64,000 nt of DNA from Trichoplax adhaerens (Eukaryota > Animalia > Placozoa). Location of the stretch: positions 8,316,066 to 8,380,065 of the forward strand of contig NW_002060943.1 of the NCBI RefSeq assembly GCF_000150275.1, in the 5' to 3' direction. The position numbers were made by a program, and so were the translations under genes. The notes beneath the pieces were generated by a model that saw only the letters and a list, made by a program, of their open reading frames with translations, made no database searches and was not told the origin of the DNA. This document shows positions 1-64,000 of this stretch, piece by piece; position 1 is the stretch's first letter, and each line of letters begins with the position of its first letter.

Positions 1-705
1 TTTATCGTTGTATTCGACTGTTGCACCTTATTGGATCGACTGAGTTACATTGATTTTTGTACTTCTGACTTGTTGCATCTTTATGGTAGTACAGTAGTTA
101 AAGAGTGAATTTCTATTTTCATTTGATGTTATTCTTCAATAGTTCCGTCTCTAGTTTAATACTAATGTGTACTGTTTACGCACTTCGTGTATCTGATGTT
201 AACATCGCATGATGATAAAGTATGTAAACGGAATCGATCAATTTACAGGAACAAGTAATTTGATCGTAAAGACCAATTGAAGTATCGTCAGTGACATCTT
301 TTATTCATTGAGATACTTTTTTTTGACGTTGACCATTTATATGTTGTCGTTCAGTAATAAAAATGTTAATAATGTACTGTAATAATTCATTCAAGCACAA
401 GATGATCAGTTGGTCAAGCATGAAAACTTTCACTCTGTGCAAAGCACAACTGTTGATCTTGTTATTGACCAACTGTGTGTCATTCTAATTACGTTAATCT
501 TTGCTAGTTACTGGCAAATTATCCAGAGATTATACGAAAATTCAATGGACACATTTAAATTGTCCGGTAGCGAAGTAATCATAATTTCTTATAAACTACC
601 ATCGACACACAATCAAAATTATACAATTAAACTCCTTTATAGTGGACAATACTCATTGGTATTATTACCTAAAACAAAGCTATCAGCGTAGGCATTATAG
701 TGCCA

Positions 706-3700
706 ATGATGTGTACAGATGGAAATTTGCGCTACTTTGAAAGTAATGATAGGATTGACAGAAATATTTAAAAACTATTATTTCACTTTGCATCGTGTTT
801 AGTAATTGATTTGAGCATATTGGAATACTAGATTTTGTTTTAATCTTTAATTTGAATTACTAATGCAATTTCATAACTTTGATGAATCTCTCCTGTCATG
901 GGCATACGAGGTACTACCGTATGCTCTTACTTAGTAGTATACAAGTGTGCGTGGAAATGTTTACTAACAATACAAGGAACATCTTAATGAATCGTGACCA
1001 TGTTGTTTTATCATTAATAAATATGTATACTGTAGTTTGATGGTGTACTCGTATATCAATTTCAAGCTCTTGCAATAACATACTGTACTGTACAAATGCA
1101 TAACCTTACAGTATCTACAAAAATCATCTACAGTATTGTAAAATAGTTCACCACATCCACTTAACTTGTGTACAGTATGTGTACAGTTAATGCATTACTT
1201 AACTGGTACTTTGAAGCTCTCTCATTTTAAAAAGTATTTAACCTCTCATTGATATCTTTGTTGTGCTACAACTTATCGTATCATTCAATATTGGTATCAT
1301 GATTACGTGCGGTACAGTACTAACTGCTATTTAGGAACTGTAGTCAATTTTGCAAAAGCTTTTCTGCTCAGATTCGTGGAAACTATGTAATTTTACGCAT
1401 ACTCTTTCATTATCGTACCCTAACATACCCATAAATTACAGTATTTTATTAGTGTGTGTAGTAATCTCGAATTTATAGACGTGACAGTATTACGTGCTGT
1501 TAGTGACTACCGTGATGACTGTTAAGTATTTTACTTACATTTTTACTGGTATTGATCAAATTTCCATGAAACGGCTTAAACTTATATTAGTCTCGTTTGT
1601 TCCATCCTTCTGTTTGATAGTACTATTACTTGGTCACTCTGACTCTGGAAAGAAGGAACTTTATTCCTATTTTAATAAAGATTCTCCTAAGGTAGACTTT
1701 ATTAGTACGATTGGCGTAGACTATGCCGTGAAAAGTGTCAAAATCGGTTTCAAATTGGTAAAGGCTCAAATTTGGGATACCGGTAACTGATGATAGCTAG
1801 TCAGTAGCTTTATTATGTTCTATATACGTGTACTACCTGTAGTACTATCGAAATACATTGGATCTTCATTAATTCCTTCCGTGAAATATTTCGATGGATA
1901 GACATAGTAACCCTCTAACATATCACAGAACAATAATTGATCTGGTGCTAATGAAACGATAGTTCTTTCTTTGATTATCTCTTGTTAGTATCGATTGATA
2001 AAGTTTAGTAGCTCTTGCATACTGTGACTTTGTATATTAGAGGATGCATGTAGACGTTTACATTTAAAATTTTTTTACATCAAATATATAGTATTTCGGA
2101 ATAAACGGTAGTTTAAATACTCCTCCTCTTGTCCAAACCTATCAATTATTAGAGGAGTTCACTACCACAGCTGATTATGCACCTACATAGAAATATCATT
2201 TACAGTAAATTACAGATACCTTTCAGTAATTTCAAGTTTAAAGAATGATTTCTTTTATACGAGTATATCAGTTTTTTATAGCGATGATTTGTTTAAAAAT
2301 AACAGGATTGTTTTTATTGAAATCATCAGCTGTACTTCTTTTTATAGAGAGTAAATGCTAACTGTATAAAATTGTAAAAGTGTATGAGCGTAAATTACAC
2401 TTCCAATTTGAAATATTTATAATTTTGCATTTGCATTTTAGTTTATCAAGACCAATTGAAAGCAGTTAGAAGCCCGTAAGTGAATTAAATTATTTTTAAC
2501 ACTATTTCAGCCTAACTTACAAAGTATACTGTATGCGTCATACCGTCAATGTAAATAATTTTTATGAGCCAATCATGCGATACTAACATTCAGTACTGCG
2601 TATCTGGCCCCTAGGTATTATTTTCGAGGAGCAACTGGGGTTATTTTTATATTTGATGTTACCAAACGTCATACGTACGAAAATATTAGAGATTGGTTAA
2701 ATGACTCTTATGTCTACGGCGATAATAAATTGGTAACCTTATTAATTGGAAATACGAGCAAATATAATGAAGGAATGGAAAGAGCTGTGTCAAAAACTGA
2801 AGTAAAGTTTGGTAATCAGATTGAGCTATTAATTTCTGATAGCTAAGAGTAGTTTAACACTATGCTTATGTACTGTACATATAACAGAGAAATTGTCTAT
2901 TTTGCCATCAAAATATAAATGGGAGTGTAAGGATGCCTTTCAACTTTATTATCATTGCTGAATATCTGTAATGATTATGCATTCCTACTTTTAGAAAATA
3001 AAACTTCGTATTATGTGGAAACATGCATTTCTGACACTACTATTGTCGAAAGTGCATTCCAACGATTTATGGCAGGTATGATGAAATCAACTCTTATCAA
3101 ATTGTATAGGCTATAGAAATCATCGATTACGGATGCTGATCAGTAAATGCTGGTCTGGATAACATAGATTGAGCCCTTTCTTTCTATTTATAAGCTAAGC
3201 AATACTGTACATTAAATTCAGATTGCTAATATAAACTGTTATTGTCTTGACAGAGATTTATCGAAAGCAGGTAATTCGCCGCTGAGTAGGAGGATACGCG
3301 TATGATTAAACTCATTTGGCACATTTATCGTCTCCTAATGTGTAGAAATTGTGGTTGTTGGCTATTGTATTAATCATAATATTACCGTAGTATATAAATG
3401 TTGAATATTTAATGCTAACATTGTATGTTTTAATTTTTTCGTGTAGTTCGTTCATGCTATTGAGAACTCACCATTAAAATTCCATGCTCCTTTTAAAGGT
3501 ATTCTATTTAGCGATGCATTTATGATTCGATTTTACGAGATCTTGTACGATACTACTGTAGGTATCTTAATTTAATTGATACTCTAATTATAAGTATCAT
3601 GTCACGGTTTTCGATATGCCATTGAGTATATCTTTATCCAAGCGATGATTACTGTATAGATCAATATATTAGCCTAGGATATAAAATTCTCCACCAACAG

Positions 3701-5301
3701 AGTATTAATGCTAATGAACTGTAATCGTTTATTCAACCTTAGTATTATTGCTCGGTGATCCTGACTGTGAAAAATTAGATCTATACTCACAATTTGAAGG
3801 TGGTAACGTCCACACTGATTACGGTAGTACCGTTGGTGTAGACTTTACTTTCAGAAATATGCACATTGATGGTAAAATTGTTGAAGTACAAATTTGGTAT
3901 ATTAGTAAGTATCCCATATTATTTGCAGGATCATACTTGGCAGTATAAATATTGCTCATATAACAGCTTTCATTCCTGTAAAGTATCTTAATGTGGTATT
4001 AACTCTAATCGTAACAACTATAATAATTTATTTACTATATAATTATAGTGCAAATTAAATATATTTGCTACTGTTGTATGTAATTTATTATTAATAATAA
4101 TGATATTCTTTACAAAAAATTACAGCAAGTCAAAACAGATTTAGAGGACTTTATAGTTCGTAAGTATTAATAAGTAAACACTATCTATTACCCAATTTTT
4201 CATTTTCTAGAAAAAATAGTATGAAGCGTATCCTTAGCTTCTACTTTGAAGATATTACTATTGCGAAATTACGGTAGTACTAATTATTGTCTTTGCAATA
4301 TAGATATTATCGTAGTGCTGCAGGTGCATTATTGATTTATGATGTTACTAAACGGCACACTTTCCATAACGTCCGTAATTGGGTTCATGATATGATGGCA
4401 GATGCTGATGAAAATATCGTGACATTATTACTCGGTAACACCAGCACATGCAATAAAGATAATACTAGAGCGGTATCAGAGAAAGAAGCTAACAAATTCG
4501 CAGGTATTGCAAATTTTGGAATTAGTACCCTATAGTTATGATTACAGTTTAATTTTGATAGTGAACCATGATATAATCTGAATCAATTAATTACTACATT
4601 ATGAAATTTAACAGAAGGAAATGTTACATTCTTCTCTGAAATATCAATTTTGGATAACGTTGCGATTGAAAATTTATTCCGAAATTTTGTGTCAGGTACT
4701 TCTATAGCGTAATTATATAATAATTACGTCATTATTTATCGCGCTATTGCTTGCAAAAAACCCAATTACTAACACACAAGCACATCTACAATAAATATCC
4801 ATACAATTATTAGCTAGCGTAAATTACCATTGTACGACCAACAAAAAATTTACCAAATATTGTCACGGATTTCTAACAGTTTTTCTTTTAGTTACAAGTG
4901 GTATACTGTATTACCTTATTCCAATTTGCACTATTTTAGGTATCGTATGTTGGAAAGTATACGCATGATCAAGCTTCTTAATATTTCTATTGATGAGCGA
5001 AAACGTACTGTAGTTTAGTAATTTTTATAAGGATACAATTCGTAATATACGGTAGTTTCGAGTATGCAGTAACTTAGGGGAATTTCTTTGAAGAACGTGA
5101 TAGCACTTTCTTGAACAAAAATGAGATCTTTCGCTTAGATTTCTAATCCTTTTGATGAGAGAAGCTAAATCATGTTAAATAACGTATTTAGAAGCTTTCA
5201 GTATTTTGGCAGACAATCGCTTAAGTTATACTTACTCGAAACTAAATTGTTTTCCGATTTCAGAAATTTATAACCGAAGTCTGCTAAGCAAGAAAACTTA
5301 A
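706..5301 (+). CDS. Tandem double-domain Rab11-like pseudoGTPase (~364 aa); exons (706-742 tentative), 1621-1782, 2442-2475, 2615-2811, 2995-3075, 3254-3270, 3447-3498, 3743-3904, 4126-4159, 4304-4503, 4615-4695, 5264-5301
   Basis: All joins are GT-AG and phase-compatible. Rab11-type segments include STIGVDYAVKSVKIGFKLVKAQIWDT, YFRGATGVIFIFDVTKRHTYENIRDW, YYRSAAGALLIYDVTKRHTF, ADENIVTLLLGN, RAVSEKEANKFAE and EIYRKQ. The two domains have near-identical exon sizes (162/34/197/81 vs 162/34/200/81). The first exon is a guess. Confidence 0.75.
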
Positions 5302-7309
5302 ACTTAATTCACGGATTTTATACTCCTGCGTTACGATTACTATTGACTATTGTCAATTTAACTTATATCTTGCGTACAAATGTAGATTATGTCCAAATCA
5401 TCTGCTGATTAATTATTTATTTTCTAGTATAGACAATGTAAAAATATTAGCTGAATTATGCCTGAGCTACACAACGATTATGGAGACGTATTTTAAAATA
5501 TATAGATAGTACCGAATTTAAAATTAATGTAAGAGAAATGTTTATCATGGCACTTCTTTTAAATATCCTGGCAAATAAATAAATGATATAACTGAAGGTG
5601 ACCATGACTGCAAGAAACCTATCTTTAATCAATTAAGCAACAATTTTTAGTTTTTATGTTACGGTAGCTCTAATTTATTTTACTTATATTTGCGTCTCTT
5701 GCTAAATACCTTAGCTCATATCTTTACGGCAAAATAATATCCATGACTGCATTACCGGGCTTATATATTTTTCTTATATGTCATAAATGTGTATAACGTT
5801 AGCAAATTAAATTAATATCTAATTTTTCATGTGCCGAATTTTTTTGAGGTGCAATTGCCATCCCTATATTTAAGCATTTACTTCGTATATTGAAATAAAT
5901 GAACTTTTGTATTTCCATTTTATTATACAATAATAGCTGATTGCAATGTTTCAGCCGCAGAAACAATCTAACGATGGATGGCTGGCTACTCGTGAGTGTT
6001 ACGATAATCTAGACTACAGGTACTATATTGCAGCTGCGAACTCAGAAAATCAAAGTATAAGGTGAAAGATGATGCCTTTTATTTTTAAAAACGACTGAAG
6101 TGATCATTTGATTACGGAATAGATCCTGATAGCGTATTAAATCGCAACTTATTGCCTTCAAAGTCTAATTACATTATTAACCTAAATTTCTTTACCTATT
6201 TCATTCGATACCGGTATGATAATGCTGTAATCACCATTCGATGGTGAGAATTTTAAATGGTTGCTTAAGAGTTACTATTGTCTCGTATACCATAAATCCG
6301 ATATCAAGTTCTTAGTAAGCGATAGGAAAAGAGCAACATCAAGGCTTTGCAATGAATTAAGTTAATGTCTTGTTTCTGGATACAATGATGATGCGTAAAT
6401 TAGAAGGTTTATATTTCAGCATACATGCTGCAATCAGGTACTATGAGTTTAACTACAGTATGTAGGAGTCTATACAATGTGTTGGTGTAAATGATATTGG
6501 AGCATATAGTTGACGACATAATTATTGGTTTTTACTGTATGTTGGCAATAAGTTAATATTAAAATGTTTTGAAGTAAAGTCCTACTACTGCGATAGCTTC
6601 AGCTGTCCCTTGATAAACTCAGGATTACAAAATAAGAACACATAAATGAATTTATATTGCTTCTAAGCTTGAGACGAGATAATATATAATTTTAAGGAAA
6701 TCAATTCCAAAATAAATGGTACTTTGCAGTTATAGATGATAACAGAAGTAATAAAAAAAAAGTTTGAGATGTTATAAGAGCAAATCAATTGATCAATTGG
6801 CACAGATTGCAGAGTTTACTGTATGATGACAAAATTATCGTTCTATTATTGCTATTTCATGGTATTATTACAATCTGTAAAGTAGATGATAAATTATTTT
6901 TAGAAAAATGATAGGGCAATAGTTATATTCGTAATAAAGTAGTAAATGGATAGAACGCTTCCTTAGTATTTCTATAACTCGTTAATGGATTACAAATTCA
7001 CAAAAAAATAATGTCAAAAGTTCAGGAAATCGAAATGGTTAAACCAGTTTACATATGATAGTCAATAAACTGTAGTTATTTTATTGAAAGTATCAATACA
7101 TGATGTAGTAAACCGATTTTCTGATATAGCAAAATGAAATCATAATAAATTTCATATTTCAGATATTCGATATCTTTTAATCGATTAATTTAGTGATGCT
7201 TTAAAAGCTATATCATTATCATTATGAAATGACGCTGATTTAGCTTGCATGTCACATTGAATGATGTTAATTAATCTTGATGGTTACCAAATTAATTTGT
7301 GTAAGATCG

Positions 7310-10300
7310 TTACGAGTCTTGAAGTGGAGCCGTTAAGAAAGTCCAATCTTCTAATAATGACGTCGATGTAGCATGGGTTAAAAAGTGAAGTTTTAAACTC
7401 TCTTCTAGTGTAAAAACAGATCCAAAGCTAGAAACTTCAATGGAATCATCTAAGAAAGTACTAGTGGATTTTTCCACGAGATAACAAAGGAATTCTTGAC
7501 GCTTACAAATTAACCAATTAGTGACAGCATTCTGGGTTTTAGGTGGCTTATTATTGCTTTTCAACACTTCCGGTCCCCATAAAATAAATCCTAATAATCG
7601 TATCGCTCTTTCGATAGTTAAACGTTCTTCTGGTTTACGGTTTAAAAAAGCGAAAGCAATTCGTTCAATGGATTGAGACAGAGCAGAACGAATAGGTATT
7701 AGTGGTAAATCGCTAATGCGATAATCTTGCATAGCTAATTGAACAGTAGGATCTGCAAAGGGATTATCTAAATGTAACATTTCATAAATGATACATCCAG
7801 CGGCAAATTGATCACAATATTGATAATCCAGTTCAGTTGAAGTTTCATGAACATTAACAATTTCGGGCGGTAGATGTTCTGTATTGCCACCAATATTAGC
7901 TAACGCCGCATTGATGGAAATTTTGAACGGATTTTCAACACCAACTTGATGTAGTGAATAGCTAAAATTGGTTATGGATAACTCCACTGGCGCATAGAGA
8001 TCATCTTGACTTTTAACCAATAGCAAATTATCCAAGGATAAATCACGATGAACAACTTTTACACTATGCAGATATTGCAAGCCGTAACATAATTGCAATG
8101 CTAACATAACAACCGTAAATTCGTATTCTAATGGATGAACATCATGATATCTTACGCAATTATCAACATATTGCTTTACTGTGCAAATAGGCGAACAATC
8201 TAATAGAAGACATGATACTGGATTATTTAGATTGATATTAGTGGTTGAATTACGAACTAAGCTATGCATAGCTAGAGGTAATTTCTCTTTAAAATGTGCC
8301 ACCGTGGTACAGACATTGCGATGATACTGTAATGTTGTACTAACGCGTATATCATGTTTAATCAGGAGTTTTTCTGCAAAATTGGAGACATGATGTTGAT
8401 TCGGTTCGATCTATAAGAGTTGATTCAAATTCATTAGTATGAGAAAATATATCACAGTTCAATATATTATTAACAGGTTGCTTTACTGGATACTTCAAGA
8501 TACAAGTCATTATTACAACGAATTTAAGCTGTTTAAGTTAAACAAGTGGATTTTCAGCTAATATTCAATCTCTAGTGGCTTACCTTGACTGAACCCATAC
8601 ATTCACGATTAACACCGAGATTTTCTTGTCCACTAATTTTAACGCTAATATAGCAACCATGCGGTGTAATTAAGCAAGGTATACGATTATTAATGTCAGC
8701 AATCAATAATAAATCACTCCATTGAATCTTTTGATAGAAGTTGGTATTACGCTCGCTAGCTTTAACTATGGATGGCATAGCTGCTTTTTTCCATTTTTTA
8801 TTCAACTCCGTCATGGTCGCTAACTGCAATTGCGCTAGATAGGAGGTAGAATCTAAATTCGATTTTTGGAAAATTGTGAGCGGTAATGTTTCTGAAATAC
8901 TTTCCCGGGCATTGACATTATAGACCAATTCGGTAGGTACTGTGGGTGATAAAACTGATAGCACAGCATCTGAATCATTTGACTCTATCGCTTCTTCACC
9001 TGCGGCAGAGTAAACATTTTTATCCGTAAATGATAGTACTGTATAAGTCAATAAACTACATCTAGAGAAGATTATGGATAATTTGTTGGTATGTATAGTA
9101 TTACATTGAGTATAACTAGAACAAGTTAGGTACATATAATAATCTTGCTAACCTTGATCGTTAAGCATTGGTGTTAAAAGGCGAACTGGCTTGTTAAGGT
9201 TGGCAAAGAATGAAGTTTCTTTCTTGGTGGAAGCTCCTCCATCGATGAAACTCAAGACTACAAAATTTCTGTTAGCACTATTACGCCGACCTTCAGTAGG
9301 TTCACGTGATGGCTGTTTTTGCTTTTGTATAAACGGTTTTTTTGCCTCTTCTTTCACTTCTTCTTTGGTTTCGTCGCTATCTCCTGCTTGACTGGGTCGA
9401 CGTTTAGCGGAAATAGCTAGCTGTGGGCCCATAACTTTAGATCGGCGAGCGGTTCTTCTTTTCAGTCGTGATTTTATCGGCCTCTCGAAGTCGTACTTGT
9501 CGTTATCCTCCGTAATTATCTTTTGAATTTCTAACGGTTCTACATAATCATCATCGGGTATGATGCTGCTAGAACTCACTGTACTTTTTTTTTGCGATAT
9601 ATCTGCTACTTTACTCGAGGACAATATATTACTATTGCTTTTAATAGTAGAATTATCTGGGAGTTTGAACTGTTTGGATTGTGTGCCACTTGCCTTCCTA
9701 TTAGACGACGACGACGATTCTTTAGTCAAGGTAAGAAATTGTATATCATTACTTTTTTCATCTTGTAATGGCATACTGCTAGATTTTCGAAGTGGGTAAT
9801 AATCTTGAGATTCATCATTCGATAAGTTGCCAGTTGAATGAGAAAGTCCTTTAGCTGCATTTAACGTACTATCTGATCTACTATCAGAATCTTCATCTTC
9901 GCCTTCGTCAGTTTTGTTATCACTACTGTTATTGTGCTTAGCCCGACGTTTTTTAGCCCACTTCCACGGCGCTAACATACCAACAGACAATTTCTTATCT
10001 TTATTTTCTTCCGCGCTATCTACCTGGATTTGTAAGTTATTATTATTAGCTTGGCTATTATTTTGATCTTGTGATATCTGATCTTCGGAGTCGCTATTAG
10101 AAAAGGAATCTAGTCGAACATAGGGACGATTTGCAAATTCTTTGGATTCTGTTGGATCGCTATCCCGAGGTGGCACAGGTGGCAAAGGTCCTTGACGGGA
10201 AGGGGCAATTGTTTGGAAATTTTCTGTAGCTGATTCCGATACTGTAGACGATCCAACATGTAAGTGTTGACCTTGGACTGATTTCAAGATTTTCGCTGCA

Positions 10301-12385
10301 TTACCTTCGGCATTCTTAGGAATTTCAGGCAATTCTCGATTTGAAAATGATTTCGGTTTACCATCTTGAAAGGATCTTAAATCCGAAGTTGATCGTGATG
10401 TAGTGCTACTATTACTCAGGCGGTAAATACTGTCTCCCTTTGGAATTTCCGGCAATTTTCGATTATGTAATGCAACACCTTTCGCACTGTGATCATTGGA
10501 GTCTTCAGTGCGATTTCGATTTCGAGTAGGAATGCCAGTATCTAATAGATTATGAATCGTATTCCTATGTGGAGATGAAGTAGCGACACTTGCACTTCGG
10601 CTCTCTTTTGGAATTTGAGGAAGCTTCCGGTGGACCATAGTATGTGATATCTTTTCTGGTCTTGGGCGCGGTGTATGATAAGTACTTTCAATCGTTTTAG
10701 ATCTTTCCTTGAAAAAATCTTCTTCCTTTGGAAGTAAGCTATCACAACTCCGTATGCTATCCAAGGAACTAGAACTAGTTACACGAGGTCTAGAATTGAC
10801 GCTATCTACCTTAGCTGCAGATACCGCATCAGCTGTTGCGTTAGCTAGATTGGCTACTGCTGTTAAAACTGCAGCTATAAACGAGAATTGAAATAAATGA
10901 TTATGTAAATTTAAGAGAAAATATAAGTTTCCCGATTAATAATTATATTTATATGTGTATGCAACTATACATAAAATTATCGTGGCCAACCTTTATCATA
11001 AACAGGGTTGTCCTTATTTGTATCTAAAAATGGGGGAAAAAAATCAATATAGGTTAGAACCAGTACCATTAATATCGCTTTAGATTCGTTCCGTTGCCTA
11101 ATAAATTTTATTTTAATATTAACTTCAAGTTCTAGCATCTGTTTGCATACTTCAAGGTGAGCGAAGCAGCAAATATTTAACAAACTTTACATGCGCAAAT
11201 GTGAGAAATATTGGTCAGTGTAAAAGTTATACTGGAGGTTGTTGCTATAAACGAACATTTATAATTATAATTAGATCTACATTGAGATCCTACATAAAGT
11301 ATCATTTGAAATAAATATTAATAAGTGCTGTATAATATCTATTTCACCATAGTTTACAAGCATATACGTATCAGTTTGCTTAAGATCAAAATTATCCGGT
11401 CAAGGAACTTTTATTGACGGCAAGTACCAACAGGGTTGTGTTAAAAATGATAAAACAAGAGTACCATAAAATTATGACATTTTCGATGAGATTGCAACAC
11501 TTGGTAATTTTGGGCCACATGATAGGATGAAAAGTTTAAGATCTTTTTATTCTAACCGGAATGACATACAGTAATTGCTAGCGGATCTTTTATTAGAACA
11601 TTTTGCGACATTGAAAGATTTAAATTAAAATGAGTGTTTCACGATACTAAGATAAACTTTTTGATGGAGTATAGTCGCTTATACTAATTAAATTGAACCT
11701 TTAAAATTTTCTGAGTCCGATTAGGTATACAAATTTGTAGATTGATACCATATTATTTAGTGAAGTTGTTTATTACTTTTGTTCTAGTGTTGTATAACTA
11801 TACAAGTTAAAGTACGGTAAGCACATAACAATTTTGACGACTGTCATATAGTTTGGTCTAAATAAAAAAACCTTCAAATTGACAAATGTCAATTAGTAAA
11901 CTTATGATAAACAGTAGCAGAATATTTATCCGTCCTAGCATGCTAGATTAACGTACAAAATGTTAAAATGAAGTGATATAGCCGATTAACTAGATTGGAA
12001 AAGCTTAGCTTGCCTGACATCAGTAGTGACACATTCTATAAATAATATGCGCATTACTATATGGCGCTAATTTGATCGTGATACCAATTAACCTACTAAA
12101 TAACCATCAAACTATTTATGTATTATTATATTATGAATACTCCTACACCATATATTCTATACGAATATTGCTCTAATTTACCTTGTAAACCTGTTTTCAA
12201 CGATTCGGTAAGATTTGTTGTTTGATCGTTTTTTTCAGACATTCTATTTGTACTTCTAATCAAAGGTAGTTTTAATATTTGCTTTAGTTAGTGAACTTCA
12301 TAGCAGAAAGGAATATGAAAATAACTGAAAGTTTCGGATACCTAATAGCAGCAACGTCATCATAAATAGAGGAAGACTGACTCAT
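7310..12385 (-). CDS. PEAK1/PRAG1 (SgK269/SgK223, NKF3) family pseudokinase, ~1131 aa; exons 12385-12342, 12255-12182, 10874-9153, 9038-8584, 8410-7310
   Basis: Kinase fold with LQLCYGLQYLH..VVHRDLSLDNLLL, DFG replaced by NFS, DQFAAGCIIYEMLHLDNPF and LWGP. C-terminal helices NWLICKR...LEESLKLHFL resemble the PEAK SHED module. The long low-complexity N-terminus carries PxxP and YxxP motifs. Exon phases are consistent; the true 5' start is less certain. Confidence 0.85.
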
Positions 12386-13786
12386 CCTGTTTGATATGCT
12401 AGTTATTTCTAATGCAGCGTTTTTAAAATTATCAAAATAGTTCAAGCAAGATGAAAAAATGCGGGTAATTTAATAACACGTCCGCTGCAATAATTTTAGT
12501 ACTATAGTAATACTACCTAAAGTGTGGTACAGTTTCAGTAAAATATTGTAGATTAAAGGCTGGAATTAAATATGTAAAAATTCTGTCATGAAGATGATCA
12601 AATGGTTACTTTAAATAATACTATAGTATCGAGGGGAGAGACAGGGTTATGACGCTTCTCTTTATATGGAGAACGGTGCGAAATGCGTTTGTGTAAGTAA
12701 AATAAACAAACTTCGATTTAGACTATTATTGGACTTCGTATATCCAATGAATATTAATAATTCACGGCAAACGATTGCGTCGTATCAACAATATTGTTTC
12801 AGATAGATAGATTTCTAAAATTGAATATTTCCTATACATATACGTATAACCGCAATATACATATTTAGTATGATTACATGCAGTTCTAGCGAAGTACTCG
12901 TACGCATATAATATATGGCGTTATTGTAGTCATAATCCATTGGGTCGAGAATTACGTTTCTTCAATCGTCTTGTGTGCAAATTCTTTATAAAGTGCGAAC
13001 ATATAATGTAAGCTTCTAAACTCCCTTTTGTTATGATATTACATAATATTTTTTTTAATTTAGACCGATGATATCATCCTAGTAGATAAGCAAAAGTTAT
13101 AATGTCGTCTATCAGAATTTTATATCAACATTTGAATAGAAACCGGTATTCACTCTAAACTGCCATGGTCATTAAATTCATATAGAGTAGATGTAGTAAC
13201 ACCGTATAGTATACTATAGCTACTTAGCTTAAAGGGGGCATTATTAATAATATGAACCTGCACTTTGACCTCTCACTACAGGGAGAAACTAAGTCCAAGA
13301 ATTTTGCCTGCACCAGCATCGAACTAACGCATGCTATACTTATGGAATTTGATATTAAACATTAGCAAATTGAAGCACATTCGTGGATCTGCTTCAAGTC
13401 ATTATTTGAAATTTTAAGCATCTTTTAATCCTTTAGAAGCACTATCGCGTGCCAAATTAAACGATTTCACTAAAAAGACATCGCTCTCAATAACTTTGAT
13501 AATATTCAAGATTGAATTGATGCGAGTATTTCAGTAGCTTACTTGTTAGACATTAGACATCTATCAATAAAGCCTTAGTATCATACTCTTTATCAGAGTA
13601 ACCTGCTGAGTGCGAAGTGTCACCAGGTACACCATTTATAAATGTTCCTCGTATCGCACCGCCAGACACAAGCAAGTATATTTCGCTTTCGCAAAATTTC
13701 AACTTGACTATTATAGCGATATCATTGCATATCGCTATGTACATATACGAAAGTTTACTATTCATATTCGCAGTAAAAAGAGAAAC

Positions 13787-13792
13787 TTTATT
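13787..13792 (-). terminator. Candidate polyadenylation signal (AATAAA) of the antizyme gene
   Basis: tttatt on + strand, ~350 nt downstream of the antizyme stop on the minus strand; such hexamers are common in AT-rich DNA. Confidence 0.3.
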
Positions 13793-14137
13793 TACGCAAA
13801 TTACATGCTACGTGTAGTTGAATACGCACAGAGTAGAAAGAGTGGCAGCAAACATATTTTAATGAACAGTGTTACCAACATAACGTGAATAACATGGACG
13901 TAGATAAATGAATACTAATATCGACGAGTATGAAGGCATCTAAATAGCCCCAATATAGTTCATTAATTAATTACATACCAGTGTAACGTAAATCAAAATG
14001 TAATTGGATCGCAGAGATCCATGCCCAATTAAATCTACTTTAACTAACTACAGTAACGACTAAAATAGTGTAACAATCCCAACCCATGCAAAGGGTACCG
14101 AAATCGAACAGCATGGTGCTGTCCAGTATTCTTATTG

Positions 14138-15561
14138 TCAATCATCATCATCATCAAATTTCTCGATTTCAAGGCACATATATATAAATGACGGGTTACT
14201 GGGTGTGCCCATTCGTCCAGGGAGTACCACGTGGAATCCAACATACATGAATATCTTAATGAGCGTATCTGTTAAAAACAAAAAATGTTAAGGAATAGAA
14301 TACGCATATAACATAATTGGAATCTACGAAAGTCATTTATAAATTAACAAAGATTAAGTTAAATCCAACCAAAGATAAGCTATCAATAACAATTTCAGAG
14401 TATGTCTATTTCGCTGCGAGCAACAATACAGGTATCATCGCTTTATGAGACAGTATACAAGTTACAAACACCATCTTCAATTACCTCTATCTTCAGATTG
14501 TGACGGAAATACAACAAAAACATGTGAGCAATCCATTTCTTCGGCTTTATCGAGCACTGTTACTAACCTAGCAGAAGTAAATCATGATGTAAATATCATT
14601 ATGCGAACTTAAAACTGTCGTCATAGTAAACCAAAATCATTGTGTAGTCATTATATACTGTGGATTGTAGTGTCGAATCGGCTGAGTTTTTAGCTTAATT
14701 AAATGTGCCACATGATTAATCATTGCAAAGCAATTATAGTAATTTACCCATCTCGAGAAATATGCTGCGTTTTGTTGTTTTCATCCACCACTAGTAGATA
14801 GAGATCATCGCCAACCCTAAAACTTGGGAATTTGGCGATCGCCTTGCCCGTTACGCCATCAATGGTATCAAATCGATATAGTTCAGGATGGAAATTTATG
14901 TTATCGAGATCATCATTCTATAAGGATAAAAAAATTATGATTATAATATCGTGTGTGTAGTTGTATTAGCAGTTTCACACGGTACTCCTTTGATTACTTA
15001 CGTTAAACAGGCGCAACGGTAATATATTATCGTCTTCATCTTCATCATCCACTATCAGCTCATTGGCTTGACTACCATTTTCAGGATTATTGCATGAATT
15101 CCAGCTTGCGCCATTGACGTAAATTGAGATCACTGCAGGAGTTCCCCCTAAAAAAAAAGGAAGTCAAATTAAGGCCAAAAGCAATATTCTGCCGCGCCTT
15201 TGGCGTCAATAAATCGCTTCAATTTGCTGTACTGTACTTTCATCGAAGGCGGATTAAGTATTCACAAATCAGACAATAACAGTACTAAATGATGTCAACA
15301 ATTCAATCTTGTATATCCAAAATCTTTGGGGTAAAGGTTGAAGGTGGAATAGAAAATAATGGAGGCTAAAATAAAGGCGATCTATGACTATAAACATTTT
15401 GTAGCAATGACTAGGAATGGATAGAACCAACTCTTACGTATTGCTACACTAGCACTGCACACTCGTGTTTTGCAACTTGCTTCTTCATTCGGAAATGCGA
15501 AGTCAATTCATATGAAGATAAAGCGAAAAGTTTGCTTACGTATTTGCATGCAAACCATCAT
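14138..15561 (-). CDS. OAZ: Ornithine decarboxylase antizyme (ORF2 exons 15147-15002, 14917-14748, 14567-14485, 14268-14138; 5' end and frameshift site unresolved)
   Basis: The spliced translation is ...FRVGDDLYLLVVDENNKTQHISRDGLVTVLDKAEEMDCSHVFVVFPSQSEDRDTLIKIFMYVGFHVVLPGRMGTPSNPSFIYMCLEIEKFDDDDD*. This matches the antizyme core pattern (vertebrate [51 protein letters not shown]). All joins are GT-AG and in phase. Confidence 0.9.
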
Positions 15562-16072
15562 CTCCAATTTAATTGATCAATATCAAGGTATGCTCCCATC
15601 CATGAAGAAATGGATTCGATCAATTAGCTACCAAATAATTAACATGTTTAATAATAATAAAGACTCCGTATGCAACAATTACTAAACGACAATCCAATTT
15701 CACATCATTTTGATGGTTGAAAGCTGCGACTTTCCTGCAGAAAATTGTTCTCCAGTACAGTACTGTACTATACTGGAAACTTGTAATGAACAAAGACGTA
15801 CCGGTACGGTACCAGCCAAAAAATTCTTGACTGACGGCCTACGATATCACAATGAATACAGTACAGTACATTGTACAGTACACCGTACCGAAGCGACAAA
15901 GGCATTCCAGTTTATCAACAACACCACTAAGAAGCATAAAATTGGGGTTTTTATCCTTGTTTTTTATTTTACTTTCTTCTTTACCGTACTACAGTAGTTA
16001 GGCTATGGTTGGCTACATTGTTGTCAATGCTTACAGTAATGTGGTCGCTTCGTACGACCTCCTTTGATGTTT

Positions 16073-16088
16073 TCTCGCGAAATGGCGG
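16073..16088 (-). promoter_or_regulatory. Adjacent YY1-like (CCGCCATTT) and CGCG-element-like (TCGCGAGA) motifs in the putative first exon of antizyme
   Basis: Minus strand reads CCGCCATTTCGCGAGA ~100 nt downstream of the inferred TSS; motif resemblance only. Confidence 0.35.
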
Positions 16089-16184
16089 AAAAAAATTCTC
16101 AAACAAGAGAAAAAAAGAGAAATACAGAGAAATTGATCCTTGGACGAAAAGCGTTTCGAGCCAGCGGACGTGATATCTGAGGAA

Positions 16185-16219
16185 ACAATGAAGAGTCGTC
16201 AGAATCTTTACTATTTATA
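16185..16219 (-). promoter_or_regulatory. TATA box plus initiator for the antizyme gene (TSS ~16189)
   Basis: Minus strand TATAAATA starts at 16219 and an Inr-like TCATTGT has its A at 16189, 30 nt later. An AUG-free stretch follows and ends at a strong donor (ACT|GTAAGC, 16035). Confidence 0.55.
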
Positions 16220-16704
16220 CAGTTCTATACTGTACAGTACACAGTGCAATAACGATACATGCACTGTAGGCCACTGCACTCAGTGACGAAATGTGCAAAA
16301 TAAGCTGTCATCTTCTCAGTCCTTTCTTCTGTAATAATCCATAGAAAAGTGGCAAATATGAGCTACCATGCAATGACAATTTATTTGTGCCGTTGTGCAC
16401 CCTACGTTACAGTACAGTACAGTACAGTATTGCCCATTCTACAGTACAACTGCAGCGCTCCGTACTGTACGGTACGGTACAATACGACGTACGGCGGTAC
16501 TGGACTACTGTATAAGTCTGTATTATTAATTAATTTATATCTGCGTCATGATGAAAAAAAGGGAAAAAAGCCAAGATGACCCAGCAAACCTGCAGTACTA
16601 GGAAGTTGCCTGTGTGCATTGCACAGTACAGTGTACGTTATCAAAGATAAAGCAAAGAAAAAGCGCGAGTGAAGAGGAAAACTTTTACGGGAAAATAGCT
16701 ATGC

Positions 16705-16786
16705 AAAACCAGTGTTGTATCACCGCTGATATTGCATGATGCAACACTGGTTTTTCTTATTGTTGAGCGGGTTGGAACCAGTGTTG
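16705..16786. repeat. Triplicated AACCAGTGTTG motif (forward, inverted, forward)
   Basis: 16705-16722 aaaaccagtgttgtatca pairs with 16737-16754 tgatgcaacactggtttt (17/18); third copy at 16776-16786. Confidence 0.85.
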
Positions 16787-17299
16787 TCAGCACTTTATTT
16801 TTGACCATCGAGTTCAAATTTACTTCCACGGTTTTTGACTCACCCTCAGTAGTGTACTGTACTCAGTACTGTACTAGTACTGCTGAAACACTGTACTGTA
16901 CAGTACTCCGCAAGTACTTTACAGTACAATGTACTGTAAAGTACCAAGCGATTTTGATGAAATTGATTGAAGGTTATCTCTATCTGTAGATTATGGACTA
17001 CTGGAACGGACTGGACCGAAGGACAGGACTCGTGGTTGTCCTGGACCAGATTCAGTCGGTGCGTGTTTGTGTAGTACACTAGATGACTAGCTCCAGTATG
17101 ACGATAAAACCCCCCCCCCCCAATCGAGACACATTTTCCATACAAAGTCATATAAAATACGTACTGTATGTCCAAATTTTCCGCCCTCCCCTTTACTATA
17201 CACATTGACTGTGTTGATTACGAGTCGAGCTTGACCTGTAGCCCATGACGAGTGAACAGTGACTGACCATTTCAATACGTACTCAAGCTAGTCTACGGC

Positions 17300-18877
17300 A
17301 TGTCGGCGCTGAATTTATCTCGACATATTGGTAGGGTAATTCCACGTATAAGCCAACAAATAGCTAGAAATGGCCTACGTATGGTTAGTACGACAGTTCC
17401 TCACTACGCAATTTATGATGTAAATGCTGAAGAAGATTTTAATGACAAGGTATTCCAATGTAATAAGCCCGTTGTTGTGGACTTCCATGCCAGGTAACTT
17501 TGCTACCTTTTTACTATCATTCATTTGCGAGGTGCATAGACCGCATTTCAAACGAATACAGTAGTTATAGCACTTCAGGCAAATTGTCAAATACAGTATT
17601 ACATCAACAAGCGGATTCAATTTCAGAGATGTGAATAAATGGATAATTGTGTTGGAATCAGTAAAGCGTTCACTGTAAAATTGTCTATAGTTAGTCGCTT
17701 TAGTGACGTGCAAGCGTTTGCCATTAATTAAAGTTTGTTAATGGTATGTCGCTAACTACTGGCGGTTTAAGGATATGCATGTTCAAGAATTATAATAGAA
17801 CCGGTTGTATAGTCAAAATGGACGCGACTACAATCCTAGATGCTATTTTCAGATTGAATCTTTGGTTGTCCAGTGTATTTAATTATAATTAGTAAACTGA
17901 CTTAAGTATTTGCATGTTCAATAAATATTGATAAAATCAAAATGTACTCTGCAGCGATCATCGATGCAATTTTCAGGTTAAATCTTCAGTAGTGCAGGAT
18001 ACGCGTACTTATTCGTTCATTATCATATTTATAATCATAAATGAACTAATCTATCAGTATCATACTAAGAATAGTTATACTATATATAATACTCTAACTT
18101 CAGATACTTGAAATTGAATCTTTATGATTTTACAAACTCACGATTATGGTTATGCAGACCAATCTATTCTTATGTTGTATAATGTACTTACATGTAAATT
18201 AACTTATGTTTAAACATCATCTATTCCAGTTGGTGCGGACCTTGCAAGGTACTTGGTCCTCTACTGAAGAAATTTATTGATGAATCAAAGGAAAAAGTAG
18301 ACTTGATCAAGGTTGATATTGATGAAGCCCCGGATATTGCCTTAGAACATGAGGTAATGTACAGTATCTTGTTATGTAAGATAAAAAAGCATTATTACGA
18401 GTATTCTAACAAGAAATACCATTTTGCACGGAAATATCTGACGAATGAAATAAAATCCAATAATAGAGGAATAATGTACATTTACTAGTTGATTGGAATC
18501 TTGTTCGTGCATATAAAACATGATGAATATGATTTATTTCCACTTACTGAATATGGCACAAACTTTGACCATAATACCGCACACAGTACACATCTGCGAG
18601 GCAGCAATATCGATTAAAAATTAAGCCTGTATAGCATGTAATAATGATGTGCATTCAAAGTTGTTAAGTAACTGTAAACTTTGAGAAAATTTTCTTCTAG
18701 TGGGGTATAGATATCCTATAAAGGAAGTACATTGATTACAATGTCGTTGCATTAAATTTTTAGGTGTCAGCTGTGCCGACCCTCTTGTTTATTCAAAATG
18801 GAAAAATTGTAGACAGATCAGTAGGGCTAGTTCCTGAGAATGACCTAAAGACGAAAATTACGGAACTATCTGCCTAA
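17300..18877 (+). CDS. TXN2: Mitochondrial thioredoxin (143 aa); exons 17300-17493, 18230-18353, 18764-18877
   Basis: Arg-rich, acid-free N-terminal presequence; [20 protein letters not shown] active site; KVDIDE; EVSAVPTLLF cis-Pro motif; in-phase GT-AG introns; AATAAA overlaps the stop. Confidence 0.93.
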
Positions 18878-20725
18878 TAAAGTGTTTTCATGACCATCAC
18901 CGGATCGTATCAAATTGCTAAACTCTGGATTGTTCTAAATCATTTAAATGCTGAAAAGTAACATTTTATTTACTTGGTTATAATCGGGTATATAGGCTAC
19001 TTGTATACGGTAGATATTGTAAGTCAGAAAAAGACTAAGTTTTGAGGAATTTCATATAATGACTTATTACAAGGTCTCACTTGATGTTTGGAGTCTATAA
19101 ACTTGGTAAATGAAAGAATATTTGAATATGATTTTAACAATTTGATATACTATTTGCACTATCTATCCAAGAAATCTAACATTTAACTTGAGCTTGCTTC
19201 CTTATTTACAAAAAATGACAGTCTTACGGAAGTTACGAACTTTCGCTTGGGATACTTTGCATAGAATAACTTTATCACGCAGAATCTGATTTTATAATTC
19301 CTCATTAAAATCAACTGTTAGCTGCAGATTAAAAATTGATTACGATCTGTTAAATATAATGAACAGGATAGTCCTATAAGTAATCGTCATTCAACGTTGG
19401 ACTATGCCGTAAACGACTTTTAAAATAAATTATACTATTCTTGAAAGGTATTGAAATAAGCTCAGTATTAGGCTGACTGATTGTTTCCAGCGGTTAACTC
19501 TATAGCGACTGTACTTAGAATCGTAGTATGCATTACACATGCATTATGTACATGCTGCATGATGTCTGTTTAACTACTTGCTCCCAATGGTTCATTTTTC
19601 AACGATTGTACTTGGAAATGCAGTACATATTTCATGCCTAATGTGCATATGCTGCATAAAATGTATTTCATTATTAATTTACCAGTATTATGTGTTCGAG
19701 TAGTGAGGCATGCCTATCTATAACTATTTAAGCCTACTTCGTAGTAATACACTCGATCTGTGAAATTAAAATTATTACATGCTTTGTGTTACCAGCGTGC
19801 AATCCTATCAGTATACAGCAGACATCAAAAAACTACTAGTGAAATACATCAAACTGCCACATATTTTGTCGTTAACATTTGTATTAGACGTAGTAAAATA
19901 GCTTAAAGCAAAACGAAATTTATTTTATTAGATTGCAATATTGTATAGAATGCATAAAAAGTTTTTCAGATCTTAGCGCAATTTCTGACAGTTATCAATA
20001 AAACGATAATTTATTGCAAGTTTGGTAGGATTGTAAAATGATTTTTAATAATAGTTGATTCATACTAATTGAATGTCAGCAAGTATTTTTATCGATCTTG
20101 TCCCGTTGTGCGAGGTTTATTATAACCTCCATTTATCACATTTTCTTGTTATCCATTAATGCACAGGTAAATACTTTTATACCCAGATAATATAATTAGA
20201 TTATCTACCCTAGAGTATCAGGAGTATTCGGCATATTAAGTTAAAATTACACTCGAGTATGAATTTAAACTCATCGAGCGAAGTCGATGAGTAGATGATG
20301 TTGCTGCACGTTTAGTTTCACTGTTGATATATTTAGGGTTTATACTATACAATACTCATATAGGATACGTGTCGTAGTAGCCTTATAAAAACTACAAGGT
20401 TTGTATTAACAGTAAGATTACGTTAATATTGTATGTTGACAAAACGCTAATTAAATTTATAATAGCTATTAATCATCACCAAGGCAACCGATCTAACTTT
20501 CATTGTTTACTGGATAGAAAGCAGTTATTAGGAATAACATACTAATATTAGTCAGATTATTAGCTGAAGTATGGTAACCTACCACGATTATGTATTATAT
20601 GCTGTTAGCGATAGAGTTGTAGAGTAAGCTCTTTTTTTGCACGTTACTCAACCATTATTGTTAGCCCGGTCGTGTAAATTGAAGACCATACAAGTAACTA
20701 GTAAAAGGTTAAAGTGGTTGCAAAT

Positions 20726-21100
20726 ATGGCTTTATCTCTAGCAAATGCAGCAAATGGTGATTTCTTAATCGATTCAGATGACGACGATTCATATGAATCA
20801 TTATCTCGTTCATTAAATTCTAATGTTTTCGGTGGATTCGAAAAAACAAGATGGGCGAGTAGTTCTAAAGACGACTTTTGTAAGCATGACGTAGACAAAG
20901 TTATTAAAGAAAGAACTGGAAAAGAACGAGATTACTTGTTTAAATGGGCAGAATCAGACGCAATTCGGCAAAGGCAGAGAAAATTGTGGGATGATTATGA
21001 AGCTAATCAAACTAAATCCGTTTCAAAGTACGAAATTCCTCCTACTATATCTATTAAAAAACCGAATCAAAAAGAAACGCAAAAATCAACTAAAAAATAG
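20726..21100 (+). CDS. Uncharacterised hydrophilic protein, 124 aa (single exon, or last exon of a larger gene)
   Basis: Long ORF for this AT-rich background with protein-like composition (acidic DSDDDDS patch, helical KERTGKERDYLFKWAESDAIRQRQRKLWDDYE, basic tail); no family recognised. Confidence 0.6.
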   Translation: MALSLANAANGDFLIDSDDDDSYESLSRSLNSNVFGGFEKTRWASSSKDDFCKHDVDKVIKERTGKERDYLFKWAESDAIRQRQRKLWDDYEANQTKSVSKYEIPPTISIKKPNQKETQKSTKK

Positions 21101-22658
21101 AACTTGGCGAGATAGCGTATTAGAACGATATTAGATTTTCAGAGGGAAAGCAATTTCTTCTAAACTAATAGTAGAAAGGGTAAATTGACTCAGCATGCCA
21201 TCAGATAACGATTTTAGTCATGTTGGCGCCATACTGTGATCGATAATTTGAGCTTTTGTATATCAAAAAATTGCGTATTATGCTGCCGCTATTAATCGCT
21301 AGTAACGTAGATTCCAATGGTGGTATAAAAAACACTTCTTCTCAAAGCATGATAATATTAATAAGTTTCATTACATTATATTAATAATTAGTTAGTAGCG
21401 ACTACTTGCAATTGAAACGTGTCACCATTGCTGAAATCCCGATTGTAACGCGATTAGAAATTAATAATCTCTTTAACATCATGGTTGTCTTTACAATGGC
21501 TAATCGTTTCATAACGGATCATCAATGAGTACTGTATTATTGCTAAGATGAATTTTATAGTCCAATTAAATTGCTTATTGTCATATTAATGGATGTTGTG
21601 AAACCCTCTCGTTAATAGTATAGTTTAAAAATGTTAGGAGCTTAGCATACAATATAGCACGAAATGTGACTATTTGTAAGGCTTATAAATAATATATCCT
21701 ATTATACATAAGAACCTGTAATAGTAATTTGTAATTTCGTGTTGTACCATGCAAGTGTACAGGCGTAAGATACAAGCTGTGTGTCTGGTTAGATCGACAC
21801 TTTTATTGTATAAATTCCAGACCTAAAGTAACTTCATGCCTGATTCTAGAAGTAAGTTATCATAGGCTGTGTATTCACCCAAGACGAATAACGATAGCTA
21901 ACTATAACTTAGTATAAAAACTTTTTATTTATAACAGCGATTTAACACAATATAATAATTTTGGCATATATCCTGTAGATAAGTGTATTCTAGTGCGATA
22001 TATTACAGTTATGTGCGCTATTGTGTTCCTTAGTAATATGCATAAAAGTTTAAAATTAATTTTGGATTTGGATTTGAGCAAAGGCAATAAAATAAAACAT
22101 TGTAAATACTATGGCCATTGTATTGAACTTATTATATCGCGTTGGCGCAATATAAACCAATTGAATTAATAAAAGCAGCTTTTAAAAATACGATAATCAA
22201 TATATCATGATTCTGTTAAGATCTTCTGCATCACATAGTCTCAAATTAACATAATGTACAATATTCAGAGGAAATGTAGCAAGGGTATCGTCAATAATTA
22301 GTATTTACTAGAGTCTGTAATTCCTGCAGGAATGGCAATAATTCATTGCTAAAGTAGGATTACCTTTTAGTTTAATACTTTATACACATTTATCTGCCTA
22401 GCAGCATAAAGTAGGCAAGACAGCAATCATTAATCTCTTATGAAATATACTGTAAATAAACTTAATTTTTTTGTATAATTCATCAACATGTTATTTTATC
22501 GAGAAGTAATGAATTTTAATTATAACTGATACATTGTAAGTTAAAATGATCATATAATGAGCTTAAAATGATGTTGTATTGGTTATTGATAGCGTAATAT
22601 ATCATATATATTTGACAAATCGTTACACATAGAAAAATCCCACAATCCTGCGGCTCAA

Positions 22659-25600
22659 TTAAACAACAGAAACATGATCTACTACAATATACTGTGATGG
22701 ATCGGCGTTACGATAATCTTTTTCTGGCACAGCTTCTTTGACATTTTGATGTTTTTTTGCTTTCATTTTAAAATTCAGCTTATGGCGTTTCCTAATTCGA
22801 GCACTATAAGCTACGCCCATGATTGGTACCGCGTAGTTACTTACATCAAAACCGGCAAAGCTGCTAGATCTGCGTAGTCGCCTGCCACTTCCCATGCTAC
22901 TAACAGAGTCAGAAGAGCTGTTTCTATCCATATAGTTCGATTGAACAGGTGAAAAGTAATGAATAAAATACATATTGCAACATCCTAAGAAAAAGACTCC
23001 TCCAGCGATGAAGAAAGGAATCTCAAAAGAGGAAGTAAGTGCGTAAATTTCTCCTATAAAAAAGAGGAAGTAATTATTAATTACTTTAAACTAGCATGTA
23101 TCAGCATTGGAATCATTATTATGATCTATCCATCAGCGGATTAATCTATACTTACCTATAATTATAGGTCCAAAGATGTTATTAATCGACATTACAATAT
23201 ATAATTGACCTAAGCCTTGAGCATATTTTGCGGGGCCGGTCACATCTAGGGTGATCACTGCTAGTAATGCAGTATAGCAACCATCGAACCAACCAAAAAC
23301 GATAACAAATGCTAGGACACCACCATAGTTTGTCGTTAACGGCAAACACGTAATGCATACAGCCATGAAAAGAATACATATTTGTGTAAAGTAGACGCGA
23401 TTCATTTTCGGATGATCACAAATTTTACCAACAAGAAGTTTACTAGCAGTAGCTACTATGCCAAGGTATGCAACAAGCATATTACTTCTGTCTTTATCAA
23501 TACCAATTCCTCGAGCGTATCTAACCTATTGATTAACAAAAAAAGAGTAGTTATTATTGTAACTATCTATTTCAAGGTGATTATCACTATTTTGTTTATT
23601 GCATCATTCAGGTCTCAATAAATACTGCTGTAACATATATCCGAATAAAGTTCTACTTACCAAATAAATATACGGGGTGAAGTAGCAAGTCTCAACAACA
23701 GCAGCAGATAACACCCAGGCGATATATGATTTTTTTCGCCAGTTAGAGAAATCCAAGCAAGAAGTGATTTTTTTACTTAAGCTGCAACTTGGGCGGCATT
23801 TAAAACGACGTTTCCTCTGATCAGGCGAGGGTGCAGAAGTGTCTGTTGCCCTTTGCCCTATTTCGATCTCATCAGCCTTACCGTAATCAAGGTTGAGTAC
23901 AATACCGTCGTTATCATCTCTGCTAGAACTTGAATTGCTTCTTGTTCTTGCTTCTATTGCTTCCATTTGAGATAATCTATCATTACGTGATTGTAATTCT
24001 TCAGCTACGACTTCGTCTTCAAATCGGATAGAGAATTGTTTCTTTTTTAGATTGTTGCCAGATTTTTTTTCCGTTTGTTTATGGATGCTTTTTAAATTTT
24101 TACTTTTGGGGGGAGATTTATTGCCTATCTCATTATTTTCATCCTTCTTGACTTGCTGCAAGGCCAAAGCATTATGATGACGTGACTTTCGCACTGTTTT
24201 CTTTTGTACACAGCACAGACAGCTAGTTTTCTTCGATTTAGAAGGGTCAGCAGGACGAACAAATATTCCGCATATCGCAAGTAAGGAGCAAACACCAGCC
24301 AGAACTTGATAAGTAACTCGCCAATCGGACGTAGTTAATAGCCAGTTAATCAATGGTGTCAATGCTAAACCTCCGATTCCACTACCAGCCGTAGCTAAAC
24401 CATTGACGAAAGATATGCGTTTATGAAAGTAGCGACCAAGGGCTACGAAAGAAGCAGTGTAACAAAGACTAGAGCCGCAGCCCCAAAGAACGCCATATGT
24501 GATATATAATTGATATAACTCATTGCAAAAAGAGGTTGTTAAAACTCCAGCTACGGCGATGACAGAGCCGATTATGACAGTTAATCTTAATCCAACTTGA
24601 TCACATAATATTCCGGATAATGGACCAAACATAAAGGTCATACCAAAAGAAAGAGAGCCAACGGCAGCTAAAAATGTATAAGATAATCATACGTTATTGA
24701 ATCATTTAAATAGTGGAATACAGTACATCCAATTTCTATTTCGACGAAGTTTGCGCAAACGAGATCGTGCGCAGCATCTTACGCTGTTGACTGTAATACG
24801 GCTGGCTATACGAGGATTACATATTTACATTCCGATAAAATGTGTAGCATTTACGCGTAAAGTATACTGTATGGCATTTATTAGGTTATAGTCAATTAAA
24901 CTCGCTTCTCCTGATGTGATAGTGCTGTATCTATCGTTAGTATAGAAATATCATTTAAAATATTCGCTGTACTTTTATGAATGCATTGGCTTCGGGTTCT
25001 GTTTATGATAACTAAACTACAATATATTCATATATTATAATTAATTAATTAAATAAATCATTTTAGAGGCAGAGATGACAAAATATCAATCACATATTTA
25101 CTCTAGGGTACATGTAAATTCTTGTCACGTGTTTATATTAACGTACTGTACTGTACTGACTGTGCATTTGTCTTCTACACGGCATAATGTCCGCACTCGC
25201 GGATACTCGCGGATAAATCCGTATTTTGCCAAAATATTCACAATACGGATTTATCCGCGATGGTACTGTATACTGTACTATACACTTGTACAGTATCTAG
25301 TATAAGTACAGTAACTATCTTGTGCTGTGCCTTCTTTCATACCGTAACGGTACGATTCGGTACATACTGTACTGTAGTGTATGCTGTACAGTGTACAGTA
25401 AGGACTTCTACCAAACGGTGGGAAACGGTTCGTTTTATGTATTTCTCCTTGGTATTGTATGAAAAATTTTTTTTCATACTGTTCTATATTCTCAACAAAG
25501 ATAGATTGATTGATCGCATGGGCTGCATCAGACTTACCTACTGCTGCGGTATCTTTATCTGTAACTCCAAAGACATGATTTTCAATAAAATAATCCAAAA

Positions 25601-25718
25601 ATAGTCCAAAAGAATTGTGAATTCCTAATATAATGCCGTTAATGATAAAAGCTACACCGGCTATAACCCAACCCCAGCCACCGTCAGGTGGAGCGCGACG
25701 AGCAGTTGAGTCAGCCAT
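22659..25718 (-). CDS. Monocarboxylate transporter family (SLC16/MFS), ~650 aa; exons 25718-25538, 24667-23661, 23525-23156, 23053-22659
   Basis: PPDGGWGWV signature, YFHKRISFVNGLATAGSGIG, 12-TM pattern with a large TM6-7 loop; all joins in phase. Confidence 0.93.
25207..25260. repeat. Perfect 19-bp inverted repeat with 16-nt loop in intron 1 of the SLC16 gene
   Basis: tcgcggataaatccgtatt (25207-25225) / aatacggatttatccgcga (25242-25260). Confidence 0.9.
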
Positions 25719-27159
25719 GGTACGTCCACAACGGCAGGCTTAATTCCAATCAGCGATCCAAATAATTAATTGTACGTATCTACTGTACGCTCGTCGTATA
25801 TCAGTCCAATATAAAATTCCGAAATTGGATCACTCGTGACAAGCTGTTATTAAAATACTGTGAAGGAGAGAAGAAACGAAAAAAAATTAGAATATATCGA
25901 GAGAGTAATGCAATGCTATTCTTTCTACTGTATAAAAAGCATTCATGACGAGAAAATAACGAAAGCCTGCACATTATTCCAGTAGACTTATGTCGGTATA
26001 GAACTGATTGATAGCACGTTGTGATCATAGAGCTCATGAATCTGTAAGAGAACAGAAGGCTCTTGAATTGCACGTTGTAAGATATTGCTTAATAATTGAT
26101 CAATGAACAGATCGCAGTGAGAAATAATAAATTGCTGTCACAAATTCGTTCCAATTTTTAAAATTTTATTTCGCTATACTGTTACTGGGCTTAAAGAATT
26201 GTTCGGAAGCATTTGATTAATCCTGTAACACTTCAATATATGTCATTATACTAACTATCTTTAAACATAGCATAGAACTGCATGTAGTGTACAAATGAAT
26301 CAATCATGTCATCTGTATTAATCTACTTGTTGTCATCACTCGTGGTTTGCCTATAAGTACCTACGCCACCGTATTCTGGAAACGATTAACTACGCTTACT
26401 TGTAAGCCTTTTAAGTTCTTTTAGTAATTTTAGTAATAAGGCAATTAGTGTATATAGCGATAAAGTAATAAATTCTTTTAAAATCCTGATCGATATCGTA
26501 AACTGTGAATAAATAGATCATCGAGCTCTTCTATTTCCGAGAGTACAGTATAAATGCAACCTTTCTATATAGGTACCGGTATAGTTGCAATCTATGATTC
26601 ATACCTAGTTACTAACATCTCTTTGCTTTTTATTTAAACAATTCTATTATGTACTCGACTCGGTGAAAGCATGGTGAAAATACCGCAACGATAACCTATC
26701 GTTTAGCTACTTGTAAAAAATTGAAATTTACCCTCTACTCACTAGATCGCTCAAGTAATCCCTACAACGGTGTTGAAAACTTCTTTTCTCAATTATTCAA
26801 CGGAACTGGTGCCAAGCGGAAAAACGCGGCCGGTCAACGTCTGAGTAACGTCGAAAAAAATTTTGGGGGAGATCTTTTCAGACAAGAAAAATTTTTTAAT
26901 AACGATGTTGTAATAAGCTAAAGGGTTATTGTAATCTACATGCTATTGTTTGTGTATTCACTTGAGGCATTGTTCAATGCTAGTTCTATTTGGCCTGCAC
27001 CAATCATGTCTGTATCGTGTCTGTGACGACATAATAGACTGATGACGTAATAATTACATGTTTGTTCTAGTTCGTGGGCACCTGGTAGATTGACAAGGGT
27101 TCAAATATCATGACCTTTGTAGGCTTACAGTATAGCGTCAAAATGTCGATGAAAGAAAC

Positions 27160-28310
27160 GATTCTAAATCTGGATCTGGTAAGACATGTCCAGATCTTGT
27201 CCGATTGTATGTCGGCTAATTGACATTATAAGTATTGTAAACAGTCATCCTTAATAAAATGGATTAAAATAATCTAGATCTAGTCAGATCATAGCCTCGT
27301 TAGCGTAAATGTCTACTAGTACTAGAGACGGTCAAAGCAAAGCGTCTTACAAAGCTAATAATGATTAATACAATGTACCAATGCCTCGCTGGATACGAAG
27401 TTGAATATGCATCCAGATTTAAAAAAGACAGCGTTAAATCTAGTCAGATTGTATGCATAGTTGATTTACATTAGAAATCCTACAAGTACAGTATTACAGT
27501 CATTTTTGAACCCAATATAATCTAGATCTTGCCAGATCATATGCTCCTTAATAATTGTCTACTAGAGCCGGTGTGCCATATTAGAGACGGTTAAAGTAAA
27601 ATGCCCTTTATTGTAAATCTAACGGCTAATACTGTATGAGTATAAAACTTCGGTTGAATGAGAAGCTTAATATGGATTTAGTATATATCTGTGTAACAGC
27701 CTAAATGTTATAGGATCGTATGGTATATTCGCCAATGACATTGGAAAGGCCTTCTAAGTAAAAGGGTTCCCTTACTGTAATCAGAAGTTTAATATTGATT
27801 CAAGACACCTAAAGACAGCCCAGTTCCATAGACTACTAAATAGCCCCCGCTCTCTTTCTTAGCGATGCCATCGTACCGCAGACCTTCCAAGTAATAGGCT
27901 CCCTTAATTCCTATACTGTGCTCATGTTACTTTAATAAGGAGTTTAATATGAATTCAATATAAAATAAAAAGACAGCCCAAATACAGTATGTACACTACA
28001 GTATTTATTAGGGTGCTTTTATAAGAAGTTTAATAAAATAGATTCAAAGATGGAGCCCAGACCTTGTTAGATTGTGTATTAGTTAGCGTACAATGAAAAC
28101 CTCTAAGCAAACGGTTACCTTAGAATGGTATGGATTCTATGTGTTACTTGAATGAAGAGTTTAACATGGATTCGATATACTGTAACTAAGTTCAAATCTA
28201 TATATATTTATATCAATTTAATAAATCTAAAAGACAGCCCAGATTTTGTCAGGTCATATGCTCGCTAATGTACACAGTAGATCGCTTTAAAAAAAGTTGA
28301 ATGTTAGCCT
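27160..28310. repeat. Degenerate tandem repeat array
   Basis: Recurring blocks (aagacagccc-agatct-gtcagat, tagagacgg, gaagtttaatat) at irregular ~80-250 bp spacing. Confidence 0.65.
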
Positions 28311-31300
28311 ACAGTATCAGGATTCAATTTTTTTTTATGTAGCTGGGTTTTGCTAAGCTTTAAGGAAGACTATTTAGTGTCAATTTTTATCGGTGAAATG
28401 GTGTACGTTCTAAGGATTCAATATTCACTAAAAGCTCTACCTTCCAAGATTGTGCATAGCCAAATCAAAAATTCATTCATATACTGCCTTAATTGTAATT
28501 ACCCATATAGTATACGAAACAACAATTTTCGAAATACTGCATTATTCATCTAATAAGATCGCAATTAAGGAGTAAAGATAAGTAAAACGGCTACATGTTT
28601 AAGTATTATTCTTTTGCTGGTATTAGAAAGAACAATAATAAATGTAATTAAGTTAACAATTCGCTTCAATTTCATTCCTACTCATCAACTAAAAAAAGGT
28701 GATTGCGTGTAATATCGTAAGTACTAAACTATAATTTTATCAGACGTGCCAAATACAGTATTAATATATACGAATATACTGTATATAGTATAAAGTACGA
28801 TAATATTCTTGTCTGAAAAATGACATTTACTATTGTATATCATCACATAAACATAGCACAGTATGTGAGACCATTCTTAGTTCCATAAAACTAAAATGGA
28901 GAGAAATGGTTGAAACTCAACCTTATTTAGTCATATATCACTAAAAGTGTTTCTATAGGGTTAATCAGTTCCATATGTATACATATTGCATTTTAAAAAG
29001 AAGCAATAAAAAAATGAACAAAGAGATACCGTAAATAATGCTTTTGGCCAGACTTCATATACGATGCGTTGATTAAGCCATTACAAACAAGCTCGTTAAT
29101 TAGACTAGCTACGCTACCGCAGTATACGAAAAAGCAAGTTGATGATATATTGTACCAAAGTTGATTTCAAACAGGAAAATACGATCATTATTTTATACTC
29201 CCTTTTAATCTCAATAATGGCATAAAGATGTGTATTAGTTTGTTTATTTGCAATGGATGTTTTTCCTTTCAAACATTAAGCAAATATTGAATTGCATAAT
29301 GAGAGAAAAGGCAGTGGTCTAGATAACGACTGTCATAACAAGAACTATAGTACCTTTTGGTTTGAATCATCTATTTATCCATTTATACTGCAGTTCGTAG
29401 TCAGTAGAGTATATCATCTCAGATATAAGCTACTATTTTAAAATTTTATTATTGACCAAATGGATTACTTATCACGATACGGAAAGATCGAGCAAGACTT
29501 TTCTACCGATACGATAAAAATGTGGATATTAATTGAACCTATGCAATGAACTAAGCTTAACCTTTATAACGCTTGATATATAAAATAATCTTTATCGATC
29601 ACAGATGATGATAAACATAAATTTATACAGTGCACAACAGCAGTGAATATGAGAGCGCAATATACTGAAGATGATAGTTTATAACATGAATCGTGAACTA
29701 GTGGGAGAATTCTCCATCTAGCTTTGGTATAGTTTTCGTGTCAGTGGCAATTTAAGAAAAATATCTTTTATACTGTACATTAGTCAATCTCGAAATACAG
29801 ACGAATGCCTGAGTGTAGAATACGACAGCTTTTACACTACGGGAATAACATTAGTTGCATTATTTCCATTACAATTAATCACATAAAATAGAAAAATAAC
29901 GAAATTAGCAGATATCACCAGGAGATAATAAAAAGCCGTAGTTAGAAAAGATAACATGGTAAAGCATACTGTTTTAGAGAAAACTTTGTCTAAATTGTAA
30001 AAGTCCATCGATGCAATCTACCATTTCAGTATATCAAACGGAATAAACACTACAATGTCAAGACAGAATTTAGTAATTTGATTTTTTTAAGCCCAATCCT
30101 ATCATTACTCTACATATATTTGTTTAAAATTAGTTGTTGATCAATCGTAACGATTGCGAGTATTGAACTCTGAATTGTAATAATGATCATTAATTTTATG
30201 GATTGATATCAGAATATCTTTTTTGGGACTAATCAGTAATTGTAACTGCCCCTCATAGAATACAAAGTTGTTAAGGGATATTGTAAATAAAATAACCACA
30301 AAGTCGAAGATTTTGGGCCGTAAACAGCAAAAGTCAAAAATAAAGATTGTAATTAAGATTATGAAGTCCCTTTCTCACTTACTTCTTGAAGCGATAGTGC
30401 AAAAATTTTAATAGAAGTACAGTGTGATGATCAACCACAAAACACCAAGGTTCCAACAAAGTCAGAGCAGGAGGGTAAAATCAAATGGTAGTCATTACCT
30501 TCCAATCTAATCTTATTTAATGTATAAGCAATCTTTCACAAAAGATTAACTACGTAAATGAATACCAGTTGGTGTGGATCGTATCTAACTAAGGTCTTAA
30601 CAAGAGGCCAAAGGCAAATTGTAGTTCTTATTACTCCAAGTTTAACCTTCATCTAGGATCCTTTACAATCTATCGTCTGCAGTAGTTGTATGTATCTATT
30701 GCCATCATGAACATTATCAAAGCTCTTTCATTCTTTCAAATGAAGAACAATTAGTATTCAATTGTTTCGTTTACCCAATATTCCTTTTCAATTAGTTCAA
30801 AAAGTGACAATAATCATAATTAAAAACAAAGCTCTACTATCAACAAGCAATCTAGATAGGCTCGAAATAAGATAGACAATAAGTTCGATAGAAGCAGACA
30901 ATACTATCTAATTATTTATCTTTTTATATCTAACTATAGTTGCTGATCAATATCTGTTCACAACATAGGATACGATATTTAAAGTTTTTTGCATTAAATT
31001 TAGCTGTTAGCGTTAAAATTATCATCTTTTCCTAATAGAATCATCAATATTTTTCCTGAGTCGTCCAGAGCATTATAATTAAAATTCACATATACTTTCA
31101 TTATTAAGTAAATTGTTATTCAATAATTAATGGTAAGTAAGGTCGATTCGTTTAAATATTGCCAACTCTTTAAACATATGCCCGCTACGAAGAACTACGT
31201 CAAAGATTTAAATCTGATATGAATAAATAGGCTCCGGCTAATTGTTAACGTTTCTATGAGGGACAAATAGAAATTTGTGTCATCTTTTAAATTTAAAGAC

Positions 31301-34300
31301 ATCAATTCTTCAATAAAAAGATATAGATGAAAATAAATTCATAGTTTACAATATTGAATGATAGTGGCAAAGGTAGGAGTAGGTCACCATTTTCCAATAT
31401 TGCTAAATGTAAATTAAATTAATTTATTTTTATAACCTCCTGCGTAAGATCATATATCAAAAACTAACTTGACTACATGAGTAATATTGGTTGGGAAATA
31501 ATGACCATAAAAATTGTATCTATTTCTTGATGATGAAAGCTACAGTGTCTAGATGAAGTACTTGATAACACATTCGGAGGTATATTGAAGATGTTTTATG
31601 CCCATTTAACAGTATTTTGTTATACTTGGTTGTTTAGACGAATGGTTTGAATTCATTAGATAGCATCAACTTGAGTAAAAGGTCACGTTTTTATTTCGTG
31701 AAACTGCATAGTTCATTTCATGACCAATGTTTGCACAATATTGAAGATCGACTAGAGAGATAGGAGTATATTCCCGGCAATATTGTATTACTAAAGGCTC
31801 AGTATTTAACTACAAACTGTTTTGCTTGAAAGACGATTTTCAAGAATATATACGAAAGTAGACATCTTGCATACAACTAAAGTGAAACAGCATTATATTT
31901 AATTGTCGAATCGTGCTCATTTTAAAGAAATTCTAGGTATTCTAATGGATTTCAATGGCACTTGACGAAACTTATTCGATAGACGCAACTACTACATTTG
32001 GTACTTTTACTGAATTAATTCATATTATGCAAGAAAGATAATGACATTTGCAAAGCCTAATACCAGAACATATGTTTCAATAATTACTAATGCCGTATCT
32101 CATTCTATTAGCCATATTTACAGTTCTAAGATTTTGCTAATTTATTTACAGAATCTTTACTTGAATTACATGGTACTAGACAGGAAGTCTATACTTTTTA
32201 TTTTATATTTGTCTAATCTGAGATCGTCAATCTTTCCGGCGCTTCTTGTGTGAACGTACAGCAATTGTCGTTTGCTTACTACAATTACAAGATACAAACA
32301 TAGCTGAAACTTTTATGTCTGATGTTCTTGCATGGATGGGTTAGCGAATACGAGAGCGCTCAAAACGAGTATAGATACTACAATGCTTTTATTAATAAAA
32401 TACTTTGGAGCTCGTCTATAATACGATATACGGAGTATAAACTGTTAACTCATAATTTGATGTACTTGTGTTTAAAAAAATGTTTAATAAAATTATGTTT
32501 AAAATCTTCCTGCAAGGTACGTTACGGATAAGTAGAGGTGGTTGAAAAGATCTTTTCCACTTTTACCTGCTTTGTGACAACAATTAATATTTGCTCACTG
32601 TAATCTCTTTATCTTGGTAGCCCTCAAATTCATATACACATTCATATACTGTACATGAATGATATAATAACTATTAAAGTAGTTTTAATATACAGAACCA
32701 CCAATAATTTGCCTTGTATCTTAAATACGTATTGTAAATAAATCGGAATCTACGTCGATTTGAATGTTTATTACTGCTAATACATGCTTATTTGCAGAAA
32801 TTGCATCACTAGTAGCCAATTTTTTAATGTCATCTGATTTTACAGCACAGTTCTGTTCAGATCCCGGTTTCCTAGACAGTATTAAGTCATAAAAACAACT
32901 TGGTATGCTGCATTGGTAGGTCTACATTATAGTTAGTCTTGATCTGTAAATTAAACTGCCAACCTTCTGATGGCAGTCCATCGTAATGATTAATGGAATG
33001 ATAAAATTAAAGAAAGCAAATAATGTTGATATTTGTGATAACAAGCAACACTTATTAACACTTTCTGCATTGCCTAATTCCTATTAAAACGTCATCTCAG
33101 GTAAGATGTTCATGTAATGCTACGAATTATAGGAATTTATAACCGTAATAACGATTTACCACACTGTTGTTATATCATCTGAATATAGACTTGTCCGATT
33201 TCGTGCTGATATAATCAAATTCATTTATGAAATTATTTTGAATTATTACTAACTCCAACATCTTAACTCGTATAGGATCATTTGTTTTTGAAATATAATT
33301 TTAGTGGACAACTAATATCAGAAATGTACCAAATATATAATTACTTGTCCATTGCACTAATACTACCTTACGTAGTGAGACTGAAACGGTAATATAATCC
33401 ATTTGTCAGTCAAATTATATCCTGCAATGAGATGTAGCAGATCTTGGTAGTGGAGTAACATGCATCCTTACTTCTCTCCTATACTGCCTACGTATTCTGC
33501 ATTTTTGCAACAATAAATTGATGTGATTATTTACAAGTACATACTATGACCAATGGCATGGTATGTTGGACTAAATAGGCAAATATTGATAAAGCGAATT
33601 GCAAATTTGTAAATATGGTACCTAATCACATAAGCACGTGTCAAGCTCGTGTTATATTCCTACCTTGATAGCCGGCATGGGGTTGATTCCTTTTAAAGCT
33701 ATACGAATAGTTTACTATTATGTTGTCAAAACACGTACAAACAGTTCTAGAAGGTTTCTTGTTAAAATATCAGTTATTTCTATCTTTAGTCGATTTCTAG
33801 TATAAAACTTACTTATACTTTAACAGTAATTTAAAATATGGTTATAATGGTACCGTAATGCAATGAATCCCTGCCACCCTCCCTTTAATGTACCGTAGGG
33901 CGCGTGCTGCCATAGTCAGCGTTCAATCTCATCTATCAATTGTAGTTAAAATAGAATACAAGGTACCTCCTACTTCTTATTTTTATCCTGACATTAAGCA
34001 TATCTCCATAAATATAGAAGAGCCTATATTTACATTCATTTATTATGACATTAACCTACGACGAGGCACAGGCTACTCTCCTGAGGTTTTACGCACAATT
34101 TTATTCTTTCCTTTGCAACTTCTACCTACTCATCAATAAAGTATCAGGACAAAAGCATTTAACAAAGCATAGAATAACTCAAAATTATTCTAGTTTCCTA
34201 TTTTTCATTTAATACACAACATAATCCTATATAATTTTGATCCTAAAGGATTGTTATTACCTTCGTCTGTTGTATACACCTATTTTCAATTCATCTTCCC

Positions 34301-36272
34301 CCGTGACAATTGCCGATATCCGCACGCAGAAAAGATAGATGAAACATTTGTGAACAAATACACGCTACAATATTTATTAATGAGACTTTCTTAAGATCGA
34401 CATTTTTCTTTCCGGTTATAATAATCGTAAAGGTAGGCAAGATCTGATTTTTATTGTGCTATATAGACATCTCGTTATGTTTATTATCAATCTTTCTAAA
34501 ATATAGTCGATATTTATCATATTAGAAGATATGCTATACTAGGATCTTAATTAGATACCGCCATTTTTACTATTATGCTATCTTATAGTAACATATTAAA
34601 TTATAGCAAATCGATGATGACTTTTTCCTAACTTGTGTTTAAGACAAAAATTTTCATTTTATCTTTCAATACTTGTCGCTATCATAACAGCGTAATCGTT
34701 AAGTCATAACTCTTACCCGGTACAAAATAGAATTACCAAATCAATTTAGTTAGAGATTTATCACGTAATCTTTCATATCACTATGTGCCCTGGTTATAGA
34801 TTAAATGGCGATAATGACGAGCTATTAGAGATTTAAAGGATCATCAATTTGCCAATACTGCAAGCGACTGCTTACGCTTTTGGGTATAATTTTTATATAG
34901 ATATTATCATATCGTTATTATTGCCAGTTCTAGGGGCATTGTTTATATTAGGGTAAATTCAAATTATTTTCGGTTTACTTCCGTGATGAATTTAAACGTT
35001 CTAATTAATCCATCACTACTGCAACTTACCTTCTAAATATTATTAGTCTTATTATTTGACTACGACAGGTGAGAATAAAATTTAGTGTTATGATAATGAA
35101 AATTACAAACTTAAAAATATCTAGCAACAATATGTTCAGTACTGTACTATATGAAAACTTTTTTGCTATACAGAACCATTAGACAAGGCAATAGAATGAA
35201 AGTTAATTAAAATAAAAATTTTAAACTTGTTTTCTACCTTTATCATTCTTAATAGAAATATCTATGCAATATGCCTTATGGTAGAAAATATTAAAATCCA
35301 TTATGAGCTTTTCCTTATTATCATCTTTATTGGTGTAGTGTCATTAGAATGAAGTTGGATTTTTTGCTACAATTAAAAGATAAGAAAAAGCTATTTAATT
35401 TTATTGGCTTATACATGCCAACGCAGTAATGGTAATGCTAACTACTATAACGCCAGGTTAAATTGATGTACACTTCGTATACAAGAGTAGCCGACTCATT
35501 GACTAGTAAATTAAAAAACATAACATAATTTTTCAATCAAAACTGAAAAGGTTGAATTTAGCATATACTAATAAGCAAAAATAGATGTTTAAAAATTAAG
35601 TTATTTTCCGACCATCATCAATCTCTTTGTAAGTAAATGGGAAGAAATTGAATGGGAAATTATATTGAGTCATAATCTTGGCCGTGGTCAAAAGTATGAA
35701 AATTATTAATATGAAGACCATTTATTATTAGTATATAATGCTAAATCGGCTAACGAGAAATTTGCCTGCGGATACCTTTTATCTGTTTTGAAAAATTATA
35801 CTTTACTTAGAATATTGAAGACAATAAAATTAGACTCATTTTAATTGGAAAGCTTATGATGTATCAACATCTTGCAATTAAGTAGGAGTAATGTAGCGGT
35901 ATATCATCAGTTTTATCAATTATCATTTCACAATATATTTATCTATAGATCTACCGGTTGAAAAAGACTACAAATACATCGTAATCCCTTTCAACGAATG
36001 TGTCTAAGAAACACAAACGATTTAGTTTCGATACTTGACATAGAGCAATGCTATCTTAAATTGGAGTTAGCTCTAAGATTGTAAAGTGATATTATTGAGT
36101 AATACAAATAAATAAAATGAGTATTAGGGCGTAAAGACTTTCTTAAATCGATGATGATACATACGAGTAAATATTGTAAAACAGTAATTTTTCGATTATC
36201 ATGTGTAAAATATTGTACATGTCATTAGAAATAAAATATACACTGCTATATGTATTAATGAATTTATCTACT

Positions 36273-37806
36273 TTAGACTCGTCTATCTTGAGTTGCGATA
36301 TCAGCAATACTTGTTGTAGAGTAAAGCTGAAATAGACTACAAGATGGAAATAGCCGCTTTAACCATTTTCGAATATCGTTATTACGAATAATAAATATAA
36401 TGGGATTAGCAATGTTACCAAGATATGTTACAAATAGTAATATGAGATGAACCCTAATCTGATATGGCGAGATTCGAAAAAATGCTATGATAGCAATAAT
36501 GCTATAAGGGATGTAGGATAAGGTAAAGGTTAATAAAATAATAAATAAAGTGGTTGCGACATAGATTTCTCGCTTTCTAGAAAAACTTTTAATTGAGTTG
36601 GATCGGGCACGGACTCTCAGGCTTCTATTCTTATCATGAGTTGCTGGCAAGATTACATTAGGTCTGTTGTCATGATAGGCAATTCTTGAACGATTTCGGC
36701 GTACTTCTTGATAGATTTTCCAATAGCATAGAAATATAATGGTCAAAGGAACAACTATAACGCCGACAATCACAGTTGTGAAAAAGATGATGATATTTAA
36801 TCCTTGGCTATAATGATAAATGGTATAACAAAATCCAACATCCGAAATATAAGTAACACCACCCCATAAACGAAAAGCTTGAGGAAATGCTAGAAGAGCA
36901 GGTACTAACCAGTTGATTAAGCAGAATATCACCAAAGAGTAGGACTTTCTGGATAGGGATAAAAACGTTCTTGGTTTATTAATAGCCAGATAGCGAACGA
37001 TAGCTAATAGTGCCATAGAGAATACATTGACCACACCAAAATAAAATGGAATACAGATATTGAGTCGGCAAAGTAATGTATTTGATTTATAGATTGGAAG
37101 TTGATTAAGATAAACGCGAAAAAATATTTGGAATAGCCCTATAAAACTAGAAAGATTAAATACCATATCAGCTAATAGGTTATGATATTAATAACTCATA
37201 CTTTGTAAGATTTCCAAAAAATATAGATAGACATAAATAAAGCACCATTTCACGGTTGCAATTTTTTAATTAATCAATTTATCATTAAGTACTTTTTATC
37301 ATTTTAGTCCATGTTGATCCTATACCTATAATGCCAGTTTTCGTCAAATTAATTACATGAGAATTATGGCGATAAAGGAAAATAAATCGAAATTCGAAAC
37401 TGACCCAAAATTAAAATAGGCGAAAAAGAATATAAAATTGAAACTATAAATCATCGGCAACCACATCACATTATAGAAATAATACGAATCACTAAAATCT
37501 TGTTAAGGTTCGATCATCTATGGTAGTGTATTGTATATCCACGCAATTACTAATCTTGTAGCTGTAATAGCATAATGAAAAAGAGAAATTTTACATTACA
37601 TACCTTGATGTTACATAGGATGCATCAGAAAACGCTAAGTTAAATACGAGAATATCTTGCACTTTCATTTTTCGACCATCTTTAATTTTATAACAGCAGA
37701 TTATGGCGTTGCCGCACAATCCAACTGCAAAAATGAAGACAAGGATAATCATTGATCCTACCGCAAATTCTTCAGACATTTGTATTTGAAATGTAACATT
37801 GACCAT
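36273..37806 (-). CDS. Class A (rhodopsin-like) GPCR, 358 aa; exons 37806-37604, 37146-36273
   Basis: GN in TM1, NLAFSD in TM2, Cys at top of TM3, VRY, W in TM4, P-rich TM5 ending CYWKIY, SYIPY in TM6, NPIIF in TM7; phase-2 intron after TM2. Confidence 0.92.
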
Positions 37807-40800
37807 TTTTTGCTTCTGCTTAATGTTAAGCTGATGATTGTTAAATAACAGTGTTAGAGTAAAAGATTGTGAATATGTACAGAAGTTTGTAGTTGAATTG
37901 ACGATTATGCTTGATTTCTACGGCCTTAATGGTAATAGCATAGCAAAAATTTTATAATCAATTGGATCGCCATCGAAATGTATTAATGCATAAAATTTTA
38001 TTTTCGCAACGTAAAGCTTAATTGATCATAAATTAAGATTTTACTTTTAATAATATAACGCCGACTTATCCTGATATGTATATTTCTTAATCAATTTGTG
38101 AGTATCATCGTATGAATATCATTAACTTCTTTATCGAATTTTTCTTTTTCTTTTTTCTGGAATAGTAACTTCAAATAACATAACGCCTAACATGTAGATA
38201 ATAGTATTTCATAAATTATAACCATTTTCCCTGACTCATTTTCTCTCTGTTTCTTCTATTATATATGATAGTGCGACCATCAGAGCCTAGTTATAATACG
38301 TAGTTAAAAGTAAATATACCAATATCAGTCTATGCTAAATATTTATATAGCTCAGAGTATGCGTCTTTCAGTTATCACTATAATCATAGCCAATAATATT
38401 GCGTGATTCTTCTAAAAAATTCCTTTCAATTAGAGATAATTAAATGCGAGTAATCTTAATCTCTATTTTTCAATTTTAACATTATCATAGTAATAGTCCT
38501 AGCACATAATGGGCAGAGACTGCTAAAATAATTCAATCGTACTTTATTTCCATTTATCTGTTCTCACAACTTTATCTTATAACCTATTTCAAAATATTGT
38601 CATTATATAAAACTTAAATCAACCGTTAAATCAAAGAGAATTATTCATGATCTGAACTTGATGGACGGTATGATCAAATCTATTTAACGCCATACAAAAT
38701 CATCAACAGTCAACAATGCAAAACTATGAATAGATGTCGATACATAGAATAGAAAGGATAATGCATAATTGAAAGCAGAAATTGATTCGTTATACTGATA
38801 GTGTCGTTTATTTCTAAGAAAAGAATAACACTTTTAATGGCTATCTATTGTAAACCAAGTGGTAATTATCAATAATAAGCCATGTGTATTTCTTTTATAA
38901 TTTATTCAATGCCTAGCTTTTTTTATAATAAATCAAAGTTCCAATAAAGCTCTATAGAACTTAACAAGCATATGCTAGCATTCTCTTCATCACTTTTTTC
39001 GCCTACAATCTATTAATATATCTGCATAGATCTACGTACCCGATCATTACCTATGTATTAGTATAGGTGTTATATATAACATTGGCCGTAACATATATAT
39101 CGATTTATAATAATAATTTAAGATTTCCATTTTCATTTATTAATTTAATCTTTCTTCTTTAAATGAATAGAATTATTCACCTGTGCACCTGTCAGTATTA
39201 GAAACATGGTGATTATTTGCTATTATGTAGTATAATATTTTAATAATGAGATAGACATAGATGGCATATAGATGATAGGCTAGAAAAATTAGTGTTTATC
39301 TATTTGATTATATAATGCTATGTAGAATTCTATCATTACCTGTGAAGAATCTAAATTTTTAAAATGGTATATAATATTCCTTCATGATAATAATAACGAC
39401 ACAGATAACAATAATGTCTTTAACTACTAACCCAATGTAACATCATTAATAACTAGTATCTGTACCTATAATTAGCCAGAACAATCACTGATATGTATAG
39501 AAGTAAACACTAAAGAAGGGCATAGTCATTTGTGACAGATTTAGATAAGTAAAAAATGCTAATCGCATCAAAATTATGCCCAAACTCGATTTTACATTAT
39601 TATTAAGGGTCACAATGTGATTTTGATCCTTTGCATTTTAAATACAATTACTACATAGAAATTCAATTAATTAAATACTCTGATGGGCTTTAGCTTAAGG
39701 TTTGCTTAATAAATCATTCTTTGTGAGCTACGATCACTACTAAGGGATAAACTAATTAGATCATGCTTCCATACATGATGATAGAATTAAGCTGCAATCT
39801 ACATTTTCTTTAATCAATATCATCCTTGCGCATTTGTTCGTAGTATCTAAATTGATATAAATAGAAACGTATATTAACTCATGCGATGTTAATCCAAAAT
39901 CAATAGGTGGAATGAAGATGTTTTATTACCTAGAGTGCTTCGATAAGCCAGAAAATGTGTTGTAAGTGGGATATTTCTACTTGATGGCATTGTTAGAAAA
40001 TTTATGAATCTGTAATTACTTACACACAGTAAACAGTTAGACTGGATTATGATATAGATAATAAAGATGTAAATCCATTTTGTTGCGATATTTAAAATAG
40101 ATTATAGCTCTTAAAAGTAGCTGAATTAAATCAAATTATCTCCATTCGTTGCTTATGATGATAATAATGATGTACATTTACTATTTTAGATCTTGATACT
40201 GTCTTATTTATCATCGAGTACTATCTTGAGATCACGATTTTAATTTATTCAACATCGTTGTTGCTGAAGTAACTACTATTTCAGCAATGAACTTTTTTCT
40301 ATTTCATAGATTAATTCATTAATACGATTGTCCTATTTTTATCACTTAATTTGCATAGAACGGATCACAATTATCGTTTTCCAGTTGACATCAAATATAT
40401 TGTTTGTTCTATTTAGTATTTTTTCAAATATTCTTAATGATAGTATTTGTATAGTTAGGAATAATTTCAGTTATCAATGTTTTACTTTTAATGATGATAT
40501 AATCCTACAGACATACACTATATTGCATACTTCAGAATGAATAATATTATTTTTAAAATAACTCAAAAAATTGCTATTGCTACTTTAGCTTACCGAAAGT
40601 ACAATAATTTACTGTGGACATATTTATTCTTTTATTTTAGTTATAAATTAATGGCATCAATTAAAAGCTGTAGGTGCTATTATCGTAGATTTAAAACTAA
40701 CACTAAGAATCATTAAATTGTAGTCCTGCATTCAATCTCATAAGGAGTATAGTAAAAAAGTTGATTTTTCACCTTAAATTTAAACGTATCTATCTAATTA

Positions 40801-42335
40801 TTTGTGATGTTCAGATAGGAATTTACTGTTTATGTGATTGATTTCTTTCGAGGATTTCTGTTCTTACCGATAGCTTACGCCCTGTCAGTTATCCTTTAGC
40901 TTAAAGATTATATCGCTCGGTATTAACATTGGTAGCTATTCAATAATGTTCAAGGTGGCTGGGTACATAACAGTATTAAAGTAGCGCGAGCGATAGTATA
41001 GTGCCGTTTATATGTCATAATCTTACGTATGTTCAACAACAGAAATAGTGCAACCATTGAGCGCACATAAGTCGACTATAATGAAGAGCTATTTTTTAAT
41101 AAAAGGAATAGGTGAAGGAGTCAATAAAGATTTGTGATTATTAAGATATGGCAGCATTTGGTTTAGATAATATAGTCGTTTCTCTTAAATTTATTCTGAT
41201 ACTTTCGTGTTAGTGTTGTCAAAATGGACACGTCACGGATATTAATAGATGGCTAAATTTATCAAGATCCTGTTACGTTAAAAGGAATTCGAATATTGGT
41301 TATACGTATTATTTTTTATACTGGATTATAAACACGCAATGGACTACAAAGGAAATTTTTGAATCTTGATGCATTCATCATGGCTATTCTATATTTATTT
41401 ATCATTCATAAAAATATAAAATCACATGGAGAGAGCAAGCATGCGATGATGATATCATAGTCCAATATAATAAAATTAAATCTATTGAAATTACAACTTC
41501 CTGCCTCCAAGGTGAAACAGAAAACATAAGAAATATGTTTTGATAATATTAGAACAATATGCTACGATTGTTATAACGTCAAGTAAATGAGTCTAGAATC
41601 GATATTGAAATGCATTCAATTGTAAATATAGTAAACAACTTTATTGTATCATATAACAAAACTTTTACTCTATGCAAAAGTAAAATGATTGCGTTTTATA
41701 TTGCTTCCAATAAATTAAGTACTTCTAAGCAAGTAGTATGTGCGACGAATAATACTGAAAAATTGCCCATCTATGCTTTTTGATAGCAATATCAATAAAC
41801 TAATTACAGATTTAGTAAAAGATATCACTAATTCAACTGATCCGTTCAAGATCAGATTGACCTTATAGATTCAAATAACTTCTCGTGAATGAGTATAGTT
41901 AACTCGATAAGGAAGCATTGAACGTATAATTACTGACCGTAAATCTCTTATTGTTCCTAGATACCCTCTTAGTCAAAATAAGAATGTTAGTACAATAATT
42001 AATCACCTATATTGAAATATCAAACATGCTTCTATTACAATACAGTTAGGGAGAAGAGCATAAAAAAGCAGGACTAAAGCTGATTTTCTTTGTTGTCAAA
42101 TTAATTTAATTTAATTTTCTGCTACATAATGCTAGGATTTTAAGTATCATAATTAGATTATAATTTTATCTAGCTTTGCTACTATGGGATAAAAAGGTGA
42201 TAGTATTAATTTAATACTGAAAGTTTGCGTTTCAGTTATTATAATCAAATTATGATGATAACTAGTCCGTGTATATGGGATAAATAAGTTATGATATTGA
42301 TTCGCTATTAAATGCTTAGATTTTTGTCGTTACTC

Positions 42336-42578
42336 CCGGAGTAGAAATCTCATCGTGTCCATATGATATTAGATAGAAAGATTATAGTACCAATTCCATT
42401 CAAGATAGATCAAGAGTATAAATAGGTCTTGATCCCTGGCGGCACTCGTTTGTGTTGTTGTTTTACCGGAGTAGAAGTCTCGTCTAGTCCATATAATATC
42501 AGATAGAAAGATTGTAGTATCAATTCCATTTCAGGATAGATCAAGAATATAAATAGGTCTTGATCCCTAACGGCACTC
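42336..42578. repeat. Two-copy ~130-bp tandem duplication, each copy with a GATCAAGA...TCTTGATC hairpin
   Basis: 42336-42447 and 42466-42578 align closely. Confidence 0.9.
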
Positions 42579-44356
42579 TAATTAATAATTAAGAAGCAAT
42601 GTTGATAGTTTTGATGAGAAAAAGTACATTCAAACAAATAAATCTATTTCCTTTAACTGCCTTAAATAGAAAGCTGATTGCAATTCAAATTCTCCTCTGT
42701 TATATACCGTATTTAGACTTTTAAGATGTAGTATTTATGCAATTTAAGATAATCATATTTTTACTGGTATTGAATGAATCAATGTTAACAACAGCAGTAA
42801 TACTCTTAATTGATCATCTTTATTAAGACTAAACGTGGCAGTTTATTGTTAATCATGAACATTGCTAAAATCACAATACAAAAGAAGTTTATCTTGTACT
42901 ATCTTGTTCTAATGTATAAAGTAGTAAACAATCTTTAGATTACTCTTAAAATTAAATTAATAACTGATACTATTGGATGTCATCATATCGAAGTAAACAA
43001 CAATTAATACATGTTTCGATGTCGCAAGTGATAGCCTAATCGCTTTTGCCTGGAATTATTTCGGTAACAAATTGACTTAGGATGTCTCTAAATTAATTAA
43101 AGCATACAACTTTATACAGATTAAAAGGATAAAGCTATCAATATATACTTGAACTAGAAAATCTGTAGAAATGATCAATATTGCGAAAATTTGATTAAAG
43201 GCATATCTTTTCTATCGTTAATTCAATTCTTTAAATACCGCATTTAGTACAAGGGTTAACAGAATCGCACCAATTTGGAATAATTCGATTTGTTTTTTAT
43301 GTTGGAACATTCACTATCGCCTAGCCGCACTGACTTTATTAAGATGATGAGATGTCGCTTAGTAACAACATAACACAATTAATCACAAAAAATATTCTAT
43401 AGAATCCTTATAAGTAGATAAAACGATCGTATAGCGACTGAATTTGCAATCTATGTTGGATAAATTTAGTAGAAAATTATGTAACATTTCCTAATATCAA
43501 TTTTATTTTGTGAACTAAAATTTATCCTTTCATTTTGATATCATCATTCGATTCTTTCACACATTTATCAATACTATTATGATTCATGCATCGTATAAAA
43601 TATTAGCAAGGCACTACAGCAGTGCAGTTCACTTTTATCGTTATTAAACACTATAGCAGTTTATTTAAACTACGGTACTTAACTGAAAGAGAAAGTGGTA
43701 GCATTTATCATACGTTAGAAATACTTTGTTTAGTGTGCGCTTATGTCCCATTCTATGCCAGTAATTAGACGCCGCGTGCATCCATTTTTATTAATTAGCT
43801 AGTATTTACTGAAAATGAAAGCGGGTTTGTAATTAATATTGTAGAAAAATACTATATCCATGGATGACTACCGAAAGTCTTCTCAATCTATTTAAGTATT
43901 TCGATATAAATTGACTACAACCGCACCTGAATTTATAGGCGCTAATGATACTAATTAAAAGCTTGTAGCTACTATAAGAAGAAAGATAAATATGCTCGAA
44001 ATTTTACGTAATAAAGTTAGTTCTTAAGATTAGTGCTTAACATAAAGTTAAAGGCGTAGAAATTACTGAAGATCTGCAAAATTGGGGATAAGGGCTCCCA
44101 AGTGTTTCTTTTAGAGGAATTTTAGTGTTATGATACAAGGAGAAGGTTTGTAGATTTAGCTTTTTCGTTATCAAGTCGCAGAGCTGGGTGGTGATTCTTC
44201 TATGTAGGAATGATGGAGCTAAAAGCTGTAGGCTTAGAAATCAGGAGTATAATCCTATAGCGAAAGTCCGAGTTAAACTGTACTTCTGACTAATTATTTT
44301 GTTGATAAATGTATACTACTGTTTTAAGACAGCATAAAAGGTTTATTTATAGTAAC

Positions 44357-45300
44357 AATATAACGTACGTCATAAACTTTGGGAGTTGATCTGAACGTAA
44401 CCCCGGAAAACAGGAAATTATCAAACATAAATGTTGCTGCTACATCCGATTTCATTCATCAGTTATTGATTAAATTTATTTTAATCAAATCATGTTTCAA
44501 AATCAAAATTATGAACGCATTGTAAGCAAATACTGATATAATAAACTTTAATTACGTTTGCAAATTGATCAATTCATGAGAAATATAACGCACGTCAAAG
44601 CTTAAGAGCTGATCTAAGCGTAACTTGGAAAACAGGAAACTGTCAAATATAAATGTTGTTTATATGTCCGATTTTATTCATCGGTTATCAATTAAATTTG
44701 TTCTTAATCAAATCGTGTTTCAAAGCCAAAATTAATGAACGCACCATTACTAAATACTGATGTAATAAATTTTTGTTATATTTGAGAATTGATCAATTTA
44801 TGGGAAATATAACGTATTTAAATGTAATCCTGGTAAAGAGGAAATTGTCAAATATAAATGTTACTATATCCGATTTTATTCATCGAATGTCGATTAAATT
44901 AATTTTGAATCAAATCGTTTCAAAATCAAATTAATGAACGCTCTACAAGCAGGTACTGGCTCAATAATTTTTACTATACTTTGAAAATTGATCAATTCAT
45001 GGGAAATATAACGTATGTCAAAGTTTAAGAGTTGATCTAAGTGTAACCCTGGAAAGCAGGAAATTATCAAATAGAAATGTTGTTACTATATTCGATTTCA
45101 TTCACCGGTTATCGATTCAATTAATCATATCGTGTTTCAAAATTAAGATTAAGAATATCGAAGGTACTCTATCCAAATTTTGATATAGTAACTTTATTGT
45201 ATTTGAAAACTGATTAATCCATCGGAAATAACGTATGACAAAGTTAAAGAATCGATGTAAGCACAACCCTAGAAATACATGAAATTATCAAGAATTAATA
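44357..45300. repeat. ~220-bp satellite, ~4.3 diverged copies
   Basis: Units begin ATATAACG at ~44357, 44583, 44807, 45006 and 45227 and share ggaaa-aggaaat-tcaaa, ccgattt-attcatc and ttgatcaatt blocks. Confidence 0.9.
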
Positions 45301-46933
45301 AGCACACTGCAAGCAAATATTGATGTATCAAAACTTTATTATATTTGAAATAGATTAATTCGTGGAAATAGGCTATCCAGGTACTCTGTATGAAAAATCG
45401 ATAAAATTGATGGTCTAGCTTTGCAACACTTTGCGACAAATAATATACAAAAGTAGATTTCATCTGCTCAATAATTTATAATTGAACTTTCGTTGCTGAA
45501 AATTTATCGTTATAAATTATTAAAAATACGGCTTATCGCAGATGATTACATCTAAAGTCTCGGATGATTTTGATTCAATTATAATAGTTGATCACTAATA
45601 CCTTGAATAATAACTATAAATAAGGCTATTAGTTTAAGAATGCTATGTACAAATATCTTTTGCAGTTTGCATATGCGCTTTTAATTTATATACAGTACGT
45701 TAATACTAGTATATCTTTTCCTTAGTGTCCTACCTATACAACAATATAAGTAATAAATCTGTAGAAGTTACCTCTTTTATGAGATCTATCTTTACAAGCT
45801 ACGATAATTTATCGTTCACTAATCAAGGCTCTTTTGGAAATGAAAGGTCATCTTTCTATATCTCAAGAACGAAAAGTCCATCAGCAATGTTATACATTCT
45901 TGCCAAATACCGATTGCAGATCGTATTCAGCGTCAAAGGCAAAATCTTTCCATTCAATTTCAGATCTGTATTTTCGATGATTAAATAACCATTTACCGGC
46001 CAAAATATTTATCCACTGTAGAGAGAAGATTGTTACTTTGATTAGAATCAGAAAGATAATCCACTTTTCCGTTCCATGATACCTATATAGCATATACAGG
46101 TACTGTATCATTACTTAAGGCGCTTTTGAGAAGATCATACTGCTTGAAAGCCGGGTATAACTATCATTTTTAAACCAACTTTCACAATTTATGGGCCAAA
46201 TGGACTAGTGCAAAATATATGGATAATAACGCTACGTAAGTTTCCAGTTTTTGCAAGTCTATTTTATAAGTCTAAAAATAGTCATCTTGGACTTTAGAAA
46301 CGGAAACTTGAACATGATATTTCCTTGGAGCAGTTTCAACTCTCCATAGCTTCAGTGAGAACATAATCCCAGGTAAGTATTGATGAAAATAGCCGAACGT
46401 CTTATATTGGGTAGCTTCTGCTCAGAATAATCTTCAACTATAGCTGGTTAATGCAGTATCTTGAACATTCTGATATAGCTCTGGAAGAAGATAGTGCACA
46501 TTGATGATAAAGTAAAAACCGTTACTTCCAATTTCTACACGTATATACCAAACATAAGCATGATACACCTGGATTTTACATTGTAGTAACATTAAATATG
46601 AATGAAAGTTGGAAAAGGATAATGTTCATAGAAGATTAAATAGAAGATGTTACTGGATATTCCTATATGAGCTAGGCATAAATGATAAATATAGATTCCG
46701 CCAACCCTCCTCACATCCATTGCATCGGTTATCAGCAGCTGTATAAATAAGTTTCTCCATGAAATAGCATCTAGATTCTATCGCACAATTCATGATATGT
46801 TGAAAATTTGATATTTTTGATTAATAGATTTGAAGTATTACGTTATGAAGATAACCTTGGCGTGTTATTAAAGTCTATCGTTATGATTCAATCGATCCAG
46901 ATTATCCTAAAAGAAGTAAACGTTAAAAATGTT

Positions 46934-49838
46934 TTATTCGATAATGGAAGAGTTAGGAGAAGATATATTTGTAATTTTGGTTTTGGATTGATGACAGTGT
47001 CCCCTTATTAATGCAAACCATTCTTGGATTTTAGCTCGAGTTTTGGGACTACGAAATAGAAATACGATTGGATTGGAAACATTAGCTATATAAGTAACTT
47101 GGATCATCACAGCTTGAACTTTGAGTAGCGCTGGTGTTGGTTTTGGATTGCAAAATACGATTACGGTGATGATACTATATGGCACATAGGATATGAGATA
47201 AATTAATAAGATGACAGATAGCGTTTTGGCTACAGCTAATTCTGTCTTTTTATTATTACTGAGAGTTAAACTTGTTGACTTCTTGAGTCCTTCAGAAGTA
47301 TTTTCATTTCTTGATGGGGAAGCAGTCATACCAAATACTCTTTTCCTACTACCACGAACTTCTAGAAAGATTTCCATGTAACACCAACAACAAATAGAGA
47401 TGGGTAAGAAAAATTGAAAAATAGAAACGATAATAAAATGGGAGATTTGACTTGTTCCTTGCGTATAACTAGCATAAGTTACACATAAGCCAATATCAGC
47501 TAAGAAAAGAAATCGACCCCAAACGCCAAAAATTTGAGGAATAATAAAAGCAATAGGTAGAATCCAATTAATGATGCAAATAATGGCGATGGAGGATTTA
47601 TCGTTTAATCTTGAAGATTGCTGGGGTTTGACAATGATGATATAGCGCACACCAGCAAGCAAAGTCATAGAATTCAGGTTGGCATAGCCAAAGTAAAGTG
47701 GTAGCGCACTGTATATGCGGCATATTATGTTATTAGCATCGAATCGAAGACCATTACCTTCCAGAAATTGTTGTAAGACGGGTATAAAGATTGAAAAGCT
47801 ACAATAACAACGAGTAATATTGGCGGCCATGAAATAAAGAAAGATATTGCAAAGGTAAAAGAAAAAAAACATCATGTTAGTTAAGCAGACGAGAATATAG
47901 TGTGGCATATTTCCAACTGTAAGTACATTATAATGATCGTTAAATTCGAGAAATATCCATTAGTTAGGTAAGTGAAGGTGCATTTTCTTTTCAATAACTA
48001 TTGTGTCGGGCGAAAATGGAAAGAGAGTAAAAATACTCAATGATGGGAGACTAGAATAATTCTGTACCAATTACTTTAGTAGACGGACTAAGGTCATCGG
48101 TTTCCTGTTTGTTAACATGGAATAGAACAGTCAAAGGCAGAGTAGCAGAATTTTCAATATATGTTTGCTATCTAGCGAATTAATTTTCTTTCTGCGGTTT
48201 GGCGCAGTAAAATCACAAGGCTTAGGGGGTAGGATAGTGCTCGTAGAGTCAAAATTTGTTAGTAACTCAACCAACTGATGGAATTTATTTGCATGATTAA
48301 ACTTACTTTGCATGTTATTAACAAACTGAGAGATGACAAAGTAGGAAACTAATCTAGAGGAAACCAAAACGTATTTATAATGCGGTCCCAAATAGCTGAA
48401 TCTTGAGCTATAAGACTGCTTAAGAACAGTTCAAAATTTAAAGAAATTGTCCCATTTTACCGTAGACGGTCAGACTGAAGGTAGCAGTTCTAGGCAACTT
48501 TTAGCTGACAAACCAATTTACGAAAATATCATAAAGAGTAAAAGTTTTATAAGAAATTAAAGCTTCTAGAACTTTAATTTCTTGAATTCTTTCCGGATAT
48601 TTTAGGGCAGCATTTACGCGTCCATCGATACTGAATGGCAAAGATTGATTTACTCTATACTGATTGAGCATAAATACACTACGAAAAGGCGGATAAGATT
48701 AATTAAATTCATGTTGTGTACTCTAGCGAATTAACAAATTAAACATCTATTTTATCACTGTTTCAGCAGCATATACTAAGATTGGAAATTTGGATTACAG
48801 ACGCCTGACTTATGTTATAACTATTAATCCGGTAGCACTTTAATTATATTATTGCTCATATCATGACCAAATAATTTTATTCTGGCCTATAGCTTATTAG
48901 TATTAATTGATCAAGATTAAATCTCTTTTCGTCTTTGTATCTGAACAACTATCATATCAGTCATTTAGATCAATGATTTGACCAAAAAAAATCATGATCA
49001 TTAATTTAACAGTAATTAATTTACAAGGCTTAGTGATTGATATTTCTTTGAGATCATGTCTAAACTCACAATACATCAACAGTAGCGTAGTTAAGAGATA
49101 AGTGGAGGATTAATTAGCAATCTGGAAGCGATAATTTATTCTTCTCATGTATATAGAACTTCCGTGATCCATCCTTAAATTGTAGTAGTACTGAATAAAC
49201 TTTGTGTTAGATTCGCGAAAGCACAAGAAATGTATAGCTGCTATCGATATTATAGCTAGAGAAAAGATGGCGAAAGAAATATCATTCAATGATGAATTAG
49301 AATTGAAAATCAATCATTTTCTTTACAGTCCTTATAATCAACTTGTAGGAAAACCATTTTCCATAAAATCATGCTAAAAAAACCGGAATGGGTCACTTTT
49401 AGAGTGAAAGAAGAACTAGCGCAAATAGAATAATTCCGTACTGAAGAAAATTGTTATAGCCGTATTCAAACGTATGTGGAAATAGGTAGCTTAGTAAGAA
49501 TATTTAATCTAGCAAACAACCTTAAAATTAATATCTATGGCTAAGGTATAACGTCAAATATTAAACAGGATAGAACTACGCTTCAAAGGAAAGCAAGTAT
49601 CCATGATCTATTTCTTGATAACTTACCTAACGATGGCGTATAAAAGATCAGACAAGGCTAGATTCAAGATCAAAAAATCATGAATTTTAAAGTTTTTCAA
49701 GGTTCGTAAAACATTCCAACAGACAACAGAATTACCAGTTACTCCGATAGCAAAAAAGAGAATATGAGATGCAATTAAGCCTTGAGTAAATGGGATTGTA
49801 AAATTACTAATAGCGGATTCATTAGTGGTGAAGGCCAT
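46934..49838 (-). CDS. Class A GPCR, 358 aa; exons 49838-49627, 47798-46934
   Basis: GN, NLALSDLLY, C, VRY, SYVPY, NPIVF; same phase-2 intron position as its neighbours. Confidence 0.92.
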
Positions 49839-50589
49839 CGCGATTTTGTTTTTAACTGTGGTGCAAATGCCTTGTAATTGCGGTTAATCACTGAAGAATT
49901 GCACTAATAATCCATCACGATGATTAGTTTTCTTCTTCAGTCAAACAATGTAGTCAGAATTAATCCACCGTCATCAATAATATTACTCAATCATTCCTTC
50001 AAATGCTTTTATCCTTGAATTGGAAAATGGATATTGTATACATCGGAAAAACCGGAACTGATCAACTTGTTATCCGTTTTTAAGTGTTATTTTTCTACCA
50101 TCCCTTCGTCAATAATCGACGATATTCATCGCCAGGATCGAGAGGAAAAAAAATACATATGTGGCTCTTGTTACAAAGTAACACAGCAGCAGAATCATCA
50201 ACGGCAACATTACCAATTCAATGATTCCATTGCATAACAATAGGTCATGAATAATATCTTACAATCTATTTATATGGCATGATTAACTGAAGGGAGATTA
50301 TTAACATTTTAATGAACAAAAATAAATACGCATTATAATGGATGATAAGCTGAACTTTCAATCCATCAGAAAGGGAGTTTTAGATAGGAGGTAAGAAAGA
50401 GAGAGCTAATAAATTTGTACTAGGAATGCTGTATTGGTCAACTCAATTCATTTATAGCATCATTGGAGATTCATTTATATCAAAATCGGAGATTGGTTTA
50501 TTTGTTGACTTTTATACAAGGCTTTAATTGATGACTAATCGTATATTTTTAATTTGGATAATTAGATTAATATTCTATTTAATAATTAC

Positions 50590-51600
50590 AGACTACAGGA
50601 GTTTGAAGTACGACTATTTTAGATCACCAATAAGAATACATCAATCTATTCGTTTAGGAAACTGTATGAGTATCAAGTACGACCATTTGCTATCATCAAT
50701 ATTACGGTTTAGCTGATCATTCGATTAGAAAGTATACAACGTGATTAACTTCGGTGGCACTATGGAAAATAAGCTGTGTAGGCTAAATCAAGCCCAAAGT
50801 AGATAAAATGTATCTTAAGATGACGTAGGATTCTCATATTTCAGATAACAATCAATTTAGACTCTCTAGACTACATGACGATCAAGCATGGCCATTTTTT
50901 TGTCATCCACGTTACGATTTTACTAATCGTTTGATTAGAAATTTTATATCTCAATATGATATAGGATTCCCTTATTTCAAATAAGCCTATACTGCATGAG
51001 CACCAAGTATAGGTACTATTTGCTATCAATATTACGACTTGAGTGATCATTTGATTCGATATTATACCTTAAGATGACATAGGATTCTCATATTTCAAAT
51101 AATAATTAAATAAAACTCTGTAGATTATATGAGTATCAAGTATGGCCCTTTTTGTCGTCTATGGTATGGCTTAACTGATCATTCGATTCTATACTATATC
51201 TTAAAATGACGAAGGATTCGAGTATTTCGTATAATAATCAAATAAGACTCCGTAGACGGCATCAGTGTCAAGTATGGCCATTTTTAATCGTTTATTTTAC
51301 AATTTTATTGATCGTTTAATTCGATGCTATATTTTAAGAAGACATAGAATTCTCGTACAAATAATTCTTGTATTTCAAATAGTAATCAAATGAGACTGTA
51401 GACTATATGACTAACAAATATGGCCAGATTTTGTCAGCAGCATTATCAATATTATGGTTTAACGTTTGATTAGAACTACTGTATATCATGAGAAGATATA
51501 GGATTCTTGTGTTTCAAATAAAACTATTTAGGACTGTAAAACGATTGTGGATTATACAGATATGAACTTATGGCTATTCTACACCGTCAATACCATAGTT
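50590..51600. repeat. ~120-150-bp degenerate satellite upstream of the second GPCR
   Basis: Recurring taggattc-tatttcaaat, tcaagtatggcca and tgatcatt-gatt blocks; aggattc-like anchors near 50827, 50963, 51082, 51213, 51345 and 51500. Confidence 0.85.
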
Positions 51601-53449
51601 TAAGCAATAATTATATCACTGAATTGTAAACTCGTCTTCAGATGACTAATTATTCTCATCTTTTCAATAATACTAGTACAAACTCCCGTCGCTTTGCTGA
51701 CGGTTCACGATAATGTACCCATTTGTTAATAATTAACAGATAGCATTACCATTCGATAAGACACATTTTAGATTACAAGATTGATCACTTCTAATTAACA
51801 AGTGGGTCGTCAAAGAGACACTAATTAGGCTGAAAATATTCGGATGACTAATAGTATATTGGCAATGGCAATAGTTCAGTCTGGACTCTATAGCTCTAGA
51901 CCACCAAAGTGTGAACTACAATCCATTTCATATCGTCAATATTGTGGTTAAGGGACAATCTGACTAAAAACTGGTAAGAGGATGTTTGCTTTTACATTAT
52001 TAATCATGATCAATTTGTTCAGTCTATTCAAAGCAATAGATTGAGCATAATTTGCAATTTTTGTTTTTGTCTAATATTATATCAGCAAAGCGACGTGAGT
52101 TTGTCCTAGTATTATTAAAAACAATGATCGATTTTAATTGTGGATAGAGATAAAATCTCTGACCTAACTATTATAGTCTGGATTGTTTAGATTACTCAGT
52201 TTATTCCAATCCTGATTAGACTGTAGTTTAAATCTATGTACGCATATTGGCGAGAATACAAGGGCCACCTCTTAGAAATTATACTAATTTTAGCTTCTCA
52301 GGGGTGTAGGCTATNNNNNNNNNNNNNNNNNNNNNNNNNNNNNNNNNNNNNNNNNNNNNNNNNNAGATATAGGATTCTTGTGTTTCAATAAAACTATTTA
52401 GGACTGTAAAACGATTGTGGATTATACAGATATGAACTTATGGCTATTCTACACCGTCAATACCATAGTTTAAGCAATAATCATATCACTGAATTGTAAA
52501 CTCGTCTTCAGATGACTAATTATTCTCATCTTTTCAATAATACTAGTGCAAACTCCCGTCGCTTTGCTGACGGTTTACGATAATGTGCTCATTTAACAGA
52601 TAGTATTACCATTTGTCGTAGACCTGTCAGAGGTTCAGTAACTTTATACCGTGTACTGTGTAGTAGTAGAGTGTATGACATATACTGATATACATACCGC
52701 ATTTCTCTAATCTTACAGTAACTCTCCATTTTTAGCTATGTGGAACACTCTTACCCACTCATTCATACTGTATAATATATATATATATATATATTAGTGT
52801 AAGCTCCCGTCGCTTTACTGACGGTTTACGATAATGTGCTCATTTAACAGAGGTTCAGTAACTTTATACCGTACCGTGTAATTCGATAAGATAAGACACA
52901 TTTTAGATTACAAGATTGATCACTTCTAATTAACAAGTGGGTCATCAAAGAGACACTAATTAGGCTGAAAATATTCGGATGACTAATAGTATATTGGCAA
53001 TGGCAATAGTTCAGTCTGGACTCTATAGCTCTAGACCACCAAAGTGTGAACTACAATCCATTTCATATCGTCAATATTGTGGTTAAGGGACAATCTGACT
53101 AAAAACTGGTAAGAGGATGTTTGCTTTTACATTATTAATCATGATCAATTTGTTCAGTCTATTCAAAGCAATAGATTGAGCATAATTTGCAATTTTTGTT
53201 TTTGTCTAATATTATATCAGCAAAGCGACGTGAGTTTGTACTAGTATTATTAAAAACAATGATCGATTTTAATTGTGGATAGAGACAAAATCTCTGACAT
53301 AACTATTATAGTCTGGATTGTTTAGATTACTCAGTTTATTCCAATCCTGATTAGACTGTAGTTTAAATCTATGTACGCATATTGGCGAGAATACAAGGGC
53401 CACCTCTTAGAAATTATACTAATTTTAGCTTCTCAGGGGTGTAGGCTAT
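51494..53449. repeat. Near-identical duplication flanking an assembly gap (51494-52314 vs 52365-53449), probably two uncollapsed haplotypes
   Basis: The left copy ends exactly at the N run and the right copy starts exactly after it; few substitutions plus a ~265-bp insertion in the right copy. Confidence 0.9.
52315..52364. other. Assembly gap (50 N)
   Basis: Run of n characters. Confidence 1.
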
Positions 53450-56400
53450 TGTCCTTCGATATGAATAACAATATATAGACCTATTATATCTTTCTTAATG
53501 ATTAGCATAATTTCAATTCAATTATAGAATAGTATAAAAACTTTTCTATTCATCGTTACTTAATGATCGCGGCTAATGTAGTCGGTATCCAAGGTAGATT
53601 ATAAATATAAAGGCTTATTATCTTTAATTACATTATTGACGTAAGAAAAACATACACAAAATGGTAATAATTTAAGAATATGAGTCCAAATATCCATTTT
53701 CATGTGAGATTCTTATGTAATTTTATCCATCTTTATTTATTATAAATTACTGGTATATATTCTGTAACAGATACACAAAAGTGGCATATGCGTTTCTTTA
53801 ATATTTCTAGTGGAGAAAAATATACTCATATACTACGTATAACAATAATTCAAGAAGATGTGAACGGATATCTATGTTTATGTGCGGCTCCAATGTAATA
53901 TTATCCATCTTTATGCCGTAAATTATAAAAAATTTATAAAGAAATTTGCATCTATCTTTCATTATTTTCTTGGACTACGGCAATAACGAGCAAAGATCAG
54001 AAATTGTTAACAGATATAATACATGAATTTTAGTAACTGATATAATTGATTGCCCGTTGAACTTGCCGTTTAATATTGAAATGACAAAGCAGCTTGCAAT
54101 TATTTCTCATCCATATTAAGCAAATACTATTGCTGTACGTCAAGATCAGTTTATTCTAATTTAGCTATTCTCGTATTATCAATAGTATGATAGCATAGAA
54201 AAATATCCAATATTACTATGTTCCATAATTATTCAGTAATTGGTGACGTTAAGATCAGTTATATCGTCTAAGATTATCAAGATATGTAAAATAGTTTGTA
54301 ACAATTTATTCTTTTAATTAAGCAATTGAAAGAGGTAATATTGATGAAACTGAACTTTGTCTTTTAAATTTTAAAAATTCTCTTCTATATAAATAGCAGC
54401 GGCGATTAAGATCAGTTCGTGGTTAGCACTAACATAGCGCTTAAATATATTAATTAATCATCAACTTTAGATTTTAGCCTCTTCCAAAATGTTATTGTAC
54501 GAATATGCGAGAATGATATCATTAATAACCATTATCTAAAAATATCTTTACTGCTATTTCTTTTTAAAGTGTGATTACTGTATAAATCGCTATAAATTGT
54601 CTTTTCAAGATTATCTTAGGTCGATTTATAGAAATTATGCAATATAGGTGGGATGATGCATACTCTTATGATATGTGTATTTATAATTCCAGAGTTAAAA
54701 TAGAAATAAGTTTCTAATAGCTGTAAATACTATAATATGTAAACTACTAGAATAAAAATTGCAATCTATCCATTTACATTCAACATTAGAGATCCTGATA
54801 TTAATTAACCTTATTAAAAATATAACAATTAGATTTACTTAAAGTAATTATTTTATTTATTGTTATGGAATAAAATTATGAAAGAAATTAAGTTGTCAGC
54901 TTAATTTGACATCAATCATCGATTACGGTACTGAATGCATTTTTTATACATACAGTTACGTTAAATGAATATCAGTTGCTATTCTGGGTTACTTAAGGAC
55001 AATTTAAGTTAAGCAACTGTATCTTGCCGGAAGTCTTATTTTAAATTACTGCATGCTTTTTGAAGATGCAGTTCCTCATATTAGATATTGGTATAGCAAT
55101 AGTCATAGATTAACGTTTTTGGAATAATAGATTGATTTTTTTCATGGGTTAACCACATACGCGTTTATACTTTCTTATAGTTACCAAATTGTACCTGTGT
55201 TGTCGAATATCATCATATTTCTGGCTCTTCTTCCCGGTATATGCATATGTTAGTGTAGTGATGCACCCTATATTTGCTTGTAGCGATAGCTATATTTGAT
55301 TGTGTTGTGTACTATATTTAGAATAGTTAAGTTTCTAAAAATAGATATTCTTGTGCTGCTAGATTTAGGTGACTGGTAACTACTATATTAGAAAGTGTTA
55401 TTCACTAATATAGCTGTTAACTAATTATGGTACAGGACGTTATACGACTTGAAATACTAAGATTGTAAAGATGCCCAATACCTTACGGTGTTGGACATTA
55501 ATGGTAAAGTAATAATATTGTAAGCAGTTTGATTAATACTGTAAAATGTAGTGATGATTCATGTCTGATTGTAGACGATGTTATTGCCTTAAATAGATTC
55601 AGAGAAAAGTATATAAGGTGTACAAATCTGAGCGTAAAGGAGGAGAAAAGATTTGATATCTAATTGAGCTCAGATTACTTTAGACTAGATTCTTGTGAGT
55701 AATTAATTATTGCTGTACTATTCTTTAGAACCTTGTAATAAAAAGCTTTTATAGTACTGGATTCCTCTGTGGACTAAAATTACTGTGGAAACGATATTAC
55801 AGTTAGTTAACTAACTTTACCCAAAATTAGATTAAATTGCCGGTATTTAAAAGAAATACCCGATCTATGTCCATTATTTACGTTTTACTAATACATATAG
55901 ACTTTCCCTACCTGACAATAATACTATAGGATTCGTATATCTGTTTTTAAAGCGGTTGTTAAAATATATAATTGCTAAATAATTTCATATATATGTTATT
56001 CCATCTTACCGCAGAAATGTTTTAGCCTATCATTTAGTAATTATGGGGATAGTGTTCGTACCATAATATTTTTGAAGTCTTTAATATTGTATTAAATCTA
56101 TCCAATCTATCTAAAGCAGCATTTATAATGGTTCTATGGATTTTAATGCGATCAATGACAGCTAGACGATACAATTTTCTCTTTGGTAGTAACCGGTAAA
56201 ATAATGACAATAGAATTTAACATCGGTTGCATTATTTCGTCATTATTATTATACTGTATTTTTAAACGGTTTCCAGACAATCGAGAGCTTAGACACCAAA
56301 TAGAAAGCCATTATTGATTCTTATTCACTCAATCATATTGTTATTGCTATTAAACTTATGATAGAGTAGCTTAATTATGGGTTTTCTATCATCAAGATTC

Positions 56401-58434
56401 CTAGGCTTCGTTCTGACCTTCATAGAATTAAGTAATTGTTACTACTTCATGAGAAAGTGAATGCAGTTTATTACTTACTGTGATAAAGTGATCTTCAAAC
56501 AATAAGTCAAGAACCACAGTTTCTTGTAAACTTCACTTTATTACTTAAGTTAGGTTCCTCTAACCTCTACCAAGGACCATCTGACTATCCATCAATCTAA
56601 TAATCTAAATTATTACAGCAAAATTCACGATTTATATACCATTAATTACAGAATACTTTTCAGCTACACAATCATATCTCGCCAATTAAGACACAAGATC
56701 AGATCTAAATTTACCATCGCGTGATCTATTCATAATTCGCAGATGCATGTCGAGTAATTCTCATGTTAATTTCAAAATATTAATATTGTTTCAAGATATA
56801 GCTCAATATATTTTCTCGACTACATTGTAGTAATTGCAAAAAGGCTTACGCTTCTTATAGATAAATGCTGAATTTTTCAAGACTATAAACCAAGAAATGC
56901 CGTTTAGCGATGGTTAAATAATGTAGTAAGTTTCTGAGGCTGCAGTTTTAATTAGGTTTGTCAGTATTCTAGTATAACTATATGGTATAGATGGCAGTGT
57001 AGAAGTAAGGAGGGCTTAAAGCAGTTGCTTTTATCCTTGGAGAGAGAGAGAAGTTATACTATAAGTGATAATTGAATGATTGATAAATAGAATGGTTGCT
57101 GATGGAATAAAAGTGTAAACTAGATTTAATATAGTAATATCAATTTCTCATGCCACCAAATAGCGTAATGCTAGGTTGATAAGGGGATATTTCTATAGAA
57201 ATTCTATCGTAGTGATCCTTTCTCAAATTTTTCGGCTAATAATCATTTAAAAGAATTAATTCTAGGCTATGCTGATTACCATCGAGCAGGCACTTTTCGC
57301 TTTTGTTCTATTATAGGACCTACTCTTAACTTAGCTTTTTTTATGCCCAATCCTTTACAATTTTCTACAGCCACTGCAATCGGTCAATCAATCCATCAAT
57401 AAGCAGCTAAATTGCCACTTTTAACTATCTCAATTAAAATACTTTTGCTATCCCTTTCGATTTTCGTATTGTTTATCAATTGATTCTTAGCTTATGATAG
57501 TGTGATATATACCAATCACGAGATTCCAAATTTTAGAAAAATAAGGGCTTTATTGAATCTTATACAAAGATTAACTACACAGCTCTACTCTAGCCGAATA
57601 CTACTTCTAAAGACTTCTAGAACGAACTAACAGAATAATCTAAAGTTGCATGCTTTTATACTTTTCGTAGCATTCGCAGCTACAATCCGCATGGCAACCT
57701 TTTACCTTATTTTACACATAGTTAAATTATCCTTAGTAAGACTATTCTACTGCGGACCATCATTAATCCAATATGGAAACGACTACAGTACTTACGTAGA
57801 CATTATTCACACCAGCCAAAGTACAATGAATTAACCATATCCTAATATATGATTTACAGTTCTATTTTTACCTATAGCCATATTAGTAACTCAACAGCTT
57901 ACTGTCTATAGTCATCTGTACTCTAGCATAGAGTCTCTACCACTACAGTCTATAGTTACAGCTACCAAATATCTCTTAGGATAAATATCTACCGTATATT
58001 ATACTACACTTGGCTAACAGTTTACAATCACAATACTAAGTTACATTACAGATAGATAAAATAGCTGTTGATATGCTCTATGGGATATCTTTTTAAATTT
58101 TAGCCATCAAGATTTAGGAATAAATAACATGCATAAATTCTGAAGCCAAGATAAGCTTTAAAGGTAATAAAAATGCTTAAAAATTGATGACAATTATCAT
58201 TTTTTGAGGTACATTATTTAAACTTAAATATGCGTTATTTAAATTATAAATTCAAATTTTTTATTCCAGTTCAATCATTTTCTTTGCCGGTATAAATTAG
58301 ATATCAATTAAAATTAAAGATAAATTCTAACCGCTTCCTTATTAGATGTATATTAGATCCTAATCAGAATATTAAAAGGAGGCATTTTATAACGATGAAT
58401 TTTTTTATAATAGCATACGTAACGTGGTATATCG

Positions 58435-59575
58435 CTAAAGCTCGTGATGACTGCAGATATTACAACTCCCTATTAGTTCCATATGGCAGTTTTTAATATA
58501 ATTATTCAGCTCTTTGCCTCGCAAGAGAATAATAATAGGATTGGCTACAGTACCGATATAACTAATATGAACGCCAATAGACAGAGCTTGAAAAGTGCTG
58601 GCCGAAAATGGCTTATCGAAGAATGCAATGATAATAAAAGCTAAGTAAGGTAGACAAGATATCGTGTAAACTAATGTCATTAGAGTTAGTGTTATTGCTA
58701 CTGCAATATCTTTGTTCCTTGCCGAGGAAATTCCAGTACTGTTTAAAGACTGTTCAGTAGGTTGAGATTGATTATTTGAAGAATTACCGGCAGCTTTTCG
58801 AACAGTGGCAACATTGATTCTTTTCTGATTCTGCCGTACATATAAATAAATTTTCATATGGCACCAAAAAGAAATATTAGATGGAATGGCTATTCCACAC
58901 AGCGCTATAACTATAAAATGTGATATACTGCTAGAGCCAAATAAATAATTATCAATGAAAGCACACATCCCCAAGTCTGCTATGAAGAAAAAGTCTCCCC
59001 AAATATCCATGACATGAGGTATAACTAATACTGCCGGAATAAGCCACACGACAGAAATATAAGCAATCTTATTTCGAAAATTACGAGACGGTTGTCTCTT
59101 AACTATGATAGAATAGCGTACATAAGCTAATAAAGTCAAAGAGTAAACATTAGCGAATCCAAAATAAAGTGGTAATCCACCACTCACACGGCAAACCAAA
59201 TTATTACTTTTAATTAACGGACATTTGCCTTGATATTTTCGTAACATGATGGGCACATACACTGTAAAACTATAAGATTCAGAATAACCAATTAGAATCA
59301 AGGCACGATAAAATAATTAATCAGTCAGTTTATAAAAGGGGCACATCACAATACCTAACAATGGCATAAAGCAAATCGGAGATTGCCAAGTTAAGAAGAA
59401 GTATTTCATGTATTTCTGCTCGTTTGTAATTTTTGACGATAGCAAAGCAAAGTAAAAGATTACCCACTAAGCCAGCAATAAAGAAAAAAATGTGAGATAC
59501 TGCGCATCCATAGGCAAAGGTAGCCGTATATTTAGCCAGGTAGGCGCCATTTTTGTACTGTTGACAGTTATTCAT
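58435..59575 (-). CDS. Class A GPCR, 351 aa; exons 59575-59355, 59269-58435
   Basis: GN, NLAISDLLY, C, VRY, SCLPY, NPIII; same phase-2 intron (85 nt). Confidence 0.92.
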
Positions 59576-59644
59576 GGGCAACTTTGCTATGATGATTCCG
59601 GATCAATTTACTCGGTAGTAAATTGATTTATCGATTAGAGGAGA

Positions 59645-61040
59645 AAAACGTATAATTTCAGCAAATAGCCAGTGCCCGCGTGATCTACATTATGGGTCAA
59701 TTAATTAATTAATGATGAGTTGTGCTATAACTGAAATTAAAGACATTAATAAATCACAGTGATGTTGTTTGTGATTTAATTGAAGCTAATTTACCGTTGT
59801 TAAGTATTTGATATAGATTACGTATACCTTTATACTTCTAGTGTAATTTCTTATGTTAATCGGACTATCTTAATAGGCACCATTTGGATGTTGAATCGTA
59901 TTTCGTCCATATCATTCTTGATATTATATTGATGATGGAATTAGGTGGATAATCATGAGATATAGACATGCAATAGAGAGAAAGTAAATTTAAAATAAAG
60001 TTTAACCTGATAAAAAAGGTCAACTTATAATATAATAACTTGCTTCCTTTCGTTTCCGCTTGCGTAACCTTTTACACACGCAATGAAATGATACTATATA
60101 GCATTCTAGTTATTCTGCAGGGGTAGACTGCATAATGAAAACTGTAATTACGTAAGAGAAATAAATTGTATCACAAGGGAGAATTCATTCTTACAGATTA
60201 TAATGTAATGCCATGTTAGTGATCATTGGTTGGATGCAAAAAATTCAATCTGACAGCCATTCTCTACATGTAAGTAAGACTGTCTAGTACATCCTTACAT
60301 CAATAACGACGCATAAAATAGAAAAGCAATTGTTCGTAATTTGTAAAAGGATATGATTGTTAATAATATGCTATCAAGGCCGAGATACCGCTAGTACTCT
60401 GATGATTGATCATCACAATTGGTCTGGTTTGAAACTATAGTATTGGATAATATGGCGTTGACATGTGATCAAATTGGTTTTAATAATTAACCATGATAGG
60501 TTTAATGCAAGTTCTTCTTGCCAAATGTGTTTTAATAGTATGATCTGAAATATGTTACTGATGTATTCACAATCCATTACTTCCGTCACACACACGCATG
60601 ATCGTAGTCTTGATGGCATTTAATGAATTAATTGATCATCAATGGATTGTCGATATTTCTATATTCTCATAACTTAAATACGCGTATGTTTCATCATCAA
60701 GCAGACTATGCATCACATAAGGAACCATACCTAAATTTTGATAATTAAGATTAACGCTAGTCATTGCATCAGCGCTTATTACCATGACGTGAACATAGCA
60801 ACTGTAAATTAATTAATATCAAGAACGATAAACGGTATAATTTCAGCAATAGCCAGAGCCTACATGATCTACGTTATTAGTGAATTCATTAATGAGCAGT
60901 TGTGCTATAACTGAATTTAAGACATTAATAATCACGGTGATGCTGATTGTAATTTAATTTAAGCTAATTTACTGTTGTAAGGTGTTTAATATAGGCTACG
61001 TATATATTTCTAGTGTGATCATTGTGTAAATTGGACTAAG
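59645..61040. repeat. Dispersed direct duplication of ~220 bp (59645-59870 vs 60831-61040) covering the sequence just upstream of the third GPCR
   Basis: Shared gtataatttcagca-atagccag, gttgtgctataactgaa-ttaa-gacattaata, aagctaatttac-gttgt and ttctagtgt blocks. Confidence 0.85.
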
Positions 61041-63117
61041 TATCTATGAGAGAAAAAGGTTTGGAATTGTGATTTTCGAAAGGAGATAGAGCATACTATC
61101 TGGGAGATTCTTCAAGTAATCCTGCATACGAGCATATCAATGAGTAAATATTAGATCCATTTGATATGATTTATTATTTTATGATATATCTAAGGGTGAG
61201 TACCTCTTCCATAATGATGCATGATAATGTATTGAATGATTCTTCATTTTATTAAGGGTATCGATAAGTAAAAGTATTATCTTTCATCCATTGCTACGAA
61301 GATGATTGTGATATATTTCTGTAATTAATTATCACTAAAATTCAGATAAATGATTATAATATGATAAAGTGCTTCACTATAAGTGCCATATCTTCCATAT
61401 TAATATCATGAGAAATTATGCTCTTTAGCTGCGTATCATAGTTTACAATTTGCAGTATGCAGTATGAAAATATAGGCGATAAACATTCATATGTGAAGTA
61501 TAGATATATCTATAAAAATAGGATTAATTAGAGACTGTTAACGCCGTTACTGCCTAATGATAGATTATCTAAATTACTAGTGCCGAAAAAGGTTACTTAC
61601 TCGTTAACGCTACCAACGATAAATATAGCTTTCGGTCAAATATTAACTATATTAGATAAATCAACATTAATCTTTAGATTCCTAATACTATAATAGCAAC
61701 ATATTACTACACGAATTTAACTGTCATTAACAAGATGGAACTAAGTGTCGTACGATAAATGATTCTTTATATAAAAACCTAAGAACTAAATATTAGCTGA
61801 AATATCAATGAAAGAAAATGAATAGAAAGATACTTTTTAAAATTGTCAATGTATCTTGAAAATCTTATATAGGCTTTTCTACTCCAAAAACACGATGTAT
61901 CCATAATCTTAACGATAGGGTAATGGTCACAGTTCCAATAACTGATGAGTTCTGATTACACGCAATTGGATAATGTATGTAAAAGCTGCTTAGAAGCCAT
62001 CGATGAAAAGGTGGGACAGAAATGAAGCTGTTATAAGTTTTACATAATCTATGATTCATCATATAAACATTCAGCTACACGGGCAAAATTACATGTTTCA
62101 GCACTGAGAGTATTAAGCGGTAAATTTAGATGTTGCTGCCGTATAATCATAAAGATTATGAATCATCACGAAAATACTTAGGTCTAGGTATGCATTCAGA
62201 ATTGGCAAATTTCGTTTTATTTACTTATATTTCAGTTTACATCCAGCTGGTCGGAATGCATAGAAACGCAGCAGTATTATGGTAGATTGGATCATATCGC
62301 AACGCAATACTTGCTCAATCAGAGAATGGAAAATTTCAAATCAGTTAACAGCCAAAAGTAGCCAAATGCTTTGATCTGTTTCAATCTCCATATTGAGATA
62401 AAATATTAATTGCACCTGAATCAACGGTTAATTTACTAGCACTGCACATAAATTTTTACTTATCGATACAATTACGTTTACTCATTCCCTGGTAGTTGAA
62501 TCCAGCTTTTTAAGTTATTACCGGTAATTGTTATATCATATTACAGAATTTTCGATGATCAAAGTTGTCTATGGAAGGATGCTAAAAGAGAAGGTATTGA
62601 ATATAGTAGTTGAAATTGCTCAAGATGAGAGTACTAATTATTGAAATAGATAATCGATATACAGCTCATCTTCTTCCTTATTATTCAGGCACACCTTATG
62701 TGTTTATTTGTTATATTAGCTTTTATCTTCGTTATTAAATGTTATTTACAATAGTTTAACGACTGGGCTAGTGGGATTATTGTTGATTTAAGGTATCTTT
62801 CTGACTGTTAAGGATACGCATCGAGTTTGAGCAACCATATGGCATCAAATTTATCATTTACATATAGAATTTATTTTAAAATTGCTGATTACCGTTGTAA
62901 ATGTTAATAAAAGTAAAAAGTATTGATACTTAATAAGAAGCTAGTTGAAGTTGAAATGGATAGTTCCTGGTCAGATGCATCGGTGTTTACTAATTTGCCT
63001 TAAACGATAGAATAGATAGTTTTAACCGAAAACAGCGTATTTCAGTCATATTATTGCTATCTGGAAAGAAGAGACTACTTATACATGGTAGTTTACAGTA
63101 TAACTGAGTCCTAATTT

Positions 63118-63642
63118 ATGGCTGAATCTAGCAGCAGTAGCCCTACTGAAGTGGAGCTTCAAGATACTAATGCTGTAGAAGAAGCAACTAACACAATAAG
63201 TACGTGACTAGAATAGTTAACTTTTTTCCAACATTAAAATGAATTCATTTCGATTTTTACCTATTAAAGCCATATCTGATGTGATAGTCCTCACTAATTA
63301 GATTATAATTCGATTAATTTGATAAGCTTATTTTAAAATAAGATTATAAAGTAATTTAAGGAAGCCCTGCTCAATTTTTGTATTATTAGCATATGACAAT
63401 GAAAATCAAGCAGCCAATGGTAGCGATGGCCCAATGGATGGGCAGCAGAGACATTCAAAGCCAGGTTGTTATGGTAGTTTCAACTACTGTCATAAATACT
63501 ATTCTTAAATTAGTAAAGTCTCATTAAGTGGTCATGATTGAAATTGTGCTGATATTGTAAAGAAACAATGTTATAATATCCTCTGATTTAGTTTATTTTC
63601 GTCCTCATAACAGATTCATTTCCAGTGTCCACGCTAGCATGA
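63118..63642 (+). CDS. Possible small multi-exon gene or gene start (63118-63199, 63390-63473, 63614-63642), acidic low-complexity peptide
   Basis: MAESSSSSPTEVELQDTNAVEEATNTI|TYDNENQAANGSDGPMDGQQRHSKPGCY|DSFPVSTLA*; GC-richer islands bounded by AG/GT in compatible phase; no family recognised. Confidence 0.4.
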
Positions 63643-64000
63643 TTTTCTATTATTTTTATTATCTCGCAAACACCTATCCTTTTCTTAATATTCGGCAATT
63701 ATCTTCTACAGTCAGGCTAAATAATGATCACTAATATATCTGACATGAGAAAAAATAGCCTTTCAATGCCTACACCAAGGTTGAATATGACGATAGTTAG
63801 GATATTACCAATTTTTTATATGAAATTGATAACTAAACAGAAATTAAAAATTTTTATGTCACTCCACTGGCTATGAAAAATTGCAACCCAATTTGATTAA
63901 TAAAATTAGAACAAATACTACATAGTATCTATTGGAGTGTGAAGTGTACTTGAATCAACAGGTATCATAAGATACTATGGATAATGTCGTTATAACTACT

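What the first reader, a model, noticed from the sequence alone, without database searches (positions are those of the whole stretch)
1621..5301. Two Rab11-derived domains fused in one polypeptide by a 17-nt plus 52-nt exon linker
Seen: what looks like two Rab genes can be spliced into one ORF. Exon 3254-3270 (EIYRKQ) ends at CAG|GTAATT in phase 0. It joins exon 3447-3498 (FVHAIENSPLKFHAPFK|V), which has a good acceptor, an in-frame TAG immediately before it and no in-frame ATG, so the second domain appears to lack its own start. Exon sizes repeat almost exactly between the halves (162/34/197/81 vs 162/34/200/81), indicating whole-gene tandem duplication followed by fusion. Established: Rabs are normally single-domain; tandem small-GTPase architectures (e.g. 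Miro) are rare. Inference: a lineage-specific bivalent Rab11-like scaffold. Retaining the intron after 3270 would give a single-domain isoform ending EIYRKQVIRR*.
Basis: partly seen in the sequence, partly recalled or inferred. Interest (0 to 1): 0.8.

Follow-up and report, generated by a model that had tools for sequence, protein, structure and literature searches.

The report
Fused double pseudo-Rab11 gene in Trichoplax
In the placozoan Trichoplax, two tandem copies of a Rab11-derived gene have merged into one gene for a 365-residue protein with two GTPase-like domains that have lost the GTP-binding motifs; a distant placozoan keeps the same exon plan, but no RNA or protein data were available.

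Summary
The window is Trichoplax adhaerens. The listed exons splice into one open frame with two Ras-family domains joined by a 17-nt and a 52-nt exon.

Two independent lines support a real fusion.
- The MAKER model of Trichoplax sp. H2 (RDD46586.1, 384 aa) has the same junction.
- Genomic Logan contigs from a much more distant relative, about 66% protein identity, keep all ten exons. Sizes, splice sites and phases are identical, the alignment is gap-free, and dN/dS is 0.18.

In neither species does the second half have a usable start codon.

The parent is the canonical Rab11 gene 114 kb away, which has the same exon plan. The 52-nt exon is the old first exon of copy 2. Its ATG is now ATT, and 12 nt of former leader have become coding.

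Corrections to existing models:
- The true start is probably an exon 450-489 nt before the window.
- The JGI model TRIADDRAFT_19167 is a chimera of both halves.
- The H2 model's longer linker exon is not conserved.

Both domains lack intact G1, G3 and G4 motifs and a prenylation site, so they are pseudoGTPases. No RNA evidence could be reached, and the function is inferred only.

The parts
1..1620 (+). 3' part of intron 0. The probable first coding exon (13 codons plus 1 nt, ending FK then G|GTACGT) lies 489-450 nt before the window start, at L012:9511-9550 = G000:C1414:8315576-8315615.
   Evidence: It has the same 40-nt coding length and phase as exon 1 of the canonical Rab11 gene and is identical in H2. 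The annotated unspliced ATG at 1566 is not conserved: the other species has an in-frame TAA there.
1621..1782 (+). Exon 1 (162 nt): domain 1, P-loop to switch II
   Evidence: Ras E 2.7e-08; ortholog 72.5% identical
2442..2475 (+). Exon 2 (34 nt), domain 1
2615..2811 (+). Exon 3 (197 nt), domain 1, with NTSK in place of NKxD
2995..3075 (+). Exon 4 (81 nt), domain 1, G5 region and last helix
3254..3270 (+). Exon 5, a 17-nt micro-exon (EIYRKQ). It is the remnant of the last exon of copy 1, now ending at a new donor.
   Evidence: 16 of 17 nt are identical in the other species and both splice sites are kept. The canonical Rab11 last exon starts EIY at the same intron position.
3271..3446 (+). Intron 5, the fusion intron. 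It replaces the former 3' end of copy 1, the spacer, and the 5' end of copy 2.
   Evidence: 176 nt here and 161 nt in the other species. Only its 3' end aligns between the species.
3447..3498 (+). Exon 6, the 52-nt linker exon: 12 nt of former leader plus the 40-nt former first coding exon of copy 2. The old ATG is now ATT.
   Evidence: Same 52 nt and same phase in the other species; dN/dS 0.21; a conserved island in otherwise unalignable sequence.
3499..3560 (+). Optional extension used by the H2 gene model (later donor, +21 aa). Probably intron.
   Evidence: It carries an in-frame stop in the other species and the alignment ends 5 nt past 3498. It also holds one non-synonymous H1/H2 difference, at 3505.
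3743..3904 (+). Exon 7 (162 nt): domain 2, degenerate P-loop to switch II
   Evidence: Ras E 2.2e-06; ortholog 73.6% identical
4126..4159 (+). Exon 8 (34 nt), domain 2
4304..4503 (+). Exon 9 (200 nt), domain 2, with NTST in place of NKxD
   Evidence: (Ras E 6e-14)
4615..4695 (+). Exon 10 (81 nt), domain 2
   Evidence: The donor is kept in the other species.
5264..5301 (+). Probable last coding exon (E-IYNRSLLSKKT, then stop). It holds no cysteine.
   Evidence: The intron position and the EIY start match the canonical Rab11 last exon and exon 5. It is not in either public model and could not be checked in the other species.
5574..5579 (+). First AATAAA after the stop codon
   Evidence: Pattern match only.

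Best explanation
This is one gene of Trichoplax adhaerens that encodes a protein of about 365 residues with two Rab11-derived small-GTPase-like domains in tandem.

History (inferred):
1. A duplicate of the canonical Rab11 gene diverged and lost its NKxD motif and the P-loop Ser/Thr.
2. That gene duplicated in tandem.
3. The two copies fused. A donor arose 17 nt into the last exon of copy 1, and an acceptor arose 12 nt upstream of the start codon of copy 2. That ATG became ATT.
4. A 176-nt intron now removes the old stop codon, the spacer and the old 5' end of copy 2.

The fusion predates the split between Trichoplax and a distant placozoan lineage, and both halves and the linker are under purifying selection.

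Mechanism (inferred): both domains lack the residues needed for Mg2+/GTP binding and guanine recognition, and there is no prenylation cysteine. The product most likely acts as a soluble, nucleotide-independent double Rab-fold adaptor. It would not be a membrane-anchored switch.
For: Shown:
- The exons form a single ORF.
- There are two Pfam Ras matches.
- The best solved-structure matches are Rab11B and Rab11A, E about 1e-34.
- The canonical Rab11 gene, 114 kb away, has the same intron positions and phases.
- The H2 MAKER model has the same exon 5 to exon 6 junction.
- In the ortholog on L015 and L016, 10 of 10 exons have the same length, the AG and GT sites are kept, and the 339-codon alignment is gap-free. 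Protein identity is 66%, dS is 1.06 and dN/dS is 0.18 overall; it is 0.15 for domain 1, 0.27 for the linker and 0.21 for domain 2.
- Similarity between the species is confined to the exons.
- From the linker on, the first in-frame Met shared by both species lies 96 residues into domain 2.
- D1 orthologs pair and D2 orthologs pair, and all four form one clade (SH-aLRT 99) beside Rab11/RABA.
- G1, G3 and G4 are degenerate in both domains of both species.
- The AlphaFold2 model shows two folded alpha/beta domains and a low-confidence linker, with pTM 0.51.
Against: - No RNA or protein evidence for the 3270/3447 junction could be reached. Searches at 100-318 aa and 211-672 aa found no transcript-derived ORF of this gene.
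- The MAKER model may rest on protein homology, not on reads.
- Public models disagree on the start, the linker donor and the end.
- Frame-compatible single-domain isoforms remain possible.
- The first and last exons are not confirmed in a second species.
- Loss of nucleotide binding is read from motifs only.
- The identity of the organism behind SRR30664516/7 is inferred, not known.
Confidence: 0.8

Rival explanations
1. One locus whose main products are single-domain proteins made by alternative splicing or processing. The possible routes are intron-5 retention (domain 1 ending QVIRR), exon 0 spliced straight to exon 7 (domain 2 alone), and hybrid domains such as exon 1 joined to exon 8 as in the JGI model. 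The fused form would then be minor.
For: The tandem halves share phases, so all these joins keep the frame. An ATTAAA lies 20 nt after the retention stop. The JGI model is exactly an exon 1 to exon 8 join.
Against: Exon 6 has no role in any of these isoforms. Yet its length, phase, splice sites and coding sequence are conserved at dS of about 1. The ATTAAA is absent from the other species' intron 5. The JGI model looks like a homology-guided best fit to a single Rab.
Confidence: 0.1
2. Two separate tandem paralogous genes, merged by gene predictors. This artefact is common for tandem Rab11 duplicates in databases.
For: Many two-Rab 'proteins' among the hits are plainly merged or duplicated models, for example P0004, P0008 and P0156. 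No transcript evidence exists here.
Against: Domain 2 has no start codon. Exon 6 follows an in-frame TAG and holds no ATG in either species, and the old ATG is ATT in both. The only Trichoplax ATG that could serve, in the 3499-3560 extension, sits in a stretch that carries an in-frame stop in the other species. The spacer is only 176 nt and is bounded by conserved splice sites.
Confidence: 0.07
3. A decaying duplicate, that is a pseudogene or pseudogene pair, of Rab11.
For: All G motifs are degenerate, there is no prenylation signal, and no expression data could be found.
Against: The frames are open over 339 aligned codons in two lineages at dS of about 1, with dN/dS 0.18, no indels in exons, and all 20 splice sites kept.
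Confidence: 0.03

Closest known systems
Rab11 subfamily (Rab11A/B, Rab25, yeast Ypt31/32, plant RABA)
   Same: Best sequence matches. Sister position in the tree. Intron positions and phases identical to the canonical Trichoplax Rab11 gene. Rab-family sequence remnants such as the IGVD and YYR stretches.
   Different: Two domains in one chain. The P-loop Ser/Thr is replaced. DxxGQ is broken. NKxD is replaced by NTSx. There is no C-terminal cysteine motif. Identity to Rab11 is only about 41%.
Tandem pseudoGTPase domains of p190RhoGAP (PMC5593906)
   Same: Two adjacent GTPase-fold domains. In p190RhoGAP these were reported as pseudoGTPase domains (title and abstract seen). The motifs here predict the same.
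   Different: The p190 domains sit inside a large RhoGAP protein and are not Rab-derived. Here the two domains make up nearly the whole protein. Nucleotide binding is untested here.
Miro (two GTPase domains around EF-hands; from my own knowledge)
   Same: Two small-GTPase-like domains in one polypeptide.
   Different: Miro has EF-hands between the domains and a membrane anchor, and its two domains are of unlike origin. Here the linker is 23 residues, Pfam finds nothing but GTPase families, and the halves are paralogs.
Other multi-Rab-domain database proteins, e.g. Myzus persicae XP_022182367.1 (P0021), Rotaria P0006, Solemya P0003 and Postia P0014
   Same: Two to four Ras/Rab domains in one predicted chain.
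   Different: They are unrelated lineages, most have intact GTPase motifs, most are unvalidated predictions, and none is an ortholog.
AAGAB N-terminal pseudoGTPase (PMC12490416)
   Same: A GTPase-fold domain reported to act through protein-protein interaction, not as a switch (abstract). This is the model for the mechanism proposed here.
   Different: It is a single domain with no sequence relationship shown here.

Membership tests
Rab11 subfamily of Rab GTPases | Ras-family GTPase fold / Pfam PF00071 | tested here: met
   (two stretches, 203 bits). The AlphaFold2 model has two alpha/beta domains.
Rab11 subfamily of Rab GTPases | Closest relatives are Rab11/Rab25/Ypt31-32/RABA | tested here: met
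   Rab11A/B at 123 bits against Rab43 at 106 and Rab8 at 101. The tree is (SH-aLRT 90; long branches, so moderate weight).
Rab11 subfamily of Rab GTPases | G1 P-loop GxxxxGK[S/T] | tested here: not met
   The final Ser/Thr is K or R in domain 1 and L in domain 2. Domain 2 of T. adhaerens also lacks the second Gly.
Rab11 subfamily of Rab GTPases | G3 DxxGQ and G4 NKxD | tested here: not met
   G3 reads DTVYQ or DAGHQ in domain 1 and YITSQ or YITGQ in domain 2. G4 is NTSx in both domains of both species.
Rab11 subfamily of Rab GTPases | C-terminal cysteine prenylation motif | tested here: not met
   The proposed end and both public models hold no C-terminal Cys. The canonical Trichoplax Rab11 ends in CC.
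PseudoGTPase | GTPase fold with motifs for nucleotide binding or hydrolysis lost, yet kept under selection | tested here: met
   Motifs; dN/dS 0.18.
PseudoGTPase | Demonstrated lack of GTP binding or hydrolysis | not testable with these tools
   This needs a recombinant protein and a nucleotide-binding assay.
Miro-type tandem GTPase | EF-hand pair between the GTPase domains and a C-terminal membrane anchor | tested here: not met
   The linker is 23 residues. Pfam lists only Ras, Roc, Arf and Gtr1.

The most novel reading that the evidence does not exclude
A tandem pseudo-Rab11, so far found only in placozoan-type genomes and conserved there for a long time, acts as a nucleotide-independent bivalent adaptor. 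Because its two halves keep identical exon phases, it can also yield hybrid single domains by skipping between paralogous exons. The exon 1 to exon 8 join of the JGI model would be one example. That would be a domain-shuffling switch built into one gene.
Probability: 0.12. Interest if true: 0.75.

Novelty: new variant of a known kind. Interest (0 to 1): 0.45.

Why it matters
This is a clean, datable example of how two tandem paralogs become one gene. The lost start codon (ATG to ATT), the recruited 12 nt of leader and the new 176-nt intron can each be pointed to, and the parent gene sits nearby for comparison.

It adds a Rab-derived tandem member to the small set of pseudoGTPases. It also corrects three public gene models, one of which (JGI) is a chimera of the two halves. 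That matters for counts of Rab genes in early-branching animals.

The fused architecture is already in GenBank as an unremarked H2 model. I found no paper that discusses it. The biological role is unknown.

Tried and rejected
- The joined spliced model was never sent to any search or folding tool. Exon pieces were searched by reference, and the public H2 protein P0162 stood in for the whole. Inside scripts the exons were joined only for frame checks, dN/dS, the motif alignment and the tree.
I rebuilt that sequence from locus coordinates instead.
- My first Pfam and alignment calls used the wrong frame for exons 4 and 10. I corrected this. These 26-aa pieces alone still give no Pfam hit.
- Rfam and tRNA scans of the window found nothing.
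- The bacterial-type promoter and terminator scan is not meaningful for a eukaryote.
- RNA evidence: no transcript-derived ORFs of this gene at 100-318 aa or 211-672 aa. An exact look-up of the JGI model found no contig.
- No ortholog model from Hoilungia or any other named placozoan appeared in those length ranges.
- H1 against H2 is too close (99.3% identity; 3 synonymous and 2 non-synonymous changes in the core CDS) to test selection.
- Gapped global intron identities were not discriminating, so local alignment was used instead.
- A spliced-leader AUG donated to exon 6 was considered. It would be in frame. I rejected it because, from my own knowledge, trans-splicing is not reported for placozoans.
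- Literature searches for tandem Rab proteins or for this locus found nothing.
Full report
**Organism and setting**

The window is AT-rich (about 31% GC) and eukaryotic. Its assembly has 105.6 Mb in 1414 contigs. The best protein hit is TRIADDRAFT_19167 of Trichoplax adhaerens, as earlier notes of this scan had suggested. The window is G000:C1414:8316066-8380065.

**Observation**

I re-derived the exon boundaries from the sequence. They are 1621-1782, 2442-2475, 2615-2811, 2995-3075, 3254-3270, 3447-3498, 3743-3904, 4126-4159, 4304-4503, 4615-4695 and 5264-5301. All have AG acceptors, all but the terminal exon have GT donors, and they join into one frame that ends in TAA.

- The 17-nt exon ends in phase 0.
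- The 52-nt exon follows a TAG acceptor and holds no in-frame ATG.
- Pfam Ras matches the large exons of both halves.

The joined model was not sent to any search or folding tool. Pieces were searched by reference, and joining was done only inside scripts.

**Existing models**

- The JGI model (P0001, 182 aa) starts at an unspliced ATG at 1566. It then joins exon 1 directly to exon 8 and reads through the donor at 4695. It is therefore a chimera of the first 72 residues of half 1 and the rest of half 2.
It uses a later donor after exon 6, which adds 21 residues. It has the same start and the same read-through end as the JGI model.
- MAKER was given Trinity and Cufflinks transcripts and also protein evidence (PMC6057997). 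This model is therefore independent support but not proof of RNA.
- Pfam finds two Ras stretches in the H2 model.

**Comparative test**

A whole-library phmmer search with exon 9 turned up an 87-aa ORF, P0108. It is the exon 3 ortholog in a different genome.

Its Logan contig L015 (SRR30664517) and the overlapping L016 (SRR30664516; 99.75% identical in the overlap) carry the orthologous locus.

- All ten exons from exon 1 to exon 10 are present, with the same lengths (162/34/197/81/17/52/162/34/200/81), the same AG and GT sites and the same phases. They give a gap-free alignment of 339 codons.
- Protein identity is 66%, dS is 1.06 and dN/dS is 0.18. By part, dN/dS is 0.15 for domain 1, 0.27 for the linker, 0.21 for exon 6 alone and 0.21 for domain 2.
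- All nine introns differ in length.
- Local nucleotide similarity is confined to the exons and their immediate flanks. The block around exon 6 stops 5 nt after 3498.
- The 17-nt exon is 16/17 identical.

Other points from the comparison:

- The H2 model's 62-nt extension has an in-frame stop in the other species.
- Exon 6 has no ATG in either species.
- From the linker on, the first in-frame Met shared by both species lies 96 residues into domain 2. A complete second domain therefore cannot be translated on its own.
- The annotated start at 1566 is not conserved either, because the other species has an in-frame TAA just upstream of exon 1.

H1 against H2 is too close to be informative (99.3% identity). 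The organism behind the SRA runs is not known to me. Orthology of the whole exon plan argues for a distant placozoan.

**Origin**

The third-best genomic match to exon 9 lies 114 kb downstream on the other strand. It is the canonical Trichoplax Rab11 gene.

- Its coding exons are 40/162/34/194/81 plus a last exon that starts EIY and ends in CC. These are the intron positions and phases of each half of the tandem gene.
- A scan upstream of the window for an ATG-started exon with a phase-1 donor found one candidate of exactly 13 codons plus one base. It ends in FK and a G before GTACGT, and lies at L012:9511-9550. It matches the canonical first exon in length and at 6 of 13 residues, and it is identical in H2. 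I take it as the true first exon, with confidence about 0.75.
- With this exon and exon 11, the model is 1098 nt, or 365 codons.
- The last 40 nt of exon 6 align with that ancestral first exon. The position of the old ATG reads ATT in both species, and 12 nt of former leader are now coding.
- Exon 5 is the start of the old last exon of copy 1, cut short by a new donor.

In a tree, the D1 orthologs pair and the D2 orthologs pair. All four form one clade (SH-aLRT 99), which sits beside the Rab11/RABA group (SH-aLRT 90) and away from Rab1, Rab10/13 and Rab19. The long branches call for caution. Rows were a random subset of 35 hits plus named references.

D1 and D2 are 42% identical to each other and about 41% identical to Rab11. 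They share the derived NTS in place of NKxD. The likely order of events is Rab11 duplicate, then motif loss, then tandem duplication, then fusion, then the split of the two lineages.

**What the protein is**

The best solved-structure matches are Rab11B and Rab11A (E about 1e-34), followed by RABA1a, Ypt31/32 and Rab25.

In both domains of both species, three of the five G motifs lack a key residue:

- The P-loop lacks its Ser/Thr.
- DxxGQ is broken.
- NKxD reads NTSx.

No version of the C-terminus has a cysteine.

AlphaFold2 was run on the H2 protein with a 58-row alignment. It gives two folded alpha/beta domains with mean pLDDT 77.7. The linker has low confidence and pTM is 0.51, so the model predicts no fixed arrangement of the two domains.

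I infer a soluble, nucleotide-independent double Rab-fold adaptor. That step is inference only.

**Context and novelty**

Multi-Rab-domain predictions occur in other lineages, including aphid, rotifer, bivalve and fungi. Many are merged models. Tandem pseudoGTPase domains are known in p190RhoGAP, and a pseudoGTPase that mediates protein-protein interactions is described for AAGAB.

I found no paper on this locus or on natural Rab-Rab tandems. The scan's other note on this stretch (s1-763406, pseudoGTPase and no prenylation) agrees with what I found.

**Verdict**

This is a real gene fusion, supported by comparative evidence and an independent annotation. It is a new variant of known kinds (Rab11 paralog, pseudoGTPase, tandem GTPase). 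It still lacks RNA, protein and functional evidence.

Noticed in passing
window 1566-4716 (JGI model TRIADDRAFT_19167 / XP_002108109.1): The public T. adhaerens model is a chimera. It joins exon 1 of domain 1 directly to exon 8 of domain 2, skipping six exons that are conserved as coding, and it reads through the donor at 4695.
   Followed up: yes
G000:C1414 about 8428000-8438000, minus strand (L013): The canonical Rab11 gene of Trichoplax lies 114 kb downstream of the tandem gene. It has the same exon plan, with coding exons 40/162/34/194/81 plus a last exon ending in CC.
   Followed up: yes
L015:1-200: In the other species, the 200 nt upstream of exon 1 consist of about 2.7 tandem copies of a unit of about 70 nt. 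The region holds no counterpart of the Trichoplax ATG at 1566.
   Followed up: no
whole window: The words TACTGTA and TACAGTA occur 50 and 43 times, against about 7 expected from base composition. TACTGTA is the third most frequent 7-mer, among otherwise pure A/T words. The cause is unknown.
   Followed up: partly
window about 7300-10700, minus strand: In the H2 annotation the downstream neighbour is a large protein-kinase gene on the opposite strand, with a product of 1129 aa running off the fetched locus.
   Followed up: no
P0021/P0336 (Myzus persicae XP_022182367.1, XP_022182365.1): Aphid RefSeq models named 'LRRK2-like' are in fact about 400-aa proteins with two Rab-like domains and no C-terminal cysteine. 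This may be an independent case of a tandem Rab-like protein.
   Followed up: no

Follow-up and report, generated by a model that had tools for sequence, protein, structure and literature searches.

The +1 frameshift of ornithine decarboxylase antizyme is a textbook case of conserved regulatory recoding, and a 2007 survey that spanned approximately 300 genes concluded that every animal and fungal antizyme then known requires a +1 shift at the stop codon of ORF1 (PMC1874602). Known ORF1s range in length between 17 codons, in Hydra, and 86 codons, and the exceptions to this scheme are Tetrahymena, the antizyme of which lacks an ORF1, and Capsaspora, which has a 6-codon upstream ORF and no simple +1 solution (PMC1874602). 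In addition, the second codon before the shift codon is a strongly conserved UGG (PMC5009743). The antizyme gene of Trichoplax adhaerens described herein resembles the canonical metazoan antizyme in that, in the dominant mRNA, ORF2 does not possess its own start codon, and in that a UCC-UGA is present in a +1-compatible frame and at a similar distance from the conserved domain. It differs from the canonical form in a UAA located one codon before UCC-UGA, which keeps any AUG-started ORF1 from reaching this hexamer, and in the absence of the UGG two codons 5', the Rfam antizyme element, and the 3' structure. An animal antizyme that is unable to use its UCC-UGA is a recoding puzzle undescribed in the literature searched. 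All coordinates below refer to the window, namely, the whole stretch of 64,000 nucleotides that was analysed, and the features of the gene are on its minus strand.

The minus-strand locus between 16189 and 13767 is the ornithine decarboxylase antizyme gene of T. adhaerens, and is single-copy and well expressed. Its stop-free antizyme-coding pieces lie, in translation, at 15145-15002, 14917-14750, 14566-14486, and 14266-14141, and the database protein XP_002108842.1 matched the Pfam family PF02100 (ODC_AZ) over residues 97-173 with a score of 41.9 bits (E 1.1e-10), the curated cut-off being 24.2 bits. This protein also resembled the solved rat/human AZ1 chains 1zo0_A (E 2.7e-9) and 5bwa_B (E 4.1e-9), and further matched the solved antizyme chains 4zgz_B and 4zgy_B. 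The ODC_AZ model gave no match in a six-frame search of the Trichoplax genome because the individual exons are too weak; exons 4 and 5, each searched singly, yielded weak ODC_AZ matches, and the antizyme locus was the sole match in the genome to a protein query made from exon 5. Taken together with the transcripts described below, the ODC_AZ score, the AZ1 structure matches, and the one genomic locus demonstrate that the gene is real and single-copy. In possessing an ODC_AZ domain and in being a single gene, as in most invertebrates, it is similar to rat/human AZ1 and Hydra. Nor is it a pseudogene in decay, given the intact ORF2, an mRNA that is both abundant and completely spliced, and the low divergence between H1 and H2: one difference falls in the approximately 530 nt of coding sequence (Asp to Ala at 15030) and one in the 213-nt leader that precedes the site. 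By comparison, the variant sites pooled from H2 and the sequencing runs described below have a spacing of ~31-34 nt within intron 1 and of ~53 nt within the 3' UTR.

Regarding its status in databases, the gene was presented as hidden in the preliminary description of this stretch; it is already annotated, both as XP_002108842.1 (UniRef B3RM60), a protein of 182 residues with the UniRef name "Ornithine decarboxylase antizyme", and as RDD46588.1 of Trichoplax sp. H2, which is named "Ornithine decarboxylase antizyme 1" and shares a cluster with XP_002108842.1. The exons were searched one by one, and the whole-protein searches used the public XP_002108842.1 rather than the RNA-supported spliced model. 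Exon 3 is identical (100%) to the matching part of XP_002108842.1, which was its single true match in a HMMER scan of 1.84 billion representative proteins, the rest being unrelated repeat proteins; no relatives of exon 3 were found in a set of 5.8 billion proteins. With XP_002108842.1 as the query, only its own cluster was recovered (T. adhaerens and Trichoplax sp. H2), and a metagenome scan returned 596 pattern hits, none of which was a relative. The matches from the protein sets and metagenomes included no antizyme of Hoilungia or another distant placozoan, and the antizyme loci compared in the present study are those of T. adhaerens and Trichoplax sp. H2 only. A literature search for a placozoan antizyme or B3RM60 found no paper.

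The structure of the transcript was obtained by aligning the assembled contigs of four public runs (X1, X4, X5, and X11) to 13500-17000 (3,501 letters). X1 covered the introns with zero splice joints and is therefore DNA-like, and X4, X5, and X11, which derive from three separate studies, behaved as RNA. The joints common to these three runs are 16035|15147, 15002|14917, 14748|14567, and 14485|14268, and the dominant mRNA is approximately 1,056 nt in length and has five exons. Exon 1 (16189-16035), the 5' end of which is approximate, is a 5' leader and is devoid of ATG in all three frames; RNA depth drops from hundreds to 0-10 above ~16190, and the apparent start of the transcript is preceded, at a distance of ~30 nt, by a TATAAATA box (16212-16219). 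Intron 1 (16034-15148, 887 nt, GT..AG) is retained at approximately 2-8% of exon depth, with its unspliced contigs showing a depth of 18-79 versus 600-1100 for the exons. The only junction into 15147 in the three RNA data sets is that from 16035, at a depth of 595-872. Exon 2 (15147-15002) contains all of the leader AUGs and the start of the ORF2 frame (codons from 15145), and exon 3 (14917-14748) lies between the junctions 15002|14917 and 14748|14567. Exon 4 (14567-14485) encodes the core of the ODC_AZ domain, and exon 5 (14268-13767) carries the end of this domain, the stop codon TGA (14140-14138), and a 371-nt 3' UTR, in which AATAAA (13792-13787) is positioned 20 nt before poly(A) addition. 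The poly(A) tail is added after 13767, where a contig of X11 finishes in a run of T. Contig-based evidence of this type does not capture low-frequency junctions, precise 5' termini, or translation. The contigs of exons 1-2 were 4-5-fold deeper than the exon 3-5 contig in X4 and X5 (~950-1100 versus 190-290), and the two depths were equal in X11; the imbalance in X4 and X5 could be due to library bias or early-ending transcripts.

The sequence ATG-CAA-TAA-TCC-TGA is found in exon 2 (15095-15081), and an in-frame TAA directly before TCC-TGA had been noted in the preliminary description. This TAA (15089-15087) is genuine in the DNA-like run, the three RNA runs, and H2. When the runs were checked at this position for an assembly error, no alternative letter was observed in X1, X4, X5, or X11, the contigs over the position having a depth of 68-946 and ends well away from it, and the independent assembly of Trichoplax sp. 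H2 is identical over 15031-15158. On the RNA-supported mRNA, no AUG-started ORF1 ends at UCC-UGA(-A) (15086-15081), which is in a +1-compatible frame and separated from any start by the UAA; the earlier claim that the gene has no usable canonical site was thus confirmed, and antizyme expression must therefore be atypical for an animal, as had been concluded. The RNA contigs revealed neither a cDNA structure nor a base change that restores an ordinary ORF1 up to UCC-UGA.

The reading frames of this mRNA limit the ways in which ORF2 may be reached. Between the UGA at 16101-16099 and exon 4, ATG codons are absent from the ORF2 frame. AUG 15114, which is the first in the mRNA, begins a 19-codon ORF, MAQAGIHAIILKMVVKPMS (15114-15055), which ends in AGC-UGA-U. 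Since ORF2 is at -1/+2 relative to the frame of AUG 15114, a +1 shift there is unproductive, and it leads to a stop after three codons; no -1 slippery heptamer was found in this ORF. The exon 2 ATGs in the -1/+2 frame are 15114, 15078, 15063, 15048, 15045, and 15039. AUG 15095 is the only exon 2 AUG in the +1-compatible frame, in which CAA and then UAA follow, and a single +1 shift leads into ORF2 from one AUG-started frame only, AUG-CAA-UAA (15095-15087). As in Capsaspora owczarzaki, there is a very short upstream ORF, from which a simple +1 shift cannot explain ORF2; unlike this protist, Trichoplax is an animal, and its mRNA also retains a UCC-UGA hexamer. The antizyme mRNA of Trichoplax must use a shift after a two-codon ORF1, initiation at a non-AUG codon, double recoding, or a rare isoform, and this species would represent the first animal exception to canonical antizyme frameshifting.

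The distance between UCC-UGA and the ODC_AZ domain appears to fit that of an ancestral shift site. UCC-UGA is ~58 residues upstream of the domain alignment point, and the corresponding distance in human AZ1 is ~63 residues when 5bwa_B (160 residues) is taken to correspond to human AZ1 residues 69-228 and, accordingly, to begin at the human shift site. TCCTGA occurred in that frame of exon 2 in 0.8% of mononucleotide shuffles (0.008). Contrary to the view that this TCC-TGA is the only one in the correct frame, a second was identified in exon 3 (14888-14883, minus strand), which arises from CCT-GAA (Pro-Glu), exactly as does the copy at 15086; therefore, a chance origin of the 15086 site is harder to exclude. 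A TCCTG(C) (15140-15136, minus strand), i.e., UCC-UGC at 15140, is also present in the same frame as UCC-UGA 15086, possibly by chance. Regarding the elements that accompany known shift sites, a search for the Rfam antizyme element in 13700-16300 gave no match at E values up to 10, and the 99 nt from 15100, which were assessed for a 3' stimulatory pseudoknot or stem-loop (an element that antizymes do not universally possess), folded no better than shuffles (z +1.4). At neither candidate site does a UGG occupy the expected position two codons upstream, the nearest UGG in the +1-compatible frame (15113) being 7 codons before CAA and 9 before UCC. The RNA fold of exon 1 (z -2.2) is not decisive.

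If the rule of an AUG start and one +1 shift at a stop codon is kept, these frames leave a single solution, AUG 15095/CAA-UAA-U. We tentatively favor this reading, to which we assign a probability of roughly 35%: antizyme may be produced by a +1 shift at CAA-UAA-U after a two-codon ORF1 starting at AUG 15095. Some of the scanning ribosomes would bypass the weak first AUG 15114 and initiate at AUG 15095, decode CAA, reach UAA (15089-15087), and shift +1 on CAA-UAA-U into AAU-CCU-GAA. The predicted product has ~158 residues with the N-terminus Met-Gln-Asn-Pro-Glu, and the UCC-UGA three bases downstream would be an ancestral relic or a coincidence. UAA and UAG were nearly as effective as UGA in mammalian shift tests, and the stop codon at the shift site is other than UGA in seven natural antizyme cases (PMC1874602). 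Several features argue against this reading. The context of AUG 15095 is poor (U at -3, C at +4), and this AUG sits within the ORF opened by AUG 15114. Moreover, an ORF1 of two codons compares with a shortest known length of 17 (Hydra), CAA would be a new P-site codon, and the UGG module, the Rfam antizyme element, and a stable 3' structure are all missing. A chance ATG in that frame of exon 2 is also not unlikely. The Trichoplax antizyme would offer a compact natural test of the minimal ribosomal needs for polyamine sensing.

Among the alternatives, the one that survives best, which we nevertheless consider to be unlikely, dispenses with frameshifting: ribosomes would begin translation of the ORF2 frame at a near-cognate codon that precedes all AUGs, and read straight along the dominant mRNA. 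The candidate codons are AUU 16083, which is in a GCC-AUU context, AUC at ~16071, and GUG 15133. Upstream of 15088, 41 codons of the ORF2 frame are free of stops, the first one encountered being the UGA at 16101-16099; however, this openness is not significant, as exon 1 contains one stop codon over its three frames, and neither homology nor a codon-level coding signal was found upstream of 15088. The UAA beside UCC-UGA would be the expected decay of an unread frame, and the frame of UCC-UGA has three stops within five codons; the leader is also as invariant among strains as the coding sequence. On the other hand, near-cognate starts are weak and have no evident link to polyamines. Starts of this type were proposed for antizyme 3 by Ivanov and Atkins (PMC1874602), and antizymes that are frameshift-free or unexplained exist in Tetrahymena and Capsaspora, but no frameshift-free animal antizyme is known. 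Tetrahymena thermophila, with no ORF1 and no frameshift, provides a precedent, although in the dominant mRNA of Trichoplax, ORF2 is not provided with its own AUG. The gene also recalls mammalian antizyme 3, which has a proposed CUG start and GN-UCC-UGC pseudo-sites, in its UCC-UGC at 15140 and in the plausibility of a non-AUG start; CUG 15104 is flanked by A at -3 and G at +4. In contrast to these similarities, mammalian antizyme 3 and the Trichoplax gene are not orthologous.

A more doubtful alternative is a rare productive isoform, in which an AUG exon ending at 15540 is spliced to 15147 and translation starts at AUG 15561/15558 behind several uORFs. On this view, no antizyme would be made from the abundant mRNA that joins exon 1 to exon 2. 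The candidate start exon (15627-15540) lies within intron 1 and is also the start exon of XP_002108842.1 and RDD46588.1. The preliminary description had correctly reported its sequence features, which are a 13-codon uORF, MGAYLDIDQLNWR, from 15599, the TGA of which overlaps ATG-ATG at 15561/15558, and AGA-TGA-T (15563-15557), and the exon is followed by a GTAAG donor at 15539; its assignment of 15599-15540 to an exon did not hold, since the RNA places this stretch in intron 1. The proposed start at ATG-ATG with splicing from 15540 to 15147, which is the same as both public gene models, had no supporting junction in the three RNA data sets. A check of the exons between 16189 and 15147 with RNA contigs yielded 16035|15147 alone, with the intervening stretch unspliced. 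Each of the four bins over 15255-15722 had the depth of exactly one unspliced contig, at 79.2 (X4), 18.3 (X5), and 26.7 (X11), and this contig is continuous over 15540, 15475, and 15438, covering the whole intron (15118-16063) in X5. A junction contig would have added depth and a joint, as does the 59-nt exon 1-exon 2 contig; therefore, there is none at 15540, 15475, or 15438. In X11, eight records were placed, two of which had non-fitting parts (at 13767 and 16944), and no foreign contig ends fell within the gene, which leaves no room for an alternative junction contig. Relative to the 16035|15147 junction, we estimate the share of an isoform using the candidate exon at no more than a few per cent; contig assembly may lose rare branches, and its absence is not thereby proven.

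Features of the stretch itself speak for such an isoform. The context of AUG 15558 is optimal (A at -3, G at +4), with the uORF stop overlapping it, and good splice-like signals surround the stretch: a 195-nt cassette (15734-15540) with four small uORFs would be delimited by the GTAAG donor (15539) and, at its other end, by an AG (15736-15735) resembling a strong acceptor, and the AUG exon might correspond to this cassette. The exon was also chosen by two annotation pipelines. Within intron 1, 15520-15759 (241 nt) has zero variants in the five genomes/runs, with 20 variant sites elsewhere in the 887-nt intron. The probability of this longest variant gap is ~0.04 by a rough estimate. The RNA fold of the intronic block (z -1.0 against shuffles) is not decisive. 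The choice of the exon by the annotation pipelines is weakened by their use of different ATGs of one mini-exon, with XP_002108842.1 opening MVCMQIR... and RDD46588.1 opening MMVCMQIR..., which is typical of ab initio fixes.

Both public models begin in this ATG mini-exon of 19 or 22 nt (15561-15540, minus strand), which lacks junction support in the three RNA sets, and they look like an annotation fix that edits a frameshift problem away. The same type of fix was described in the Cryptococcus antizyme by Ivanov and Atkins (PMC1874602). As in the misannotation of Cryptococcus neoformans, the models erase recoding through splice sites or exons lacking transcript support; unlike in C. neoformans, an ATG mini-exon from intron 1 is added and the shift site is not trimmed.

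We regard as improbable the broader proposal that antizyme control in placozoans has moved off frameshifting, either to the inclusion of an intron 1 cassette or, more broadly, to no frameshift at all. With cassette control, antizyme may be made only upon inclusion of the uORF-laden stretch at ~15734-15540, for example in response to polyamines. If true, a cassette or another frameshift-free route would make this the first animal antizyme without frameshift-based polyamine sensing.

Very little probability is attached to double recoding, in which translation starting at AUG 15095 would read through the UAA and then undergo the canonical +1 shift at UCC-UGA-A. The frame of UCC-UGA is right for this route and its distance from the domain is about right. 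A CAA directly 5' of a stop codon promotes readthrough in some systems, and polyamines have been reported to increase readthrough; however, UAA is the tightest stop codon, and UCC is not among the known 3' contexts for readthrough. The multiplication of two inefficient events would result in a very small yield, and, as demonstrated by the TCCTGA of exon 3, CCT-GAA coding is able to generate this hexamer. The weakest candidate, a second model in the preliminary description with a +1 shift at AGA-UGA-U (15563-15557), a 64-nt intron, and an extra exon at 15475-15438, is next to negligible, since the entire stretch is intronic in the RNA data with no junction at 15540, at 15475/15476, or at 15438, and the acceptor is weak, even though a UGG adjoins the putative shift codon, U follows the UGA, and the frame arithmetic is consistent. 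The remaining weight beyond the shift at CAA-UAA-U and these alternatives falls on something else.

Several observations were made on the neighbourhood of the gene and on the genome. A thioredoxin-domain gene is positioned head-to-head with the antizyme gene (H2 638-2213; window ~17300-18900), and the gene for a 1,129-residue protein with a protein-kinase domain, which has a long Ser-rich exon, is located downstream (H2 7186-9433; window ~5000-11000). Short repeats of the TACAG/GTACT type are present near the gene at 15857-15888, 16408-16429, and 16845-16927; they give rise to dozens of chimeric joints and loose ends in X1, and appear to be a microsatellite motif dispersed throughout the genome. 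Matches to Orn_Arg_deC_N, the domain of ODC-type decarboxylases, were found at 19 places in the T. adhaerens genome, with a best E value of 3e-48; the genome thus also encodes the type of enzyme that antizyme targets, in keeping with the identity of the gene. The two best of these (C1405:1988252-1988971 and C701:141-863) are in long open frames of 404 and 326 aa, and, unlike the other matches, which are exon-sized, may represent intronless genes or be of bacterial origin.
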